Below are positions 1 to 64,000 of a stretch of 64,000 nucleotides of DNA, one piece after another. Source of the stretch: Vicinamibacteria bacterium. GTDB lineage: Bacteria; Acidobacteriota; Vicinamibacteria; Marinacidobacterales; Marinacidobacteraceae. Below the pieces are notes generated by a model. The model saw only the letters and a program-made list of their open reading frames with translations, searched no databases and was not told where the DNA came from. The DNA is taken from contig CAXXLQ010000004.1 in assembly GCA_963668695.2 (NCBI GenBank), positions 3,168,001-3,232,000 of the forward strand, written 5' to 3'. Within the stretch, counting starts at the first letter, position 1. The number at the start of each line of letters is the position of its first letter. A program made the translations under genes and the position numbers.

Positions 1-17
1 GGGTTGCCGCCATCGGC

Positions 18-511
18 ATGCTGGCCCGGCGGGATCTGAGCGAGGGAGAAGTGCGGACGAAGCTCCTCGCGCGGGAGTTCGCGGAAGATGAGGTCGAAGA
101 GGCCCTTTCCCGGCTACTGAGACGCCGCTACCTCGACGACCGCTCGCTCGCGGCTGCGGTGGTGCGCGCTCAGGTGCGGACGAAACATCAGGGCCCGCTC
201 AAGGTGAAGGCGTACTTGCAGCGGCGGCAGATCCCCGCGGAACTGGCAGAGGAAGCCATCCGGGCGGAGTTCCCCGACGGGGCTGAAAACGAGCGTGCGG
301 TGATCGCGCTCCAAAGGATGTGGCGTCGCGCTGCGGGTGGAGACGCAGAGGGGGACTCGGCGGCAGCGGAACCGGAACCCCGGAACCGGAAGGAGACAGG
401 TCGTCTCTTCCGGCACCTGGTTTCCCGGGGCTACTCGTGGGCAGCGGCCCGGCACGCCCTTTCGTCCGACATCAACGCCCCCAGCGAGGAGCGTGATCGG
501 GAGATCGAGAG

Positions 512-515
<4 letters not shown>
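18..515 (+). CDS. recX: RecX family regulatory protein (start may lie upstream of the window)
   Basis: LARRDLSEGEVRTKL, YLDDRSLA, GPLKVKAYL and LVSRGYS helical repeats; directly upstream of alaS. Confidence 0.85.
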
Positions 516-3211
<2,696 letters not shown>

Positions 3212-3279
3212 CCCCCGAGCGCCTGGGGGCACCGGCCGGGGGGCACCGGCCGGGCAGCAGCCCGACCGGCCGCGAAGCG

Positions 3280-4008
3280 TCAGACAACCCGTCCGGGGCG
3301 CGCGCCGGTTCCCTCTTCCCGGGTTTCCTCGATGCCCAGCCGGTTCCTCATGAACCACACCGCTCCATAGACGAGCGGGGTGTCGAGGATGGCGACGAAC
3401 CACTTGAAGACCACCCCGTTGGCGATCAGGATCGGCACCCGCTCGATGGTGATTTCCTCGGCGCCGAGCAGAGCGAGGACAGTGGTGATCAGGATGGTGT
3501 CCACGAGTTGCGAGGTAAACGTCGAGGCGTTGTTGCGAAGCCACAGATGGCGCCCGCCGGTTCGTCGCTTCCAGTAGTGGAACAGGCGGACATCCAGATA
3601 CTGGGCGCCCAGGTACGCGCACATGGAGGCGGTAACCGCGACCGACTGGATCCCGAACACCAGGTCGAACGTCGCGTCGTCCACCGCGCTCCAGTCGGCG
3701 GCGGGCATCACATTGGAGAGCGCCACCAGCCCCACCACGAAGATGCTCGCAAAGAACCCGGCGGTCACCAGTTGGCTCACCCGGCGGCGGCCATAGAACT
3801 CGGACAGGACGTCGGTACAGATGAAGGTGACCGGATACGCCAGGATCCCGACCGAGAGTTCCATCTGCGGGTTCAGGCCGAGAAGGCCGAGAGCCGGGAT
3901 CTCCCAGACGAAGAACTTGCGGAAGATCAGATTGCAGGCGATGAGCGCCGCGATGAAGACCGCGGCGAGGGTCAGGAAGGCCTGTTCCCTGACGCGCGGG
4001 TTTTCCAC
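3280..4008 (-). CDS. yhhQ: Queuosine precursor transporter (YhhQ/VUT family)
   Basis: YPVTFICTDVLSEFYG, AYLGAQYLDV, LWLRNNASTFTSQLVDT motifs. Confidence 0.9.
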   Translation of the reverse strand: MENPRVREQAFLTLAAVFIAALIACNLIFRKFFVWEIPALGLLGLNPQMELSVGILAYPVTFICTDVLSEFYGRRRVSQLVTAGFFASIFVVGLVALSNVMPAADWSAVDDATFDLVFGIQSVAVTASMCAYLGAQYLDVRLFHYWKRRTGGRHLWLRNNASTFTSQLVDTILITTVLALLGAEEITIERVPILIANGVVFKWFVAILDTPLVYGAVWFMRNRLGIEETREEGTGARPGRVV

Positions 4009-4014
4009 GATCCG

Positions 4015-4902
4015 CTACTCGGGCGACCCGAGGTCGGGTGAAACCCGCAGCAAGGCGCCATAGGTGTCGACCCGCCGGTCCCGAAAGAACTGGAGCAGTT
4101 CGCGCAGTTCACGGTTCTTCCCGAAGTCAAGATCCGCAAACACGATTTCGGGATCTTCGCCCCCCCGCGCCATCACCTCGCCGAAAGGATCGCAAACGAA
4201 ACTGCCGCCGTAGTAGGTCATCGGGCCTTCGACACCAACCCGGTTGGGAGCCCCGACGAAGACGCCGTTCGCGATCGCGTGGCCACGCATGACCGTCCGC
4301 CAGGCGTCTTCCGAGGAGTAGCCCGGCCGATCCGGCTCGCTACCGATCGCGGTCGGGAACAGGAGGAGGTCGGCGCCGCCAAGGGCGAGCAGGCGGGCCG
4401 TTTCGGGAAACCACGAATCCCAGCAGACCCCCACTCCGATCCGCCCGAAGGCCGTCTCCCACACCGGATACCCGCGGTCTCCCGGTGTGAAGTAGTACTT
4501 TTCGTGATAGCCGGGTCCGTCCGGGATGTGATTCTTCCGGTAGGAACCGAGGTAGCTGCCGTCGGCGTCATAGACGACGGCCGTGTTGAACAGCACTCCG
4601 GGGGCAGCCTCCTCGAAGACCGGTACCACCAGCACGATTCCCAGTTCGGCGGCCAGCCGACCCAGTTCCCCAACCCGCTCCGAGGGCTGTCGCTCGGCGT
4701 ACCGCCAGGACTCCACCGCGACCAGCCGCGGAAAGTACGGCAGGTCGTACAACTCGGGGAGGCAGACGATGCGAGCCCCGCCGGCCGCCGCCTTGCGAAT
4801 GGCAGTCACGGCTCCTTCGTGCGCAGCGTCGCGGTCAGATTCGATCGCGCGTTGGATCAGGGCGAGCCGGGGCTGTCCTTCGGGTTTCTGATCGGGATTC
4901 AT
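4015..4902 (-). CDS. aguB: Carbon-nitrogen hydrolase, probable N-carbamoylputrescine amidase
   Basis: Nitrilase triad CLPEL / YRKNHIPDGPGYHEKYYF / VCWDSWFPE, PTAIGSEP; clustered with agmatine deiminase. Confidence 0.85.
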   Translation of the reverse strand: MNPDQKPEGQPRLALIQRAIESDRDAAHEGAVTAIRKAAAGGARIVCLPELYDLPYFPRLVAVESWRYAERQPSERVGELGRLAAELGIVLVVPVFEEAAPGVLFNTAVVYDADGSYLGSYRKNHIPDGPGYHEKYYFTPGDRGYPVWETAFGRIGVGVCWDSWFPETARLLALGGADLLLFPTAIGSEPDRPGYSSEDAWRTVMRGHAIANGVFVGAPNRVGVEGPMTYYGGSFVCDPFGEVMARGGEDPEIVFADLDFGKNRELRELLQFFRDRRVDTYGALLRVSPDLGSPE

Positions 4903-4986
4903 CGGGTAATTCTGTCGCGACTGATCGTGTCGTGACCGGGCTCCGGAACAAGGCAGCGAAAAAGTGCTCGACCTGTCCCCAGGCTG

Positions 4987-6369
4987 CTAGCCCGAGATCA
5001 GACCGAGGAGAACGAAACCGATGAGCGCGGCGGCGGCCCCGATCAGGGCGTACGGCAACTGCGTCCTGACGTGCTCCACCAGGGAGCATCCGGCGCTTCG
5101 CGCAGCGAGCACCGTGGCATCGCCGTAGAAGCAGGCGTGGGAACCGAAGGCGCCCGCGGAGACCAATGCTCCCAGGGTAAGCGGCAGAGGAGCCCCCAGT
5201 TCGCTCGCCAGGCCAACGACTACGGGCATGCTGACCGAGTAGGCCCCCCAGAACGACCCGGTGGCGAATGCCACTCCGGACAGGGCCACAAACACCAGCG
5301 CCGGGAGCATCCAGGCGCTCGCAATCGGCCGCACGCTACCGATGACGAACTCGGTCAATCCGAGCGAAGCGTTCACATCCCGGAGGACGAAAGAAACGAG
5401 CACGATCCCGAGGGGATAGACCATCTTTTCCATCCCGAGAAAGGCGCCGTCGGCGACGGGGCCGAGACCACCCGCCGGACGGACCAGACCAGTCAGCAGC
5501 AGCGCCACTCCCAGCGCCGCCACGACGCCGAACAGCGCGTCCCCACCAAGCGCCAGGGTGGCCGCCGGCAGAGTCAGGATGGGGAGCACAAACGCCGGGG
5601 TACGGAGCCCGGGCCGAGCGGGCGGGCCCGCGGTAGGCGGCGGCTCCAGGCCTTCGTCGAGCGCGGCGGCCTGCGGGACCCTCCCGGAGCGGACGGCCCG
5701 CTCGGAGTCCGCCATCGGCCCGAAATCGCGTACCGCCCCCACGATGACGGCCAGCACCAGCATTACCGCGAACCACGGGTAGAGGAGGTAGGGAATGATG
5801 GATGCGTAGAGACCGATCCCGCCGCCCGGACCGGCGAGCCCGTTCTGCTCGAAGAGCCCGGCGATGAAAACCGTCCAGGTCGAAGCCGGGATCAGGACGC
5901 AGATCGGGGCCGCCGTGCTGTCCACCACGTAGGCGAGGCGAGCGCGGGAAATTCCGATCCGGTCCGCCGCCCCCCGGAAGGCCGCTCCAACCGCCAGGGC
6001 GTTCAGGTAGTCGTCCACGAAGGTGACGATGCCGAGTCCGAAGGCGGCGAGTAGCACCCCGCGGCGGGTCCGGAGCTTCCGGGACAGCGCCTCGCCGAAA
6101 GCGCGGGAGCCGCCCGCGCGGGCAAGGATCCCGATGAGGGCGCCGAAGAGCATCACGACCAACACCACCCAAACGCTCGTCGGTTCGGCCATCACCGACT
6201 GGAGGTTCTCAAGGAAGGCGCCAAGAAAGCCGCCTCGGGAGAGCATCAGGTGGCCGAGCAGCGATCCGAAGATCAGCGCCTCAAGAGGGCGGCGGGTGAG
6301 GACCGCCAGGCCCAGCACCGCAAGGCTCGGGATGAGGCTGAGGGCCCCCCACCCCTCGACGCCGCTCAC
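4987..6369 (-). CDS. Na+/H+ antiporter NhaC-family membrane transporter
   Basis: FVDDYLN, LAYVVDSTAAP, ATGSFWG, FGSHACFYGDAT motifs; multiple TM helices. Confidence 0.85.
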   Translation of the reverse strand: MSGVEGWGALSLIPSLAVLGLAVLTRRPLEALIFGSLLGHLMLSRGGFLGAFLENLQSVMAEPTSVWVVLVVMLFGALIGILARAGGSRAFGEALSRKLRTRRGVLLAAFGLGIVTFVDDYLNALAVGAAFRGAADRIGISRARLAYVVDSTAAPICVLIPASTWTVFIAGLFEQNGLAGPGGGIGLYASIIPYLLYPWFAVMLVLAVIVGAVRDFGPMADSERAVRSGRVPQAAALDEGLEPPPTAGPPARPGLRTPAFVLPILTLPAATLALGGDALFGVVAALGVALLLTGLVRPAGGLGPVADGAFLGMEKMVYPLGIVLVSFVLRDVNASLGLTEFVIGSVRPIASAWMLPALVFVALSGVAFATGSFWGAYSVSMPVVVGLASELGAPLPLTLGALVSAGAFGSHACFYGDATVLAARSAGCSLVEHVRTQLPYALIGAAAALIGFVLLGLISG

Positions 6370-6454
6370 GCGAGTGGGGTTCCGGGGTGCTGGGGGCTAC
6401 CGGTGGTCATAGCGGGATCCTGGGCGCAGCACGCCCCGGCCCGGTGCGCGTGGC

Positions 6455-6799
6455 ACGTTTCGCCCCTGCGGGGGACGATGCCGGCCCCCACCGGGAGAAC
6501 TGGCCAGAGGTCGGCGTTCCCCTGCCCGGCCGCGCTCGGAGTGCATCGGCCGTGAGCGGTTTCGCCCGCGTTCCGGGAGCGATGCCGGTGTGAACACCGG
6601 CGTTCCCCGTACGCGCTGCCCTTCCGGTGGGTCGGCGCATCGCTCTACGCGCAAAAACTGATGGCGGCGAACGCCGTTCGCTGCCCACCAGATCGGGGGG
6701 TGGGTGTGGGCGGGGGCACTCCCCCGCCCACAAGAAGGTAAAGACAAATCGGAACTCGCCGCAGCGCGCCTACGGCGCGCAAGGGAGTTTCGATTTCCG
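6455..6799 (+). repeat. Structured non-coding leader, copy A (homolog at 25690-26013)
   Basis: Shares CCCCACCGGGAGAACTG..AGAGGTCGGCGTTCC, ATGGCGGCGAAC, GAAGGTAA and ATCGGAACT...AGTTTCGAT with copy B; stems show compensatory changes. Confidence 0.75.
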
Positions 6800-7258
6800 G
6801 CGCGAAGCGCCGGGCGGTTCGGGAACCGGGGTGCGACGCCCAACTTCTCTGATAGCACATCGGTACCTGCCCGATCTCTCGTCGCACTCCGGTTACCGGA
6901 ACGCTCGACTCCGAGGCGCGAAGCGCCGGGCGGTTCGGGAACCGGGGTGCGACGCCCAACTTCTCTGATAGCACATCGGTACCTGCCCGATCTCTCGTCG
7001 CACTCCGGTTACCGGAACGCTCGACTCCGAGGCGCGAAGCGCCGGGCGGTTCGGGAACCGGGGTGCGACGCCCAACCTCTCTGACAGCACATCGGTACCT
7101 GCCCGATCTCTCGTCGCACTCCGGTTACCGGAACGCTCGACTCCGAGGCGCGAAGCGCCGGTCGGTCCGGTAGCGGGGTGCGACGCCTGGTCGCCCCTGA
7201 GATCTCCCCATCATGCGACCAGATCACCCCGTCGCACCCCGTTACCGGACCGCGCGAG
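6800..7258 (+). repeat. Tandem array of 116-bp stem-loop units (3 near-identical + 1 diverged)
   Basis: GCGCGAAGCGCC recurs at 6800, 6916, 7032 and 7148; each unit has an inverted repeat CCGGGGTGCGACG / CGTCGCACTCCGG. Confidence 0.92.
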
Positions 7259-8996
7259 GCTCAGGCTCCTGTTGAAGGATGCAGTGAATCCCGCCGCCAC
7301 CCAGGTTGACGGCGATCGCGTCGAGGGCGAGCACTTCCCGGCCCGGAAACACCTCGGCCAGGATGGCGAGTGCCCGTTCATCCTTGGCGCGCACGCTCTC
7401 GGGCATTCCCGCCTTCCAGTATTTCTGGGCCAGGACGAGCCCGTTCGTGATCTGGAAGTTGAGATAGCTCGCGGCCGCGATGACCCGGATCTCGCCCTCG
7501 GGATCGATCCGGGATCCGTCTTCGTAGTCGAGCGGCTGAATGTAGTCGAACACCCCGTCGCCTTTCCGCATCGTGTCGAGAAGGGAATCCGGAACCGGCA
7601 TCCGCACAATCCGGAAGGGGTTGCCGTCCTGATCCGTCGCGGCGCGGAGTCTCCGGAAGCTCTCCTCCAGGCGCTCATGGCTGATGGCGGCGATGGGATC
7701 CGTCTGCCGTTCCTCTTCCGTTATCTCGGCGAGGAGGATGGTTTCCGGGTCGGCAAACCGGGCGAACTCGTCCACGTGACCGCCGGTGGTGATGACGGTG
7801 TAGACGTCCCCGGGGAGCCGGCCGCGGAAGGTGAGTTCGTCTTCCGCCATTCCTTCGGCAAGCCAGATGACTTTGGAGACCCCCAGGACCCGGCGGAACT
7901 CCTCTGCCGTGGCTTCGAGGGTCCACCCGGGATTGCGTTGGAGTTCCACCGCCTCCACCGCGATCATCACGCCCCGGCCGTTGAACTCCCGGGAGCCTCC
8001 TTCGCTGATGAGCGATGACTTCTCGACGTCGAGATCGAGCAGTTCCGCGATGTGCCGGTCAACCGCCTCTTCAAGTCTGGAGTTGGCGCTCTCCGGCGAT
8101 TCATAGCCCCACATGTTGAAGCCGAAGTCGGCGATCCGGAGTCCGCCCCGATCGCCGCGCAGGAAAATGGGCCCCATGTCCCGCATCCAGACATCGCCGT
8201 GGGGCACGCTGTGAATGGTCACGTGACCACCGGGGACCCCCTCCCGCCGGAAGCGATCGCGGATGGCGCCGGCTTCGTCGTCGTCCTGGGCCAGCAGTTC
8301 GATCGCCACCCGACCCTCGGCGGCGCGGATGATTTCGATCAGCAGCGGTTCGGTCGGCAACCCGCGCTTGTTCTCGTAGGTCGGCCACGCCATCCAGAGG
8401 GCCCGGTGGGGCTCGAACTCCGCCGGAAAGACGAACGCCTCCCCGAGCGGACCCATCACCGGTTCGCCACTCGGCGCTCCCCCGCACGACCAGAGTCCGA
8501 GCGCCAGCAGAGCGGGCGGGATTCGTAGCAGCCGGTGGTGAAACCCGGGTGAGCGCCGAGGCCGGGGAGGCCCAGTTCTCCCGGTGGGGCCAGTTCTCCC
8601 GGTGGGGGCCCGGCTGACAAGGCGCGTGAGGGAGGAATACCGAGTGTATTTCGACCGAAACGCAACGATGAGCGGCGCGCAGCGACGCGGGTAACGGCCG
8701 GTGGTGGAACCCGGGTGAGCGCCGAGGCCGGGGAGGCCCAGTTCTCCCGGTGGGGCCAGTTCTCCCGGTGGGGGCCCGGCTGACAAGGCGCGTGAGGGAG
8801 GAATACCGAGTGTATTTCGACCGAAACGCAACGATGAGCGGCGCGTAGCGACGCGGTTCAGCCGGGATGGATCGTCGGCCGAACGCCGCGCGGGTTTCAT
8901 TACAGGCTGTTTGGCCGGGATGGATCGCCGGCCGAACGCCGCCTGGGTTTCACCACCGGCTGCTAGGGCGCTGCGACCGCTAGTCGAACACCACAT
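7242..8996 (-). CDS. aguA: Agmatine deiminase family lipoprotein with an in-frame repeat insertion in its signal peptide
   Basis: FPAEFEPH..WMAWP, DVWMRDMGP, SEGG, GGHVDE, GGGIHCILQQ; lipobox LWSC; ATG at 8996 inferred by removing the 8526-8965 element. Confidence 0.85.
   Translation of the reverse strand: MWCSTSGRSALAAGGETQAAFGRRSIPAKQPVMKPARRSADDPSRLNRVATRRSSLRFGRNTLGIPPSRALSAGPPPGELAPPGELGLPGLGAHPGSTTGRYPRRCAPLIVAFRSKYTRYSSLTRLVSRAPTGRTGPTGRTGPPRPRRSPGFHHRLLRIPPALLALGLWSCGGAPSGEPVMGPLGEAFVFPAEFEPHRALWMAWPTYENKRGLPTEPLLIEIIRAAEGRVAIELLAQDDDEAGAIRDRFRREGVPGGHVTIHSVPHGDVWMRDMGPIFLRGDRGGLRIADFGFNMWGYESPESANSRLEEAVDRHIAELLDLDVEKSSLISEGGSREFNGRGVMIAVEAVELQRNPGWTLEATAEEFRRVLGVSKVIWLAEGMAEDELTFRGRLPGDVYTVITTGGHVDEFARFADPETILLAEITEEERQTDPIAAISHERLEESFRRLRAATDQDGNPFRIVRMPVPDSLLDTMRKGDGVFDYIQPLDYEDGSRIDPEGEIRVIAAASYLNFQITNGLVLAQKYWKAGMPESVRAKDERALAILAEVFPGREVLALDAIAVNLGGGGIHCILQQEPEPRAVR
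8526..8965 (+). mobile_element. MITE-like element cluster M1, inside the aguA 5' region
   Basis: TAGCAGCCGGTGGTGAAACC ... GGTTTCACCACCGGCTGCTA terminal inverted repeats; core GCTGACAAGGCGCGTGAGGGAGGAATACC present twice. Confidence 0.85.
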
Positions 8997-9072
8997 CGCC
9001 CCGACTATACTGAGCCGGCTGCGGTCCGAAGCCGCCTCTGTCGGGTCTCGGAGACCATTCGCACGAGACGAC

Positions 9073-9363
9073 ATGGACGAGAACGAGTTTCTGGGGATCG
9101 CCGAACTGGCGTCGCTCGCGGTGCCTCACGATCCCAAAGACCGGGAGGCCTTCTGGCAGGCGCGCACCGTGCTCCGGGCCTTTGCCCGCCGCGTCACCCG
9201 CATGTCCGACGCCACCCGAACTCCGTCCGGAAGCCCGAGGGCGGGCCAGGCGTCATGTCCGCTCCGTCCCGACGATCCAAAGGGCGGCCTCCCGGAAGGC
9301 GCCGCCTTCGAAATCGCCCCGGAAACCGGAGAGCGTCTGATTCAGGTTCCCCGGGTACTCTGA
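9073..9363 (+). CDS. gatC: Asp/Glu-tRNA amidotransferase subunit C (divergent)
   Basis: IAELASL at the N-terminus, PLRPDDP, APET..IQVPRVL at the C-terminus; directly upstream of gatA. Confidence 0.7.
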   Translation: MDENEFLGIAELASLAVPHDPKDREAFWQARTVLRAFARRVTRMSDATRTPSGSPRAGQASCPLRPDDPKGGLPEGAAFEIAPETGERLIQVPRVL

Positions 9364-9371
9364 GAACCGGA

Positions 9372-10841
9372 GTGCCGACTTCCGATCGCGGGCCGTCCGC
9401 AGCCTCGGGAGCGCGCGGGGAACCGAGCCTGGCCGCGGCAACGGAGGCCGCACTCGAGCGCGCGGAGGAAATCAACCGGCGAATCCACGCGTTCCTGCAT
9501 CTCGACCGCGAGGGCGCCCTCGCCACCGCCAGGGCGCTCGATCGGCAGTCGCCGGATTGCCGGGGCCCTCTGTTCGGACTTCCGGTTGGCGTGAAGGACA
9601 ACATCGCCGTCCGGGGACTGCCTTCGACTTCCGGCTCCGCCCTGCTTCGCGATTACCGGGCGCCCTACGATGCCACCGTCGTCGAACGCCTCCGGAAGGC
9701 GGGCACGGTCATCCTCGGCACCGCCAACCTCGACGAGTTCGGAATGGGCTCCTCGACCACCATGGGCTTTCGGGGCCCCACGCGGAATCCGCTAGATCCC
9801 ACCCGGATCACCGGCGGTTCGTCCGGCGGCCCGGCGGCGGCGGTCGCCGCAGGTGCGATCACGGCAGCACTCGGAACCGACACCGGCGGCTCCGTGCGCC
9901 AGCCGGCCGCACATTGCGGCATCTACGCCATCCGTCCCACCTACGGCCGAGTTTCCCGCTACGGCATCACGGCGTACGCCTCCTCGTTCGACCAGGTCGG
10001 CTGTCTCGCCACCGATTTGCGCGTTTTGGGACGCGTCCTTTCCCAAATCGCCGGCGTCGATTCCCGAGACGCGACGAGCGTGTCCCGGGAGGTTCCCGAC
10101 TTCGCGGCCGCCGCGGCCCGACCCGAGCTGCCCCGCCGGATCGTCACGGTGGGGGACGCCGACCTCGAGGTGCTCGACGCTCCCTCGCAGAGGGCGTTTC
10201 ACGCGGCAGTCGGGCGATTTGAGGAGGCCGGCTGCGAGATCCGGCGCATCGGGTTGCCTAACCCCGAGAGCAGCGTCGCCGCCTACTACCTCCTGGCCTG
10301 CGCCGAAGCGAGTTCCAATCTGTCACGGTTCGACGGCATCCGCTACGGACACCGCAGAGCAGGCCAGGAAATCCTGTCGACCACGTTTCGGGAGAGCCGC
10401 ACCCAGGGTTTCGGGACCGAGGTGCGCCGGCGCATCCTGCTCGGGACCACCGTTTTGTCCAGAGGGTACCGGGACGCGATTTACGGGGCGGCTACCGAAG
10501 CGCGCCGACAGATCACCGCGCACGTGCACTCCACCTTCGACCACGGGGCACTGCTCCTGCTCCCGATCACGAAGGTCCCCCCTCGCCGTCTCGCCGATCC
10601 GGTGCCCGCCGCCGCCGACTACGATGGAGACCGGTTCACGATTCTCGCCGCCCTCGCGGGAGTGCCGGCGATCGCCGTCCCGGCGGGCGAGCGGAGCGGC
10701 CTCCCGTTCGGAGTCGAACTGATGGCCCCCCCCTGGAACGAGGCCGCGCTCTTCTCGGCGGCGGCCGCGTTCAGCGCGATCCCGAGCCCCGCCGCCCGGC
10801 GGCCCAGGAGTCCCAGCCCCGGGGCGGCAGAGGTTCGGTGA
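9372..10841 (+). CDS. gatA: Asp/Glu-tRNA amidotransferase subunit A (start uncertain)
   Basis: Amidase signature GGSSGG, GTDTGGSVRQPA, EASSNLSRFDGIRYG, GFGTEVRRRILLGT. Confidence 0.9.
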   Translation: MPTSDRGPSAASGARGEPSLAAATEAALERAEEINRRIHAFLHLDREGALATARALDRQSPDCRGPLFGLPVGVKDNIAVRGLPSTSGSALLRDYRAPYDATVVERLRKAGTVILGTANLDEFGMGSSTTMGFRGPTRNPLDPTRITGGSSGGPAAAVAAGAITAALGTDTGGSVRQPAAHCGIYAIRPTYGRVSRYGITAYASSFDQVGCLATDLRVLGRVLSQIAGVDSRDATSVSREVPDFAAAAARPELPRRIVTVGDADLEVLDAPSQRAFHAAVGRFEEAGCEIRRIGLPNPESSVAAYYLLACAEASSNLSRFDGIRYGHRRAGQEILSTTFRESRTQGFGTEVRRRILLGTTVLSRGYRDAIYGAATEARRQITAHVHSTFDHGALLLLPITKVPPRRLADPVPAAADYDGDRFTILAALAGVPAIAVPAGERSGLPFGVELMAPPWNEAALFSAAAAFSAIPSPAARRPRSPSPGAAEVR

Positions 10842-11853
10842 GCCCGCTGGACCGACAGAGTCGCACTCCTTCCCCGACCCCGGTGACCCACCCCACCAGA
10901 GTCACCGGGATGGCCGCCGCCGCGGCGGCGGCCAGTACCCGCTCCTTCGGCCCGGCGACCAGCAGCTCGTAGTCCTCGCCGCCGAAGAGTGCGGCCTCCA
11001 GACCCGCCGCCCCCTCCCCGGCGAGGGGTAGCCGGGCCTCCTCGATGAGCGCTCCGACCCGACTCGCTTCGGCCAGGCGATGCAGGTCGAGCGCCAACCC
11101 GTCCGAGATGTCCATCGCGGCCCGGGCTGCGCCAGCCAGGGCCACCCCGGCCGCCAGCCGCGGGATGGGATCGAGCTGCCGGGCCACCAGCCGCTCTTCG
11201 TCCGGGCCGAAAGGAGACCCTTCGGCACCCGCGCGGCGGCGCAGCAGGCAAAGACCCAGCGCGGCGCCTCCCAGCTCCCCGGTCACGAAGAGGCCGTCAC
11301 CGGGCAGCGCTCCCGTTCGGCGCAGTAGCGGAGCGCCCGGGGCGGCGGCCCCGGCGACCGTGACGTGAAGCCCGAGGCGCTCGCCGGACGTAATGTTGCC
11401 CCCCGCGAGGGGGGCACCCAACTCCGAGGCCCGGTGCGCCGCCGCTTCGGCGATCGCTGCCGCCGCCTCCTCCCGGGGCGGCGGAGCAACCAGGGAGATC
11501 AGGGTCGCTACCGGACGGCCGCCCATCGCGGCCACATCGCTTACCGCCGCCGCCACCGCCCGGCGTCCAATGGCCCGCGGTGGATGAAGGCGGGGGTCGA
11601 AGTGAACGCCCTCCTCGGACGCATCCGTTGTCAGGAGGAGCGTGCCGCCATCGGGCCAACGAAATGCCGCAGCATCATCCCCCGGTCCCAGCACCATCCG
11701 CGGCACGGCGTCCGTGTGCTCCCGGGGATGCGCCGGAAGGGCGGCCAGGATACGCCGGAGCAACCGATCCTCTCCGGACAGGGACCGCGGCGCGGGAGAC
11801 CCGTCCGCCCGCGATCCCGAGGGACCGTCTGCCCCGCCGGAGGAACCGCGCAA
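10771..11853 (-). CDS. thiL: Thiamine-monophosphate kinase
   Basis: GPGDDAA, EGVHF, SDVAAMGG, GGNIT, AMDISDGL, GGEDYELL. Confidence 0.93.
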   Translation of the reverse strand: MRGSSGGADGPSGSRADGSPAPRSLSGEDRLLRRILAALPAHPREHTDAVPRMVLGPGDDAAAFRWPDGGTLLLTTDASEEGVHFDPRLHPPRAIGRRAVAAAVSDVAAMGGRPVATLISLVAPPPREEAAAAIAEAAAHRASELGAPLAGGNITSGERLGLHVTVAGAAAPGAPLLRRTGALPGDGLFVTGELGGAALGLCLLRRRAGAEGSPFGPDEERLVARQLDPIPRLAAGVALAGAARAAMDISDGLALDLHRLAEASRVGALIEEARLPLAGEGAAGLEAALFGGEDYELLVAGPKERVLAAAAAAAIPVTLVGWVTGVGEGVRLCRSSGLTEPLPPRGWDSWAAGRRGSGSR

Positions 11854-11860
11854 CTAGTTA

Positions 11861-12303
11861 GCCCCCCGTGGGGAAAGCACCCCGCACGATTCCCGGAACG
11901 GTACGGGCAGCGATTCCGGCGACTTGTGCGCGTGCGCGGCGCTTCCCCCACGGGGGGATACCGCGCATCGCTCCGCGATCCGCGCCATCGTCTTCCGTGG
12001 GGCGGGGAAACCCCTCCCCACGCCCCTCCCCCGCGGCGCTCCGCGCCGCGAATGGACCGCACCAGAGTTTCGCCACCGCACACTCCGTGGGAAAAGCACC
12101 CCGCACGATTCCTGGAACGGTACGTGCGGCGATTCCGGCGATTTGTGCGCGTGCGCGGCGCTTTCCCCACAGGGGGATAGCGCGCATCGCTCCGCGATCC
12201 GCGCCATCGTCTTCCGTGGGGAGGGGAGACCCCTCCCCACGCCCGTCCCCCGCAGCGCTGCGCGCCGCGAATGGACCGAACCAGTGTTTCGCCACCGCCT
12301 GTT
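11861..12303 (-). repeat. Two tandem copies of a 219-bp hairpin-rich repeat
   Basis: CCGTGGG.AAAGCACCCCGCACGATT starts at 11866 and 12085; multiple internal inverted repeats. Confidence 0.9.
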
Positions 12304-12329
12304 GGATCCGGAGCCGCGACCGACGGCGG

Positions 12330-12641
12330 TCAGTCCTTCCGAGGGGCAGCTTGCTCCATGCGCTTCACGAAATCAGCGAGCCGGCCCCGCACGGCCTCCA
12401 CCGCCCGCTCGACTTCGTCCGACTTGGCGTCGTTCGCCGCCCGCTGGCGCAGCAACTCATCCCCCATGTTGAGCGCCGCGAGAATCGCGACCTCCTCCTT
12501 TTCAAGCTTCGGCGCCGCCCGCACGATGTCTCCGATGCGCCCGTTCACCAGCCGGGCGACCGCCTCCAGGTCGGCGCCCCCCTCGTCCGAGCGCAAGCGA
12601 TAGGAGCGGCCGGCAACCTCGACTTCGACGATCGCGCTCAT
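12330..12641 (-). CDS. zapA: Cell division protein ZapA
   Basis: VEVEVAGRSYRL, VARLVNGRI, VAILAALNMGDEL. Confidence 0.88.
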   Translation of the reverse strand: MSAIVEVEVAGRSYRLRSDEGGADLEAVARLVNGRIGDIVRAAPKLEKEEVAILAALNMGDELLRQRAANDAKSDEVERAVEAVRGRLADFVKRMEQAAPRKD

Positions 12642-12653
12642 CGCAGACCGACC

Positions 12654-12938
12654 TCAGCGAGAACCCTTTTCGGAGGAATCCCCTGCCCCGGTGACCGCAC
12701 GAAGCGCTTGGCGGATCACCTCGCGTTCCTCACGCAGGATCGCGGTCGCCTGCTCGGCCTGCTTCGCCCGGGTCCTGGCTCCCTGCTCCGCCTCCCGAAC
12801 CGCATCCCGGTCCCGCTGGGCCTCGCGGACGCGCGCATCGGTTTGCTCGGCAATTTGTGCGCAAACCGTCTCGAAAGCGGACGCCGCCCGCTCGATGTCC
12901 GCCAGCAACCCCCGGACGGCGGCTGCGGGATCGGACAT
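12654..12938 (-). CDS. Small coiled-coil protein (ZapB-like by position)
   Basis: Helical, heptad-rich 94 aa ending LREEREVIRQ; directly upstream of zapA. Confidence 0.6.
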   Translation of the reverse strand: MSDPAAAVRGLLADIERAASAFETVCAQIAEQTDARVREAQRDRDAVREAEQGARTRAKQAEQATAILREEREVIRQALRAVTGAGDSSEKGSR

Positions 12939-12971
12939 GGACGGTTTCCGGTTGGGTATCGGTGCCTCTCT

Positions 12972-13346
12972 CTACCCGGGGCTCGCCCCAGCCTGCAGGG
13001 CGCCCCGAGCCCGGTCCACCAGGCATTCGAAGGCCCCCGGGTCGTGCACGGCCAGCTCCGCCAGTTGTTTCCGGTTCACACCCACCTGCGCCAGGTTCAG
13101 CCCGTGGGCGAACTGGGCGTACGGAAGCCCGCGCTCGCGCGATGCCGCGCTGATGCGCGTTATCCAGAGGCGGCGGAAATCACGCTTGCGGGTGCGCCGG
13201 TCGCGGTAGGCGTACGACAGGGCGCGATCCAGGGCCTGCATCGCGTGCCGATAGAGCTTGCCGCGCATCCCGCGGTAGCCTCGGGTCAGTTTGAGAACCC
13301 GCCGGCGGCGATCCCGCCGGTGGGTCCCGCGTTTCACTCGGGACAT
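12972..13346 (-). CDS. rplT: 50S ribosomal protein L20
   Basis: MSRVKRG, YAYRDRRTRKRDFRRLWITRI, NRKQLAELA. Confidence 0.97.
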   Translation of the reverse strand: MSRVKRGTHRRDRRRRVLKLTRGYRGMRGKLYRHAMQALDRALSYAYRDRRTRKRDFRRLWITRISAASRERGLPYAQFAHGLNLAQVGVNRKQLAELAVHDPGAFECLVDRARGALQAGASPG

Positions 13347-13395
13347 CGTGTCTTCTCCAGCTCCCTGCTTCCGGTGGTGGAAGGGACTTCCGCCA

Positions 13396-13590
13396 TCAGC
13401 CGATGATCCGGGAGATCATCTTCGCCTCACCCTCGAACACCCAAGCGCCGCTGCGGAGCCGGCGGCGACGCTTCGCTGACTTCTTGGTGAGGATGTGGCC
13501 GTGGTACGCACACCTGCGGCGCACTCGGCCGCTGGCGGTCTTTTTGAACCGCTTGGCGGCCCCGCGATGGGTTTTCATCTTGATTTTCAT
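13396..13590 (-). CDS. rpmI: 50S ribosomal protein L35
   Basis: [22 protein letters not shown]. Confidence 0.97.
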
Positions 13591-13618
13591 GGATGGGCTC
13601 CGGAAATCTGTCTGCGGC

Positions 13619-14233
13619 TCAACCGGCCGCGACGCGCTGGGCGCGCCGCGTCCGGGGCGCGTGGGAATCTTCCTCCGACGCTGCTTTTTCGGCGCGCTCG
13701 ACGCGCAGCGCCTCGAGCAGACGGCGGGTTGGAGCGAGGATCATGCTCATCTGGTTTCCGACGATGCTCGATCTGGACTCGACGGTTGCGATCTCGGCAA
13801 GCCGCGCGGTGACGTCATCGAGGATGCGATCTCCCAATTCCCGACGACTCCTCTCGCGCGCCCGCTTGAACCAGATCGTGGCCTTGACCTTGTGACCTTC
13901 ATGGAGGAACCGCTCAATCTGCTTCATCTTGGTCGCGCGGTCGTGCTGTCCGATGATGATGCGGAATTTGACCTCCTTGACCTGGTTCTGTTTCTGGTGG
14001 CTCTTGGAATCTTGGGATTTTTTGCTCTGCTGATACACGAACCGGCCATAGTTCATGATCTTGCAGACCGGAGGGTTCCGATTCGGCACGATCTCGACGA
14101 GATCGAGTCCCCGGTCGGCGGCCAGGCGCCGGGCATCCATCAGGGCCAGATCGCCAAGTTTCTCGCCGCCATCGCCGATCACCAGGACAATGGGAGCTCG
14201 TATTCGGTCGTTTATCCTGAGAGAACTATTGAT
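13619..14233 (-). CDS. infC: Translation initiation factor IF-3 (non-canonical ATC start inferred)
   Basis: [29 protein letters not shown]; strong SD GGAGGTGAT just upstream of an in-frame ATC at 14233. Confidence 0.92.
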
Positions 14234-14328
14234 GGATCACCTCCGCACCGCAGGCGGGTCGGCGGATTATCGCCCCTTCGGGCCCGATTCGCCAGCGCCA
14301 GCCCGCCGCGTTCCGGGTCGCCAGTGGT

Positions 14329-14903
14329 CGGTGGTGGAACCCGGGTGAGCGCCGAGGCCGGTGAGGCGCCCGGCTGACAAGGCGCGTGAGGGAGGAATAC
14401 CCGGTGTATTTCGACCGAAACGCAACGATGAGCGGCGCGAAGCGACGCGGTGAACAGCCGGTGATGGAACCCGCGTGAGCGCCGAGGCCGGCCAGTCCTC
14501 CCGGTGGGGGCGAGGCACCCGGCTGACAAGGCGCGTGAGGGAGGAGCCCCCACCGGGAGAACTGGCCCGGGTGTATTTCGACCGAAACGCAACGATGAGC
14601 GGCGCGCAGCGACGCGGTTCAGCCGGGATGGATCGCCGGCCGAGCCCCCACCGGGAGAACTGGGCCACGTGGGTTTCATCACCGGTTGTTTGGCCGGGAT
14701 GGATCGCCGGCCGAGCCCCCACCGGGAGAACTGGGCCACGTGGGTTTCATCACCGGTTGTTTGGCCGGGATGGATCGCCGGCCGAGCCCCCACCGGGAGA
14801 ACTGGGCCGCGCGGGTTTCATCACAGGCTGTTTGGCCGGGATGGATCGCCGGCCGAGCCCCCACCGGGAGAACTGGGCCGCCTGGGTTCCACCACCGGCT
14901 GCT
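14329..14903 (+). mobile_element. MITE-like element cluster M2 between thrS and infC
   Basis: Two cores plus a 71-bp-period right-arm repeat; ends CCACCACCGGCTGCT; left end degenerate. Confidence 0.8.
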
Positions 14904-14910
14904 CGGCCGC

Positions 14911-16815
14911 TCACGGGGTGAGCGACCTGTTCTTTGTGAGTTCCCCTAGCCGGTCGGCAAGGGCGGCGGTCGTCAGGATTTCCTGGCCCCGTTTACCCCG
15001 GGTGCGCACCGCCAGAGTGTCTTCTTCCACTTCGCGGTCGCCGAGCACCACCATGAACGGAATCCGCACCACTTCTGCTTGGCGGATCTTGTAGCCCATC
15101 TTCTCCCGGCGGTCGTCAACGGCGATCCGGAAGCCCTGGGCCCGGAGCGCGTCGGCTACTTCCGCCGCCGCCGCCTGATGCCGATCGGCAATTGGAATCA
15201 GCATTGCCTGGACCGGCGCGATCCAGACCGGGAGGGCTCCCGCGGTGTGCTCGAGGAGGAGCGCAAAGAAGCGTTCCACGGAACCCAGGATGGCTCGATG
15301 AATCACCACCGGGCGCTCCCGCCCGCCGTCTTCGGTCGCGTAGTACAGATCGAAAGCCGGAGCCTGGGAGAAATCGAGCTGGATGGTGGCGCACTGGTGG
15401 CTGCGGCGCAGGGCGTCACGGACATGGAAGTCGATCTTGGGGCCGTAGAACGCGCCATCTCCCGAGTTCACCAACCAGGCATCTCCGGACTCGGTGAGGG
15501 CTTCCACCAGCGCCGCTTCCGCCTGTTCCCAGGTCTCGGACGTACCGACCGATTTTTCGGGTCGGGTCGACACCTCGATCTGGATGTCCTCAAAGCCGAA
15601 CTCGCCGTAGACCTCCTTCACGAGATCCACCAGTGCCACGACCTCCGCCTTTACCTGGTCGAGCCGGCAGTAGATGTGGGCGTCGTCCTGGGTGAAGGCG
15701 CGCACCCGGGTGAGGCCCGAGAGAACGCCCGAGGGTTCGAAACGATGGCAGTGGCCGAACTCCGAAAGGCGGAGCGGCAGATCGCGGTACGAACGGATGT
15801 CGGAGCGGTAGACGAGCGCCGCACCCGGACAGTTCATCGGTTTGATTCCGAAACGGTTCTCGTCCGACTCGATGAAAAACATGTTGTCTCGATAGTGATC
15901 GAGATGGCCGCTGCGAGCCCAGACCGACTCATTCAGGATCAACGGAGTGCGGATCTCCTCGTAGGAACGCCGTTCCAGCTTTTCGCGCATGGAATCGAGC
16001 AGCCGGTTCACCACTCCCATCCCCGCGGGGAGCCAGAACACCTGACCGGGAGCCTCCGGGAGGATCAGGAAGAGGCGCTGATCGCGACCGATCCGGCGGT
16101 GATCGCGCCGTTTCGCCTCCTCCAGGCGAGCAAGGTGGGCCGCCATCTCCTTCCTGTCGGTGAAGCTCGTGGCGTAGATCCGCTGCATCGGAATCCCGCT
16201 CGAGTCTCCTTTCCAGTAGGCGTTCGAACTCGACAGCACCTTCAGGGCCCGAATCACCCCGGTGTGCGGCACATGGGGCCCCTCGCAAAAATCAAAGAAA
16301 TTCCCGACCCGATAACACGAAACCCGCGCATCTCCCTTTTCGCGGACGAGCTCTACCTTGAAGAGCTCCCCCTGTTCCTCGAAGACGCGAATGGCGTCGT
16401 CCTTGTCGAGGATTTCGCGCTCGAACGGGATGCGCTGTTTGACCAACTCGCGCATCCGCACCTCGATGCGGTCGAGGTCCTCGCGGGAGAAAGGCTCTTC
16501 GACCCGGAAGTCATAGTAGAACCCGCCCTCTATCGGCGGGCCGATTCCATAGCGCGCCTCGGGAAACAGATCCTTTACCGCAGCGGCGAGAAGGTGCGCC
16601 GAACTGTGGCGAAACACATGGAGCCCGTCGGCATCTGCAGGCGTAAGGAACCGCACGTCGGCGTCGGCCTCGGGACAGTAGGCGAGATCCACTTCCCGCC
16701 CATCCAGGATGGCGGCGACGGCGCCAGCGGGAGCGACGCCGGCAAGGGGATCCCCAGCCGGGAGAGACACCTCGCCGCGTTCGGCGAGGCGGATTCGGAT
16801 GGAAGGAGAAGGCAC
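14911..16815 (-). CDS. thrS: Threonine--tRNA ligase
   Basis: RHSSAHLLA, DFCEGPHVP, KRRDHRRIG, KPMNCP, RVRAFTQDDAH, GAFYGPKID. Confidence 0.98.
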   Translation of the reverse strand: MPSPSIRIRLAERGEVSLPAGDPLAGVAPAGAVAAILDGREVDLAYCPEADADVRFLTPADADGLHVFRHSSAHLLAAAVKDLFPEARYGIGPPIEGGFYYDFRVEEPFSREDLDRIEVRMRELVKQRIPFEREILDKDDAIRVFEEQGELFKVELVREKGDARVSCYRVGNFFDFCEGPHVPHTGVIRALKVLSSSNAYWKGDSSGIPMQRIYATSFTDRKEMAAHLARLEEAKRRDHRRIGRDQRLFLILPEAPGQVFWLPAGMGVVNRLLDSMREKLERRSYEEIRTPLILNESVWARSGHLDHYRDNMFFIESDENRFGIKPMNCPGAALVYRSDIRSYRDLPLRLSEFGHCHRFEPSGVLSGLTRVRAFTQDDAHIYCRLDQVKAEVVALVDLVKEVYGEFGFEDIQIEVSTRPEKSVGTSETWEQAEAALVEALTESGDAWLVNSGDGAFYGPKIDFHVRDALRRSHQCATIQLDFSQAPAFDLYYATEDGGRERPVVIHRAILGSVERFFALLLEHTAGALPVWIAPVQAMLIPIADRHQAAAAEVADALRAQGFRIAVDDRREKMGYKIRQAEVVRIPFMVVLGDREVEEDTLAVRTRGKRGQEILTTAALADRLGELTKNRSLTP

Positions 16816-16960
16816 TCTGTCTTTTTATCCCGGCGCGGGACGCCGCACAAGGCCCGACCCGTCGTTGCCCGTCGTGGTTTCGCATGAACCGCGGCCGGCT
16901 GGCACGCGAAGAACCGGACCGGACTCTTCGCGGGTCTTTGGCACCCCGGGAAAGGAGGAA

Positions 16961-17035
16961 TGGTAGGCGCGGGCGGATTTGAACCGCCGACTTCTACCGT
17001 GTCAAGGTAGCGCTCTCCCCCTGAGCTACGCGCCT
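16961..17035 (-). tRNA. tRNA-Val (GAC)
   Basis: Reverse complement AGGCGCGTAGCTCAGGGGGAGAGCGCTACCTTGACACGGTAGAAGTCGGCGGTTCAAATCCGCCCGCGCCTACCA: cloverleaf, TTC T-loop, encoded CCA. Confidence 0.96.
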
Positions 17036-17053
17036 GCCCGGGAAGCAGAAATT

Positions 17054-17307
17054 TAGCAGCCTGTGCACAAGATCACGCGGCCCAGTTTGGGGCCCCGGCC
17101 GGCGATGCATCCCGGCTGAAACGATCCGCTTGGCGTCTCTCGTCGTTGCGCTTCGGTCGAAATACACCAGGGCCGGTTCTCCCGGTGGGGGCTCCTCCCG
17201 CGCGCGCGTTGTCAGCCGGGCCCCCACCGGGAGGACTAGCCCCACCGGGAGAACTGGGCCTCGCCCGCCAACCTCGGCGCTCACGTCACCTGGTCCACCG
17301 GCCGCTG
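17054..17307 (-). mobile_element. MITE-like element M3 (degenerate; the only full cluster in inverted orientation)
   Basis: TAGCAGCCTGTG end; core appears as the reverse complement CGTTGCGCTTCGGTCGAAATACAC...TTGTCAGCCGGG. Confidence 0.75.
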
Positions 17308-17395
17308 ACGATTCCCACCCACCCAAGAACGACTTTTCCACATTCCGGCCTGAGGTGGGAAAGCAGCGGCCGAATTTCCGTCTACTCATTACAGA

Positions 17396-20300
17396 GTGTC
17401 CCCGACATCTGCACCCCACCCGAATCCGCGCCCGGTGCGGAATCCGATCCCCGGCCTGCTGCCGCTTCTCCGCCGGCAGGGACGGATCCCGGCGTCCATG
17501 GCGGAGCGCACCGCCGCCATCGAAAGACTGTCTTCCGCGCGGCAGGAGGCGGCCCTGCTCGCCGACGGGATCGTCTCCGAAGAGGACATAGCCCAAGCAG
17601 TCGCCCAGGATGCCGGGCTCCCTTTCCAGGTGATCAACCCCCTGGACCTCAACTCGGAGGTGGTCACCGACGCCCTGCCCGCTCCTTTCGCGCGCCGGAA
17701 CACGATCTGCGCCCTCTCGAAGGAAGGCGACACGCTGACCGTCGCAGTCGCCAACCCCTTCGACCGCGGCGCGATCGCGGATCTCCGGCGGTATCTGGGA
17801 GTAAGGGTCAACGTGGTGGTGGCCACCCGCTCCGACATAGAGGGAATCAACGGGAGTCTCTACAACCTTCGCACCTCGCTCCGGGCTGCCGAAACCGAGT
17901 TGACCCACGAACACGGCGCGGCTTCCCAACTGGGGACCCAGGAGTTCGCTTCGGAATCCGTGGACGCCGGAGACCTGGAGCCAACCACCCGGCCGGTCGT
18001 GGCGGCGCTCGACAGCATCCTCCGCCAGGCGTTCGAGCAGCGCGCTTCGGACATCCACCTTGAGCCGAAGCGCGACCGGGCAGTCGTGCGGTTTCGGGTG
18101 GACGGCGTCCTGCGCACGATGCACACCTTCCCTCGCATCGTCTATCAGGCGGTGGTGAGTCGTCTCAAGATGCTCAGCGGACTCGACATCGCCGAAAAGC
18201 GCCGGCCTCAGGATGGCCGCTTCAAGCGGATCGAGCCCGACAAGGAAATCGAGCTGCGGATCTCGACACTCCCCACCGTCTTCGGCGAGAAGGCGGTACT
18301 CCGGGTGTTCGACCCGGCGGCGCTCGTTTCCTCCCTGGAGCAACTGAAACTGACCGAAGACGACGAAACCCGGCTGCGCCAAATCCTGGGCCGCCGCGAG
18401 GGTCTCGTGCTGGTCACCGGTCCCACCGGGAGCGGCAAGACCACAACGCTCTACTCGGTGCTCCGTCACCTCGCGACTCCCGAAGTCAACGTCGTCACCA
18501 TCGAGGATCCGGTGGAACTGATCTATCCGCCGCTCAGCCAGGTTCAGGTGAATCCGCGCATCCGCCTCACCTTCGCGGCCTGCATCCGCAGCGTGCTCCG
18601 GCAGGATCCCGACATCGTGATGGTGGGCGAGATTCGGGACCGGGAGACCGCCGAGATGGCAGTGCAGGCGGCCCTGACCGGGCATCTGGTTCTCTCCACG
18701 CTACACACCAACGACGCTCCCGGAGCGATGACCCGGCTCGCCGATCTCGGAGTGCCCCGGTTTCTGATCGGGAGCACCCTGGTGGGCGTGGTAGCCCAGC
18801 GTCTCGTGCGCACCATTTGCAGTGGTTGTACTCGCGAGACGCGGGTGTCGGCCGAAGAGGCCCGCACCCTGCTGGCCCCGCAAATCCGGGGGCGGCTCGT
18901 CCGGCAGGGACGCGGCTGCGCGCGCTGCCGGGACACCGGCTACCGGGGTCGCAGGGGTATCTTCGAGATCCTCACCATCGACTCCGAAGCCGCGGCCGAC
19001 ATCCTCGGCGGCTGCACGGCCGAGCACCTGGCGCGCTCCGCCCGCCGGCGGGGCATCCCGGATTTGCGCCAGGCTGCGGTGGGTCGACTCCTCGAAGGCG
19101 ACACTACGGTCGCGGAGGTGATCCGGGTGACCGGGGTGGGTCAAATCCCGCGCTCGGCCGAGGCACCGCCGCGTGGGGCCGCGGCGGACCGCAGGGGCGA
19201 CGCGCTCTCAGTCGCCCAGGGCGCGGCTGATCACGAGGAGCAGCCCCGGGATCCCGTAGAACGCCACGATCACGTAGCCGACCGCCACGGCCCGGTTCGC
19301 CACAGCGATCTCCGCGAGGCGGCGCGCGACCGCCAACGGGATTTCCCGGATCCTGGGAACCGGGTAGATGAGCAAAATCCCGACCAGGTTGAAGAGGAGG
19401 TGCACCACCGCCAACTGGAATCCCCAGTGGGCATTGGGGCCGGAAACCGCGAGAGCTGCCAGGAAGGCGGTGAGTGTCGTTCCGACGTTTGCGCCCAGGG
19501 TGACCGGGAAAGCGTCATCAAGGAGCAAGAGCCCCGCCCCGGCGAGGGGGACCAGCATCGAGGTGGTTATCGAACTGGATTGGACCAGAACCGTGACGAG
19601 CGCTCCCACCCCCATGGCCGCAAGCGCGTGGCTGCCGAGCACCCGGTGCATGACGGCCTCGCCCCGACCCGCGGAAAGGCTCTTGAGGGTGCGAACCAGC
19701 AATCCGAGGGCGACCACGAGCAGCACCACCGAGACGATGGCCAGGATGGCGGCAGCCGCCTGATCCGAACCGGTGACGACGCCGGCGAACCACTCGATCG
19801 GCCTCGGAACCAGTTGAATGACACCCTTGAGCGGGCTCTCATAGTCGATTCCGTGGCCCAGTGCCCCTCCGAAGATCCCCGACACCGCACCGGACAGGCG
19901 CACCAGGAAACCGGTGGCCATCTCGAGCGGCAGCAGGATGCCCACCGCCATCAGATTGAACAAGTCGTGGCAGGTCGCCACGGCAAAGGCCCGCCGCAGT
20001 TCCTGGCCGACTCTCAGGTGTCCGAGGGCGGCGATCGTGTTCGTGACCGTGGTCCCGATGTTGGCGCCCATCACCATGGGGATGGCGCTCTCGAACGGCA
20101 ACGGGGACTCGGGAGCAGCCACCAAACCGACGATGAGGGAACTGGTCACCGAGGAACTCTGCACCAGGGTAGTGGCCAGAATTCCGATGAGGAGGCCGAC
20201 GAGGGGGTTCTCCGAAGCCTGGAAAAAGCTGTCGAGGAGCCCGGACCCGAGGCCCTCGAAACCCTCCCCCAAGCCGTCAATCGCTCCGAGAAAGAGGATG

Positions 20301-20563
20301 AAGAGCAGAATCAGGCCGACGAATCGGGAGACCTGGCCGGACACGCTCCTACCGGATTCGCGGCCCGACATCCCCGGCTCCCGCGCGCGGTCTATACCGA
20401 GTCCGGCCCCGCGGACCAGAGCGTCAGCGACAGGAAGACCGAAGGGAAGAACGACCGACGCCGGAAGACTGGGAAGGCGGGTGAAGAGGAGTTGTCGGAG
20501 CGGCCGCGCTCGAACCGCGTATGTGCCTCCAACATGAGGCGCCATGTTGTTCCTCCCGCATGA
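17396..20563 (+). CDS. GspE/PilB family secretion ATPase; homology ends near 19140 and the ORF runs on antisense to the next gene
   Basis: ASDIHLEP, RPQDGR, Walker A GPTGSGKTTT, LRQDPDIVMVGEIRD, TGHLVLSTLHTN, CxxC...CxxC, EVIRVT. Confidence 0.8.
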   Translation: MSPTSAPHPNPRPVRNPIPGLLPLLRRQGRIPASMAERTAAIERLSSARQEAALLADGIVSEEDIAQAVAQDAGLPFQVINPLDLNSEVVTDALPAPFARRNTICALSKEGDTLTVAVANPFDRGAIADLRRYLGVRVNVVVATRSDIEGINGSLYNLRTSLRAAETELTHEHGAASQLGTQEFASESVDAGDLEPTTRPVVAALDSILRQAFEQRASDIHLEPKRDRAVVRFRVDGVLRTMHTFPRIVYQAVVSRLKMLSGLDIAEKRRPQDGRFKRIEPDKEIELRISTLPTVFGEKAVLRVFDPAALVSSLEQLKLTEDDETRLRQILGRREGLVLVTGPTGSGKTTTLYSVLRHLATPEVNVVTIEDPVELIYPPLSQVQVNPRIRLTFAACIRSVLRQDPDIVMVGEIRDRETAEMAVQAALTGHLVLSTLHTNDAPGAMTRLADLGVPRFLIGSTLVGVVAQRLVRTICSGCTRETRVSAEEARTLLAPQIRGRLVRQGRGCARCRDTGYRGRRGIFEILTIDSEAAADILGGCTAEHLARSARRRGIPDLRQAAVGRLLEGDTTVAEVIRVTGVGQIPRSAEAPPRGAAADRRGDALSVAQGAADHEEQPRDPVERHDHVADRHGPVRHSDLREAARDRQRDFPDPGNRVDEQNPDQVEEEVHHRQLESPVGIGAGNRESCQEGGECRSDVCAQGDRESVIKEQEPRPGEGDQHRGGYRTGLDQNRDERSHPHGRKRVAAEHPVHDGLAPTRGKALEGANQQSEGDHEQHHRDDGQDGGSRLIRTGDDAGEPLDRPRNQLNDTLERALIVDSVAQCPSEDPRHRTGQAHQETGGHLERQQDAHRHQIEQVVAGRHGKGPPQFLADSQVSEGGDRVRDRGPDVGAHHHGDGALERQRGLGSSHQTDDEGTGHRGTLHQGSGQNSDEEADEGVLRSLEKAVEEPGPEALETLPQAVNRSEKEDEEQNQADESGDLAGHAPTGFAARHPRLPRAVYTESGPADQSVSDRKTEGKNDRRRKTGKAGEEELSERPRSNRVCASNMRRHVVPPA
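19208..20371 (-). CDS. Na+/phosphate cotransporter (NptA/SLC34 family)
   Basis: Two QSSS repeats (LVQSSSVTSS, LVQSSSITTS) with GANIGTT / GANVGTT; start chosen by SD. Confidence 0.9.
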   Translation of the reverse strand: MSGRESGRSVSGQVSRFVGLILLFILFLGAIDGLGEGFEGLGSGLLDSFFQASENPLVGLLIGILATTLVQSSSVTSSLIVGLVAAPESPLPFESAIPMVMGANIGTTVTNTIAALGHLRVGQELRRAFAVATCHDLFNLMAVGILLPLEMATGFLVRLSGAVSGIFGGALGHGIDYESPLKGVIQLVPRPIEWFAGVVTGSDQAAAAILAIVSVVLLVVALGLLVRTLKSLSAGRGEAVMHRVLGSHALAAMGVGALVTVLVQSSSITTSMLVPLAGAGLLLLDDAFPVTLGANVGTTLTAFLAALAVSGPNAHWGFQLAVVHLLFNLVGILLIYPVPRIREIPLAVARRLAEIAVANRAVAVGYVIVAFYGIPGLLLVISRALGD

Positions 20564-20570
20564 CGGGTCC

Positions 20571-20640
20571 TTGAACCATTCGTGAAACAAAGTTCAAGAT
20601 CGAGTGAATATTCAGGGACTCAAAATGAATTCAATGTGAA
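20571..20640 (-). promoter_or_regulatory. Putative PHO-box-like array of ~11-bp-spaced direct repeats
   Basis: + strand (G/T/A)TGAA at 20571, 20582, 20604, 20625, 20636, with degenerate units at 20593 and 20614; AT-rich patch upstream of the Pi transporter. Confidence 0.5.
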
Positions 20641-20697
20641 CGCAGATTTGCGCAACGTTACGGCTTCGAAAATCCGCGTGCCCGCGACCCCGAGCGT

Positions 20698-21588
20698 TAA
20701 CAGCCTGTGGTGAAACCCACGTGAGCGCCGAGACCGGCGAGGCGCCCGGCTGACAAGGCGCGTGAGGGAGGAGCCCCCACCGGGAGAACTGGCCCGGGTG
20801 TATTTCGACCGAAACGCAACGATGAGCGGCGCGCAGCGACGCGGTTCAGTCGGGATGGATCGCCGGTCGAACGCCGTGTGGGTTTTGCCACAGGCTGTTA
20901 ACAGCCTGTGGTGGAACCCGGGTGAGCGCCGAGGCTGGCCAGTTCTCCCGGTGGGGGCGAGGCGCCCGGCTGACAAGGCGCGTGAGGGAGGAATACCTGG
21001 TGTATTTCGACCGAAACGCAACGACGAGCGGCGCGCAGCGACGCGGTTAACAGCCTGTGGTGGAACCCGCGGGAGCGCCGAGGCCGGCGAGGCCCAGTTC
21101 TCCCGGTGGGGCCAGTTCTCCCGGTGGGGGCCCGGCTGACAAGGCGCGTGAGGGAGGAGCCCCCACCGGGAGAACTGGCCCGGGTGTATTGCGACCGAAA
21201 CGCAACGATGAGCGGCGCGCAGCGACGCGGTTCAGCCGGGATGGATCGCCGGCCGAGCCCCCACCGGGAGAACTGGGCCGCGTGGGTTTCATCACCGGTT
21301 GTTTGGCCGGGATGGATCGCCGGCCGAACCCCCACCGGGAGAACTGGGCCGCGCGGGTTTCATTACAGGCTGTTCAGCCGGGATGGATCGCCGGCCGAGC
21401 CCCCACCGGGAGAACTGGGCCGCGCGGGTTTCATCACAGGCTGTTCAGCCGGGATGGATCGCCGGCCGAACCCCCACCGGGAGAACTGGGCCGCGCGGGT
21501 TTCATCACAGGCTGTTTGGCCGGGATGGATCGCCGGCCGAACCACCACCGGGAGAACTGGGCCGCGCGGATTCCACCACCGGCTGTCA
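20698..21588 (+). mobile_element. MITE-like element cluster M4 (two elements joined at TTAA near 20898, expanded right arm)
   Basis: TAACAGCCTGTGG left end, internal CAGGCTGTTAACAGCCTG junction, 71-bp-period repeats; right end overlaps the degP stop codon. Confidence 0.85.
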
Positions 21589-23154
21589 AGGCGCTTCCAC
21601 GATGACGAAGGTCCGCTGCCATTCGCCCGGACTTGCTGCGCGCGCCATCCAGATCGGGAACGTCTCTCCCGCCTCGATGCCGGAGAGCGCTTCCCGGAGA
21701 TCGCCGACGTTCTCGATGGGATGGCCCGCCACGTCGGTGATTACGAAACCGGGTTGAATCCCGGCCCGGTGAGCGATTCCGCCCGGGATCACCCGCCGAA
21801 CCACCACGCCCGGAAAATCAGCGCGCAGCCGGTCGGCCAGCTCGCCTTCGAGGGTGTCTCCGACGATCCCCAACCGTCCGGGGGGGTCCATCGGCTCTGG
21901 AGGGTCAGGCGGAGCCGCCTCGGCGATCGGCGCGGCTTCCTCGAAGTCCCGCTGGCCCAGCATCACCTCCACCGACCGGAGAGCGCCGTCCCTCAGAATC
22001 TCGACGGTCGCGGGTTCGTCGGGACGGGCATCGGCCACCGCGAACTGCAAATCCGTGCTGTTTTCGATGGGCCGGCCGTTGAACCGCACGATGACATCGG
22101 CGTACTTGAGGCCCGCCATCGCGGCCGGCGAATCCTCTCCGGAGTAGTCGGTGATGATCGCCCCCCGGACGCTCTCGTCCAGATCGAACGCCTTCGCGGT
22201 CGCGGCGTCCATGGGCCGAACCGCCACCCCGAGCCAACCTCGGGTCACCTGGCCCTCGGAGGCCAGCTCGTCATACACCCGGCGCACCAGGTTGGAAGGA
22301 ATGGCGAAGCCGAGACCGATATTTCCCCGGGTCCCGGCCACCTGAATCATGGTGTTCACCCCTACCAGGCTGCCGTCCAGGCTGACCAGCGGGCCGCCGG
22401 AGTTCCCCGGATTGATCGCGGCGTCGGTCTGGATGAAGTCCTGGTAGTCGCCACCCAGCACCCGGCCCTTGGCGCTCACGATGCCTGCCGTCACCGAGTG
22501 ACTGTTTCCGAGCGGATTCCCGATGGCGAGCACCCACTCCCCGACCCGGACCTCGTCCGAATTTCCGAGCGCGAGGTGGGGAAACACCTCGCCGTCGGCT
22601 TCGATGCGGATCACCGCCAGGTCGGTCGGCGGATCGCGCCCCACCACCACCGCCTCGAATCTCCGGCCATCGGCCAGCGTCACCTCAATGCGGGAGGCTC
22701 CCTCCACGACGTGGTTGTTGGTGATGACCAGACCGGCCGGATCCACGATGGCGCCGGATCCCCGCGCCTCACGCGGGCCGGGCTGCGGCATCTGCGGCAT
22801 CTGCGGCATCCCGAAGAACCGTTCGAACGTTTCCTCGTCCGGCCCACGCGATTCGTGTTCGACGGTGAGGCTGACCACTGCCGGGGTGGCCACCCGCGCT
22901 ACTTCAACGAAGGCGTCGGCAAGCGTCCACGCCGGTTGGGTCCGGGCGGCATCCGGCATGGAATCGGGCGCGGGTATGTCCGCCGTCCGTTGATGCCCCG
23001 GCCGCTGGCGCACGCGTTCCTGGTCCGCAGCCTCCTGGCCCTGCCGGCCCGTGGCGGACGCCGTCAGGGCGGCGAACTCGGTGTCCTCGGGCAGACACCC
23101 AGGGGCGGCAATCAGCACCCCAAGGGCGAGTGCAACCGGCAGGAATCGGAACAT
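21586..23154 (-). CDS. degP: Do/DegP (HtrA) serine endoprotease with two PDZ domains
   Basis: ITNNHVV, TDLAVI, IQTDAAINPGNSGGPL, RGWLGV; N-terminal signal with possible lipobox. Confidence 0.92.
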   Translation of the reverse strand: MFRFLPVALALGVLIAAPGCLPEDTEFAALTASATGRQGQEAADQERVRQRPGHQRTADIPAPDSMPDAARTQPAWTLADAFVEVARVATPAVVSLTVEHESRGPDEETFERFFGMPQMPQMPQPGPREARGSGAIVDPAGLVITNNHVVEGASRIEVTLADGRRFEAVVVGRDPPTDLAVIRIEADGEVFPHLALGNSDEVRVGEWVLAIGNPLGNSHSVTAGIVSAKGRVLGGDYQDFIQTDAAINPGNSGGPLVSLDGSLVGVNTMIQVAGTRGNIGLGFAIPSNLVRRVYDELASEGQVTRGWLGVAVRPMDAATAKAFDLDESVRGAIITDYSGEDSPAAMAGLKYADVIVRFNGRPIENSTDLQFAVADARPDEPATVEILRDGALRSVEVMLGQRDFEEAAPIAEAAPPDPPEPMDPPGRLGIVGDTLEGELADRLRADFPGVVVRRVIPGGIAHRAGIQPGFVITDVAGHPIENVGDLREALSGIEAGETFPIWMARAASPGEWQRTFVIVEAP

Positions 23155-23397
23155 GGACAGGCGCCTCCTTCGTCGGGACAGGTTGGAAACGAATATAACG
23201 CGCGCCAGTCGATCGGGTTCCTCAGCGGGGCCTGGCTGAAGTCTCGGCGCACCCCTGCGAAGTCACCCGGCGCCCGACCAGCGACGCACCTGGCTGCCCG
23301 GGGAGGGGCCCCGCGTTCCCGTGAGTTGGCCCACCCGAATCACACCGGGACCCGGAGCGGTGGCGGGGGCCGGCGCCTGACGGCTCCCCCGCTCGGC

Positions 23398-23412
23398 TGG
23401 CACAGGCATTGC
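23398..23412 (+). promoter_or_regulatory. Sigma54 (-24/-12) promoter
   Basis: TGGCAC-AGGCA-TTGC matches the TGGCAC-N5-TTGC consensus, about 45 bp upstream of the ATG. Confidence 0.75.
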
Positions 23413-23456
23413 GGAAATCCGATTGGCGCCGCCGGCGCCCTCTGAAGGAGCTCACC

Positions 23457-24218
23457 ATGACCCGTACCCGACACGTCCTGATAACCCTGCTCGCGACGCT
23501 CGCCTTCGCGACCACAGCGGTGGCGGAGGATGACGGGCAGCCTCCCCGCGGGAGCCCGTATCCGGACGCCTCGCAGCGCAGCGTGTCCGAAACCAGTTAT
23601 GCCGTCTCGACGTACGGCGGCTTTCGGGTTCTGGAGGTCACGAGCGAACTCTTTGCCGCCAACGAGTTTGACTTCGGGATCACCGACGACGACTTCCGGA
23701 CCAGCGGCTACGGTTTCGAGTTCGACTTCGCCGTCCTGCCGCGGGTGGACATCTCGATCGGTTTCGACACTGGAGATGCCGAAACGTCCGGTTCCTACCT
23801 CGACCTCGTGTACGAAGACGGCGGAGAGATCGAACACTCGGCGCGGCTGAGCATGACCGAGTTGAGCCTCGGGGTGCGCGTCCGGCTGATCGGCGGTTCG
23901 GCGCGGATCCGTCCCTACCTGGCGGCCGGCGTCACGGGCGCCTACTACCGGTATAACGAGATCGGGGACTTCGTGGACTTCGAAACCGGGGACATCTACT
24001 ACGACGAGTTCGACGAGAAGTCGTTCCTGCCCGGATTCTTTGCCGGCGCCGGAGCCGATGTCGCCGTCGTGCGCCTGCCCGACGGCGGCCGCGTCGAACT
24101 GTTCGGCGAGTTCCGCTTCGCCCGCGCCCAGGGGGAGCACACGGAAGGATTCGATGGCTTCGGCGACCTCAGGCTGGACCGTTCCGGCGGCCTGTTCGGC
24201 TTTCGCGTCCGGTGGTAG
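23457..24218 (+). CDS. Outer-membrane beta-barrel protein, paralog 1
   Basis: Signal peptide, alternating beta-strands, RIRPYLAAG, terminal aromatic (FGFRVRW); SD AAGGAG. Confidence 0.8.
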   Translation: MTRTRHVLITLLATLAFATTAVAEDDGQPPRGSPYPDASQRSVSETSYAVSTYGGFRVLEVTSELFAANEFDFGITDDDFRTSGYGFEFDFAVLPRVDISIGFDTGDAETSGSYLDLVYEDGGEIEHSARLSMTELSLGVRVRLIGGSARIRPYLAAGVTGAYYRYNEIGDFVDFETGDIYYDEFDEKSFLPGFFAGAGADVAVVRLPDGGRVELFGEFRFARAQGEHTEGFDGFGDLRLDRSGGLFGFRVRW

Positions 24219-24420
24219 CAGCCTTTCGGCGGCGGCCTGCCCGGCGACGTAAGGGTGTTTGGTACCACGCGCTTCCGCTGTCGCTAGCCGTGTGGGCGAA
24301 GGGCGGCGCGGCGCCGCCGGGGAGGCAGCGACCGCCCGCCTGCGGCGGGCGGTGCCGGCCAGGGGGGGACGGTGCCGTCCCCGGAGCGGGTTCGGACGAG
24401 GGAGGGTGGGTAAGGATGGG

Positions 24421-24468
24421 AGTTTCGCCCCCTCGGGGGGCGATGCCGGTCTGAAGACCGGCGCTCCA
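24421..24468. repeat. REP-like double palindrome
   Basis: TCGCCCCCTCGGGGGGCGA followed by GCCGGTCTGAAGACCGGC; resembles 6457-6520 and 6575-6607. Confidence 0.45.
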
Positions 24469-24486
24469 TCGCCGCGCTCTTGCCGC

Positions 24487-24501
24487 TGGCACAGGCATTG
24501 C
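24487..24501 (+). promoter_or_regulatory. Sigma54 (-24/-12) promoter, identical to 23398
   Basis: TGGCACAGGCATTGC, about 58 bp upstream of the ATG. Confidence 0.75.
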
Positions 24502-24558
24502 GCAACCGAGGTTGTCGTGTTTGCCGGTGGGACCGGCGCTTCCCCAAGGATCCTGACC

Positions 24559-25332
24559 ATGATTCGTCCCGGCCAACTCCTGCCGACACTGCTTGCGACT
24601 GCCTGTTTCGCTACCTTCGATCCCGGAACCGGGGCCGCCGCCGAGGGCACGGGCCAACCCCCCCGCGGCACCCGGTACCCGGACAGTTCGCAGACCGCGA
24701 CCGCCCGGCCCCGCTATGGGTTTTCCGCGTTTGGCGGGTTCCGCGCCTTGCAGATCAAAAGCCAGCTCTTCGATAGCAACGAGGTGGATTTCGGCATCAC
24801 TGAGGGCGATTTCGGGTCTGGCCGCATTGGATTCGAAGTCGACTTCGCGCTGCTGCCCATGGTGGAAATCATGGTCGGTTTCGACACCGGTGGGTCGGAA
24901 ACCTCCGGCAACTATCTGGACCTGGTGTACGAAGACGGTTCCGAGATCGAACACTCGGCGCGGCTGGAGATGACCGAGTACACGTTCGGAGCACGTGTCC
25001 GGCCGCTTCCGGAAGGCCGGGTAAGTCCGTACCTGGCGGTCGGGGTTTCGCTGGCTTCCTACCGCTACTCCGAAACGGGCGAGTTCGTGGACTTCGAAAC
25101 GGCGGACATTTTCTATGACGAGTTCGAGGAGCGCCAGGCGCTCTTCGGGTTCTTCGCCGGCGCCGGGCTCGACTATGCACTCGTCCGGTTGCCGTACGGG
25201 CGGCGAATCGACCTCTTCGGTGAGTTTCGCTATGCCCGGGGCAAGGGTGAACACGAGGACGGCTTCGACGGCTTCGGCGATCTGACCATAGGACGAACGG
25301 GCGCGCTCTTCGGACTCCGGGTCCGGTTCTAG
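24559..25332 (+). CDS. Outer-membrane beta-barrel protein, paralog 2
   Basis: Colinear with paralog 1 (YLDLVYEDG.EIEHSARL, GFDGFGDL); terminal F. Confidence 0.8.
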   Translation: MIRPGQLLPTLLATACFATFDPGTGAAAEGTGQPPRGTRYPDSSQTATARPRYGFSAFGGFRALQIKSQLFDSNEVDFGITEGDFGSGRIGFEVDFALLPMVEIMVGFDTGGSETSGNYLDLVYEDGSEIEHSARLEMTEYTFGARVRPLPEGRVSPYLAVGVSLASYRYSETGEFVDFETADIFYDEFEERQALFGFFAGAGLDYALVRLPYGRRIDLFGEFRYARGKGEHEDGFDGFGDLTIGRTGALFGLRVRF

Positions 25333-25620
25333 CAGCCTGTGGTGGAACCCGGGTGAGTGCCGAGGACGGCGAGGCGCCCGGCTGACAAGGCGCGTGAGGG
25401 AGGAGCCCCCACCGGGAGAACTGGCCCGGGTGTATTCCGACTGAAACGCAACGACGAGCGGCGCGAAGCGACGCGGTCAGCCGGGATGGATCGCCGGCCG
25501 AGCCCCCACCGGGAGAACTGGGCCGCCTGGGTTTCATCACCGGTTGTTTGGCCGGGATGGATCGCCGGCCGAGCCCCCACCGGGAGAACTGGGCCGCCTG
25601 GGTTTCACTACAGGCTGCTA
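25330..25620 (+). mobile_element. MITE-like element M5
   Basis: TAGCAGCCTGTGGTGGAACCC ... GGGTTTCACTACAGGCTGCTA; left TA is part of the upstream TAG stop. Confidence 0.85.
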
Positions 25621-25689
25621 GCGCCGCGGGACGGCCGGTGCGGGCCGTCTGACGGCACTCAGGTTGACCGGGCCCCACGCCATCGCCGC

Positions 25690-26013
25690 AGGTTTCGCGC
25701 TCCCGCGCGACGCCGGGCCCCACCGGGAGAACTGCCCAGAGGTCGGCGTTCCAAGCCGCCCCCGCGCTCCTTCTCGGGCGGCGTGGGAGCGGTTTCCGCT
25801 GTCGCGCGCGCTCCACGCGGTTCGGCAGTACGCGCCTCGCAGGCAGCGCATAGCTGACCGCGCTAAACAAATGGCGGCGAACCGGAGGTTCGCCGCCTGC
25901 GTGTCCGGGGGGAATGTGTGCAAGGGGGGCTCGCCCCCCTTTCACACGAAGGTAACGACGCATCGGAACTTGCCGCCGCGCGCCGGAGGCGCGCAAGGAA
26001 GTTTCGATGCCCG
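25690..26013 (+). repeat. Structured non-coding leader, copy B
   Basis: Colinear with 6455-6799, with compensatory stem changes. Confidence 0.75.
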
Positions 26014-26220
26014 GCGCGAAGCGCCGGGCGGTTCGGGAGGGGGGGCTCTATCCCCTCCTACTCGACAATCCGGACTGATCCAACGATGTGCCCCCGCTCC
26101 CGGAACGCTCGACCCCTGGGCGCGAAGCGCCGGGCGGTTCGGGAGGGGGGGCTCAGTTCCCTCCCACTCGACAATCCGAACTGATCCAACGATGTGCCCC
26201 CCCTCCCGGAACGCTCGACC
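26014..26220 (+). repeat. Tandem array of two 106-bp stem-loop units
   Basis: GCGCGAAGCGCCGGGCGGTTCGGGA at 26014 and 26120, each closing with CCGGAACGCTCGAC as in the 116-bp array. Confidence 0.9.
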
Positions 26221-27027
26221 TTAGATCAGGACAGCTCCCCGCGCCTCTCGGAGGATCTCAAGCAGGGCCGGGTGCAGCCGACCATTCGAAACGGCGATAT
26301 TCGGGCCGCCATTCGTGAAGGGGCCACCGTCGAAATCCGTGACCTGACCGCCCGCTTCCCGGACAATGACTTCGCCGGCGGCAGTGTCCCACGCCCGGAG
26401 CGTCTCCTCCCAGAACGCATCAAGCCGTCCGGCGGCGACCGAACAAAGGTCCAGCGCGGCCGAGCCGGCTCGGCGTACGGCGCGGGCGCGCCGCATGATC
26501 CGGACAAATAGATCCAGTGCCCGATCCATTGCTTCCCGGGAATACGGGAAGCCGGTCGCGAGCAGAGCGCTTTGCATGTCACTCGTCACGGAGACCCGAA
26601 TGGGGTCGCCGTTCAGGTACGCCCCCGCTTTCGCCTCCGCGGTGAACAGTTCTTCCCGGACCGGGTCGAGAACCGCGCCGGCGACGACTTCCGTCCCTTC
26701 CTCGTAGGCGATGGAAACGGCGAAAACCGGAAATCCGTGGGCGAAGTTGGTCGTTCCGTCGAGCGGATCCACGATGAAACGACAACCGGTCTTCGTCCCC
26801 CCGATCGCGCCGCGCTCCTCGGCCAGGATAGGTACCGACGGCTGAAGGCGCTGCAGGCATTCGACAATCGCGGTTTCCGCCGCTTGGTCGACGACAGTGA
26901 CGAGATCGATCGGCCCCTTGAGGTTCACCCCAAAACCGCCCTCCGGCCGCTCCCGATGCGCCTGGCGGATTACCTCGGCCCCGACTTCGGCCGCTTCGAC
27001 GCAGGCCCGCCCGGCCGCTGTCTTCAC
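26221..27027 (-). CDS. suhB: Inositol monophosphatase family protein
   Basis: DLVTVVD, LAEE, IVDPLDGTTNFAHG, RRAGSAALDL, WDTAAG. Confidence 0.92.
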   Translation of the reverse strand: MKTAAGRACVEAAEVGAEVIRQAHRERPEGGFGVNLKGPIDLVTVVDQAAETAIVECLQRLQPSVPILAEERGAIGGTKTGCRFIVDPLDGTTNFAHGFPVFAVSIAYEEGTEVVAGAVLDPVREELFTAEAKAGAYLNGDPIRVSVTSDMQSALLATGFPYSREAMDRALDLFVRIMRRARAVRRAGSAALDLCSVAAGRLDAFWEETLRAWDTAAGEVIVREAGGQVTDFDGGPFTNGGPNIAVSNGRLHPALLEILREARGAVLI

Positions 27028-27479
27028 GACGCTTTGGGCACGTGTCGCTGGACGAGCACCACCCGGGTACCGCCACGGTCGGTGCGCGTCCAGGTGACGC
27101 CGTCCATGAACTGGCGCATAAAGAAGATGCCGCGTCCGCTGTCCTTGAGCAGGTTGTCTTCACGCAGAGGATCCGGGACTTCCGCCGTGTCGAAGCCCTC
27201 CCCCTCGTCCTCCACCGCTATTTCGACCGCGGGGCCGCCGCCTTTGCCGTCGCGGGTTTCGATCTGAACCGTGAGGCGCTTTTGCGGATCCATCCGGTTC
27301 CCGTGCCGCATTCCGTTCGTGACCGCTTCCCGAACCGCCGCCCCCATCCAGTGCGTGGCATCCGCCTCGTAGCCGCACTGGGCGCAGTGGCGTTCAAAGA
27401 CGCCGAGTACCACCTCAACCCACTCGATTCGGGTTTCGACGTCGAGTCGAACCGTTAGCTGCCGCTCTTCGGGGCTCAC
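27024..27479 (-). CDS. Anti-sigma factor / RsbW-like ATP-binding protein
   Basis: EAVTNGMRHGN, VEDEGEGFD, SGRGIFFM (HATPase_c). Confidence 0.88.
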   Translation of the reverse strand: MSPEERQLTVRLDVETRIEWVEVVLGVFERHCAQCGYEADATHWMGAAVREAVTNGMRHGNRMDPQKRLTVQIETRDGKGGGPAVEIAVEDEGEGFDTAEVPDPLREDNLLKDSGRGIFFMRQFMDGVTWTRTDRGGTRVVLVQRHVPKAS

Positions 27480-29077
27480 GCCGACTCCAGGCTCGGCTCC
27501 GGAACTGCCGAGTCGGCCAGGAACTCGTGAGCGGCACCGGCCTCGGCATCGGATTCACCCCCGACGGTTTCCGGAAGAAGCTCGAACTGCGGCTCCGGCA
27601 GCGCCGGTGCATCTTCGATCGCCACCGGGCCGGCCACCACCGTCCGAATCTCCGCGAGGACAGCGGACCGGCGAAGCGCCGAAGCCACCAACGGAGCGGC
27701 GCGGATCAGGAGTCCGGAAGCGAACTGCGCCGACTTCTTTTGTGCGCGGACCAGCACGTCCTGGCAGACCGCGCCGAGCGACCGGACCCGGCCGGATCCC
27801 TTGCAGGCCGGACAGGCGGCCAACAGGGCGGACTCAAGCGAGGGGCGCTCGCGCTTCCGGGTGATGATGACGAGCCCGGCGCGCGATTCCGGTGGAGCCA
27901 CGCGGGTGAAAGCGGGGTCGCGGCGCAACTCGGCTTGCAGGCTGCGGAAGACGCGATCCCGATTCCGCCCCTCCTTCATATCGATGAAATCGATCACGAT
28001 GATTCCCCCGAGTCCGCGCAACCGGAGCTGTCGCGCGGTCTCCACCGCGGCTTCGAGATTCGTGATCGTGTTCGTTTCGTCGCGCTCCGCGGTGTCTCCG
28101 CTGAAGCTTCCGGTATTGACGTCCACCGCTACCAGCGCTTCCGTCTGATCGATGACGATCGAGCCCCCCGAGGGCAGGCGAACCCGCCGCCGGGCGGCCT
28201 GCTCGAAGGCGGACTCGACTCCATACTCCTCGAAGATCGGATAGTTCCGCGAGTAGAGCCGAACGTTGTGCTCCATCCCCGGGAGGAACTGGCGGATGAA
28301 GTTCACCATCCGTCCGTACAGCGTTTCGTTGTCGACCCGGATCACGCTGAAACCCGAGGAGAGCACATCCCGGATATACCGGAACACCATCGGGACCTCG
28401 GCCCGGAGGCAGGCCGGCGGACCGGAGAGACTCTCCTTCCGGATCTGTACCCAGTCGGCCTCCAGCCGCGTTATGTCGGCAGCGAGGGTCTCTTCGTCGC
28501 GCTGCTCCGCGGTAGGGCGCGCTACCCATTCCCCTTTCAGGGTGGTCAGGCGTTCGACCAGCGCTGCGATACGAAGCTGTTCGCGGGGTCCCGCCGTCGC
28601 CCGCGAGGTGATTACATTCGTGGGGGCGAGGGGCCGAAAATCGAAGAAACGCCCCTGGAGATTGAGATCGCAACTGACCTTGTAGCCCTTCGGCCCCAAG
28701 GGTTCCCGGACCACCTGTACCAACGCGGACTGCCTCGGCCGCAGCAGGTTCTCGAGACGAAAACCGGAACTCCCGGCATCGGCTCCGCTCCCTCCCCCGC
28801 CCTTTCCGGCTTCCGGCACCCGCCCCTCATCCCGCCAGGCGTCGAGCGCACCTTGGGGAATCTGGTCCACCTGCAAGAAGGCGTTGCGGTGCAGCCCAAT
28901 GTCCAGGAAGGCTGCCTGGGTACTCGGCATGACGCGCTGTACCCGGCCGCGGTAAATCCCGTGCAGGACGCTCTGCTCGGAGCGGTGCTCGACACCGAGT
29001 TCCACCACCACCCCATCCTCAAGGAGTGCCATTCGGGTCTCACCCGGAAGACTGGTGACGATCAGTTCTCGATACAC
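27476..29077 (-). CDS. rng: Rne/Rng family ribonuclease
   Basis: S1 domain IYRGRV..AAFLDIG, LPSGGSIVIDQTEALVAVDVNTG, LGGIIVIDFIDM, CPACKG. Confidence 0.9.
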   Translation of the reverse strand: MYRELIVTSLPGETRMALLEDGVVVELGVEHRSEQSVLHGIYRGRVQRVMPSTQAAFLDIGLHRNAFLQVDQIPQGALDAWRDEGRVPEAGKGGGGSGADAGSSGFRLENLLRPRQSALVQVVREPLGPKGYKVSCDLNLQGRFFDFRPLAPTNVITSRATAGPREQLRIAALVERLTTLKGEWVARPTAEQRDEETLAADITRLEADWVQIRKESLSGPPACLRAEVPMVFRYIRDVLSSGFSVIRVDNETLYGRMVNFIRQFLPGMEHNVRLYSRNYPIFEEYGVESAFEQAARRRVRLPSGGSIVIDQTEALVAVDVNTGSFSGDTAERDETNTITNLEAAVETARQLRLRGLGGIIVIDFIDMKEGRNRDRVFRSLQAELRRDPAFTRVAPPESRAGLVIITRKRERPSLESALLAACPACKGSGRVRSLGAVCQDVLVRAQKKSAQFASGLLIRAAPLVASALRRSAVLAEIRTVVAGPVAIEDAPALPEPQFELLPETVGGESDAEAGAAHEFLADSAVPEPSLESA

Positions 29078-29177
29078 AGGACGTCCAAATAAACGCGAAA
29101 AGGGATTCGCCGAAACCGTAGCACGGAAGAGATCGGATCGGTCCGGGAGGCGTCGGTGCGGGAGGCGCCCGAAACGC

Positions 29178-29591
29178 TAGCAGCCTGTGGTGGAACCCAC
29201 GTGAGCGCCGAGGTCGGGGAGGCCCAGTTCTCCCGGTGGGGCCAGTCCTCCCGGTGGGGGCCCGGCTGACAAGGCGCGTGAGGGAGGAATACCTGATGTA
29301 TTTCGACCGAAACGCAACGCAGAACGGAGCGAAGCGGAGTGGTGAACAGCCGGTGGTGGAACCCACGTGAGCGCCGAGGTTGGCCAGTCCTCCCGGTGGG
29401 GGCGAGGCCCAGTTCTCCCGGTGGGGCCAGTCCTCCCGGTGGGGGCCCGGCTGACAAGGCGCGTGAGGGAGGAATACCGGGTGTATTCCGACCGAAACGC
29501 AACGATGAGCGGCGCGGTTCAGCCGGGATGCATCGCCGGCCGAGCCCCCACCGGGAGAACTGGGCCGCGTGGGTTTCGCCACAGGCTACTA
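29178..29591 (+). mobile_element. MITE-like element cluster M6 between rodA and rng
   Basis: TAGCAGCCTGTGG ... CCACAGGCTACTA; right end coincides with the rodA stop. Confidence 0.85.
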
Positions 29592-30746
29592 GGTCAGGAA
29601 GTTCCGGCGCCGGACGGAGGCAGCCAGCCCGATGGCCGCCGCCGCAATCAGCAAGGAGTTGCCTCCGTAGCTCATGAACGGCAATGGGAACCCCTTGATG
29701 GGAACGATCCCCGCGACCATCGCGATGTTATAGAACGCCTGGAGGTGCAGCATCAGAAAGAAACCGCCCACCAGGAGCGCCCCGGTAGGGTCCTTGTTCT
29801 CCGCCGCTTCCACGGCAATCTGAAGCAGACGCAGCCCGAGGATCAGATACAACGCGAGGACGACGACCACCCCCAGGAACCCGAATTCCTCCGCGAGCAC
29901 CGCGAACACGAAGTCGGTATGTGGGGCGGGGAGAAACTGGAGTCCGGTCTGCGAACCCTGCAACCAGCCGGTACCAAAGAGGCCTCCGGAGCCGACCGCA
30001 ATGGAGGCCTGCAGGGTCTGATACCCCGCCCCCAACGGATCGCTCTCCGGATTCAGGAAAGAGAGAACGCGTAGCCGCTGGTAGTCGCGCAGGCCGAAGA
30101 CCCAGATCAGCGGCAACGCCAGGGCGGCCAATCCACTGCCGGCCAGCATCCACTTTCGCGAGATCAACAGGCCGCTGAAGAAACCCATCCCGACCCCGAT
30201 TCCAACGAGGATCGCCGCGCTGCCCAGGTCGGGCTGCGCCGCTACCGCCAGCACGAGGGCACCGGACGCCGCGACCCAGCCGACGGTCGCGCGCCGGCTG
30301 AGCGGCTCATGTCCCGACCGGGCCACCAGATGGGCGAACAGGAGCACCAGCGAGATCTTGGCGAGCTCACCGGGTTGGACGGTCAGCGTTCCGATTTCGA
30401 GCCATCGGCGGGTCCCCGCACGGAGAGCCCCCGAGGTGGTCGCGATGGCGCTGAGAGCCAGGGCCAGCAGGAAAAACCCCGGCGACAGTCGGGCCAGCCG
30501 GCGATGATCCATGTGGTACGCAACGACGCCAACGCCCAGGGCGATCACCAGCCGGATGACGTGCGCCCCGAGATTCGCTCCGGACCCGGCACCCCGCAGC
30601 GCGCTCTCGAGCACCAGCAGCGCGATCAGAACCAAGAGCCCCACGCAGACAAGGAGCACCCAGTCCGCGCCCTCGCGGCTTCTCAGATCCATCGTCGCCA
30701 CTTCCCGGGCCTGTGTTTCCCGGACCCATGCCTGGACGACCCGCAC
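29589..30746 (-). CDS. rodA: Rod shape-determining protein RodA (start may be 30692)
   Basis: RRWL..VQPGELAK, QPDLG, DPLGAGYQ, PHTDFVF, LPFMSYGG. Confidence 0.93.
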   Translation of the reverse strand: MRVVQAWVRETQAREVATMDLRSREGADWVLLVCVGLLVLIALLVLESALRGAGSGANLGAHVIRLVIALGVGVVAYHMDHRRLARLSPGFFLLALALSAIATTSGALRAGTRRWLEIGTLTVQPGELAKISLVLLFAHLVARSGHEPLSRRATVGWVAASGALVLAVAAQPDLGSAAILVGIGVGMGFFSGLLISRKWMLAGSGLAALALPLIWVFGLRDYQRLRVLSFLNPESDPLGAGYQTLQASIAVGSGGLFGTGWLQGSQTGLQFLPAPHTDFVFAVLAEEFGFLGVVVVLALYLILGLRLLQIAVEAAENKDPTGALLVGGFFLMLHLQAFYNIAMVAGIVPIKGFPLPFMSYGGNSLLIAAAAIGLAASVRRRNFLT

Positions 30747-30813
30747 CTGCCGGATCCGGAGCGCCGCTCCACGCCCCCCGGCAACGGGAGCCGGCCGCGC
30801 CTCCTCGCAAGAC

Positions 30814-32589
30814 TCACTGGTCCCCTCCGGGGCCGCCGACTACCCGCACCTCGGGGGAGCCATCAAAGAAAGTCTGCAGGATCTCACCCCCGATAGGGGC
30901 CGCCGCCGCCCCGCCGGCTCCGCCGTGCTCCACGACTACCGCCACCGCAATCTGCGGGTCATCGAACGGTGCGAACCCGACAAACCACGCGTGGGTGCGC
31001 AACTCGTACGGGCGATCCTCGTTGTTGGCCGCCACCACGTTCGCACTCGCCACCTGGGCGGTCCCGGTTTTTCCGGCCACCGGAGCACTCGGAATTCGAG
31101 CCCGCCAAGCCGTCCCCGACACCACGGCGTCGCGCATTCCGTCGCGGATCAGCTCGAAGTGCTCCCGCATCACTCCGTCCATCTGGCCGGCGGGTGCGCT
31201 CCCCACCAACCTCGGGGTCAGAACCCTTCCGAACGAGGCGAACGCCGCCGCCAGCCGCGCCATTTGGATCGGGGTCACCGAAACCGCCCCCTGACCTACG
31301 GCGACCGACGCTGTCTCACTGGCGTACCAGCGCTCCCCCGTAACGCGGCGCTTCCATTCGCGGGTCGGAATGAGTCCGCTCGACTCATTCCTGACGTCCA
31401 CCCCGGTGGGCTCCCCGAGACCCAAAGCGCGAGCGTAGGATGCGATCACATCCACATCGAGTGCTTCCGTCAACCGATAGAAGAACACGTTGCATGACTT
31501 GGAGATCGCCTCGCGAAGCGTCAGCGCGCCATGCCCCTGCGCGCGGTGACACCGGAAGGTCCGACCCGCAATGCGGGCCCTTCCGTTACACCGATACCGG
31601 GTTTCCGGGCCCACCACGCCCTCCGCAAGCGCCGCGATGGCGGTGACCAGCTTGAAGGACGACCCGGGGGGATAAGTGCCCTGGACCGCCCGGTTCAGGA
31701 GCGGAGTCGCGGTGTCGGCGAGCATTTCGCGGAACTTCCCTGCATCGCGGCGGAACTCTTCGGAACTCTCAGCCGGATAGCTGCCGAGGCCCAGGACTTC
31801 CCCCGTTCTGACATCCAGCGCCACAAACGCTCCCCGGTGGTCGGCGAAAGCACGGTGGGCCGCCTCCTGAATCGCCCCGATCGCGCCGATCTGCAGGGTG
31901 TCGCCCCGGACGGGCTCGGTGCTCCTCAGCCCGCCGGATACCAACACGCGCTGACGGCTGTCGACCACCCGATCCAGATACCCGTCGGAACCGACCAGGA
32001 TCCCGTTGTAGACCCGTTCGATCCCGGCCTGGCCCACGAGATCACCGGAAGCCGCGGTCACAAACTCCTCGAGGAGGAGTTGGGCCGCAGTGACCTCCCC
32101 CACGTAGCCGAGGAGATGCGCGGTAGCCACGCCGAGGGGGTAGTCCCGAGCCGGCACGAACTCCACCCGGACGCCCGGCAGTTCACGCCGGCGGGCTTCG
32201 AAGAAAGCGGCTTCGGAGAAGGGGATCCCGGAGCGGACTACCGCCGGGCCGCGTGCCGCCCGCCTTTCGAGATCGGCGCGGTCCTCCTCATCAACCAGCA
32301 GGAGTCCGATCTCTTCCAACTGGCCGAGCCCCGATTCGTCGGCGAGCAGAGTGAACGACGGCTCGCTTCGGGCCAGGACCGCGCCGTGTCGATCCACTAC
32401 CAGCCCCCGGGGGGCGCGCCGGCGCTCGGTCTGGAGGTAGTTGTCCCGCGCCAGGTCGCTGAACTCCTCACCCCGGACGATCTGGAGCTGCCAGAAGCGG
32501 ACAGTCAGCAAAATGACGAAAGCCCACAGCGGATACCGCGCGATGGCCAGTCGCCTGCGGATGCGGGAGAAGTACTCGGCCTGGATCAC
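30814..32589 (-). CDS. mrdA: Penicillin-binding protein 2
   Basis: APRGLVVDR, PPGSSFK (SxxK), SCN, GKTGTAQ. Confidence 0.93.
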   Translation of the reverse strand: MIQAEYFSRIRRRLAIARYPLWAFVILLTVRFWQLQIVRGEEFSDLARDNYLQTERRRAPRGLVVDRHGAVLARSEPSFTLLADESGLGQLEEIGLLLVDEEDRADLERRAARGPAVVRSGIPFSEAAFFEARRRELPGVRVEFVPARDYPLGVATAHLLGYVGEVTAAQLLLEEFVTAASGDLVGQAGIERVYNGILVGSDGYLDRVVDSRQRVLVSGGLRSTEPVRGDTLQIGAIGAIQEAAHRAFADHRGAFVALDVRTGEVLGLGSYPAESSEEFRRDAGKFREMLADTATPLLNRAVQGTYPPGSSFKLVTAIAALAEGVVGPETRYRCNGRARIAGRTFRCHRAQGHGALTLREAISKSCNVFFYRLTEALDVDVIASYARALGLGEPTGVDVRNESSGLIPTREWKRRVTGERWYASETASVAVGQGAVSVTPIQMARLAAAFASFGRVLTPRLVGSAPAGQMDGVMREHFELIRDGMRDAVVSGTAWRARIPSAPVAGKTGTAQVASANVVAANNEDRPYELRTHAWFVGFAPFDDPQIAVAVVVEHGGAGGAAAAPIGGEILQTFFDGSPEVRVVGGPGGDQ

Positions 32590-32620
32590 GAAAGGTTTCG
32601 GCTCCGCCGGGGGAAGTTCC

Positions 32621-33106
32621 TCATGGCACTCCGTAGCCCGACGACTTCGGCCGGAGGAAACGAAGAACGAGAGCCCCGTAGATCACGGTGATCGGGATCC
32701 CGAACCCCGCCGCCCCCAGCTCCTGGCGGGGAATCACGGTGAATCCGGCCACTTCACCGAGTGCCCACAGAATCAGCAGATCGGCGGCCGCGGCGAACAG
32801 GAGCAGCACGGGCACTCCCACAGACCCGTCCAGCGGCGGGTGCTCGCGGGCGCGCGCCACCGCAAAAACGACGAGCGGCTTGGAAAAGCCGTTCATCCCC
32901 AGCAGACCTCCGGAAAAGGAGTCCTGCAAGAGCCCTGAGACCAAACCGACTCCGATCGCGGGGCCCGGCCCGGCAAGCAGCGCTACGGCAGCGGCGGTCG
33001 CGAGCAGGAAGTCCGGCGTCACTCCTTCGGGGACTACCAGCGGCAGGACCGCTGTCTGGAGCAGGAAAGCCACGACGACCGCGCCGGCGGCTCGCAGATA
33101 GCTCAT
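32621..33106 (-). CDS. mreD: Rod shape-determining protein MreD
   Basis: Hydrophobic, PDFLL, GLLQD; located between mreC and mrdA. Confidence 0.85.
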   Translation of the reverse strand: MSYLRAAGAVVVAFLLQTAVLPLVVPEGVTPDFLLATAAAVALLAGPGPAIGVGLVSGLLQDSFSGGLLGMNGFSKPLVVFAVARAREHPPLDGSVGVPVLLLFAAAADLLILWALGEVAGFTVIPRQELGAAGFGIPITVIYGALVLRFLRPKSSGYGVP

Positions 33107-33966
33107 GACCCCCGTGTCAGCGTTCCGGCAGCGGGATCCGGCGCCAGGCCCGCGTCGTTCCGCCGCTCCAGGACGAAGACCCGTTCGAGAGTGTCGAAGT
33201 CGACGGCCGGCTCGATCGCGATCTCAAGCAGCAGTCCGGCTCCCTCGTGGACCCGGGAAACCCTACCCACCAGAAGTCCCTTCGGATACAAACCTTCGAG
33301 CCCGCTCGAGATCACCTCTTCCCCCACCGCGACCTGCTGCCCCACCGGGACAAAGTGAAGCCGGTAGCCGCTGGTCCCCTCGTCGCCGGCCGCGGCGCGA
33401 ACGACCCCGCGAGTCCGGCTGGACGAAGTGATCACCGCGACGGCGGCGGTGGAGGACGACAGCAGCTCGACCTGGCTGATCCCCGGCCCTACCGCCACTA
33501 CCCGCCCGGCGAGCCCGCTCGCCGCCATCACCGGAGCGTCGCGCTCGATTCCATCTCGACTTCCCCGGTTCACGGTGACGGTCCGATCGAGCGGAGATGC
33601 GCTGACCCCGACGATTTCTCCCGAAACGGGCTCGCCCAGTCCCATCGCTTCGGCATCGAGGCTCGTGAACCCTCGGGCGCGCTCGAGCATCCCCCGCTGG
33701 ACTGTCAGTTCCCATTCCAGCCGGGCCACCCTTTCCTCCAGCTCGTCGCGAGCGATCTGCATCCCGTGGGCGTCGCGAACCGTCGCCGCCCACGACGAAA
33801 CCGCTCTGGTGGAACTCACCAGCAGGCTTTGGCCGTCTCCGAATACTGCGGCCAGCCCGTCCCGAACCGGGAAGTTGGTCCCCGTGCGCACCTGGAAGGT
33901 CAGTCCGAGGAAGTTCGCGGCCAACACGATCCCCAGGATGACTCCATGGCCGCGTTTCCCGGACAC
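33103..33966 (-). CDS. mreC: Rod shape-determining protein MreC
   Basis: TM plus coiled coil, VNRGSRDG, GLAGRV, SSGLEGLYPKGLLVG. Confidence 0.9.
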   Translation of the reverse strand: MSGKRGHGVILGIVLAANFLGLTFQVRTGTNFPVRDGLAAVFGDGQSLLVSSTRAVSSWAATVRDAHGMQIARDELEERVARLEWELTVQRGMLERARGFTSLDAEAMGLGEPVSGEIVGVSASPLDRTVTVNRGSRDGIERDAPVMAASGLAGRVVAVGPGISQVELLSSSTAAVAVITSSSRTRGVVRAAAGDEGTSGYRLHFVPVGQQVAVGEEVISSGLEGLYPKGLLVGRVSRVHEGAGLLLEIAIEPAVDFDTLERVFVLERRNDAGLAPDPAAGTLTRGS

Positions 33967-34021
33967 CGGCTGACTTCCCCGCTCCTACCGCTGCTTTCCG
34001 GCGTGCATGGACCCGGGCGTC

Positions 34022-35047
34022 CTACTCGTGCCTCGAAACCTGCTGGAGCAGGTCCATCCGTTCCAGCATGACCCCGGCGCCGTTCACGACGCAATCGAGC
34101 GGGTGTTCGGCCACCTTGACCGCCAGGTTCGTCTCATCGGCGAGCAGCTCGGGAAGTCCCTCAAGCAGCGCACCTCCACCCGTCAGGAGGATTCCGTTCT
34201 CCACCAGGTCGGCCGAGAGTTCGGGTTCGACTTTCTCGAGCACGTTCGACACCGCGTTAAGGAGCTGTTGCAGCGGGCCGCTCAAGCCCGCCCGGATGTC
34301 CTGGTCGGTCACCGTCAAGGTGGCCGGGGAAAGCCGGGAAAGATCCCGCCCGCGGATCTCCATGCTGCGCGCCTGCGTGCCCGGTCGGGCGCTGCCGAGC
34401 GCCATCTTGATTCGCTCTCCCGTCCGCTCTCCCACGAGCAGGCCATGGGACCGGCGCAGGTGTTCGATGATTCCCTGGGTGAACATGTCGCCGGCGGCAC
34501 GCACCGAAGTGCCGGCCGCGATCCCCGAAAGGGAAATCACCGCAATGTCGGTCGTTCCGCCGCCGATGTCCACTACGCAACACCCGATGGGAGTCGTGAC
34601 GTCCAGTCCGGCGCCGATGGCGGCGGCGATCGGCTGCTGCACGAGGAATACCTCGCTGGCCCTCGCCCGGAGCACGCTGTCCCGCACCGCCCGCCGTTCC
34701 ACCGGCGTGATTCGGAGAGGCACGCCGACCACCATGCGGGGGGCGGCCCACCGGCGCCGGCCCAGCGCCTTCTGCACAAAGTGGCTGATCATCCGCTCGG
34801 CAGCCTCGAAATCGGCGATCACCCCGTCCTGCATGGGGCGGATGGCCTTGATGTGGTCGGGGGTCTTGCCGACCATGTCGTACGCCTCGGCCCCGACCGC
34901 TTCCACCCGTTTCGTGACCGTATTCATGGCCACGACGGAAGGCTCGCGCAGAATGATTCCCGACTCCTGGGTGTAGATGAGGGTGTTGGCGGTCCCGAGG
35001 TCTACCGCCAGATCAACGGAGAAAAGACTGAGTAAGTATTTGAGCAT
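34022..35047 (-). CDS. mreB: Rod shape-determining protein MreB
   Basis: DLAVDLGTANT, EPSVVA, VDIGGGTT, LTGGGALL. Confidence 0.95.
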   Translation of the reverse strand: MLKYLLSLFSVDLAVDLGTANTLIYTQESGIILREPSVVAMNTVTKRVEAVGAEAYDMVGKTPDHIKAIRPMQDGVIADFEAAERMISHFVQKALGRRRWAAPRMVVGVPLRITPVERRAVRDSVLRARASEVFLVQQPIAAAIGAGLDVTTPIGCCVVDIGGGTTDIAVISLSGIAAGTSVRAAGDMFTQGIIEHLRRSHGLLVGERTGERIKMALGSARPGTQARSMEIRGRDLSRLSPATLTVTDQDIRAGLSGPLQQLLNAVSNVLEKVEPELSADLVENGILLTGGGALLEGLPELLADETNLAVKVAEHPLDCVVNGAGVMLERMDLLQQVSRHE

Positions 35048-35246
35048 CAAGCAAAAGCGGAAGAGCAGGGCAGATTGCGGGAGACCGAACGGCCCAAGAT
35101 GGGGAATACGGCGGGAGCCCCGCCCCGGGAGCCCGGCCAATGGTAAAGATTACCAGCCAAGCGGCTGGCGCGACAGAGTCAAACCCGGCACTCGCGCGTT
35201 CCGGTTTGCCGCTCGGCGGTGTCTGGCGGTACCATGGCGGGTTGCC

Positions 35247-37148
35247 ATGATTCTCGAGTACTTTCGCAACCGTCGTTCCGTCGGCTGGTTCATGGGCGCC
35301 GGGCTGCTCGCCCTGGTCATTCTGGCGTTCGTCGCTCTGTATTTCCCGGACTTCATGGGCGACCCCGCGACGGCAGCGATGCGCCGGGGCGTCGCCTGGG
35401 TGGACGGACAACCGATCGCGGCCTCGACCTTTCTCGATCGGTACCGAAACGTCGCCCGCCTGTACCAGGAACAAAGTGGCGGGGAATTCTCCCCCGCCCT
35501 GGCCCGCCAACTCGGCATCCCCGATCAGGTCGTGGGAGAGCTGGTGCGCAGCCGGGTGCTCGTGCTCGAAGCCGAACGGCTCGGGCTCCAGGTCACGAAC
35601 GCCGAAGTGGGAACCAACATCGCGACCTCCCCCACCTTTCAGGAGAACGGGGTCTTCATCGGGCGGGATGCCTACCTCAGCAGGCTGCGGGCAGCCCGCC
35701 TGAACCCCAGAGACTTCGAGGACTCCGTCCGGTCGGACGTGCTGACCGAGAAGCTGCAACGGCTGATTACCGAATCCCCCCACGTGTCCGATCTCGAACT
35801 CCGGGAGGAGTATCGGCGCCGCAACGAGAACGCTTCTCTCGATCTCTGGTTCCTGACCACCGATAGCCGGCGCGGAGAGGTCGAGGTCACGGAGGTGGAC
35901 GCGCGGGCGCGCTTTGAGGCTGCCCCCGAGGCGTTCAAGGTCCCGGAGCAGCGGCGAATCCGATACCTCACGCTCTCCGAGCAGACCGTCGCCGAGGAAG
36001 TCTCCGTAAGGCAGCGCGAAATTCAGCGCTACTACAACCGCAACCTCTTCCAGTACCAGTTGGGGGAACAGGCGGAAGCCAGTCACATCCTGCTCCAGGC
36101 CGAATCAGAGGCCGACGAGGACGCAACCCGCACCCTGGCGGCCCGCCTCGCCGAACGCGCGCGCCTCGGCGAAGACTTCGCGGAACTCGCCCGGACCTAC
36201 TCCGCGGACGAGGGGACGCGGGAGGCGGGTGGAGCGCTCGGAATCTTCGGGCCGGAAGAAATGGTCCCCGAGTTCTCCGAAGCCGTCTTCAGCATGATGC
36301 CCGGCGAGATCAGCGACCCCGTCCGCACCGACTACGGTTACCACGTAGTGCGGCTCGACAACCGCCAGGCCGCCGAAACCCGCGAACTGAGCGAGGTCGA
36401 GGGGGAGATCGAGAGCCGGCTGCGGCAGGAAAAGGCCGCGACTCTTCTTGCCGAACGGGTTCTCGAACTCGGAGAGCGGGTCGGAAACGCCGACTCGCTG
36501 AGCGACCTGGCGGGCGACTACCCGCTGCTGATTCCTCAGGAGTCGGATTTCTTCTCCGCCAGCGACTCCGTCGCCGGATTCGGTTCGCTGGAACTTTCCG
36601 CTCTGGCCTTCGACCTTGAGCTCGGCGCGGTGGGCGGCCCGGTGCGGCTTGCGACCGGTTACGCATTCGTCGAGGTGCTCGAGGAACGACCGCCGCACGT
36701 CCCCGAGTTCGAGGAGATCCGCGAGCAGGTGATGGCGGATCTCGAGGAAGAGCGGGCGGAATCGCTCGCGAGGGAAGCGGGGCAGACCCTTCGTGACCGG
36801 GTCGCCGGCGGGCAGACCGTCGATACCGATCCGACTCCCCTGGAGCGCTGGTTCCGGGGCAGCGCGCTCGGCGCCGCCGGCCCGCTTCCCGGCGCTGAAG
36901 AGACGGTCTTCGGGGCGGAAATCGGAGACGTCGTTGGTCCCCTCGAAGCGGGGCGGGGCTATGCCATCGTCCGGATCAACGGAAAGGAGGGGTTTTCCGA
37001 AACCACCTTCGAGGAACAGCAGGAGCCCTTCCGGGCGCAGATGATGGAAGAGAAAAAGCAGCGCGTTTGGGCGGCTTTCGTCAGTGGCGCCGCCGAGCGC
37101 TACAACATCCGCATCGATCGCCAGGCGCTCAATGCCCTGATCGGGTAA
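35247..37148 (+). CDS. ppiD: PpiD/SurA-like peptidyl-prolyl isomerase chaperone
   Basis: N-terminal TM, SurA-N domain, parvulin ASHILL, FAELARTYS, GGALG, MVPEF, TDYGYH. Confidence 0.85.
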   Translation: MILEYFRNRRSVGWFMGAGLLALVILAFVALYFPDFMGDPATAAMRRGVAWVDGQPIAASTFLDRYRNVARLYQEQSGGEFSPALARQLGIPDQVVGELVRSRVLVLEAERLGLQVTNAEVGTNIATSPTFQENGVFIGRDAYLSRLRAARLNPRDFEDSVRSDVLTEKLQRLITESPHVSDLELREEYRRRNENASLDLWFLTTDSRRGEVEVTEVDARARFEAAPEAFKVPEQRRIRYLTLSEQTVAEEVSVRQREIQRYYNRNLFQYQLGEQAEASHILLQAESEADEDATRTLAARLAERARLGEDFAELARTYSADEGTREAGGALGIFGPEEMVPEFSEAVFSMMPGEISDPVRTDYGYHVVRLDNRQAAETRELSEVEGEIESRLRQEKAATLLAERVLELGERVGNADSLSDLAGDYPLLIPQESDFFSASDSVAGFGSLELSALAFDLELGAVGGPVRLATGYAFVEVLEERPPHVPEFEEIREQVMADLEEERAESLAREAGQTLRDRVAGGQTVDTDPTPLERWFRGSALGAAGPLPGAEETVFGAEIGDVVGPLEAGRGYAIVRINGKEGFSETTFEEQQEPFRAQMMEEKKQRVWAAFVSGAAERYNIRIDRQALNALIG

Positions 37149-37330
37149 CAGCCTGTGGATAAAGTGACGTCAGTGCAGAGACCGGTGAGGCGCCCGGCTG
37201 ACAAGGCGCGCGAGGGAGGAATACCGAGTGTATTTCGACCGAAGCGCAACGATGAGCGACGCATCGCGGCGCGGTTCAGCCGGGATGGATCGCCGGTCGA
37301 ACGCGGCGTGACTTTGTCCACAGGCTGTTA
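37146..37330 (+). mobile_element. MITE-like element M7 (minimal 185-bp form)
   Basis: TAACAGCCTGTGGATAAAGTGACG ... CGTGACTTTGTCCACAGGCTGTTA; left TAA is the ppiD stop. Confidence 0.88.
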
Positions 37331-37343
37331 AGGGGGGCCGGCC

Positions 37344-37691
37344 ATGCAACTTGACCTCAAGGAACGATCCGGCGTGTCGCTGCTCCAACTGGGCGGCCGC
37401 CTGGTGGACGGTCATGGGGACCTGGAGCTTCGCGAGGCCGTGGACGTTCTCGTTGATTCCGGCCGGGTGCGCATCGTCGTGGACCTCAGCGGGGTGAGCG
37501 CTATCGACAGCGCCGGCCTCGGCGAACTCGTAGCCTCCGCCCGCCGCGTCGCGCGGGCCGGAGGGACCCTCAAGGCTCTTCACCCGCAGGAAAGGGTCGT
37601 GCACGTGATGAACATCGCGCGGGTGCTCCCGCTCTTCGAGGTGTTCGAAACCGAAGACGAGGCCATCGCCAGCTTCGGCCCGGACGCCTGA
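37344..37691 (+). CDS. STAS-domain anti-sigma factor antagonist
   Basis: IVVDLSGVSAIDSAGLGELV with the conserved phospho-Ser. Confidence 0.88.
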   Translation: MQLDLKERSGVSLLQLGGRLVDGHGDLELREAVDVLVDSGRVRIVVDLSGVSAIDSAGLGELVASARRVARAGGTLKALHPQERVVHVMNIARVLPLFEVFETEDEAIASFGPDA

Positions 37692-37742
37692 GGAGTCCGC
37701 CCCCCTGTCGGAGCGGGTTCGGCGATCCGCGGAGAGGTCGCC

Positions 37743-39008
37743 TTGATTTCCGTCGAGGAAACGCTTCGCCGAATCCTGGAGCAGACGCCAGTGTTGCCCG
37801 CCGAGAGGGTGGGGCTCGCCTCGGCTCGCGGGCGGGTGCTGCGGGAAGCGGTGTTCGCGGATCGCGATCTGCCTCCCTTCGACCGGTCGGCGGTGGACGG
37901 TTACGCCGTCCGGGCCGCCTGCCTTGCCGGCGGCGGCCGATTGCGGATCGTGGATCAGATCCCCGCGGGCACGATGCCCCGGATCCCGGTGGGCCCCGGG
38001 GAAGCGGCGGCCGTCATGACCGGGGCCCCGATTCCGCAGGGTGCGGACGCCGCGATCATGGTGGAGGACACCGTCCGCGACGGAGATTTCGTCGGCTGGC
38101 CCGCGCCGGGCCGAAACCCTCCCCCGGTCAGGGCCGGAGACCGTATGACCGCCCGGGGCGCCGAAGTGCGCGCCGGAGCCAAACTGCTCGAAGCCGGAGG
38201 CCGCGTGTCGGCAGCGGCGCTCGGCTTGCTCGCTACCGTCGGCAAGGTGGAGGTCGCGGTCGGCCGGCGGCCGCGCGTCGCGGTCTTCTCCACCGGGGAC
38301 GAGCTCCGGCATCCGCGAACCGTCACCCCGCGCCCGGCGCAAATCCGCGACGCCAACAGCCACATGATCGCCGCGCGTTGCCGCGGCATGGGGCTTCCGA
38401 CCCGGCGGCTCGGTTCCGCACCGGATGATCCGCAGCGGCTGGCCGAGACGATCGCTTCGGGACTCGAATCCGATGTGCTCTTCATCTCCGGCGGGGTGTC
38501 CATGGGCCGCTACGACTACGTCGAACCGGTGCTCGAAGCGGCCGGGGTCCGGCTCCTCGTCACCGCCGTCGCGATCCGCCCCGGGAAGCCCTTTGTTTTT
38601 GGAATCACCGGGGAATTCCGGCCAATTCTCGTGTTCGGGCTTCCGGGAAACCCGGTCTCGGCGCTCACCACCTTCGAAGTCCTGGCGCGTCCGGCGCTCG
38701 AAAAGATGGAAGGGATCCCCGACCCGCGATCACCGCGGCCCTCCGTCCGCCTGCTCGCTCCCGTAACGCAGCACGGACCGCGCCGAGCATTCCTCCCGGC
38801 CCGGGTGGGAATCTCCGGAAACGGCGAGCTGACGGCGCAGCCGATCCGGTCCCAGGGTTCGGGCGACATCGCGGCGGTAGCGCTTGCCAACGCCCTGGTC
38901 ATCGTGCCCGAGGACGCCGGGACCATTCCGGCCGGGGAGAGCGTCGCGGCGCACCCGCTTCCAGGCTTTCCTGACGCCGGACCCGAGTGGCATGATCCCC
39001 GCCGATGA
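37743..39008 (+). CDS. moeA: Molybdopterin molybdenumtransferase
   Basis: PPFDRSAVDGYA, MTGAPIP, STGDEL, SGGVSMG, PGKP, GLPGNPVS. Confidence 0.93.
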   Translation: MISVEETLRRILEQTPVLPAERVGLASARGRVLREAVFADRDLPPFDRSAVDGYAVRAACLAGGGRLRIVDQIPAGTMPRIPVGPGEAAAVMTGAPIPQGADAAIMVEDTVRDGDFVGWPAPGRNPPPVRAGDRMTARGAEVRAGAKLLEAGGRVSAAALGLLATVGKVEVAVGRRPRVAVFSTGDELRHPRTVTPRPAQIRDANSHMIAARCRGMGLPTRRLGSAPDDPQRLAETIASGLESDVLFISGGVSMGRYDYVEPVLEAAGVRLLVTAVAIRPGKPFVFGITGEFRPILVFGLPGNPVSALTTFEVLARPALEKMEGIPDPRSPRPSVRLLAPVTQHGPRRAFLPARVGISGNGELTAQPIRSQGSGDIAAVALANALVIVPEDAGTIPAGESVAAHPLPGFPDAGPEWHDPRR

Positions 39009-39517
39009 GTTCCGCCACGCCTGATCGCCCGGCGCCGGCGGTGGCGACCCTCAGCCACGTGGATTCGGGGGGAAGCGCGCGGATGGTGGACGTGGGGGCC
39101 AAACCCGTCACCGAGCGCGCCGCCGCCGCGGAGGCCTTCGTGACGGTCTCGCGGCCGGCGCTGGAACTGGCGCGGCAAGGAAACGCTCCCAAGGGCAGCG
39201 TGCTGGACACTGCCCGCCTCGCCGGCATCCAGGCCGCGAAGGCGTGCGCGACCCTGATCCCGCTCTGCCATCCCCTGCCCCTCGATCACGCCGAGGTGTC
39301 TGCCGTGTTCGAGGAGACGGGGATCCGGATCGTCGCCCGGGTCCGCTGCCGGGCTTCCACCGGCGCCGAAATGGAGGCATTGACCGCTGCCTCGGTTGCC
39401 GCGCTCACCGTCTACGACATGCTGAAGGCCGCGGATCGGGGCATGGTGATCGGCCCGGTCCGCCTCCTCGAAAAAAGCGGCGGCGCGAGCGGCCCCTGGA
39501 GAGCGGAGGATGTCTGA
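39005..39517 (+). CDS. moaC: Cyclic pyranopterin monophosphate synthase
   Basis: ARMVDVGAK, LIPLCHP, TGAEMEAL, YDMLKA, EKSGG. Confidence 0.95.
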   Translation: MSSATPDRPAPAVATLSHVDSGGSARMVDVGAKPVTERAAAAEAFVTVSRPALELARQGNAPKGSVLDTARLAGIQAAKACATLIPLCHPLPLDHAEVSAVFEETGIRIVARVRCRASTGAEMEALTAASVAALTVYDMLKAADRGMVIGPVRLLEKSGGASGPWRAEDV

Positions 39518-39550
39518 GGAGCGGAGGATGTCTGAGGAGCGGAGCGGAGG

Positions 39551-40465
39551 ATGTCTGAGGAGCGGAGGGTGCCTGAAGACCAAAGCGGGACGGCGCTCCG
39601 AGGCACGGACGAAACGGGCGACCTGATCACCTACCGGAACGCTCTTAAAGCGATCCTCGAAGGTTGCGGTTCCGCCGTGGTCGCGCTGAGCGGCGGAGTG
39701 GACAGTGCAACGCTGGCCGTCTTCTCCCACCTCGCGCTCGGAGACCGAAGCCTCGCGGTCACCGGGGTCAGCGCCAGTCTTTCCGAATACCAGAAGACGC
39801 TGGTGGAGGGGGTCCTCCGAGCCCACCCCATGCCGCACGAATGGCTGGCAACCGACGAAATGGCGTCGGAGGAGTACCGGCAAAACGGGCCGGACCGCTG
39901 CTTTCACTGCAAGAACGAGCTCTACCGCCGCCTTCGGCAGCTCGCCGACGAGCGCGGCTTCGCCGCTGTCCTCGACGGCACGAACGCCGACGACGCCGGT
40001 GACGTCCGGCCCGGGCGGCGCGCGGCGACGCTGCTGGGGGTCCGCTCGCCGTGGCTCGAGGCCGGGATCTCCAAGGAAACCGTCCGCGCGCTGGCCCGGT
40101 CGCTCGGGGTGCCGGTAGCGGACGAACCGGCCTCCGCCTGCCTCGCCTCCCGGGTGCCTCAGCGCATTCAGATCAGCGCCGGGATCCTGGGACAGGTCGA
40201 GGCCGGCGAGGAAGCGCTCCGCGAGCTGGGGTTCTCCGCTTTCCGGGTCCGGCACCACGGAGACCTGGCCCGTATCGAGCTGCCCGCCGCCCAGATCGCG
40301 CGCGCGCTCAGCCCGGAGGTCGGCGACCGGCTGGCGGGCCGCCTCCAGCGGCTCGGATATCGCCGGGTGGCGGTCGACCTCCGCGGCTACCGGCCCGCCG
40401 GACTCGCGGCGCCGTTCGATCCAGGCCGCGATCTGGCCTTCCTGCCGGCCGCCAGCGCCGGTTAG
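39551..40465 (+). CDS. larE: ATP-dependent sulfur transferase, LarE family
   Basis: PP-loop SGGVDS, RCFHCK, DGTNADD..RPG, ACLASR, RVRHHG. Confidence 0.85.
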   Translation: MSEERRVPEDQSGTALRGTDETGDLITYRNALKAILEGCGSAVVALSGGVDSATLAVFSHLALGDRSLAVTGVSASLSEYQKTLVEGVLRAHPMPHEWLATDEMASEEYRQNGPDRCFHCKNELYRRLRQLADERGFAAVLDGTNADDAGDVRPGRRAATLLGVRSPWLEAGISKETVRALARSLGVPVADEPASACLASRVPQRIQISAGILGQVEAGEEALRELGFSAFRVRHHGDLARIELPAAQIARALSPEVGDRLAGRLQRLGYRRVAVDLRGYRPAGLAAPFDPGRDLAFLPAASAG

Positions 40466-40482
40466 CCAAGTCGGCCCCGGCG

Positions 40483-41589
40483 TTGTTCGAAATCCGTGTC
40501 CTCGCCGACCCCGACGAGGAGGACGCGACCGGACGCACCGTCGAGGTCCGGCTGACCGTCCGGCCGCGGCCGGATGAGGATCCGCTCGAAGATTCCCGGC
40601 TCTTCGCCGCCGGCGACCGGGAACGCATCGTGGCGTTCGTCGCCGCGATGCTCGAACGGCACGCGGGCGCTCTCCCGGCCCCCCGGCTGGAGTGTTGCCG
40701 GCGCTGTGACCGGGCGCTGGATCCCGCGGCAGAGGGGGAGGGCCGACGCCCCTTCGTCTGCGCGGACTGTCAGGCGGCTGCGTCCCGGACTTCCCCGACT
40801 TCCCGGACTTCCCCGACTTCCCGGACGGGCGATCAGCGCGGCGAAGGGGCAGGCGTCGAGGTGCGGTTTCTCGGCACCGGCGACGCCTTCGGATCCGGGG
40901 GGAAGCGACAGGCCGCGATTTTCCTGCGCGCGATCGGCAGCCGGCTCGGGCTGCTGCTCGATGCGGGGCCGGGTTGCCACGCCGCCCTCCGCGCGGAAGG
41001 CCTGTCAAGCGACGATCTCGGGGCGGTGGTCCTCAGCCACTTCCACGGAGATCACTACGGGGGGTTCCCCTTCCTCGAACTCGACGCCCTGCGGAGCGGC
41101 CGCACGGTCCCGTTCCTGGTCCTGGCGCCTCCGGGCGCGCGGGAACGCATCGAAGCCCTCCGGGAATGCCTCTACCCCAACCTCCCCATCCGCTTTGCCG
41201 AAGAGATCAGGGAAACGCTGCCCGGCGAGGTGGCCGGCTTGCCGGAGAGCGTGGGAGGCGGTTCGGCGCGAGCCTTCGCCGCTCGCCACCAACCGGAGGC
41301 GTGGGCGTTTTCATGGAAGTTCCAGGTCGGGGGCCGGACCATCGTGTACTCGGGAGACACCGGTTTCAACGATCGGCTGATTTCGGAATCCGCGGACGCC
41401 GATCTCCTGATCCACGAGTGCACCTCGCTCGAAACCCTTCCCGGCCACACGTCCCACTCGGAACTCCGGGCGGCCGCGCCCCGAATCGGTGCCCGCCGGG
41501 TCCTGTTGGTGCACACCGGCGAAGACGTGCTGGGCGCCACCGATCTGGTCTTCGAGCGCGCCCACGACGGGCTAAGGGTGATCGTTTAG
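40483..41589 (+). CDS. MBL-fold metallo-hydrolase (RNase Z-like) with an N-terminal Cys-rich extension; start uncertain
   Basis: FLGTGDAFGSGG, SHFHGDH, YSGDT, IHEC, HTS. Confidence 0.75.
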   Translation: MFEIRVLADPDEEDATGRTVEVRLTVRPRPDEDPLEDSRLFAAGDRERIVAFVAAMLERHAGALPAPRLECCRRCDRALDPAAEGEGRRPFVCADCQAAASRTSPTSRTSPTSRTGDQRGEGAGVEVRFLGTGDAFGSGGKRQAAIFLRAIGSRLGLLLDAGPGCHAALRAEGLSSDDLGAVVLSHFHGDHYGGFPFLELDALRSGRTVPFLVLAPPGARERIEALRECLYPNLPIRFAEEIRETLPGEVAGLPESVGGGSARAFAARHQPEAWAFSWKFQVGGRTIVYSGDTGFNDRLISESADADLLIHECTSLETLPGHTSHSELRAAAPRIGARRVLLVHTGEDVLGATDLVFERAHDGLRVIV

Positions 41590-41667
41590 CCCGGGATTCA
41601 TCGGCAAGACAGAGCCCCGGCGGGCGCACTGGGATGCCCTTGGCGGCGCCGCCCAGCGCCGCCGAAC

Positions 41668-41892
41668 TCAGTCGTCGTCCTTGGAGGCGTCGGCGTCATC
41701 CGAACCGTCGTCCGGGTTCGTGACGCTCTTCAAGGAGTTCCGAAAATTCTTGATACCCGCGCCGAGGCCTTTACCCAACTGGGGCAGCCGTGTACCGCCG
41801 AAGATGAGAATGACGATTCCCAGGATGATCAGGAGTTCGGTCGCGCCAAAGGGGCCGACCAGAAGAATCGGAACCCACAGGAAGGAAGTCAT
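41668..41892 (-). CDS. tatA: Twin-arginine translocase TatA
   Basis: GATELLIIL..LIFGGTRLPQLGKGLGAGIKNFR. Confidence 0.92.
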   Translation of the reverse strand: MTSFLWVPILLVGPFGATELLIILGIVILIFGGTRLPQLGKGLGAGIKNFRNSLKSVTNPDDGSDDADASKDDD

Positions 41893-41901
41893 GACGCGAT
41901 T

Positions 41902-42846
41902 CTACCCGCTCGGGAACGGGACTGCCTCTGTCCTCCCGCGCTCGTAGACAAGCGCCGCTACCGCGATGTCTTCCGCGGCGATGCCCTGAGATTCGAACAG
42001 GGAAGACCCTGCCCCGGCACTCCCCTTTCCGGCCGTCACCACCTCGCCGAGCGTTTCCAACTCCTCCCAGCGCAGTTCGCCCGCGGCCACGAGGGGCGCG
42101 AGATCCCCGCACTCGATCCGCGCCTGCTCCCGGTCGTCCACCACCACGCGATGGGCATGCCGCACCGCAGCGCGGTCCAGTTCGCGGCGTTTCAGCGAAT
42201 TCCCTCCGGCGGCCGCCACGAACGCCCCCGGGATGAGCCATTCTCCGCGGACGACCGGCTCCGCGGCGCTCGTGACCGCCACCACGATGGGCTTGCCGCG
42301 CACCGCCGCCTCGGCGCTCCGCGCCGGAACCACCTCGACGCCAAGCCGGACGGACATCGCGGCGGCGAACCGCTCCCGCCGCTCGGGACTCCGGCAGAAC
42401 GCCTCGATCCGGGTGAGCGGCCGCACCACCGAGAGCGCCTCGATCTGCGTCTCCGCCTGGTAGCCACAACCCACGATCCCCACGCTCGCGGCCGCCGGAT
42501 CGGCCAGGTAGTCCGCGGCGACCCCGGTGGCGGCGCCGGTCCGGATCTGACCGAGCGCGTCGGCTTCCATCACGGCGGCCAGTGACCCGCTCGCCTGGTC
42601 GAAGAGCAGGAGCACGAAGCGCGCACCGTCCCGGCCCGTCAGATAGGTCTTCAGCCCGAGATAGCCGAGCGCCGCGCTCGAGGCGCTCATCGTGTGGAGC
42701 ATCCGGCCCGGTACCCGGACCCGCTGCCGGGGCCGATTCTGGGCTCCGCCCTCGCCGAGTTCCCGGAATACCGCCTCGACGGCAGGTACCGCATCCCGCA
42801 TGGGAAGGACCTCGCGCACGAGCGCCTCCGGGAAGTACAGGGTCAC
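41902..42846 (-). CDS. Ornithine cyclodeaminase / mu-crystallin family protein
   Basis: LGQIRTGAATG, GIVGCGYQA, RRELD, FESQGIAAED; start inferred. Confidence 0.88.
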   Translation of the reverse strand: MTLYFPEALVREVLPMRDAVPAVEAVFRELGEGGAQNRPRQRVRVPGRMLHTMSASSAALGYLGLKTYLTGRDGARFVLLLFDQASGSLAAVMEADALGQIRTGAATGVAADYLADPAAASVGIVGCGYQAETQIEALSVVRPLTRIEAFCRSPERRERFAAAMSVRLGVEVVPARSAEAAVRGKPIVVAVTSAAEPVVRGEWLIPGAFVAAAGGNSLKRRELDRAAVRHAHRVVVDDREQARIECGDLAPLVAAGELRWEELETLGEVVTAGKGSAGAGSSLFESQGIAAEDIAVAALVYERGRTEAVPFPSG

Positions 42847-42910
42847 CGAGACAAGGGTACCGAGAGCGGGACCGAGAATGGGCAGGCTTCCCTTTCCTAC
42901 AATCCCGGGC

Positions 42911-44485
42911 ATGGACGTGCTCACCGCTCAGCAAATGCGCGAAGCGGATCGCCACACCATCGAGGAGGCGGGGATCCCGGCGCGCGTCCTGATGGAGAAC
43001 GCCGGCCGGGCCGTCGCAGAGATCGTTGCCGCCGAGGCAGCGGGCAGCGGGCGACGAATTCTCATCCTGTGCGGGCGGGGCGGCAACGGGGGCGACGGAC
43101 TCGTGGCGCTGCGGGCGCTCGCAGCGCGCGGGCTTCGGGCCAGCGCCGTTCTGCTGACCGATCCGGAGCGGCTCACCGGGGCCACCAGGGCGAACTTCGA
43201 GACCGCGATGCAGCTCGCGCTCCACGTCGTTCCGGTCCCCGACGAAGCCTCCTGGGAGACGGCGCTGCGCCAGGCCGGTCCGGACGGGCTCGCCGGGCCC
43301 CGCCCGGGGGTGATCGTTGACGCCATCCTCGGAACGGGAAGTTCCGGGACGCTTCGGGGGCTCACCGCCCGGGTGATCGCCGACCTCGACCACGTCGGAC
43401 GATTCCGGGACGCTCGCCGCGTCGCCATCGATATTCCGACCGGCCTCTCGGCGGATACGGGCAGCGCGCCGGACCTCGCTTTCCGCGCCGATCTCACCGT
43501 GGCGCTCGCCGCCCCCAAGATCTGTCACTTCGTTTTTCCGGCCAGCGCCGCGTGCGGGGAGATTCGGGTCGCAGAGATCGGAATCCCGCGGGTCTGGCTC
43601 AATGCCGGCACCACCGGGGTCCGAACCAACGACGCCCGCCGCATCGCCCCGTTCTTCCCGGCTCGCGAGCCCGGCGTCCACAAGGGACAGCTCGGCCGGC
43701 TCCTGCTGATCGCGGGTTCGCGGCGGATGCCCGGAGCCGCGGCGCTCGCGGCGCAGGGCGCGCTGTCGGCGGGGGTCGGGCTGCTGACGGTGGCGGGTCC
43801 CCCCGACGGCCTGACGGAACTGCCGCCGGAGGCGATGCGGCTGCCCCTGCCCTCCACCGACCCGGGGGAGATCTCCCTCGACGGGGTGCCGGAGATCTCC
43901 GCCTTCGCCGCTGACGCGATCGCACTCGGTCCCGGACTCGGCAGCCGCGAGGAAACGAAGGAGGCGGTGCGAAGGATCGTCCTGACGACTTCGGCGCCGC
44001 TGGTACTCGACGCCGACGGGCTGAACGCCTGGGCCGGTCGGGCCTCGAAACTCGCCCAGCGGCCGCGGCTCGCGTTGACGCCGCACCCTGGCGAAGCCGC
44101 GCGGCTGCTCAACCTGACGAGCGCCGAGGTCCAGGACGAGCGATTGCAGGTGGCGCGTCGCCTGGCCCGGGAAACGGAGGGAGCGGTAGCCCTCAAGGGA
44201 CCCGGGACGCTGATCGCCGATCCCTGGGGCGCCGTCTTCGTGAATCGCTCGGGGGGGCCCGAACTCGCCGCCGGTGGATCCGGGGATGTCCTGACCGGAG
44301 TGGTGGGAGCGCTGCTTGCCCGACGCCTGGGTCCGCTTGAGGCACTCTCGGCGGGCGTGTTCCTGCACGGACTCGCGGGCAGCGAAGCGCGGAAGCACTG
44401 CGGGGAGGACGCGGTCACGGCGTCCGGCGTGGCCGCCCACCTCGGGAGGGCGATCCACCGGCTGCGGGCGGAGATGTCCCGATGA
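42911..44485 (+). CDS. nnr: Bifunctional NAD(P)H-hydrate epimerase/dehydratase
   Basis: LMENAG, GNGGDG, AIDIPTG, GPGLG, LDADGL, TPHPGE, GSGDVLTG. Confidence 0.93.
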   Translation: MDVLTAQQMREADRHTIEEAGIPARVLMENAGRAVAEIVAAEAAGSGRRILILCGRGGNGGDGLVALRALAARGLRASAVLLTDPERLTGATRANFETAMQLALHVVPVPDEASWETALRQAGPDGLAGPRPGVIVDAILGTGSSGTLRGLTARVIADLDHVGRFRDARRVAIDIPTGLSADTGSAPDLAFRADLTVALAAPKICHFVFPASAACGEIRVAEIGIPRVWLNAGTTGVRTNDARRIAPFFPAREPGVHKGQLGRLLLIAGSRRMPGAAALAAQGALSAGVGLLTVAGPPDGLTELPPEAMRLPLPSTDPGEISLDGVPEISAFAADAIALGPGLGSREETKEAVRRIVLTTSAPLVLDADGLNAWAGRASKLAQRPRLALTPHPGEAARLLNLTSAEVQDERLQVARRLARETEGAVALKGPGTLIADPWGAVFVNRSGGPELAAGGSGDVLTGVVGALLARRLGPLEALSAGVFLHGLAGSEARKHCGEDAVTASGVAAHLGRAIHRLRAEMSR

Positions 44486-44943
44486 CCGCCGCGCCGGCGA
44501 CGCCGAGGGCCGGCCGGGTGGCCAGCCGCAGCCCGGAGGAGACCCTCGAGGCCGGAGCGCGCCTCGCCGCCCGCGAACCCGCCTGCCGCGCCTTCTATCT
44601 CGAGGGGGACCTGGGCGCCGGAAAGACCGTTTTCGCCAAGGGATTGGCGCGGCACTACGGAGTGGATCCCAATCAGGTCACGAGTCCGACGTTCGCCCTG
44701 GTGGCGCGCTACGGTGAGGGAAGCCGCCCGCTGTACCACCTGGACCTGTACCGGATCGAGCGCCCGGAGGAACTCCGGGAGCTCGGCATCGAGGAGATGG
44801 AGGAGGAAGACGCGATCGTGATCGTCGAGTGGCCGGAGAGGCTCGGACACTACTGCCGCACCGACGCGATTCGGGTGCGCCTGCTTCGCGAGCGGGACGG
44901 GACCCGGCGGATCGAGATCGCGGCGGGGAGCGACGGACGATGA
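44482..44943 (+). CDS. tsaE: tRNA threonylcarbamoyladenosine biosynthesis ATPase
   Basis: GDLGAGKT, VTSPTF, HLDLYR, IVEW. Confidence 0.94.
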   Translation: MTAAPATPRAGRVASRSPEETLEAGARLAAREPACRAFYLEGDLGAGKTVFAKGLARHYGVDPNQVTSPTFALVARYGEGSRPLYHLDLYRIERPEELRELGIEEMEEEDAIVIVEWPERLGHYCRTDAIRVRLLRERDGTRRIEIAAGSDGR

Positions 44944-46361
44944 ACGGCCGTCCGCCCCGCGCCACCCGGCCGGCATCGCTCTGCGGGAATGGCCGGATTG
45001 CAGTTGCAGCGCTGGCGGCGGCGCTGGCGGGAGCCGCCTGCGGGAATCCGGGGCCGCCGCCGCCCGGCGAACGGTTGAGCCTGGTTCTGGTCACCGTCTC
45101 CTCGCTTCGCGCGGACCACCTCGGAATCTACGGCTATCCGCGCAACATCAGTCCGAACCTCGACCTCTTCGGTGCTTCCGGGGCGGTGTTCCTGGAGGCG
45201 CTGACCCCCTGGCCCGAAACCGGGCGCGGAGCGGCGGCACTACTCACCGGGGTGGATCCGAGCCGGAGCACCCGGGGCGAACCGGCCCGGCTCGTCGAAG
45301 ACGGCACGCTCGCGTCCAGGCTGCGTGCGCACGGCTACCGGACCCTCGGCGCGGTGAATCATCCGGCCCTGGCCGCGGAACTCGGCTTCGCCCGGGGTTT
45401 CGACGAGTTTCGGGAGCACTGGGGGGGCGACGCCGCGGGAGGCGCCGATGCCGTCCGCGACTTCGGGGTCGAGGCGCTTCGTGCCGCCACCGGCGAGTCT
45501 CCCGTTTTTGTCTGGCTTCATTTCTCCGCGCCCTCTCCGCCGCACAGCCCTCCGGCGGAGGATCTGGATGCGGTGCGGACCGATGAAATGACCCCGGCCG
45601 GCCCGCGTTTTCGAGGCGGGTCGCAACCGGCCGCCGCCGTGACCGGGGGAGCCGGCTACGGGGAGCTGGCGGATCGCTACGACGCGTCCATCCGGTGGGT
45701 GGACCGCGCCGTCGGCGCGGTGCTGTCGAGCCTCGCGTCCGGTCCGCTTGCCGGGAAGGCGCTGTTCGTGGTGGCCGGGCTCCACGGCGAATCTCTCGGC
45801 GAACACGGTCCACCCTTCGAAACGCCCCGCGCCCTGTTCCGGGAGACGCTCCAGGTTCCGTTGCTGCTCGGCTGGCCCGGCAGCGACGGGTCACGGTTCC
45901 CGGCGGAAACCCGCTTCGGTTCGGCGGTAGGCATCGGCGACGTTGGCCCAACCGCGTTCGAGCTGATCGGGGTGCCGCTCCCCGAGACGCTGCCGCTGGG
46001 CACCATCGGCAAGTCGCTCGTTCCGGCGCTTCAGGGGGACGAGCCGCGCCCCCATCGGCGGCTCTACGCGCAGTCCGAGCGGGGGCTCTTCGGCGTCTTC
46101 GACGGGCGGCTGCGGATGCTCCGGATACCGGTTCCGGGCCAGCCGGCGCCCCTGTTCGCGCTCTTCAACCTGGTGCGGGATCCGAACGAAGCCGAGAACG
46201 CGTACGTGCAGGCGAGCTTCTCGATGGAATCCTTCAAGGCGCAACTGGAGACCCGGAGGATCCAGACCGTCGCCTGGCAGCAGGAGAACGAACGGGCCGG
46301 GCCCGGGCCCCAGCTTTCGCCGGACCTCGCCGCCGCGCTCGAGGCGCGCGGCTACCGCTGA
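44940..46361 (+). CDS. Sulfatase-like / alkaline phosphatase superfamily lipoprotein (metal ligands degenerate)
   Basis: LVTVSSLRADHLG.YGY.R..SPNLD, GFDEF, FVWLH, HGESLGEHG; lipobox GAAC. Confidence 0.8.
   Translation: MNGRPPRATRPASLCGNGRIAVAALAAALAGAACGNPGPPPPGERLSLVLVTVSSLRADHLGIYGYPRNISPNLDLFGASGAVFLEALTPWPETGRGAAALLTGVDPSRSTRGEPARLVEDGTLASRLRAHGYRTLGAVNHPALAAELGFARGFDEFREHWGGDAAGGADAVRDFGVEALRAATGESPVFVWLHFSAPSPPHSPPAEDLDAVRTDEMTPAGPRFRGGSQPAAAVTGGAGYGELADRYDASIRWVDRAVGAVLSSLASGPLAGKALFVVAGLHGESLGEHGPPFETPRALFRETLQVPLLLGWPGSDGSRFPAETRFGSAVGIGDVGPTAFELIGVPLPETLPLGTIGKSLVPALQGDEPRPHRRLYAQSERGLFGVFDGRLRMLRIPVPGQPAPLFALFNLVRDPNEAENAYVQASFSMESFKAQLETRRIQTVAWQQENERAGPGPQLSPDLAAALEARGYR
46281..46361 (+). 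repeat. Direct repeat 1 (3' end of the sulfatase-like gene); second copy at 51901-51981
   Basis: 74 of 81 nt identical by eye alignment. Confidence 0.9.
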
Positions 46362-46498
46362 CGGTCCGACGCTCGTGGCAGATTCTCGTTTCCCAAATCA
46401 CTCTGGACCGGGTGGCATGCCCTTAAGGTGCCGAACCTGCGGGACGATGAAATGCTCGACCCGGAGTTCAAGCCGCTGATGTTCGAAGAGGTGGCGGC

Positions 46499-46803
46499 AT
46501 GAGTCCTCGGTTGCTCATCCCGCGCGATGAGATTGCAGCGTTTTGCAGGAAACACGGGATCGGAGATTCTCGCTGTTCGGTTCCGTGCTTCGCGACGACT
46601 TCGGACCGGACAGCGATTTGGATGTGCTGGCGGAGTTCAAACCGGGAGTGCGCTTCTCCCTTTTCGATCTCGTCGACATGCAGGACGAGCTGAGCGAAAT
46701 CGTGGGCAGAAAGGCGGAGATCTTCGAGTTCCGGGCACTTCTTCCGGGCACTTCGGCCGTGGATGCAGGAAGAGGTCGCCGGATCGATGGAGTTGTTCTA
46801 TGA
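46499..46803 (+). pseudogene. MNT (minimal nucleotidyltransferase) antitoxin, frameshifted
   Basis: EIAAFCRKHGI in one frame continues as RRFSLFGSVLRDDFGPDSDLDVL in another (1-bp loss near 46561). Confidence 0.8.
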
Positions 46804-47000
46804 GTTGCCGGAGTGAACGCGGGCCGCTACCGGACATGCGGGACTACACCCCGGGAGGGGGTTGAGACATTCCAGGGGGCCAACGCCGACGCTCTCGAAA
46901 ACGACAGGACGCTTGATTGGGCTCTCCGGTATCTCGTTCTGACTGTGGGCGAGGCGGCCACCCGCGTTGTACCCGAGGTGCGCGCGTGCCTCCCCTGTTC
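46800..47000 (+). pseudogene. HepT/DUF86 toxin fragment, frameshifted and truncated
   Basis: LPDMRDY, then a frame change to LENDRTLDWALRYLVLTVGEAATRV; no HEPN RxxxxH region seen. Confidence 0.65.
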
Positions 47001-47404
47001 GAGCACACCGACCCGAGACTGGTCAGGCGCGAACGACAGCAGGGACGGACATCAGGCGCAGGACACGGATCGAGCGGGGATGGACATCGACGAGAGCGCC
47101 GGAGCAGGAGAGGATCCCGACGGGCGACGACGAAGATCCAGTCGGTGAAGGAGGAAGACTGTCGGACGCGCGATCGGAGGACACGTGATCTGGCTCCTGA
47201 CACCGGCAGGTATCAGGAGCCAGCCTACCCAATGTGTGCACATTGGGGTCTGGCGAGGGAGACGCTGCGCCCCCCTCGAACCAGCGGATCAAGATCGATC
47301 AGGGTGGAACGGGTTTCGGCATCTGGATGATCGGTTGGCTCTTCTCCATCCGCTTTCCGGATCTGGGCTTCTGGCAGGGTCTTCTGGCTCTGTTCGTATG
47401 GCCT

Positions 47405-47966
47405 TAACAGCCGGTGGTGAAACCCACGTGAGCGCCGAGGCTGGCCAGTTCTCCCGGTGGGGGCGAGGCGCTCGGCTGACAAGGCGCGTGAGGGAGGAAT
47501 ACCGGGTGTATTCCGACCGAAACGCAACGCAGAACGCAGCGAAGCGGAGTGGTTCGGCCGGGATGGATCGCCGGTCGAACGCCGCGTGGGTTTTGCCACA
47601 GGCTGTTAGCAGCCTGTGGTGGAACCCGGGTGAGCGCCGAGAGCGGCCAGTTCTCCCGGTGGGGGCGAGGCGCCCGGCTGACAAGGCGCGTGAGGAAGGA
47701 ATACCGAGTGTATTTCGACCGAAACGCAACGCAGAGCGCCGCAAAGCGGCGCGGTGACCTAGCAGCCGGTGGTGGACAAAGTGGCGTGAGTGCCGAGGCT
47801 GGCCAGTTCTCCCGGTGGGGGCGAGGCGCCCGGCTGACAAGGCGCGTGAGGGAGGAATACCGGGTGTATTTCGACCGAAACGCAACGCAGACCGGAGCGA
47901 AGCGGAGTGGTTCAGCCGGGATGGATCGCCGGGCGAACGCCGCCTGGGTTTCACCACAGGCTGTTA
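47405..47966 (+). mobile_element. MITE-like element cluster M8
   Basis: TAACAGCCGGTGG ... CCACAGGCTGTTA with an internal GGCTGTTAGCAGCC junction; right end is the stop codon of the adjacent oxidoreductase. Confidence 0.85.
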
Positions 47967-50443
47967 AACCCCCGCCGCTCCCAACTCCTCCAGCACGCGC
48001 TCCGGCCGCAGCGGCAGTCTTCGCATACGCACTCCCGTCGCGTCATGGATTGCGTTCGCGACGGCCGCGGGAACTGGCCGGTGCGAGGGCTCACCCGCTC
48101 CGTAGGGGCGCAGGTCCGGGCGGTCGGGGTTCGGGTCACCGTTGACCATCACGACATCGATGCGCTCGGGCGCGTCCATGTGCGTGAGGGTCGGGTGCGT
48201 GCGCCAGTCAACGCTGGTGACCTTCTCGCCGTCGAACCGGACCTCCTCGTACAGCGTCCGGCTGATCCCGTGCAGGAGGTTCCCCTGGATGGTGCCCTCC
48301 AGGCTGTTCGGGTTGATCACCAGGCCGCAGTCGTGGGCGCACACCATCCGCCGGACCCGCACCCGCCCGGTTTCGCGGTCGACCTCGACTTCGGCGATCA
48401 CGGCGATCACGGTGCGGGCGCGGTAGGCGTACGCGATGCCCCGCCCGGTGAGAAAGCGCCCGCTGCCTACCGTCCCGGGTGACGGCCGCACCTCCCATCC
48501 GTACGCCTCGGCGGCCGCTTCGACCACCGCGATCGATCGAGCCCGGCGGAGAGCCTCGTCGTCATCGGTTGCGCCCCGCAGGAGGCGCAGCCGGAACTCG
48601 ACCGGATCCGCGTTCGCGGCCGTGGCCAGCTCGTCCACGAACGACTCCCCGGCGAACGTCGTCTGCGGGCCGTTGGGGTCGCGCAGGTTCCCGGTGCGGA
48701 GCGGCGTCTCGAAGGCCAGCGGGAAGCGGATCGCCCGAGTCTCCTGGCGCCGGTTCGGGATGTGATACATGTCGTCCGGCCCGCGGGCACCCCCAGGCGA
48801 CGGCCGCTCGGGCCGGAACCCCATCAGTTGCGCGATGAGCACGGTCCGGGCCTGGTTGTATCCGAGGTGCGCGTAGTTGGCGATCCGGCCCTGATAGTCC
48901 AGCGCGACCACGTTGCCGTCCGCGTCGAGCCCTCCCCGGAGGTCGATTGCGAAGGCGGGACCCTTGGTGTCCCACGCCGTCTCCTCGTGCCTCATCCACT
49001 GCACGCGAACGGGGCGGCCCAGCTCCTTGGCCAGGTACGCGGCCTCAAAGCCCGCGTCGTCCGCCGCCGTGCGCCCGTAGAGCTGCGGCCCCTCCATCCA
49101 GATCACCCGCACCTGCTCCGGCGGCATGCCCAGGAACTCGGCGATCCCGGTCCGGTGGCTGTACGGCTTCATGTCGTTGGTGTAGATCGTCATCTGGCCG
49201 TCCGAGGGATCGGCCAGGGCGTGGGCGGGCCCGATCGCGGTGTGTCCGTGGAAGGGGATGTCGTATGCGGCTTCGACGACGGTCGCGGCGCTCGCCAGCG
49301 CCCCATCGGGGTCTCCCTGCACCTGCGCCGCCGCCCGTCCACCCGAGCCCGGCACTCCCTCCGCGCTCCGCATGTAGGCGAAGAGGTCTTCCGATGCCGG
49401 GAAGGGCGCCGTGGCGGGCTTCTCCCATGCGAGGACAAGACGTTCCGCAGCCTCGATCGCCTGCTCCTCGCGCTCGCACACGACCGCGACGTAGTTGCCC
49501 TTGCTTACGACCCGGATGAGGCCGGGCACATCGCGCACCGATGACTCGTCGATGCCCGTCAGCGTCGCGCCCGCGAAGGGCGGGCGCACGTTCCGGGCGT
49601 GAACCATCCCCGGGAGGTTGACGTCGACGGCCCACTCGAGCGATGCGTCGACTTTGGCGGGGATGTCGTAGCGCGGAATCGACTGGCCGACAAGCTTCAG
49701 GTCCTGCACCGGCTTGATGCTCGCGACGCCGGTGGTCGAGTTGATGTTGGCGCCCGCCAGCGCGACATCGAAGCGCCGCCCGCCGATCAGCTCGCCGTAG
49801 GTGACCGTCCGCGAGGGATCGTCATGCAGCGAGATCACGCCTTCGCTCACTCGAAGCTCCTCCACGGGCACGCCGAAGCGCTCCGACGCCATCTCCAGCA
49901 GCACCCGCCTGGCCTCCGCCGCGATCCGGCGTCCGACCATGGCGTCGCGCTCGATCGCGTCCGAGCCGCCCGAGCCGCCCTGGTCCACCGTCAGGTCGGT
50001 GCGTCCCATGACAACCGTGGCCCTGTCGAAGGCGATGTCGAGCTCGTCGCACATCATCTGCTGGGTGGCGGTCCCGGTCCCCTGGCCGCCATCGGTCTTG
50101 CCGACGTAGAAGGTCGCGCTGCCATCCTCGTGCACGACCAGCCACGAGTCGAGTTGGAGGAAGTCGGGATCCGGATAGGCACCGGGCTCCGAAGGCCTGG
50201 ACCCAACGCCCTGGCGGGCCGCCCCAATCGCTCCCCAGCCGCGCTCATTCCGCTCAGGCCGAAGACGAACAATCCCGAGGTCTTGAGGAAGTCGCGCCGG
50301 GAAGTGGTGCCGCCCCAGCGCTCGACAGCGCGGTCGATCGAGTTCGCGACCTGCCAGTCGCCGGTCGCGGGCGCCTTGCCCACGGGGGCATCGGGTTCGC
50401 CGCTGGCCAGATCCCGCCCTCTTTGCGCGTCGCGCCCGCTCAT
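47964..50443 (-). pseudogene. Xanthine dehydrogenase/IorB-family molybdopterin-binding subunit with Tat signal; 1-bp frameshift near 50235
   Basis: SRRDFLK Tat motif is in a different frame from GKTDGGQG, GGSGGS, HDCGLVINP, GAGEPS, ANAIHDATG. Confidence 0.8.
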
Positions 50444-50919
50444 CGGTCTGCCTCCGCTTGGGCCATCGCAACCGCTGCGCGCTTCACCGCGGACTGGATC
50501 CGGAAGTAGGTCATGCAGCGGCAGAGAATCGGGTTCATGCCCTCCCGGATCTCGTCGTCGGTCGGGTTCGGGGTGGTGCGTAGCAGTGCTGCGGCCGTGA
50601 GGATCTGCCCGTTCTGGCAGAACCCGCACTGCGGCACCTGCTCATCGATCCAGGCCTGCTGGACGGGATGCAGTTGCCCGTCCTCGGGCAGTCCCTCCAG
50701 GGTCGTAATCTCGCCGTTGCTACGCGAAACCGGCAGGATGCACGAGCGGATCGGGCGCCCGTCCATCAGCACCGTGCACGTCCCGCACTGGGCAAGGCCG
50801 CAGCCGAAGCGCGGTCCCCGCAACCCGAGATCGTTCCGCAGGACGTACAGGAGCGGCGTCGACGGATCGACGTCGAGCGTACGGGTCTCGCCGTTGACCC
50901 TGAGCGTGGTCTCTCTCAT
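50440..50919 (-). CDS. (2Fe-2S)-binding subunit (IorA-like)
   Basis: PLLYVLR, FGCGLAQCGTCTV, QCGFCQNG, LCRCMTY. Confidence 0.92.
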   Translation of the reverse strand: MRETTLRVNGETRTLDVDPSTPLLYVLRNDLGLRGPRFGCGLAQCGTCTVLMDGRPIRSCILPVSRSNGEITTLEGLPEDGQLHPVQQAWIDEQVPQCGFCQNGQILTAAALLRTTPNPTDDEIREGMNPILCRCMTYFRIQSAVKRAAVAMAQAEADR

Positions 50920-51062
50920 CGGTGCATCCCCCCTCCGCGCGGAAGATCCTCGGTGCAGCAACCGGCCGCTTCATGGCTCCACTCGCTCAGAGCCTGCGAA
51001 CCCCGCCAAGTCCCTCGATCAAGAAGATTGAGATGGCCCGGCACCGATCCGATACTACGCTC

Positions 51063-51431
51063 TAACAGCCTGTGGTGAAACCCGCGTGAGCGCCGAGACG
51101 GGCGAGGCGCCCGGCTGACAAGGCGCGTGAGGGAGGAATACCGGGTGTATTTCGACCGAAACGCAACGCAGAAGCACCGCGAAGCGGGGCGGTGAACAGC
51201 CGGTGGTGAAACCGACGTGAGCGCCGAGGCCGGCGAGGCGCCTGGCTGACAAGGCGCGTGAGGGAGGAATACCGGGTGTATTCCGACCGAAACGCAACGA
51301 AGAGCGGCGCGAAAGCGACGCGGTCAGCCGGGATGGATCGCCGGCAGAACGCCGCGTGGGTTTCATCACAGGCTGTCTGGCCGGGATGCATCGCCCGTCG
51401 AACGCCACGTGGGTTTTGCCACCGGCTGTTA
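51063..51431 (+). mobile_element. MITE-like element cluster M9
   Basis: TAACAGCCTGTGG ... CCACCGGCTGTTA; two cores. Confidence 0.85.
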
Positions 51432-51743
51432 ACCCCATCCATCTCGTGGGCCGAGTGGACGTCGGCGCCAAGGGGTTCACAGAGTTGCTGCGGAGGATGG
51501 TCACGGTACATGCCTGATGCGATGGATACGACCGGACTTGTTGAAGCGTCTCCCTGACGCGCGTGGCGACGAGATCCGCGCCCCCGGGCTTTCCGCGGCG
51601 ACTCCGTAGCGATTCGGCTTCCGCGCCGGTCGCGCGAGTCTCGGGCGAGGGATCGCGTCCGCCTCGGCGTCGAGCCCGGTCGCCCGGGGCGGGCCCGCGG
51701 CATGGTGATCGACCCGGGCGAAGTGGCCCACAATCGCCTCGCC

Positions 51744-51906
51744 ATGGACCACCTCACTCCCGCGGGATTCGCCACCCAGGGCCGCGAGGTCCTCGACTGG
51801 ATCCGGGCGGGCCTACTGGGAGCGGGTCGAGGGTCTGCCGGTCCTGTCGCGGGTCCGCCCCGGCGACCTCCGGGCCCGCCTGCCTGAGCATCCGCCGGAA
51901 CAGGAG
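51744..51906 (+). pseudogene. 5' fragment of a PLP-dependent aromatic amino-acid decarboxylase-like gene
   Basis: MDHLTPAGFATQGREVLDWI, then after a frame change AYWERVEGLPVLSRVRPGDLRARLPEHPPEQ, resembling the group II decarboxylase N-terminus. Confidence 0.65.
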
Positions 51907-51981
51907 AACGAACGGGCCGGGCCCGCTCCCGAGCTTTCGCCGGAACTCGCCGCCGCGCTCGAGGCGCGCGGCTACCGGTAG
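51901..51981 (+). repeat. Direct repeat 1, second copy (orphan 3' end of the sulfatase-like gene)
   Basis: Encodes QENERAGPAPELSPELAAALEARGYR* versus QENERAGPGPQLSPDLAAALEARGYR*. Confidence 0.9.
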
Positions 51982-52032
51982 GGGAAGGTCCCACCGCCAG
52001 CGAAGGTCCCGCCGCTAGCCAAGATCCCGGCG

Positions 52033-52593
52033 CTAGCGAAGAGCCTCGACCCTCTCGAAGGTCATCGAGTTCCCGCTCGGGAAGAACAGGGTCAGGAGGT
52101 TTCCTTCCACCGTGACCTCGCAGGGCTCGCGGTGGTTGTCGGCGGCTTCGGCGGCCGAGCGGAGCGCCATTGCCAGCGGAGCGGCAGGCAGCGGTCCGGC
52201 GGCCTCGCCCGCGGACAGGTGGTATTGATGGGTCAGGAGCAGCGACTTCCCGTCCCGGGACCACTCCCCGCCCTCGGCCGATCCCCGCAGCGTGGATCCG
52301 TCCTCTCCGGTCACGAAGAAGACCACGAACCACTCGCCGCTGCCGCCGTCTTCCCGGCTCGCCAGAAAGACGATCCTGCCGTCCACCGGCAGTTCCTCGC
52401 CGCCCTCCAGGCGGTATGCCCCCGGACGCCAGGAACCCACGATGGGATCGACCGCGGCCGCGACCCTCGGGGTGTCGGAATCGGCGGCCGTCGGCTCGCC
52501 CGGCGAACCGCAGGCGCCGAGCGCGAGGAGGCTGACCGCCAGCACGGAAGAGGGGGCGGGCCGGGCGACCGAAGGAGGAGGATTGGACAGCAT
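52033..52593 (-). CDS. Hypothetical lipoprotein (beta-rich, possibly lipocalin-like)
   Basis: Lipobox LGAC, DPIVGSW, C-terminal MTFER. Confidence 0.6.
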   Translation of the reverse strand: MLSNPPPSVARPAPSSVLAVSLLALGACGSPGEPTAADSDTPRVAAAVDPIVGSWRPGAYRLEGGEELPVDGRIVFLASREDGGSGEWFVVFFVTGEDGSTLRGSAEGGEWSRDGKSLLLTHQYHLSAGEAAGPLPAAPLAMALRSAAEAADNHREPCEVTVEGNLLTLFFPSGNSMTFERVEALR

Positions 52594-52662
52594 ACGAAAG
52601 AGAGGCTATCCGGTCCGCGGCCCGGAGGCGGCCAACCCCGGCGTCCCGCGGAGTAACCTTCC

Positions 52663-53613
52663 GTGCCCATGAGAATCAGGGGGCAAGCGGCGCGCTGCGC
52701 CGTTGCCGGAAGCCTGGCGGCCTGCCTGCTCTTCCTGCCGGCGTGCTCTTCGTTCATCACGAACATTGCGGTGAATTCCCTCGCCGCGGTGCTCGCCGAA
52801 GGCGAGGCCGTATTCCGCTCGGACGATGACCTCGGCCTCGTCGAAGGGGCCCTCGCCAACAACCTGAAGCTGATGGAGACTCTCCTCGAAACCAGCCCGG
52901 AAAACCGGGAGGTCCTCCTGAGCGCTACCAAGGGTTTCCTGCTCTACGCCTACGGGTTCGTGGAGCCGGACCTCTTCAAGCTGGACTTCACCCAATTCGA
53001 CGAAAAGCAAGCGGTGCGGAGGCGGGCCGCGCGGCTCTACCGGCGCGCCACCGACTACGGACTGCGCGGGCTCGAGGTGGACTACCCGGGGATCAGCGAG
53101 CGGCTCCGGCGCGATCCCGAAGCGGCGGTGATGGAACTCGAGGTGGAGGATGCCGGGCTCGCGCTGTGGACCGGAACCGCGATCGGCGCCCGGATCGGGA
53201 TGGAGACCGACAATCCCGAGGCCACCGCGGATCTGTCGGTCATGGGAGCGCTGCTCTACCGGTCGCGGGAACTCGACGACGGCGTGGACGCCGGAGTGGT
53301 GTACGACTATCTGAGCATCTACGAGACGGCCCGGATCGGGGGCTCCCTCGACGAGGCCCGCGAGTACTACGAACACGCCCTCCAGCTCGGGCCGGATCGG
53401 CGGCCGGTGCTCTGGTCCACCTGGGCGGAAACCGGGTCAGTCGCCGGCGGCGACCGGGAGGAGTTCGAAACCCTCCTGCAGCAGACGCTCGATTTCGACA
53501 TCGACAGCGAACCGGAAGGCCGCCTCCTGAATCGGGTGGCGCAGAAACGGGCGGCCTGGCTGCTCGCCAACGTGGACGACTATTTCTTCGACGAAATGCA
53601 GGACCACTGCTGA
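52663..53613 (+). CDS. TRAP transporter TatT component family lipoprotein
   Basis: Lipobox LPAC, DDDLGLV..AL..NLKLMETLL, YAYGFV, AARLYRRA..YGLRGL; upstream of dctP. Confidence 0.82.
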   Translation: MPMRIRGQAARCAVAGSLAACLLFLPACSSFITNIAVNSLAAVLAEGEAVFRSDDDLGLVEGALANNLKLMETLLETSPENREVLLSATKGFLLYAYGFVEPDLFKLDFTQFDEKQAVRRRAARLYRRATDYGLRGLEVDYPGISERLRRDPEAAVMELEVEDAGLALWTGTAIGARIGMETDNPEATADLSVMGALLYRSRELDDGVDAGVVYDYLSIYETARIGGSLDEAREYYEHALQLGPDRRPVLWSTWAETGSVAGGDREEFETLLQQTLDFDIDSEPEGRLLNRVAQKRAAWLLANVDDYFFDEMQDHC

Positions 53614-53623
53614 GGATCCCGTC

Positions 53624-54655
53624 ATGAACAGACTCAAGGAGCTTTTCTCCGCCCGGCGCGGCGTCCTATTGGCGGCCGCCGGTCTCGCCCTCCTCCTGCC
53701 GGCGGCCGCGGCCGAGGCGCAGGTCAACCTGCGTCTCGCCACGGTGGCGCCCCGGGGATCTGCCTGGTACCTCATCCTCGACAAGATGGTGGCCGCCATC
53801 GGCCGGGACACCGGGGGCGAAGTGCACATCCGCATCATCGCCGGGGGCGCCGCCGGCGACGAGAGCGACATGATCCGCAAGATGCGGCTCGGTCAGGTCC
53901 AGATCGCCGCGGTCTCCAATGTGGGCCTCGCGGAGCTGGACTCGAGTGCCTGGACGCTTTCCATTCCCATGGTGTTCCGTAACTATGCTGAATGGGACCA
54001 TGTCCGGGAAGCCATGAATCCGAGCATCGAGGAGGCGCTCCGGGGACACGGGTTCCGGACTCTCGCCTGGGCCGACGTGGGGTGGCTTCACTTCTTCGCG
54101 AGCAAACCCGTCAATTCACTCGACGACCTGAAGAACCTGAAGCTGGCGGGCGCCGCGAGCGACCCGACGGTGCTCGATCTCCTGCGCTGGGCGGGTTTCG
54201 ACCCGGTCCAGATCAACACGGTCGAACTCGTCAGCGGCTTTCAGACCGGGCTCGTCGAAGCGGCGCCCCTGCCGGTCATCCTCGCGGAGGGATCCCAGCT
54301 CTACCGTTCGGCCGAGTTCATGAACGACCTGCCCTGGGCGCCGATGCAGGGCGCCCTCATCATCCACGATCAGGGATGGGACCGGCTGGACCCCTCCCAG
54401 CAGGAGGTGGTCGCCCGCCGGAGCCAGGAAGCGGCGCTGGAACTCCGCGCGACGAACCGCGAGCAGGAGCGGAAATCGCTGGAGGCGATGAAATCCCGTG
54501 GCCTCCAGGTGATCGAAGCCTCCGCGGCGTTCGAAGCCGATTGGCTCGAGGCGGCCGAAGTGATGTTCCCGATGATCCGGGAACGCCTGGTCCCTGCCCC
54601 GGTGTTCGACCGGGTAATCCGGCTCCGCGACGAGTTCCGGGCGGCCCGGGAGTAG
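53624..54655 (+). CDS. dctP: TRAP transporter substrate-binding protein DctP
   Basis: LRLATVAPRGSAW, GGAAGDESDMIRKMRLGQ, FQTGLVE. Confidence 0.88.
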   Translation: MNRLKELFSARRGVLLAAAGLALLLPAAAAEAQVNLRLATVAPRGSAWYLILDKMVAAIGRDTGGEVHIRIIAGGAAGDESDMIRKMRLGQVQIAAVSNVGLAELDSSAWTLSIPMVFRNYAEWDHVREAMNPSIEEALRGHGFRTLAWADVGWLHFFASKPVNSLDDLKNLKLAGAASDPTVLDLLRWAGFDPVQINTVELVSGFQTGLVEAAPLPVILAEGSQLYRSAEFMNDLPWAPMQGALIIHDQGWDRLDPSQQEVVARRSQEAALELRATNREQERKSLEAMKSRGLQVIEASAAFEADWLEAAEVMFPMIRERLVPAPVFDRVIRLRDEFRAARE

Positions 54656-54679
54656 GGCGAGTAGGGAACCTGCCGCCCC

Positions 54680-56527
54680 ATGAGCGAGGCCGCCGCCGAA
54701 GAAACCTCCGGATCCGCCCCGTCGCCCGGACGCCTCGCGGGGTTCGAGGACGCCCTCTCGGTGGGCGCCCTGGTCCTGATGGCGGCGATCCCGATCGGGG
54801 AGGCGCTCATCCGGCCGGTGTATCCGACCGGGATTCCCGGTTCGACCACGTGGGTGCAACACCTCGCGCTCTGGGTGGGTTTCCTGGGAGCGGCGGTGGC
54901 GGCCCGCCGGGGGGAACTGCTCTCGCTCAGCGCGGGCCCGAGCATGGCGTCCGACGTCTGGCGACCGCGACTCCTCTCGCTCTCCGGCGCCGTCGGCGTC
55001 GTGGTGTCGATCGTACTCGCCTACGCGAGCGTGGTGCTGATCCGCGCGGAGTGGTCGGGTGGGCGCGAGCTCGCTTTCGGAGTTCCGGTATGGGTTGCCG
55101 AAGGCGTGATGCCGGTGGGCTTCTTGCTGATCGGCTGGCGGCTCTTCCGCCGGATCCCGACCCGCTGGGGCCGCTGGGCGGCCATCCTCGGCCTCGCCAT
55201 CCCGCTCCTGCTGCACGAGGGACTCACCGGGTTCGACCTCACCGGGAACGGGATCGAATGGCCGCTGCTCGCCCTGATCCTGATTGCCGCGGCGTTCGGA
55301 GCCCCGATCTTCGTGGCGCTCGGCGGCGCCGCCGCCGTGCTCCTGTGGAGCAACTGGGACCCGGTCGCCGCGATTCCCGCGGAGGCCTACAGCATGGTCA
55401 GCAAGCCGATGCTGCCGACCATCCCGCTGTTCACCCTCGCGGGCTACATCCTCGCCGAAGGCGGCGCTCCGAAACGGCTCGTGATCCTCTTCCGCGGGCT
55501 CTTCGGCTGGATGCCGGGCGGGATCGCGGTGGTCGCCCTCGTGGTGTCGGCGTTTTTCACCTCTTTCACCGGGGGAAGCGGGGTGACGATCCTCGCGATG
55601 GGGGGCCTGATGTACCCCATGATGCTCGCCGAAGGGCACCGTCCGAAGTTTTCGACCGGTCTCCTGACCGCGGCGGGCTCGCTGGGGCTCCTGCTGCCCC
55701 CCTCGCTGGCCGTCATCCTCTACGCGCTCATCGCCGAGGTGGACATCTCGCGGCTTTTCGTGGCCGGAATCGTCCCGACGGTGATCCAGATCGGGCTGGT
55801 GGCGGGTTTCACCATCTTCGTGACCCGGCGCTTCGCCGGCAAGACGTCCCCCTTCCAGGTGCGCGAGGCGGCGCGGGCGGTCTGGATCGCCAAGTGGGAA
55901 GCGGCCATCCCCATCGTGGTTCTGGGGGTCATCCTCGGCGGGTTCGCGACCCTCGTGGAGGCGGCCGCCCTCACGGTCCTTTACGCGCTCTTCATCGAGT
56001 TCGTGGTGCACCGGGAGGGGAAAACGCTTTCCGACCTCGTCCGCACCGGTGGGAACGCGGTAACCCTGATCGGCGGCGTGCTGCTCATCCTGGGCACCGC
56101 GCTCGGGCTCACCAACTACCTGATTTTCGCCGACATCCCGGGCACCGCGGTCGACTGGGTCCAATCGTTCGTGGCCTCCCCGCTGTTCTTCCTGCTGTTA
56201 CTGAACGTCTTCCTGCTGGTGGTCGGGTGTCTCATGGACATCTATTCGGCGATCGTGGTCGTCGTCCCCCTGATCGTTCCCCTCGGGCTCGCCTATGGAG
56301 TGGACCCGGTCCACCTCGGCATCATCTTCCTGACGAACCTCGAACTGGGCTATCTCACCCCGCCGGTGGGCATGAACCTCTTCCTCGCCTCCTACCGGTT
56401 CAAAAGGCCCCTCGGCGAGGTCTATCGCGCGTCCGTCCCCTTCTTGCTGATTCGAGCCGGCGCGGTACTGCTCGTGACCTACATCCCGTATCTCACGCTC
56501 GCGTTGCCGGGGCTGGTGTTCGACTAG
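54680..56527 (+). CDS. TRAP transporter fused small/large permease (DctQM)
   Basis: IPLFTLAG, GGSGVTI, GSLGLLLPPS, GVDPVHLG, GYLTPPVGMNLF. Confidence 0.9.
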   Translation: MSEAAAEETSGSAPSPGRLAGFEDALSVGALVLMAAIPIGEALIRPVYPTGIPGSTTWVQHLALWVGFLGAAVAARRGELLSLSAGPSMASDVWRPRLLSLSGAVGVVVSIVLAYASVVLIRAEWSGGRELAFGVPVWVAEGVMPVGFLLIGWRLFRRIPTRWGRWAAILGLAIPLLLHEGLTGFDLTGNGIEWPLLALILIAAAFGAPIFVALGGAAAVLLWSNWDPVAAIPAEAYSMVSKPMLPTIPLFTLAGYILAEGGAPKRLVILFRGLFGWMPGGIAVVALVVSAFFTSFTGGSGVTILAMGGLMYPMMLAEGHRPKFSTGLLTAAGSLGLLLPPSLAVILYALIAEVDISRLFVAGIVPTVIQIGLVAGFTIFVTRRFAGKTSPFQVREAARAVWIAKWEAAIPIVVLGVILGGFATLVEAAALTVLYALFIEFVVHREGKTLSDLVRTGGNAVTLIGGVLLILGTALGLTNYLIFADIPGTAVDWVQSFVASPLFFLLLLNVFLLVVGCLMDIYSAIVVVVPLIVPLGLAYGVDPVHLGIIFLTNLELGYLTPPVGMNLFLASYRFKRPLGEVYRASVPFLLIRAGAVLLVTYIPYLTLALPGLVFD

Positions 56528-56556
56528 CCCGAAAAGGGACTGCCTGAGGGCACCGA

Positions 56557-57816
56557 GTGGATTTCCAGATCGCCGACCGGCACCGGAAACGCCGTACCCG
56601 GCGGCTGATCTTCGCCGGCGGAGGGGTGGCCGCGCTGGCGGCGCTCCTGATCCTGCTCGGCAGGATCGCCCCCGGGCTCCCCGAGGTGAACCGCTCCGTC
56701 GTCTGGACCGGCGTTGTCGAGCGGGGCGAGCTCGTGCGGCAGGTGCGCGGCCCCGGCAGCCTGCAGGTTCCTCCCGAACAGATCCGCTGGCTGGCCGCGG
56801 AGACCCGCGGACGGGTTGAAGAGCGCCGCGTCCTGCCGGGGACGCCGGTCGAAGCGGACACCGTGCTGCTCGTCCTCTCCAATCCGGAGTTGGCGCAGCA
56901 GACCCGGGACGCCGAACTCCAGCTCCGCGCCCAGGAGGCGGAACTCCGCCGGCTGCTGGATCAGACCCGATCCAATTTGCTGGAGCAGCAAAACGCCGCC
57001 GGCCAGTTGGCCTCCTCCTCGACGAAGGCCCGGCGGCTCGCCGACGCCAACCAGAAACTCTTCGAGGCGGGATTCGTCGGGGAGCTGATCCACCGGCGCA
57101 GCCAGGTCAGCGCCGAAGAACTCAAGACCCGCCACGCACTCGAAGAGGAGCGTCTCTTCATCCTTTCCGATTCCAGCAAGGCGCAGCTCACCTCCAAGGA
57201 AGCGACGGTGGCGCGCTTTCGGGCGGTGCTGGCGCTCCGCCGGCGTCAGCTCGCGGCCCTCACGGTGCGGGCCGGACGGGTCGGAATCCTGCTGGAGGCT
57301 CCCGTCGAAGTCGGCCAGGAGGTGACCCCCGGGCAAAACCTCGCGCGGGTGGCCGATCCCCAGGAACTGAAGGCGGTGCTGCGGATCGCCGAGACGCAGG
57401 CGCGCGACATCGAGCCCGGCCAATCGGCGCTCGTGGACACCCGCAACGGTGTCATCGAGGGCGTCGTTTCCCGGGTGGATCCCGCGGTGCGCGACGGGAC
57501 GGTGGCGGTGGACATCCGGCTTGAGGGCGCGCTCCCCCGCGGCGCCCGTCCGGACCTTTCGGTGGACGGCACCATCGAACTGGACCGGATCCCGGACACG
57601 CTCCACGTCGGCCGGCCGGCCTACGGCCAGCCGGGGAGCACGGTTGGGCTCTTCCGGATCGCGCCCGACGGTCAGACCGCGGTGCGTGTTCCGGTCGAAC
57701 TCGGAAGGGGCTCGGTGAACCGCATCGAGGTGCTCGGCGGCCTCGCCGAGGGCGACGAGATCATCCTCTCGGACACCTCCGCCTGGGACACCTGGGACGC
57801 GATCCGGTTGCGGTAG
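56557..57816 (+). CDS. Efflux periplasmic adaptor (membrane fusion protein)
   Basis: VERGELVRQVRGPG, LSNPEL, coiled coil, RPDLSVDG, GLAEGDEIILSD. Confidence 0.85.
   Translation: MDFQIADRHRKRRTRRLIFAGGGVAALAALLILLGRIAPGLPEVNRSVVWTGVVERGELVRQVRGPGSLQVPPEQIRWLAAETRGRVEERRVLPGTPVEADTVLLVLSNPELAQQTRDAELQLRAQEAELRRLLDQTRSNLLEQQNAAGQLASSSTKARRLADANQKLFEAGFVGELIHRRSQVSAEELKTRHALEEERLFILSDSSKAQLTSKEATVARFRAVLALRRRQLAALTVRAGRVGILLEAPVEVGQEVTPGQNLARVADPQELKAVLRIAETQARDIEPGQSALVDTRNGVIEGVVSRVDPAVRDGTVAVDIRLEGALPRGARPDLSVDGTIELDRIPDTLHVGRPAYGQPGSTVGLFRIAPDGQTAVRVPVELGRGSVNRIEVLGGLAEGDEIILSDTSAWDTWDAIRLR
57681..57816 (+). repeat. Direct repeat 2 (3' end of the adaptor gene); second copy at 63447-63581
   Basis: 136 nt with 9 substitutions and 1 indel by eye alignment. 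Confidence 0.9.
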
Positions 57817-57925
57817 AGCGGCGTTCGAGCGCCCTGCACCGGTCCGGCAACTGGCTGTTGGCAGCCGGTGGAGCAAGTCACGCGGCCCGGTCCTTCCGGT
57901 GCGGGCCAGAGTGGCTGGTGTCCTT

Positions 57926-58168
57926 TCATTCATCAGGTGTCGGATAGAGGCGTTTCAGCTTGACGCGGGCGTCGTCCGTGGTGAACTGCCAGTTGACCCT
58001 GGCCTGAATGCGGTCTCGGGACGCCTGCCAGGCCGCGACCTCGTCGCGCAGGATCTGTCGCGCAGGATCTCGAGGGAGTCCAGGCGGCGATTGAGGCACT
58101 GACGGGTCATTACGTTGAGCTCGACCTCGGCGACGCTGAGCCAACTGCCGTGCCTGGGCGTGTCCCAT
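57926..58168 (-). mobile_element. IS630-family transposase C-terminal remnant
   Basis: TPRHGSWLSVAEVELNVMTRQCL ... WQFTTDDARVKLKRLYP split over two frames by a short duplication of TCGCGCAGGATCT. Confidence 0.8.
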
Positions 58169-58199
58169 TCAGGCGCTCTCGCCGTTGTCCGGTCGCCGT

Positions 58200-60902
58200 T
58201 CATTCGCCGCGGACGACGATCTCGGTGAGGCCGGAGCGCAACCCTTCCGCGTGGTGGAGGACGATGCGCACCCGGTCGGCGGCCTCCGGCGCGAACCGGA
58301 TTTGGTGGAGGCTCATCGAGAGCGGAATGTCGGGCGTCTGGGTCGCGTCCGGGAGATCGCGCCAACCGGAATCGCCATTCGCCACCTGCACCTCGATGCG
58401 TACCGGCGCGCCGGTGCCCCGGCTCTCCCAGCTCCATAAGTACAGATCGAGGCCGCTCACCGCTCGGCTCCCGCCAAGCGCGATCTCCACCCAGTCGCGC
58501 TGGCGGGGGGAGCCCAGCGCCGTCCACTGCCGGTCGGAGTAGCGGTTGAAGCCGATGCGCCCGTCGGTGAGTCGGCCGGCGACTCCCTCCGGGTCGAAAG
58601 AAGCCCGTACCGGCCGGGATCGGGCCAGGTTCGGCGTGCGGGTCCCGGGCTCCGGAAGCGGCGCGGGCACCTTCGCCCAGACCTCGATTTCGGAGAGTCC
58701 CGCCACCCGACCCGGCGGGTGGGTGAGCACCACCCGCAGGCGCCGGGTCGTGGTCGGCGCCAGCTCGACCCGGTTGGCGCGACGGCCCGCGGGGAGCGCC
58801 GGCGTCCGCTTTCGGACCCGGGCCGGAACGAAACGCCGGCCCTCCCAGACTTCGATCCGGTAGGAGGACGGAGCGGCGGCGAGCGGGGCCGCGCGCGCAC
58901 CACCGGGAAGCAGGTGCTCCGGGGCGTCCTCGGCTACCAGATCGGGGAGCCCCGCCGTGTCATCGAGAAAGTACAGCCGGACCTCCTCCACGGGGCGCGC
59001 CACGCCGAAGTCCACTTCCAGCCAATCCTCGTCTCTCGCGCCACTCGGCAGCCAGCGGTTCGGGGGGGCCCGGTGATACCAGAACTGGCCGTCCGACGCC
59101 CACCGAGGCGGATAGCGCGGGTGGGAACTGGAGGCGGAGACCGCGGGATACCAGTCGGGGCCGTTGTTCACCGCGAGGTTGCGGGGGCGCGCCGCCTCCG
59201 GGTCGGAGGGCGGCGGCGGCGCCAGGCGGGCGGGAAAACCGGCCAGATCCACCTCCAGCCGACCCGGATCGGCACGGTGCGCCGCCAGTTCCCCGTCGAC
59301 GAACAGCGAGAGGCCGGCGCCCCGCCGGTAGCGATCCCCGTCCCGGTCCCAGACCACGCTGACCGTTCGCCCACGGTAGGCCACTCCGTCGAGGGCGAAC
59401 CAGTCCCACTCCAGCGGCGCCAACGGGTTCACGACGAGCCGGTCGTCGTCCTGCGGTCGGAGGCCGACCAGCCCGGTGATGGCGAGGTCAACGAACGTCG
59501 AATGCAGGTAGTGCTCGCTGTGGAAGAAGCTGTCGTGCCCCGACCAGGAGCCCGTCTCCGGGTGGCTCGCCTCGGCGAGATAGGGGCGGCCCTGTTTGCG
59601 GTGCGAGAGCGCGTACGTCCGGAACAGCGCGAACCAGTCAGCGGCGTTCACCTCTTCCTGCTGGTACTCGTTCAGCAGTCTCGCCATGGCGGTGAGCGTC
59701 TGCGTGCTGGCGTAGGGCCACACATTGCCGCTCCAGACGCAGCACCGGGGAGATTCGTAGTAGAGCGGGTCGTTCTTCTCGGTGGTCCGCAGCCCGGCGC
59801 GGGCGTTGAAGCGTTCCGGGTCCATGAGAAACCCCCAGGCCGGCTCGTAACCGGGACCCGGGAGGCCGAACTGCCAGGGGACGAACCCGATGGCCTCCCG
59901 CCCGTAGGGGCTGCCCGCCCAGGGTCCGCTCTCGTAGGTGAGCGAACCGGCGCGGATCATCGCCCCGGGAGACGAGGCGGCGCGCCGCGCTCCCGCGACC
60001 GCCGCGGCGCCCTCGGGTTCGCTCCCGGAACCGGGCCAGGGGTCGTCCACGCCCGGCTCGTCCTCGGCGAACTGCGGGAAGAAGAAGCGGCGCTCGGGGT
60101 CCCAGAGCTCCTCCTGGATCCGGGCCCTCAGCTCGCCGGCGCGAGCTTCGAAAGCGGCGGCCGCCTCCAGGTCGCCGGCGAGTCGGTAGGTCCTGGCGAT
60201 GGCGGTCGCGTCGGCCCAGAGATAGCTGTTCAACGTGGGCCGATACCCCTCGGCCCCGTCGAACCACTGCTCGGTTTGCCGCGAGTTGATGTTGGTCTCC
60301 ATCCCATCGTGCATCCCATCCCAGCGGAACATCCGGTGCCCGCCGTCCCAGCGCTCCTTCATCCAGCCTTCGTACTGCCGCACCATCAGCGGCAGCATCG
60401 AAACCACCCAGTCCCGGTCGCCCAGCACCCGGTAGGCGGCCCACACGCCGTCGGCGTACCAGTTGGAATAGCTGCGGGGTTCGGCGCCGGGAGTTTCGAG
60501 CCAGTAGCGGGCGAAGTCGTCGAGGATGTCGGGGCGCTTCAGCCAGCGGATCTCGTAGAACTGATGCCCCAGGGGGCAGGAAATCGCCCCGTAGGCCCCG
60601 GACCAGAAGGGGCGGTCCATGAACTCGGTGAAGGTGTAGCCGTGCTCCGGGGAGCCGTAGACCAGGTGCTTCGTGAGCAGCTCCAAGCGGTAGTAGTAGG
60701 TCGCGTCAATCTCCGGGTCGGGCGTCTCGAGGAAGGGGACCGCCTCCCTGAACCAGTCGGTGTCGAGGTTGTCCCGCCAGTCGAAGCGGCCGAGCTGCGC
60801 TTCCGGATCAAGGATCGGCCCCGCGGGAGTCTCCGGGCTGCAAGCGGTGAGCAGCAGCGCGGCCGCCAGCGTGGCGCGGAACAGGCAGCGGGCGGAACTC
60901 AC
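58200..60902 (-). CDS. Glycoside hydrolase (MGH1/GH63-like fold) lipoprotein with C-terminal discoidin/F5-8-like domains
   Basis: Lipobox LTAC, IDATYYYR, TEF, DGME, RPTLNSY, WSGNVWPY, YLHSTFVD; DWLEVDFG and DWVEIALG repeats. Confidence 0.75.
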   Translation of the reverse strand: MSSARCLFRATLAAALLLTACSPETPAGPILDPEAQLGRFDWRDNLDTDWFREAVPFLETPDPEIDATYYYRLELLTKHLVYGSPEHGYTFTEFMDRPFWSGAYGAISCPLGHQFYEIRWLKRPDILDDFARYWLETPGAEPRSYSNWYADGVWAAYRVLGDRDWVVSMLPLMVRQYEGWMKERWDGGHRMFRWDGMHDGMETNINSRQTEQWFDGAEGYRPTLNSYLWADATAIARTYRLAGDLEAAAAFEARAGELRARIQEELWDPERRFFFPQFAEDEPGVDDPWPGSGSEPEGAAAVAGARRAASSPGAMIRAGSLTYESGPWAGSPYGREAIGFVPWQFGLPGPGYEPAWGFLMDPERFNARAGLRTTEKNDPLYYESPRCCVWSGNVWPYASTQTLTAMARLLNEYQQEEVNAADWFALFRTYALSHRKQGRPYLAEASHPETGSWSGHDSFFHSEHYLHSTFVDLAITGLVGLRPQDDDRLVVNPLAPLEWDWFALDGVAYRGRTVSVVWDRDGDRYRRGAGLSLFVDGELAAHRADPGRLEVDLAGFPARLAPPPPSDPEAARPRNLAVNNGPDWYPAVSASSSHPRYPPRWASDGQFWYHRAPPNRWLPSGARDEDWLEVDFGVARPVEEVRLYFLDDTAGLPDLVAEDAPEHLLPGGARAAPLAAAPSSYRIEVWEGRRFVPARVRKRTPALPAGRRANRVELAPTTTRRLRVVLTHPPGRVAGLSEIEVWAKVPAPLPEPGTRTPNLARSRPVRASFDPEGVAGRLTDGRIGFNRYSDRQWTALGSPRQRDWVEIALGGSRAVSGLDLYLWSWESRGTGAPVRIEVQVANGDSGWRDLPDATQTPDIPLSMSLHQIRFAPEAADRVRIVLHHAEGLRSGLTEIVVRGE

Positions 60903-61041
60903 GGCCGCATCGTATGGGAGGACGGCCGGGGGCCGTTGCCGCCCGGCGGCGCATCCGGCAGCCTGGCGGCGGGCCGCCGGCTCCGGACCGCCGGTTCCGG
61001 GCCCGGCCGGGATCAGCCGGCAGTGGTCGCTCAGGGGTCGC

Positions 61042-61749
61042 TAGCAGCCTGTGGTGAAACTCACGTGAGCGCCGAGACGGGCGAGGCCCAGTTCTCCCGG
61101 TGGGGCCAGTTCTCCCGGTGGGGGCCCGGCTGACAAGGCGCGCGAGGGAGGAGCCCCCACCGGGAGAACTGGCCCGAGTGTATTTCGACCGAAACGCAAC
61201 GCAGAGCCCCGCGAAGCGGGGCGGTGAACAGCCGGTGGTGGAACCCACGTGAGCGCCGAGGCTGGCCAGTCTCCCGGCGAGGCCCAGTTCTCCCGGTGGG
61301 GGTCCGACTGACAAGGCGCGTGAGGGAGGAGCCCCCACCGGGAGAACTGGCCCGAGTGTATTTCGACCGAAACGCAACGATGAGCGGCGCGAAAGCGACG
61401 CGGTGAACAGCCGGTGGTGGAACCCGCGTGAGCGCCGAGGCCGGCGAGGCCCAGTTCTCCCGGTGGGGGTCCGGCTGACAAGGCGCGTGAGGGAGGAGCC
61501 CCCACCGGGAGAACTGGCCCGGGTGTATTTCGACCGAAACGCAACGATGAGCGGCGCGCAGCGACGCGGTTCAGCCGGGATGGATCGCCGGCCGAACGCC
61601 GCGCGGGTTTCATCACCGGCTGTTTGGCCGGGATGGATCGCTGGCCGAACGCCGCGTGGGTTTCATCACCGGCTGTTTGGCCGGGATGCATCGCCCGTCG
61701 AGCCCCCACCGGGAGAACTGGGCCGCGTGGGTTTTGCCACAGGCTGCTA
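61042..61749 (+). mobile_element. MITE-like element cluster M10 (three cores)
   Basis: TAGCAGCCTGTGG ... CCACAGGCTGCTA; right end is the galM stop. Confidence 0.85.
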
Positions 61750-63270
61750 GGGCTCCGCCCCCGGGGGATCCACCGAGAAGCGCCAGACCGTGCGGGATCG
61801 ATACTCCTCGCCCGGACGAAGGACGGTGTCGGGGAAACGGGGCTGGTTCGGCGAGTCCGGATAGTGCTGGGTTTCGAGACAGAAACCGGAGCGGTGGCCG
61901 TAGGCGCGCCCGCCCTTGCCGACGACGCTCCCGTCGAGGAAGTTCCCCGAATAGAACTGGATGCCCGGTTCGCTGGTGAAGATGTCGAGCACCCGGCCGC
62001 TCGCCGGATCGCGGACCCGCGCGGCGCGCGCCAAGCCCACGGTTTCGGCGCCGGTGTCGCTGCCGCCGCCGGGCGGCGGGGCGGACTCCCCGCCCAGGAC
62101 GAAGTTGTGGTCGTAGCCGCCGCCCCGGAGCAACTGCGGGTGGGTTTCGCCAATGCGCTCCCCGATCCGCCGCGGGGCGGTGAAGTCGAACGGCGTGCCC
62201 GCCACCGGGACGATCTCGCCCGTCGGAATCAGGGTTTCGTCCACCGGGGTCATGAAATCGGCGTGAAGCAGCAGCTCGTGTTCGAGGACATCGGCGCTCT
62301 CGCCCGCCGACAGGTCGAAGTAGGTATGTTGCGACAGGTTCACCGGGGTGGGCGCGTCGGCGACCGCCCGATAGTCGATCAGTAGTTCATCGTCGTCGGT
62401 GAGCGTATAGGTCACCCGCGCCGACAGGCGCCCCGGGTATCCCTCTTCCCCCGCCGCGCTCTCGTATCCGAGGCAAGCGCTGGCGCGATCCTCGCCAACC
62501 CCGGTTTCGAGTGTCCAGAGCACCTTGTCGAAGCCGCGGATCCCTCCGTGCAGGTGGTTCTCGCCGTTGTTCCGCGCCAGTTCGTAGCGCACGCCATCGA
62601 GCTCGAAGCGGCCGCCGGCGATGCGGTTGGCGTAGCGGCCGACGACCGCGCCGAAGTAGGGGCTGTCCCCCAGATAGCCGTCGAGATCGGCGAAGCCGAG
62701 GGTGATGTCGCCGGGGGACCCGGAGCGGTCAGGCACCCGCAAGGCGCGGATGATCGCCCCGTAGGCGATGATCTCGACTTCGAGTCCCTTCCGGTTCCGG
62801 AGCGTGGCGCCAGCGACTTCGGTCCCGCCGGGAAGGACACCGAAGACGGACTTCGTGACGCGCGCCGGGCTCTCCCCGGCGGGCTGCCCAGTTGCGGCCT
62901 GCCCAGTCGCGGCTTGCCCGGTTGCGGCCTGCCCTGTCGCGGCTTGCCCAGTTGGGGCCTGCCCAGTTGCGGCTTGCCCGGTCGCGGCTTGCCTCGGCGG
63001 CGCGCCGCACCCGGCGCAGAGGGGAAGCGCCATTGCTCCCGCGCCGGCCAGGAGGGTTAACAGCCTGTGGTGAAACCCACGTGAGCGCCGAGACGGGTGA
63101 GGCGCCCGGCTGACAAGGCGCGCGAGGGAGGAATACCGGGTGTATTTCGACCGAAGCGCAACGCAGAGCCCCGCGAAGCGGGGCGGTTCAGCCGGGATGC
63201 ATCGCCCGTCGAACGCCGCGTTGGTTTTGCCACAGGCTGTTGAGACGGCGGTCGGATGCCGGCGCCGCAC
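61747..63270 (-). CDS. galM: Aldose 1-epimerase lipoprotein with an in-frame repeat insertion in its signal peptide
   Basis: YFGAVVGRYANRI, NHLHGG, EEGYPG, NLSQHTYF, GYDHNF, CLETQHYPDSPN; GTG start at 63270 inferred. Confidence 0.85.
   Translation of the reverse strand: MRRRHPTAVSTACGKTNAAFDGRCIPAEPPRFAGLCVALRSKYTRYSSLARLVSRAPHPSRRSRGFHHRLLTLLAGAGAMALPLCAGCGAPPRQAATGQAATGQAPTGQAATGQAATGQAATGQAATGQPAGESPARVTKSVFGVLPGGTEVAGATLRNRKGLEVEIIAYGAIIRALRVPDRSGSPGDITLGFADLDGYLGDSPYFGAVVGRYANRIAGGRFELDGVRYELARNNGENHLHGGIRGFDKVLWTLETGVGEDRASACLGYESAAGEEGYPGRLSARVTYTLTDDDELLIDYRAVADAPTPVNLSQHTYFDLSAGESADVLEHELLLHADFMTPVDETLIPTGEIVPVAGTPFDFTAPRRIGERIGETHPQLLRGGGYDHNFVLGGESAPPPGGGSDTGAETVGLARAARVRDPASGRVLDIFTSEPGIQFYSGNFLDGSVVGKGGRAYGHRSGFCLETQHYPDSPNQPRFPDTVLRPGEEYRSRTVWRFSVDPPGAEP
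62886..62992 (-). repeat. 15-bp coding tandem repeat (QAATG x7)
   Basis: Translation QAATGQAATGQAPTGQAATGQAATGQAATGQAATGQP. Confidence 0.9.
63058..63242 (+). mobile_element. MITE-like element M11 (minimal form), inside the galM 5' region
   Basis: TAACAGCCTGTGGTGAAACC ... GGTTTTGCCACAGGCTGTTG. Confidence 0.85.
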
Positions 63271-63446
63271 GCCGGAGCACCGTCCCGGGCGACGAAGGGG
63301 TCGGCGCAGATTCCTTCGGGAGAGCCCGATCCGGACCGCGGAGCCGCGGACACCGGAGGTCGGTCGAATCGTCATCGGGGCGCCGCGGATAGGGGCCGAT
63401 GGTACCCCGGTCAAATTCCCCCCGGCATACCGGGGCAGCGGCCCCG

Positions 63447-63581
63447 GGTGCGCGTTGCGGTCGAACTCGGAAGGGGCTCGGTGAACCGCATCGAGGTGCT
63501 CGCGGTCTCGCCGAGGCCGACGAGGTCATCCTCTCGGACACCTCGGCCTGGGACACCTGGGACGCAATCCGTCTGCGGTAG
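63447..63581 (+). repeat. Direct repeat 2, second copy (orphan 3' end of the adaptor gene)
   Basis: VELGRGSVNRIEVL / GLAEADEVILSDTSAWDTWDAIRLR*, frameshifted. Confidence 0.9.
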
Positions 63582-63653
63582 GGAATCCCCCGGAGGCCGG
63601 CGCGCCGGGACGGGCGCCGCCTTAGTGAACCGGAGTGAGCGCGAAGTTGCCAC

Positions 63654-64000
63654 TCACGCCGAGGCGAGTTCCTCCGGATCGCCGGGAGTCAGGTGAAGTC
63701 TTCGGGCACCGAGGCCGCGGAAGAGTTGCTCCCGGCAGGTGAGCACGAGGATCTGGACCGTCTGAGCGGCAGAGGTCAGGACATCAAAGAACCGGTCGAG
63801 CCGCTGGTCATCGGAAAACGCCAGCGAATCGTCGAGGATCACCGAAGCAGGCCGGCCCTGTTCGGCGAGAAGTTGCGCAAACGCTAGCCGGACAAGCACC
63901 GTGACCTGTTCGCGGGTGCCCATGCTGAGCTGGTGGTACGGCTCGGCGTGTTCCGGGTCGCGGCGCAACTTCGCGATCGAGAGGTCTTCGTCCACCACAA
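63654..64000 (-). CDS. C-terminal part of an SMC/YhaN-like AAA ATPase (runs off the window)
   Basis: Signature LSMGTREQ, Walker B ILDDSL..SDDQRL, QILVLTC. Confidence 0.8.
   Translation of the reverse strand, partial: VVDEDLSIAKLRRDPEHAEPYHQLSMGTREQVTVLVRLAFAQLLAEQGRPASVILDDSLAFSDDQRLDRFFDVLTSAAQTVQILVLTCREQLFRGLGARRLHLTPGDPEELASA

Follow-up and report, generated by a model that had tools for sequence, protein, structure and literature searches.

Two loci in the window (the whole stretch of 64,000 nucleotides of bacterial DNA that was analysed) carry an ordered series of hairpins that runs into tandem stem units, and the question they raise is whether this is an array of guides or other non-coding RNAs, a mobile element, or a repeat of a more familiar kind. 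Loci A and B, as described below, belong to a high-copy family of modular, non-coding interspersed repeats, among whose copies they are the most amplified. The family falls in a well-known class of bacterial repeats, within which it is undescribed, and is not a guide array; a narrow literature search found nothing on it. In a little-known lineage of uncultured bacteria it illustrates what stands at the ends of genes, namely a portable five-hairpin module directly behind dozens of housekeeping genes and tRNAs. Furthermore, these repeats account for much of the unusually large non-coding fraction in these genomes; they break assemblies and will mislead searches for CRISPR arrays and for RNA genes.

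Organization of Loci A and B

Locus A begins with an upstream repeat module at 6455..6522, a P-type hairpin (GATGCCGG...GGCGTTCC, placed by its motif positions) with the 18-mer CCCCACCGGGAGAACTGG in its loop at 6486-6503, and a second copy of the P-type hairpin module stands at 6556..6608. This and all other repeat features of the two loci are given on the + strand. The conserved core starts at 6653..6685. An A-rich tract (6653-6658) comes first and hairpin H1 (6663-6685) second, so that the minus strand reads as a GC-rich hairpin with a T-rich tail behind it and is terminator-like. The second element of the core (6704..6741) consists of the G/C-rich hairpin H2 at about 6704-6733 and the linker GAAGGTAA at 6734-6741. 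Hairpin H3 (6746..6796) is composed of an outer stem with a conserved G-U pair, an internal loop and an inner GC stem, and the mini-hairpin H4 (GGCGCGAAGCGCC, 6799..6811) is nearly invariant. Four H5 units fill 6812..7258 (6812-6909, 6928-7025, 7044-7141 and 7160-7258), each a long stem that is constant at its base and variable in its distal part, with a loop of about 40-55 nt rich in C and A, and H4 recurs ahead of every later unit (6915-6927, 7031-7043 and 7147-7159). Units 1 to 3 are 98-100% identical, interiors included, while the fourth, to which the earlier note on this DNA had ascribed a recoded stem and a different interior, is diverged (7147-7258 with its H4).

Locus B repeats this order with two units. 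Its upstream P-type module, again with the 18-mer in the loop, occupies 25690..25760, and its core (25863..26025) holds the A-rich tract, H1 (25873-25897), H2 with GAAGGTAA at 25948-25955, H3 (25960-26010) and H4 (26013-26025). The two H5 units at 26026..26219 (26026-26113 and 26132-26219) are separated by a second H4 at 26119-26131. Tandem Repeats Finder reported 3.4 copies of 116 bp at 6799-7187 (97% matches) and 2.0 copies of 106 bp at 26013-26220 (94% matches). The two loci share a mean column identity of 82% over 487 columns, and both fold better than their shuffled versions (z of -6.2 for locus A and -7.8 for locus B), with 0 of 200 shuffles as good for either. The hairpins, compensatory changes and tandem units that the earlier note had named are all present at both loci where it had placed them. 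For example, the outer stem of the third hairpin (6746-6757/6785-6796 at locus A) is recoded at locus B (25960-25971/25999-26010) by three compensatory pairs, with one G-T kept.

The leader of the earlier note is a mosaic in its own right, since 6455-6612 and 25690-25760 derive from other repeat modules that are far more abundant. BLAST places both the 18-mer and the P module, separately, at many sites across the genome, and in many copies the P module stops about 45 nt before the core. The upstream P module of locus A is outside the conserved core and is a member of other, far more abundant repeat families.

The absence of an attached protein gene, as first reported, is only half true. Gene positions given here are those of a crude ORF caller, with at least one start over-extended. 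The antiporter-family gene upstream of locus A (Na+/H+; 4987..6369, minus strand; PF03553, E 2.3e-25) has its start toward the repeat cluster. At the other end, a PAD_porph-family gene (7242..9074, minus strand; PF04371, E 2.2e-71) has its stop codon at 7242-7244, within the 3′ arm of the last H5 unit of locus A, and an inositol-monophosphatase-family gene (26221..27027, minus strand; PF00459, E 3.6e-66) has its stop 1 nt past the last H5 unit of locus B.

Size, Spread and Architecture of the Family

The earlier note had described the element at two loci. However, an nhmmer search at E<=1e-5 gave 107 matches in the 4.1-Mb genome. With BLAST, the family was found in all 15 other genomes of the genus and in four of nine genomes of other genera of the taxonomic family, strongly in G019 only, and no match was found in any of 16 genomes from two other taxonomic families. 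A renewed search of G019, which belongs to another genus, gave 90 matches with the module order unchanged. The range of the family, as found here, is one genus and, in diverged form, a neighbouring one.

A standard copy measures about 250 nt and consists of an A-rich start, the conserved H1 to H4 and a single distal H5 of about 100 nt. Among 92 copies, 74 have one H5 unit, 12 have none detected, five (including locus B) have two, and one, locus A, has four. The arrays are therefore local amplifications, and a leader plus array is not the design of the family. Partial, truncated and tandemly amplified partial copies are present among the matches. By reading of the match list, about 12 matches lack the 5′ part and about 12 lack the 3′ part, so that there is no bias toward 5′ truncation, and target-primed reverse transcription, of which such a bias is the signature, was rejected on this ground.

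The distribution of copies along the genome is uneven, with 38 of the 107 within 316 kb (1.93-2.25 Mb). In 100 kb of this dense stretch (2.15-2.25 Mb), 58 ORFs belong to ordinary housekeeping families, with no mobile-element enzymes among them. Judged by GC skew, the origin lies near 1.08 Mb and the terminus near 3.06 Mb, and the orientation of the copies tracks neither replichore. One head-to-head pair was noted among the genome matches (C4 2080828 and 2080945).

The units frame a variable interior with constant flanks, as would a guide or CRISPR-like array in which a leader is followed by constant repeats around different acquired inserts, and by reading of the match list 26 of 63 interiors are unique in the genome. 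Nevertheless, such an array is extremely improbable. A single unit is the rule, and the near-identity of units 1 to 3 of locus A, including their interiors, indicates recent duplication, not different guides. What looks like a repeat is the base of a single long hairpin, with the supposed insert enclosed in it, and the best repeat model, CRISPR-DR20, scored 16.8 bits against a threshold of 42. Finally, the interiors had no match in phage and plasmid collections, and within their own genome they matched other units only, besides two 17-nt chance matches.

Search for Relatives and Partner Enzymes

In agreement with the earlier note, no known family could be assigned to the element. When the whole window was searched with Rfam release 15 at gathering thresholds, one tRNA only passed; for 6300-7400 at E<=10 there were 10 weak matches, the best of which reached 23.8 bits against a threshold of 70.

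The earlier note had also suggested that longer copies might carry a transposase, reverse transcriptase or nuclease, and none with a mobilising gene was found. One copy on C4, near 3.6135-3.6143 Mb, contains an insert of about 650 bp of lower G+C with an ORF of 114 aa, which has no Pfam match. This ORF occurs as a single copy in one of the 16 genomes of the genus and is therefore not a mobilising gene.

Enzymes that could act from elsewhere in the genome were searched for as well, in an assembly estimated to be 91.7% complete. First, the Y1/RAYT transposase profile PF01797 gave no match at E<=0.01, while a control search with it was positive in 6 of 14 reference genomes. Second, no match to reverse transcriptase (PF00078), the enzyme expected of a retroelement such as a group II intron, retron or DGR, was found in the genome at E<=0.001. 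Third, the TnpB zinc-ribbon search gave nothing above the cut-off in the genome and one sub-threshold match. Fourth, the best match to the integron integrase TIGR02249 scored 79 bits against a cut-off of 265, and generic tyrosine recombinases only were present. The genome does encode IS630-type transposases, whose inverted repeats begin TCCTAGTGTCGTG and are, by eye, unlike the ends of the element, which speaks against an IS630-driven MITE.

Covariation and the Preferred Strand

In an RNAalifold consensus of 40 copies, 27 of 65 pairs have compensatory (double-sided) changes, compared with 14.8 expected, a number reached by 0 of 500 shuffles. Pair cells are paired in 97.2% of cases, compared to 90.0% in shuffles and 35-52% with slid partners. 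Changes on both sides are found in 4 of 13 pairs of H2 (helix 2), in 8 of 18 pairs of H3 (helices 3 and 4), whose stem is also recoded in the other genus, and in 14 of 20 pairs of H5 (helix 6), and 4 of the 5 pairs of H4 (helix 5) are invariant. The primary sequence of H2 and H4 is conserved more than pairing alone demands.

The + strand, proposed from the start as the folded one, is the better-pairing strand. G-U cells outnumber A-C cells by 140 to 16 on this strand and by 59 to 16 without the consensus pair of each column; when they are counted by column-type with consensus pairs left out, the numbers are 32 and 15 (binomial p 0.02). The + strand is more stable than the gene-sense strand in 29 of 40 copies. 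Furthermore, the base of H5 contains two wobble pairs that persist in the other genus, one in 6 of 8 units and the other in 5 of 8, and A-C is absent from these positions. These results uphold the selected single-stranded fold of the earlier note. The pairing statistics favour the strand opposite to the sense of the neighbouring gene, which conflicts with the terminator-like strand.

Compensatory changes can also arise without selection on a folded strand. In quasipalindrome correction, template switching copies one arm of a palindrome from the other, and all hairpins of the element are local inverted repeats in DNA. Arm copying of this kind would account for the double-sided changes of the H5 stems, and it fits the replacement of whole interiors between close species. 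However, it yields perfect Watson-Crick pairs and leaves unexplained both the excess of G-U over A-C and the wobble pairs kept in two genera, and it offers no reason why five different hairpins should stand in a conserved order. We consider template switching as the source of the covariation very unlikely.

A different reading of the same strand is that structured RNAs are made from it, convergent with the neighbouring gene, with H1 to H4 as a scaffold and the variable C/A-rich loop of H5 recognising or regulating the facing gene 3′ end or acting in trans. The strand asymmetry, the wobble pairs and the conserved primary sequence of H2 and H4 are consistent with such RNAs, as are the loops, which are G-poor on the + strand (C exceeds G in 52 of 63). 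This reading seems unlikely to us, since neither locus A nor locus B contains a sigma-70-like promoter, the sequence upstream of H1 differs between copies, no U-tract follows H5, the H5 interiors match other units only, and about 100 copies per genome are unlike known sRNA families. RNA contigs from three metatranscriptome runs and one other gave low cover of the flanking genes, and the cover of the element consisted of conserved pieces of other copies, with no strand or ends readable. A small peptide from an ATG at H1 was rejected by eye, because this ATG lacks conservation and differences in loop length move the frame from copy to copy.

Placement at Gene Ends

The position of loci A and B against stop codons is shared by many other copies. 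In 28 of 53 complete copies, the 3′ (H5) end of the element meets the end of a gene on the other strand (its stop or 3′ end; five of the 28 are tRNAs), at a distance of -56 to +30 nt, mostly -5 to +11. The 5′ end is so placed in 1 of 53 copies only (Fisher p about 1e-9 for 3′ versus 5′). Other repeat families of these genomes adjoin the same stop codons in other species, which indicates that several families prefer, or tolerate, this position.

Read in the sense of the gene, the element ends with H1. Of 77 copies, 64 have at least 5 T within the 12 nt that follow H1 on this strand, in a genome of 67% G+C, and 41 have a run of at least 4 T there. The T run mostly begins 4-5 nt past the H1 stem, and with this offset it is not a canonical intrinsic terminator. 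A terminator scan of the minus strand flagged H1 of locus B and did not flag that of locus A.

Gain, Retention and Replacement

Comparison of orthologous sites shows that the element is present in some species and absent from others. Among 16 genomes, G000 and G001 alone carry the copy at locus B; the site in most of the remaining 14 consists of two convergent genes that end a few nucleotides apart. When filled and empty orthologous sites were compared at six loci, the 3′ boundary was sharp and the 5′ boundary was blurred by other repeats and divergence. In other places the element is retained, as the orthologous alignments indicate, at the same sites across species of the genus. At tRNA-His, 6 of 6 species have the H3-H5 part at the same junction, and four of these have a recognisable H1-H2 as well; the ssb stop is followed by an H5 in 5 of 6 species. 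Retention across two genera is probable. H5 has also been replaced wholesale, with its whole interior, between close species at orthologous sites that are otherwise 98% identical. No donor of the G001 tRNA-His H5 was found elsewhere in the 16 genomes of the genus, so that simple gene conversion from an existing copy finds no support in these genomes.

We favour, with modest confidence, the view of a portable module for gene ends, a repeat of the BOX/BIME kind: selfish or semi-domesticated DNA that would spread or be exchanged and would be tolerated, or kept for its structured 3′ end and terminator. The element sits behind genes, where its H5 end adjoins the end of a gene on the other strand, at the stop codon or, for tRNAs, at the 3′ end. 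A gene-sense transcript would then run through H5 to H2 and reach H1 with its T-rich tail, which looks like a transcription stop; judged from its sequence, the element may serve in termination or in protection of 3′ ends. From presence and absence only, we infer that some enzyme or recombination may provide the mobility. Finally, tandem amplification of the H4-H5 block led to the four H5 units of locus A and the two of locus B.

A purely selfish, non-autonomous element is a less probable alternative. The hairpins would be read on one strand, as single-stranded DNA, by a transposase or recombinase, in the style of REP and RAYT; the position at gene ends would result from the choice of target together with purifying selection and would bring the host no benefit. 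The non-autonomous element that the earlier note had offered as one of its alternatives fits a family of about 100 copies that is present or absent at orthologous sites. The strand-asymmetric pairing with its conserved wobble pairs, the truncated and tandemly amplified partial copies, the other repeat families at the same stop codons and the crowding of 38 copies into 316 kb, of which the 100 kb examined hold ordinary housekeeping genes, also speak for it. However, the genome, within its estimated completeness, yielded no Y1/RAYT, reverse transcriptase, above-cut-off TnpB or integron integrase, and the copies show no replichore bias in orientation. Moreover, the element is kept at the tRNA-His junction in all six species, and its T-rich tail has no obvious use to a pure parasite.

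There is a bolder proposal, which we regard as a long shot: H5 may be an exchangeable cassette and not a hairpin in decay, in which a strand-specific machine recognises the constant, wobble-containing base on the + strand, as RNA or single-stranded DNA, and swaps or rebuilds the variable stem and loop. Every gene end would then have a C-rich, variable loop of its own on a constant scaffold. This would amount to a dispersed attC-like recombination without an integron, or to about 100 gene-end RNAs with individual recognition loops. Either the strand conflict or the wholesale replacement of H5 could point to an unrecognised strand-specific mechanism of recombination or RNA.

Comparison with Known Systems

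The favoured gene-end repeat can be compared with several known kinds of bacterial repeat. REP/BIME elements of enterobacteria and REPINs of Pseudomonas are hairpin repeats downstream of genes that form mosaics, are recognised in a strand-specific way and are moved by RAYT. REP units measure 20-40 nt and have a conserved head of the GTAG type, and a RAYT gene flanked by REPs defines the system. Some REPs lie within a few nucleotides of stop codons, and Liang, Rudd and Deutscher reportedly found in 2015 that stop-adjacent REPs affect translation termination. The present element shares with REP/BIME the position of hairpin repeats behind genes and the mosaic assembly. Compared to REPs, however, it is about 250 nt long, is built of five different hairpins, does not have the REP palindrome, and occurs in a genome with no Y1 transposase detected.

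Integron attC sites are 60-140 nt long, have a conserved base and a variable centre, keep their structure without keeping their sequence, and stand directly behind stop codons. H5 resembles attC in length, in its conserved base and variable centre, in the retention of structure over sequence, in its place behind the stop, and in that its better-folding strand is opposite to the gene sense. There are also clear differences. No integron integrase was detected in the genome, the R''/R' consensus was not seen by eye at the H5 ends, and the copies are scattered behind housekeeping genes and tRNAs, with no cassette array.

The family also has a variable tandem number of one internal module, which makes it BOX-like by analogy, not by homology. 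BOX elements of Streptococcus pneumoniae are composed of boxA, a variable number of boxB and boxC, and number about 100 copies per genome (PMC3049150). Three features are shared with the present family: first, both are composites of modules, one of which is present in variable tandem number; second, both have about 100 copies per genome, occur in a narrow species group and have extensive predicted stem-loops; and third, like the present repeats, BOX elements are over-represented between convergent genes and are clustered with, and inserted into, other repeat families (PMC3049150). BOX has no sequence relation to the present element, and its ends are terminal inverted repeats that pair together, whereas the present element is a series of five local hairpins (PMC3049150). 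The amplified module of the present family also differs in being a hairpin of about 100 nt with a hypervariable interior, and one end of the present element closely adjoins a stop codon.

The SPRITE repeats of S. pneumoniae, a single 18-bp duplex with a tail, have been proposed as co-opted terminators (PMC3049150). They resemble the present family in being dispersed repeats with a stem and a U-rich tract at the end that are enriched near gene 3′ ends (PMC3049150). In contrast to SPRITE, the terminator-like hairpin of the present element is the last of five modules, and its T-rich tail is offset by about 4-5 nt.

Size and architecture of the repeat family

An earlier note, made from the sequence alone, described locus A (window positions 6455–7258) and locus B (25690–26220) as a structured leader followed by a tandem stem array at two loci, and read them as a non-autonomous element or an ncRNA/guide array. 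The observation was confirmed, as all of the sequence features described at these loci are present, but its scope and its interpretation both had to be corrected. The two loci align with a mean column identity of 82%. The outer stem of the third hairpin differs between them by three compensatory pairs and conserves one G-T, and both loci retain the first hairpin and the G/C hairpin with GAAGGTAA after it. In the output of Tandem Repeats Finder there are 3.4 copies of a 116-bp repeat in locus A (6799–7187) and 2.0 copies of a 106-bp repeat in locus B (26013–26220), and a diverged fourth unit of locus A lies at 7147–7258. Units 1 to 3 of locus A are 98–100% identical from end to end, and this near-identity points to recent local duplication. 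The "leader" of locus A upstream of 6650 consists of other, commoner repeat modules, namely a hairpin module with a GGCGTTCC end and an 18-mer placed in the hairpin loop.

The restriction to two loci was not borne out. BLAST followed by iterated nhmmer, with the core (window 6648–6824) as query, gave 107 matches in the 4.1-Mb source genome, 102 of them chromosomal and 5 on a 144-kb contig. An element is usually about 250 nt long and comprises an A-rich tract, four hairpins, H1 to H4 (numbered 5' to 3' on the + strand of the earlier note), and a single distal hairpin, H5, in which a variable distal stem and a loop of about 40 nt sit on a constant base. Among the 92 matches extending to the 3' part of the core, one H5 unit follows the core in 74, none was detected in 12, two are present in 5 (including locus B) and four only in locus A. 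Because most copies have one H5, the arrays at loci A and B are extreme cases of a variable-copy module rather than a leader-plus-array layout.

Partial or whole elements are also tandemly amplified on contig C4 of the source genome (295370–296300, 2416947–2417275 and 2007557–2008470), with H1–H3 or H1–H2 repeated three to six times and whole elements recurring about every 355 nt, so that amplification is not confined to H5 units. The copies are clustered, with 38 of the 107 lying in 316 kb (C4 1.93–2.25 Mb), approximately 8% of the chromosome. Annotation of 100 kb inside this copy-rich region found only ordinary housekeeping genes, including those for glycine cleavage, thymidylate synthase, arginine synthesis and 2-oxoacid dehydrogenase.

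Folding and covariation

Both loci outfold shuffled controls (z of -6.2 for A and -7.8 for B), and the folding energy of locus A is -153.1 kcal/mol on the + strand versus -140.6 kcal/mol on the complement. RNAalifold applied to 40 distinct full copies (alignment A2) predicted five hairpins with 65 pairs, 27 of which show substitutions on both sides that preserve pairing, compared to 14.8 expected. On the predicted structure 97.2% of cells are paired, versus 90.0% in 500 shuffles and 35–52% with slid partners; none of the 500 shuffles reached the observed values. Covariation falls mostly in H5 (14 of 20 pairs), and H4 is nearly invariant.

Placement at gene ends

The best-supported reading is that the element is a modular interspersed repeat which functions as a portable gene-end module or is at least tolerated in that position. 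First, with genes located by our own simple codon-usage ORF caller and ARAGORN, 28 of 53 complete copies have an opposite-strand gene whose stop codon or 3' end is close to H5; the H5 end is placed at -56 to +30 nt relative to it, and mostly at -5 to +11. Five of these genes are tRNAs. The other end is equally near a stop in only 1 of 53 (Fisher p ~1e-9). By ORF call, the stop of a PAD_porph-family gene falls within the last unit of locus A and that of an inositol-monophosphatase gene 1 nt past locus B. Second, in the sense of the adjoining gene, the element runs from H5 to H1 and then into a T-rich tail; in 64 of 77 copies, five or more of 12 nt are T, although the genome has a G+C content of 67%. 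A terminator scan of this strand flagged H1 of locus B and not that of locus A. Since the T run usually starts 4–5 nt past the H1 stem, H1 and its tail look terminator-like rather than like a canonical terminator.

Where the element is absent, other repeat families directly adjoin stop codons (same-genus genomes G001, G004, G008 and G014; extracted loci L071–L076, L092, L098 and L099), and at other loci compared, different families are placed against the same stop codon in different species. Repeats of this genus thus seem in general to be placed right behind stops.

Distribution and retention

BLAST found the family in all 15 other genomes of the genus. Among other genera of the family Marinacidobacteraceae, three gave weak matches and one (G019) a clear diverged form, with 90 hits, unchanged module order, recoded H3 stems and a different H1; 16 genomes from two other families of the order gave no match. 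Among 16 genomes, the locus B element is present only in the source genome and its closest relative, G001, and in most of the other 14 the site holds two convergent genes ending a few nucleotides apart. At the tRNA-His junction, the H3–H5 part is present in all six species examined, with H1–H2 recognisable in four, and the ssb stop is followed by H5 in five of six. Given the patchiness of locus B and the sharing of the tRNA-His and ssb copies across species, copies are both gained or lost and, at some sites, long retained. In two genera, the element comes directly after the same small gene end (source genome C4 near 2216673; G019 C1 near 2206180; L111), the flank on the element strand reading ...GGCCGCGGGTGGA.TTCTTGAG... 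in both, which suggests that the insertion is very old or else that this site was targeted more than once.

Strand preference and replacement of H5

Two observations are not explained by the simple gene-end picture, and these, the strand conflict and the cassette-like turnover of H5, are the parts that merit specialist attention. First, pairing statistics favour the + strand, which is opposite to the sense of the neighbouring gene. G-U cells outnumber A-C cells by 140 to 16 (59 to 16 once each column's consensus pair is excluded), in 29 of 40 copies the + strand has the greater stability, and its H5 loops are rich in C and A. The basal part of H5 has two wobble pairs that are found again in the other genus (G019), with no A-C at those positions. 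Replication bias does not account for this preference, as element orientation agrees with neither replichore; by our own tally, the + strand is on the lagging side in 25 of 40 aligned copies.

Second, orthologous sites show wholesale replacement of H5. At tRNA-His, the source genome and G004 are 98.1% identical over 108 nt through H4 and 97.4% in the tRNA, but the H5 interiors are only 56.2% identical, compared to a median of 58.4% for random pairs of H5 interiors. The G001 version of this H5 was not found elsewhere in 16 genomes. Of five loci common to the source genome and G001, three have H5 interiors too different to align, as judged by eye.

Relation to known elements

No RAYT/Y1 transposase, reverse transcriptase, integron integrase or above-cut-off TnpB was found in the source genome. 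IS630-type transposases are present, with ends unlike those of the element by eye. Unit interiors had no match in phages or plasmids and matched only other units in their own genome, and no Rfam family matched loci A or B. Since the defining tests for REP/RAYT, CRISPR, attC and any Rfam family were all negative, the family is a new one within a known kind of repeat and belongs to no named family. REP/BIME/REPIN repeats provide one analogue. The two closest are described in passages of one article (PMC3049150): BOX elements of pneumococcus, with one module in variable number as for H5 here, and SPRITE, a repeat that resembles a terminator and lies at the 3' ends of genes.

In one element, H3 and H4 are separated by an insert of about 650 bp (C4 ~3613589–3613930; L122:290–634) with a lowered G+C content of 54–64%. 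Its 114-aa ORF has no Pfam match and was found in just one of 16 genomes from the genus; being unique and of no known family, it was rejected as a mobilising gene and may be an orphan gene that was captured or inserted.

Other repeats

The 18-mer CCCCACCGGGAGAACTGG or its complement occurs at 6486–6503, 25718–25735, 8572–8607, 21094–21129, 61088–61123 and other positions. Found alone, doubled, or in the loop of a GATGCCGG...GGCGTTCC hairpin module, it behaves as a very small element inserted into another repeat would. Tandem arrays of 71- and 53-nt period contain this 18-mer or a partner motif. Further large repeats, tandem or dispersed, lie at window 11866–12298, 8531–8856, 51064–51303 and 61106–61445, and their periods are 219, 166, 131 and 178 nt. 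ORFs cover only about 74% of the chromosome by our crude caller, which is low for a bacterium.

Follow-up and report, generated by a model that had tools for sequence, protein, structure and literature searches.

The window, the whole 64,000-nucleotide stretch of DNA analysed here, contains close to its end a galM gene on the minus strand with a MITE copy inside its signal peptide. The mature part of galM (61747–63006, minus strand, stop codon included) comprises an Ala/Thr/Gly/Gln repeat linker and an Aldose_epim domain (Pfam PF01263) that scores 303.5 bits against a curated cut-off of 27 (E = 2.2e-90), which makes the product an aldose 1-epimerase. It is preceded by a hydrophobic core and lipobox (63007–63057, minus strand; TLLAGAGAMALPLCAG, then Cys at 63007–63009), 16 residues with a mean Kyte–Doolittle value of 1.57. 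At least 90% of the 11 homologues in the alignment share the lipobox Cys, as would suit a family of lipoproteins; position −3 holds Cys, Ser or Gly and not Leu, Val or Ile. The MITE copy occupies 63060–63240 in plus orientation; it is 181 bp long and matches the whole model (nhmmer, model positions 1–184, E = 9.3e-57). On its far side lie a candidate GTG start (63268–63270) and a basic n-region, RRRHPTAV followed by S (together 63243–63270, minus strand), collinear with the N-termini of proteins P0001–P0003. At the other end of the gene, five MITE pieces in plus orientation abut the stop codon (61042–61749; nhmmer matches at 61042–61225, 61227–61404, 61406–61625, 61623–61677 and 61676–61749). 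The stop codon at 61747–61749 overlaps the last TA of this cluster, which had already been described as capping galM in an earlier, sequence-only reading of the window.

Several in-frame start codons are available. An ATG 35 codons upstream of the GTG (63373–63375, minus strand) is conserved, with the frame open, in this genome (G000) and in G001 and G004, and a TTG is found at 63414. The public gene call P0134 begins at ATG 63375 and continues through the MITE; GTG 63270 has become GCG in G004, a relative that also bears an insert. The 35 codons from ATG 63375 to GTG 63270 have a dN/dS of 0.6–2.4 on 6–11 changes, which says little about coding. A promoter and terminator scan of 62950–63700 yielded 0 sites; a TTGACC-N17-TATCCG arrangement noticed by eye upstream of ATG 63375 falls below the scan criteria, and we claim no promoter there. 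Downstream of the MITE the sole in-frame start is ATG 63033 (63031–63033, minus strand), with GGGAG 2 nt upstream. Translation starting downstream of the MITE, the case that the sequence-only reading had named as its own undoing, appears unlikely, because a protein begun at this one candidate would have just 8 residues ahead of the conserved lipobox Cys.

The TA target-site duplication has its gene-distal copy on the plus strand at 63058–63059 and a degenerate second copy at 63241–63242 that reads TG. The 181-bp MITE together with a TA dinucleotide is read by galM as 61 codons (183 bp added), which contain 0 stops and 0 ATG, GTG or TTG codons on the minus strand and end in ...GFHHRLL. The sequence-only reading had described a 183-bp element: the 183 bp and 61 open codons added to the gene stand, whereas the element itself measures 181 bp. 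It was right about the GFHHRL end of the insert and about its antisense arrangement, galM being on the minus strand and the copy in plus orientation, and wrong about the joint left after removal, given as S-T; the predicted joint is V-(L)-T, and relatives have V-F-T. The insert peptide is Arg-rich and non-hydrophobic (net charge +10, 12 K/R versus 2 D/E; most hydrophobic 12-residue window only 0.82), and its last 12 residues, with a net charge of +4, stand directly before the hydrophobic core. The n-region is positive and followed by a hydrophobic core, as a lipoprotein signal requires (net charge +13 or +23, according to which start is used). By the PROSITE rule for lipoprotein signals, the Cys lies about 15–35 residues from the start; in galM it is residue 27 without the insert and residue 88 (GTG) or 123 (ATG) with it, outside this expectation. 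In the G002 orthologue the nearest start lies at least 35 residues before the hydrophobic core, so that long Arg-rich n-regions are native to the galM family. Inspection of the galM N-terminus by eye revealed no twin-arginine (Tat) motif of the S/T-R-R-x-F-L-K kind. The copy forms a strong hairpin, with −120 kcal/mol (z = −11.7) on the plus strand and −101 kcal/mol (z = −7.8) in the mRNA sense.

The galM copy is one of many. In this 4.1-Mb genome nhmmer finds 912 matches that together cover 146 kb, among them 433 of full length, counts that are about 6% too high through assembly redundancy. The window alone holds 37 occurrences of the 19-nt terminal repeat, where chance would give 0.01. The family has the properties of a bacterial MITE. 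It is small, present in many copies and without its own transposase; aligned copies carry 26-nt terminal inverted repeats (ends ACAGCCTGTGGTG.AACCC.CGTGAG and complement), and the entire element forms a hairpin. TA is found on both sides of 182 of 420 copies, in the context Y-TA-R, and the empty orthologous site has a single TA in two of the four loci compared at the DNA level. Mobility is evident from filled and empty sites, which occur at all eight signal peptide loci described below across the genus, as well as within the public run X5. Copies are 181 bp long plus a ladder of 18-bp modules, the canonical lengths being multiples of three, and many lie 0–35 nt upstream of real start codons. 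No Rfam family matched 60000–64000 at the gathering score. The frame used by galM is stop-free in 395 of the 420 copies irrespective of location, and the openness at galM alone is therefore weak evidence; averaged over six frames, 34% of frame-copies (863 of 2520) are stop-free. Of the 87 copies in the 181-bp class, 83 have the galM frame open, compared with 66–75 in simulations that ignored the copies' shared ancestry. The 61-residue peptide matched 173 of 1.84 billion representative proteins, mostly ORFs of 180–270 residues across repeat clusters, a search that is uninformative apart from P0134, as the 50% identity clustering conceals real insert-bearing proteins.

Comparison with orthologues, which the sequence-only reading had proposed, and the family analysis both support the interpretation given there, an in-frame MITE that separates the basic n-region of the galM signal peptide from its hydrophobic region. 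Uninterrupted forms of this signal peptide, identical in layout and without the 61 residues, are found in P0001–P0003 (92–96% identity) and in the G001 orthologue. In run X5, one contig bridges the upstream galM junction with 0 differences and another skips 63051–63246, an empty allele present at similar depth to the filled one. The galM copy looks young, given its 96–98% identity to copies elsewhere (96.7% to the closest paralogue within its own genome, 98% to copies from other species) and the empty allele in a near-identical strain. In G004 a different family member occupies the same TA of galM, likewise in frame. The G000 and G004 copies share 85.6% identity and are two modules apart, and each is 97–98% identical to MITE copies elsewhere. 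A single ancestral insertion common to both genomes is disfavoured by this identity, the two-module difference and the closer copies elsewhere; gene conversion may also have played a part.

This galM is present in just 4 of 16 genus genomes; the gene in the window has no frameshift or stop, and pairwise dN/dS is 0.14–0.38. A hand partition of the pairwise counts assigns 0 nonsynonymous and 12 synonymous changes to the G000 branch, and 17 and 10, respectively, to the G004 branch; together with the lost GTG, the latter counts could reflect relaxed constraint. All differences in the core and lipobox among G000, G001 and G004 are synonymous except one Cys/Ser in G001. On these sequence comparisons, the low dN/dS, the G000 branch and the near-absence of amino acid changes in core and lipobox, galM does not appear to be decaying. 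The signal of purifying selection may largely be older than the insertion, because the MITE copy looks young, and the MITE codons themselves are nearly neutral between G000 and G004 (dN/dS 0.72). In three metatranscriptome runs 0 contigs crossed either galM MITE junction, in contig data with possible DNA carry-over; run X15 contains one 152-nt contig within the galM body, and run X18 contains contigs of a ~94% relative over 62548–62840 and 63261–63444. These contigs weigh neither way on galM expression.

The same arrangement recurs elsewhere. With signal peptides assigned by eye, eight loci in this genome have a MITE inside the signal peptide in the galM layout: galM, PAD_porph/aguA, a PSD-type cytochrome, DUF1573, Amidohydro_3, ankyrin, Amidohydro_1 and DUF5916. 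At all eight the signal peptide is element-free in related genomes, confirming insertion into coding sequence. The ankyrin and cytochrome loci contain the element in the opposite orientation. The aguA sibling is as the sequence-only reading had it: a nested MITE pair at 8526–8965, read through on the minus strand, separates a short N-terminal part from a lipoprotein-type hydrophobic core, and the site has no element in G001 and 8 further genus genomes. A scan blind to frame openness added three further candidates, all complex. Including these, 10 of the 11 recognised signal-peptide-adjacent loci are stop-free through the whole MITE block, compared with the six-frame average of 34% (binomial P ~2e-4, calculated by hand). 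The insert adds from 61 to ~146 residues before the hydrophobic core at 8 or more genes. Insertions at 5 of the 8 loci are common to more than one species (2–3 species), with the frame still open and the cores intact despite changes in 18-bp modules and second insertions, and DUF5916 in G007 has an independent insertion 3 codons away. Surviving in-gene copies comprise the 8 verified signal peptide loci versus 1 mid-gene candidate.

The explanation that we consider probable is that the MITE sits within a working galM signal peptide, is read through from an upstream start (GTG 63270 or ATG 63375), does no more than lengthen the n-region, and is cleaved off together with the signal peptide. A TA-duplicating, non-autonomous MITE has entered a T-TA-A site at the junction of n-region and core, in the one orientation and phase that almost every member of the family keeps free of stops. 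Since element and duplication together add 183 bp, a multiple of three, in a stop-free phase, the galM frame stays open. We infer that galM is expressed from one of the two upstream starts and that translation continues through the 61 extra codons. The last 12 insert residues would restore a basic stretch before the core, giving a precursor whose cytoplasmic n-region is 71 or 106 residues long and whose core and lipobox are undamaged. Once this precursor had been exported by Sec and lipidated, signal peptidase II would cut off the entire extension; mature GalM would thus be unchanged and the insertion nearly neutral. Two observations count against parts of this scenario: the −101 kcal/mol mRNA hairpin could impede ribosomes or draw RNases, and an n-region of 71–106 residues is far beyond those of usual lipoprotein signals.

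Alternatively, the insertion could have severed the signal peptide, leaving the MITE in a 5' UTR, translation starting at ATG 63033, GalM cytoplasmic or non-functional and the open frame incidental. Many bacteria have their aldose epimerases in the cytoplasm, and the family-wide openness of this frame, with its canonical lengths in multiples of three, the many copies shortly upstream of real starts, the GGGAG just before ATG 63033, the hairpin and the loss of the GTG in G004 would all fit. We nevertheless regard this as unlikely, given that ATG 63033 leaves so few residues before the conserved Cys, with the GGGAG just 2 nt away, and that core and lipobox changes are purely synonymous in the two insert-bearing genomes. 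Openness across the loci is also far above the 34% expected were the frame irrelevant, and at other loci insertions have been kept in 2–3 species with intact cores.

It is also conceivable, and in our judgement quite unlikely, that the MITE family is specialised for signal peptides, either by targeting the junction of n-region and core or by being retained there through tuning of the symbiont's secretome export. Such a reading draws on module steps that are without exception multiples of three, on stop-free Arg-rich frames in both orientations, and on repeated insertions at this junction, including independent ones in the same gene in different species. The secretome genes that carry the MITE include one for an ankyrin-repeat protein.

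A recent insertion that is mildly or strongly deleterious, impairing galM expression or export in this strain and neither purged nor decayed yet, would be consistent with the high identity of the copy to its paralogue and to copies in other species, with the empty allele coexisting at similar depth in run X5, with a gene so sparsely distributed in the genus that it may be dispensable, and with the excess of nonsynonymous changes on the G004 branch in the hand partition. That the same TA is occupied in G004 and still open, that analogous insertions shared between species at 5 of 8 loci demonstrate that the layout can outlast speciation, and that galM is free of frameshifts and stops make it improbable. 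A functional insert, kept because its mRNA hairpin or long basic n-region adjusts how secreted proteins are translated or exported, is very improbable: recurrence at 8–11 secreted-protein genes, the independent DUF5916 insertion in G007, the different family members at one galM site, the excess of open frames over simulation in the 181-bp class and the 98% identical copies across species (gene dS ~0.08–0.10) speak for it, but the MITE codons are nearly neutral, most orthologues have no insert, the simulation takes no account of shared ancestry, and random insertion at TA sites followed by selective filtering accounts for the pattern without function.

In-frame fusions of such elements are already known from Rickettsia; what is new here is the recurrent colonisation of signal peptides. 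Rickettsia palindromic elements (RPEs) are short palindromic mobile repeats found in frame in conserved protein genes whose products apparently still function (PMC10969869, PMC2229807). RPEs and this MITE are alike in that the conserved protein gene remains intact after insertion, as is found here. Compared by description rather than by sequence, this MITE belongs to a different lineage, assigned in this analysis to the Gemmatimonadota, and has 26-nt terminal repeats, TA duplication and the 18-bp module ladder; RPE insertions lie in the mature protein, whereas the in-gene survivors of this MITE cluster in the cleaved signal peptide. Correia elements of Neisseria and ERIC/YPAL, according to PMC2229807, are small hairpin repeats with TA at both ends and high copy number, are co-transcribed with neighbouring genes, and in some cases have open frames fused to genes. 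The same source reports that YPAL supplies part of a signal peptide predicted for one putative exported protein, a hydrophobic MITE peptide being proposed to create the signal peptide in a new ORF. Here, in contrast, a basic, non-hydrophobic peptide has repeatedly entered conserved signal peptides that known enzyme families already possessed, as checked against empty orthologues. The literature searched contained no account of MITEs inserting recurrently into signal peptides already in place.

Insertions have accumulated in galM and at least seven other exported proteins of a sponge-associated bacterium, apparently without breaking the proteins. They amount to an experiment, replicated by nature, that shows how far bacterial signal peptides can be extended, some insertions having outlasted speciation. 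They also suggest that mobile DNA within genes finds a safe harbour in the cleaved signal peptide, which adds to what is known from the RPEs of Rickettsia. Software that calls genes or predicts signal peptides can be expected to mis-set starts or overlook such exported proteins, and the secretomes of such sponge symbionts to be underestimated as a result. The natural filled and empty alleles offer a handle on whether the insertions change export or translation. Signal sequences displaced from the extreme N-terminus are also familiar from laboratory lipoproteins: a study by Hayashi et al. in 1985 (J Biol Chem 260:5753) deals with such signals. Internalised or N-terminally extended constructs were reportedly still modified and processed. 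They were engineered as fusions, with E. coli and B. subtilis as hosts, whereas galM has a natural MITE extension in an uncultured symbiont.

With regard to mobilisation, the search of this genome turned up no element that combines a transposase with the terminal repeats of the MITE, and the only 0.5–5 kb interval between facing MITE ends with a long ORF encodes an amidase and not a transposase. IS630/Tc1-mariner elements, as candidate mobilisers, resemble the MITE in TA target duplication and Y-TA-R context. DDE_3 transposases occur in this genome at three loci (4 matches), and the inverted repeats of the resident DDE_3 elements share with the MITE ends only the 7-nt core TGTGGTG.

The MITE copy in galM, the minus-strand aldose 1-epimerase gene, occupies positions 63060–63240 (181 bp), with TA at 63058–59 as its left flank and TG at 63241–42 as its right, and the plus strand reads GGGT-TA-ACAGCCTGTGGTGAAACCC ... 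GGTTTTGCCACAGGCTGT-TG-AGACGG. The sequence-only reading, which had described an open 61-codon insertion between the basic n-region and the hydrophobic region of a lipoprotein signal peptide, was accurate apart from two details: the element itself measures 181 bp and reaches 183 bp only with one TA, and the right-hand dinucleotide is degenerate. A minus-strand open reading frame (61747..63414) traverses the whole element, and a codon-by-codon reading of the 61 codons from 63240 to 63058 gave zero stops and zero ATG, GTG or TTG codons. In-frame starts lie 5' of the element at TTG 63414, ATG 63375 and GTG 63270, and ATG 63033 is the sole in-frame start 3' of it. The peptide encoded by the insert is strongly basic (12 K/R versus 2 D/E), lacks any hydrophobic stretch and places a basic run immediately before the core; downstream of the element, 16 mainly hydrophobic residues lead to Cys-Ala-Gly-Cys, then to a repeat-rich linker and the aldose 1-epimerase domain (PF01263, E = 2.2e-90). 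The copy's hairpin has a folding energy of -120 kcal/mol on the plus strand and -101 kcal/mol in the mRNA sense, and 0 of 200 shuffled sequences were equally stable.

By comparison with relatives, which have an uninterrupted protein, the galM copy evidently sits within coding sequence. The three closest database homologues (P0001–P0003; 92–96% identity, 441–451 residues) share the basic N-terminal residues of the window protein and join these directly to the same hydrophobic core and lipobox, the window protein differing by exactly 61 residues. The gene was found in 4 of 16 genomes of the genus. In the same-genus genome G001 just 2 bases separate the two flanks of the element, the site being TTC versus the TTA predicted from the source genome, G000. 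G002 has a more distant orthologue, likewise uninterrupted, whose nearest start codon is at least 35 residues before the core; this protein thus natively has long Arg-rich n-regions. In the public sequencing run X5, one contig crosses the upstream junction with zero differences and another, of similar depth, links 63050 to 63247 via 13 other letters; filled and empty galM alleles therefore coexist in closely related strains.

The galM start is probably one of two candidates, GTG 63270 or ATG 63375, each upstream of the element. GTG 63270 agrees with the annotated starts of P0001–P0003, and G004 has GCG at that codon. G000, G001 and G004 all retain ATG 63375 and the open frame after it, and P0134, a public gene call identical across the insert, begins at this ATG; in the 35 codons between the two candidates no protein-level constraint was seen, with just 6–11 changes to judge by. 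The approximately 170 nt upstream of the GTG (63271–63440) are 93–95% conserved among the same three genomes, and beyond them the G000 sequence is unrelated, synteny breaking at that point. Pairwise dN/dS of the mature protein is 0.14–0.38. A hand partition of changes over three taxa assigns 0 nonsynonymous and 12 synonymous changes to the G000 branch and 17 and 10, respectively, to the G004 branch, and differences in the core and lipobox are synonymous except for one Cys/Ser change in G001. The element codons are near-neutral (dN/dS 0.72). Because the G000 copy looks young, the dN/dS figures show constraint on galM until recently and do not establish it for the present.

G004 also carries an element in galM, at the same TA and in the same orientation as in G000, with an open frame of 73 codons and two additional 18-bp modules. 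The two copies are 85.6% identical to each other, in flanking galM sequence with dS of about 0.08, whereas the G004 copy shares 97–98% identity with copies at other sites in G004, G001 and G008, and the G000 copy 98% with others in G001, G004 and G008. A single old insertion shared by G000 and G004 and later overwritten by gene conversion is the less favoured reading. Because each copy resembles copies elsewhere more closely than its counterpart, we consider it more likely that the same T-TA-A, present in both lineages and absent in the empty relatives, was hit twice independently.

Most of the evidential weight is carried by a wider pattern across multiple loci. All full-length copies in G000 were scanned for open reading frames passing through them into coding-like sequence, followed by Pfam searches. 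At eight loci the element separates a short N-terminal part from a hydrophobic core: galM (window 63058), the PAD_porph gene aguA (window 8526–8965, two nested elements), a PSD-type cytochrome (C4:230095), a DUF1573 protein (C4:510896), Amidohydro_3 (C4:643853), an ankyrin-repeat protein (C4:1811186), Amidohydro_1 (C4:3015499–3015902, two tandem elements) and a DUF5916 protein (C4:1778850). An element-free version of the same signal peptide exists in related genomes for 8 of 8 loci. Several insertions are common to multiple species with their frames still open: those in the cytochrome and the DUF1573 gene are common to G000 and G001, that in the ankyrin gene to G000, G004 and G008 (flanks 221, 257 and 200 bases apart), and aguA has one element in G008, two tandem elements in G004 and two nested ones in G000. 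The genomes are related, and shared insertions are therefore not independent events. At the DUF5916 locus, the distant G007 carries an insertion of its own, offset by three codons, and closer relatives are empty. Two loci use the opposite orientation (sense frame 1), and the effect is therefore independent of any one peptide.

Several further loci deserve mention. The ankyrin-repeat protein with a signal peptide (C4:1811186–1813349), with its insert in three species, belongs to a eukaryote-like type often discussed for sponge symbionts. At C4:955123–955611, 2867275–2867805 and 3367349–3367585 a hydrophobic core directly follows an element cluster, and the frames stay open over more than 160 codons; for one of these three genes the native start is seemingly cut off and an element-internal ATG (in the ...VMKP... 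frame) could serve. At C4:2542248–2542484 an element adjoins the N-terminus of a MiaA-like P-loop protein, no start codon intervening, and the start of this gene may now be inside the element. Just one putative mid-gene in-frame insertion was found, in a TPR-like frame (C4:1339440–1339624) that is coding-like on both sides.

Because the first scan could detect open cases only, a scan blind to openness was run, selecting coding-like sequence past a block (an element copy or cluster of copies), a hydrophobic stretch within 14 residues and no start codon between. It produced 48 rows, 19 of them without an intervening start, of which 13 are stop-free through the block and 6 contain at least one stop. 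Nine of the 19 were judged signal peptides by eye, and 8 of these are stop-free through the whole block; in the ninth (C4:955123) the sole stop is 162 codons upstream, beyond the proximal element, and is followed by an in-frame ATG inside an element. Of the other five rows with stops, one is a P-loop protein, one is a 129-nt fragment, and three have no recognisable signal. The scan left out galM, whose hydropathy is under the threshold, and the ankyrin locus, which has a start-type codon at the junction; with both added, 10 of 11 loci are stop-free, compared to 863 of 2520 frame-copies (34%) as the six-frame average. The binomial probability is approximately 2e-4, calculated by hand and with the by-eye signal-peptide classes as its weak point. 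This excess argues that the elements at signal-peptide loci are translated, and thus favours read-through over a downstream start.

In-frame fusion of MITEs with genes is established, foremost for the Rickettsia RPEs, and has been reported for ERIC, BOX, QMITE1 and Anabaena MITEs (PMC10969869); the word "signal" is absent from that review. Delihas (PMC2229807) mentioned MITE fusions that give rise to predicted transmembrane or signal-peptide motifs; in one Yersinia ORF, a hydrophobic MITE peptide makes up part of the signal peptide. A literature search, mainly of abstracts, found no report of recurrent MITE insertion into pre-existing conserved signal peptides. TA is rare in this G+C-rich genome, and insertions therefore probably concentrate at stop codons and short spacers, nearly all intragenic ones being lost. 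Survival would need a length that is a multiple of three, a stop-free reading frame and a site tolerant of extra residues. The n-region of a signal peptide is probably such a site, being cytoplasmic, requiring no more than positive charge and being cleaved off; for GalM, export, lipidation and cleavage would follow the general Sec/signal-peptidase II pathway.

The element is a TA-duplicating MITE. The window contains its 19-nt end 37 times versus 0.01 expected, and a profile built on 84 copies yielded 912 matches in the 4.1-Mb, 67% G+C genome, 433 of them spanning the whole model, totalling 146 kb; these counts are about 6% too high because contigs C1, C3 and part of the C4 ends duplicate other C4 regions. 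The redundancy of the assembly (contamination 9% by the tool's figure) is seen in exact C4 matches for 56 of 73 C1 probes and 11 of 16 C3 probes, and in parts of C4's first 141 kb that recur near its end. Copies have terminal inverted repeats of about 26 nt, and TA is present on both sides in 182 of 420, preceded by a pyrimidine and followed by a purine. Inserted lengths form a ladder of 18-bp steps (183, 201, 219, 237, 255 and 273 bp), are divisible by three in 269 of 420 copies, and reflect 0–5 repeats of a short palindromic module of 6 codons, approximately GGCCAGTTCTCCCGGTGGGG plus its complement. Orthologous insertions vary in module number, as in the 200, 221 and 257 bases of the ankyrin locus, which suggests gain or loss of modules at the site itself, or their exchange by conversion. 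The galM-type frame is open in 83 of 87 copies of the 181-bp class, compared to 66 (sd 3.9) or 75 (sd 3.2) under simulated mutation of the consensus, which is only a hint of selection for an open frame since the simulation treats copies as having no shared ancestry. No transposase was found between facing element ends and no Rfam family matched across 60000–64000; DDE_3 (IS630-type) genes are present in the genome, and their ends have just a 7-nt core in common with the repeat. The element is present in 15 of 15 other genus genomes searched, and sponge metagenomes are among the public runs containing the stretch. Single copies share 97–98% identity with copies at unrelated positions in other species of the genus, against a synonymous divergence of about 0.08–0.10 in flanking genes, which suggests that a conserved source was recently active, that the element is strongly constrained, or that co-resident symbionts exchange copies. 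Clusters arise by nesting, with a full element within another at model position ~129/130 and tail pieces (model 130–185) recurring about 71 bp apart; those in the window lie at 8526–8965, 14327–14832, 20698–21586, 29178–29590, 51063–51431 and 61042–61749. This arrangement points to a preferred target inside the element itself.

Forty-four blocks have coding-like flanks on one and the same strand; 12 of them are in phase versus approximately 15 expected for unrelated neighbouring genes. In 27 of these 44 blocks the upstream frame ends within the opening bases of the block, and most such copies therefore lie between genes, in a stop-codon TA. For many copies the fit is exact: TA plus the element's first A restores TAA for the upstream gene (e.g., window 37146–37330), and the next gene begins 0–35 nt past the element.
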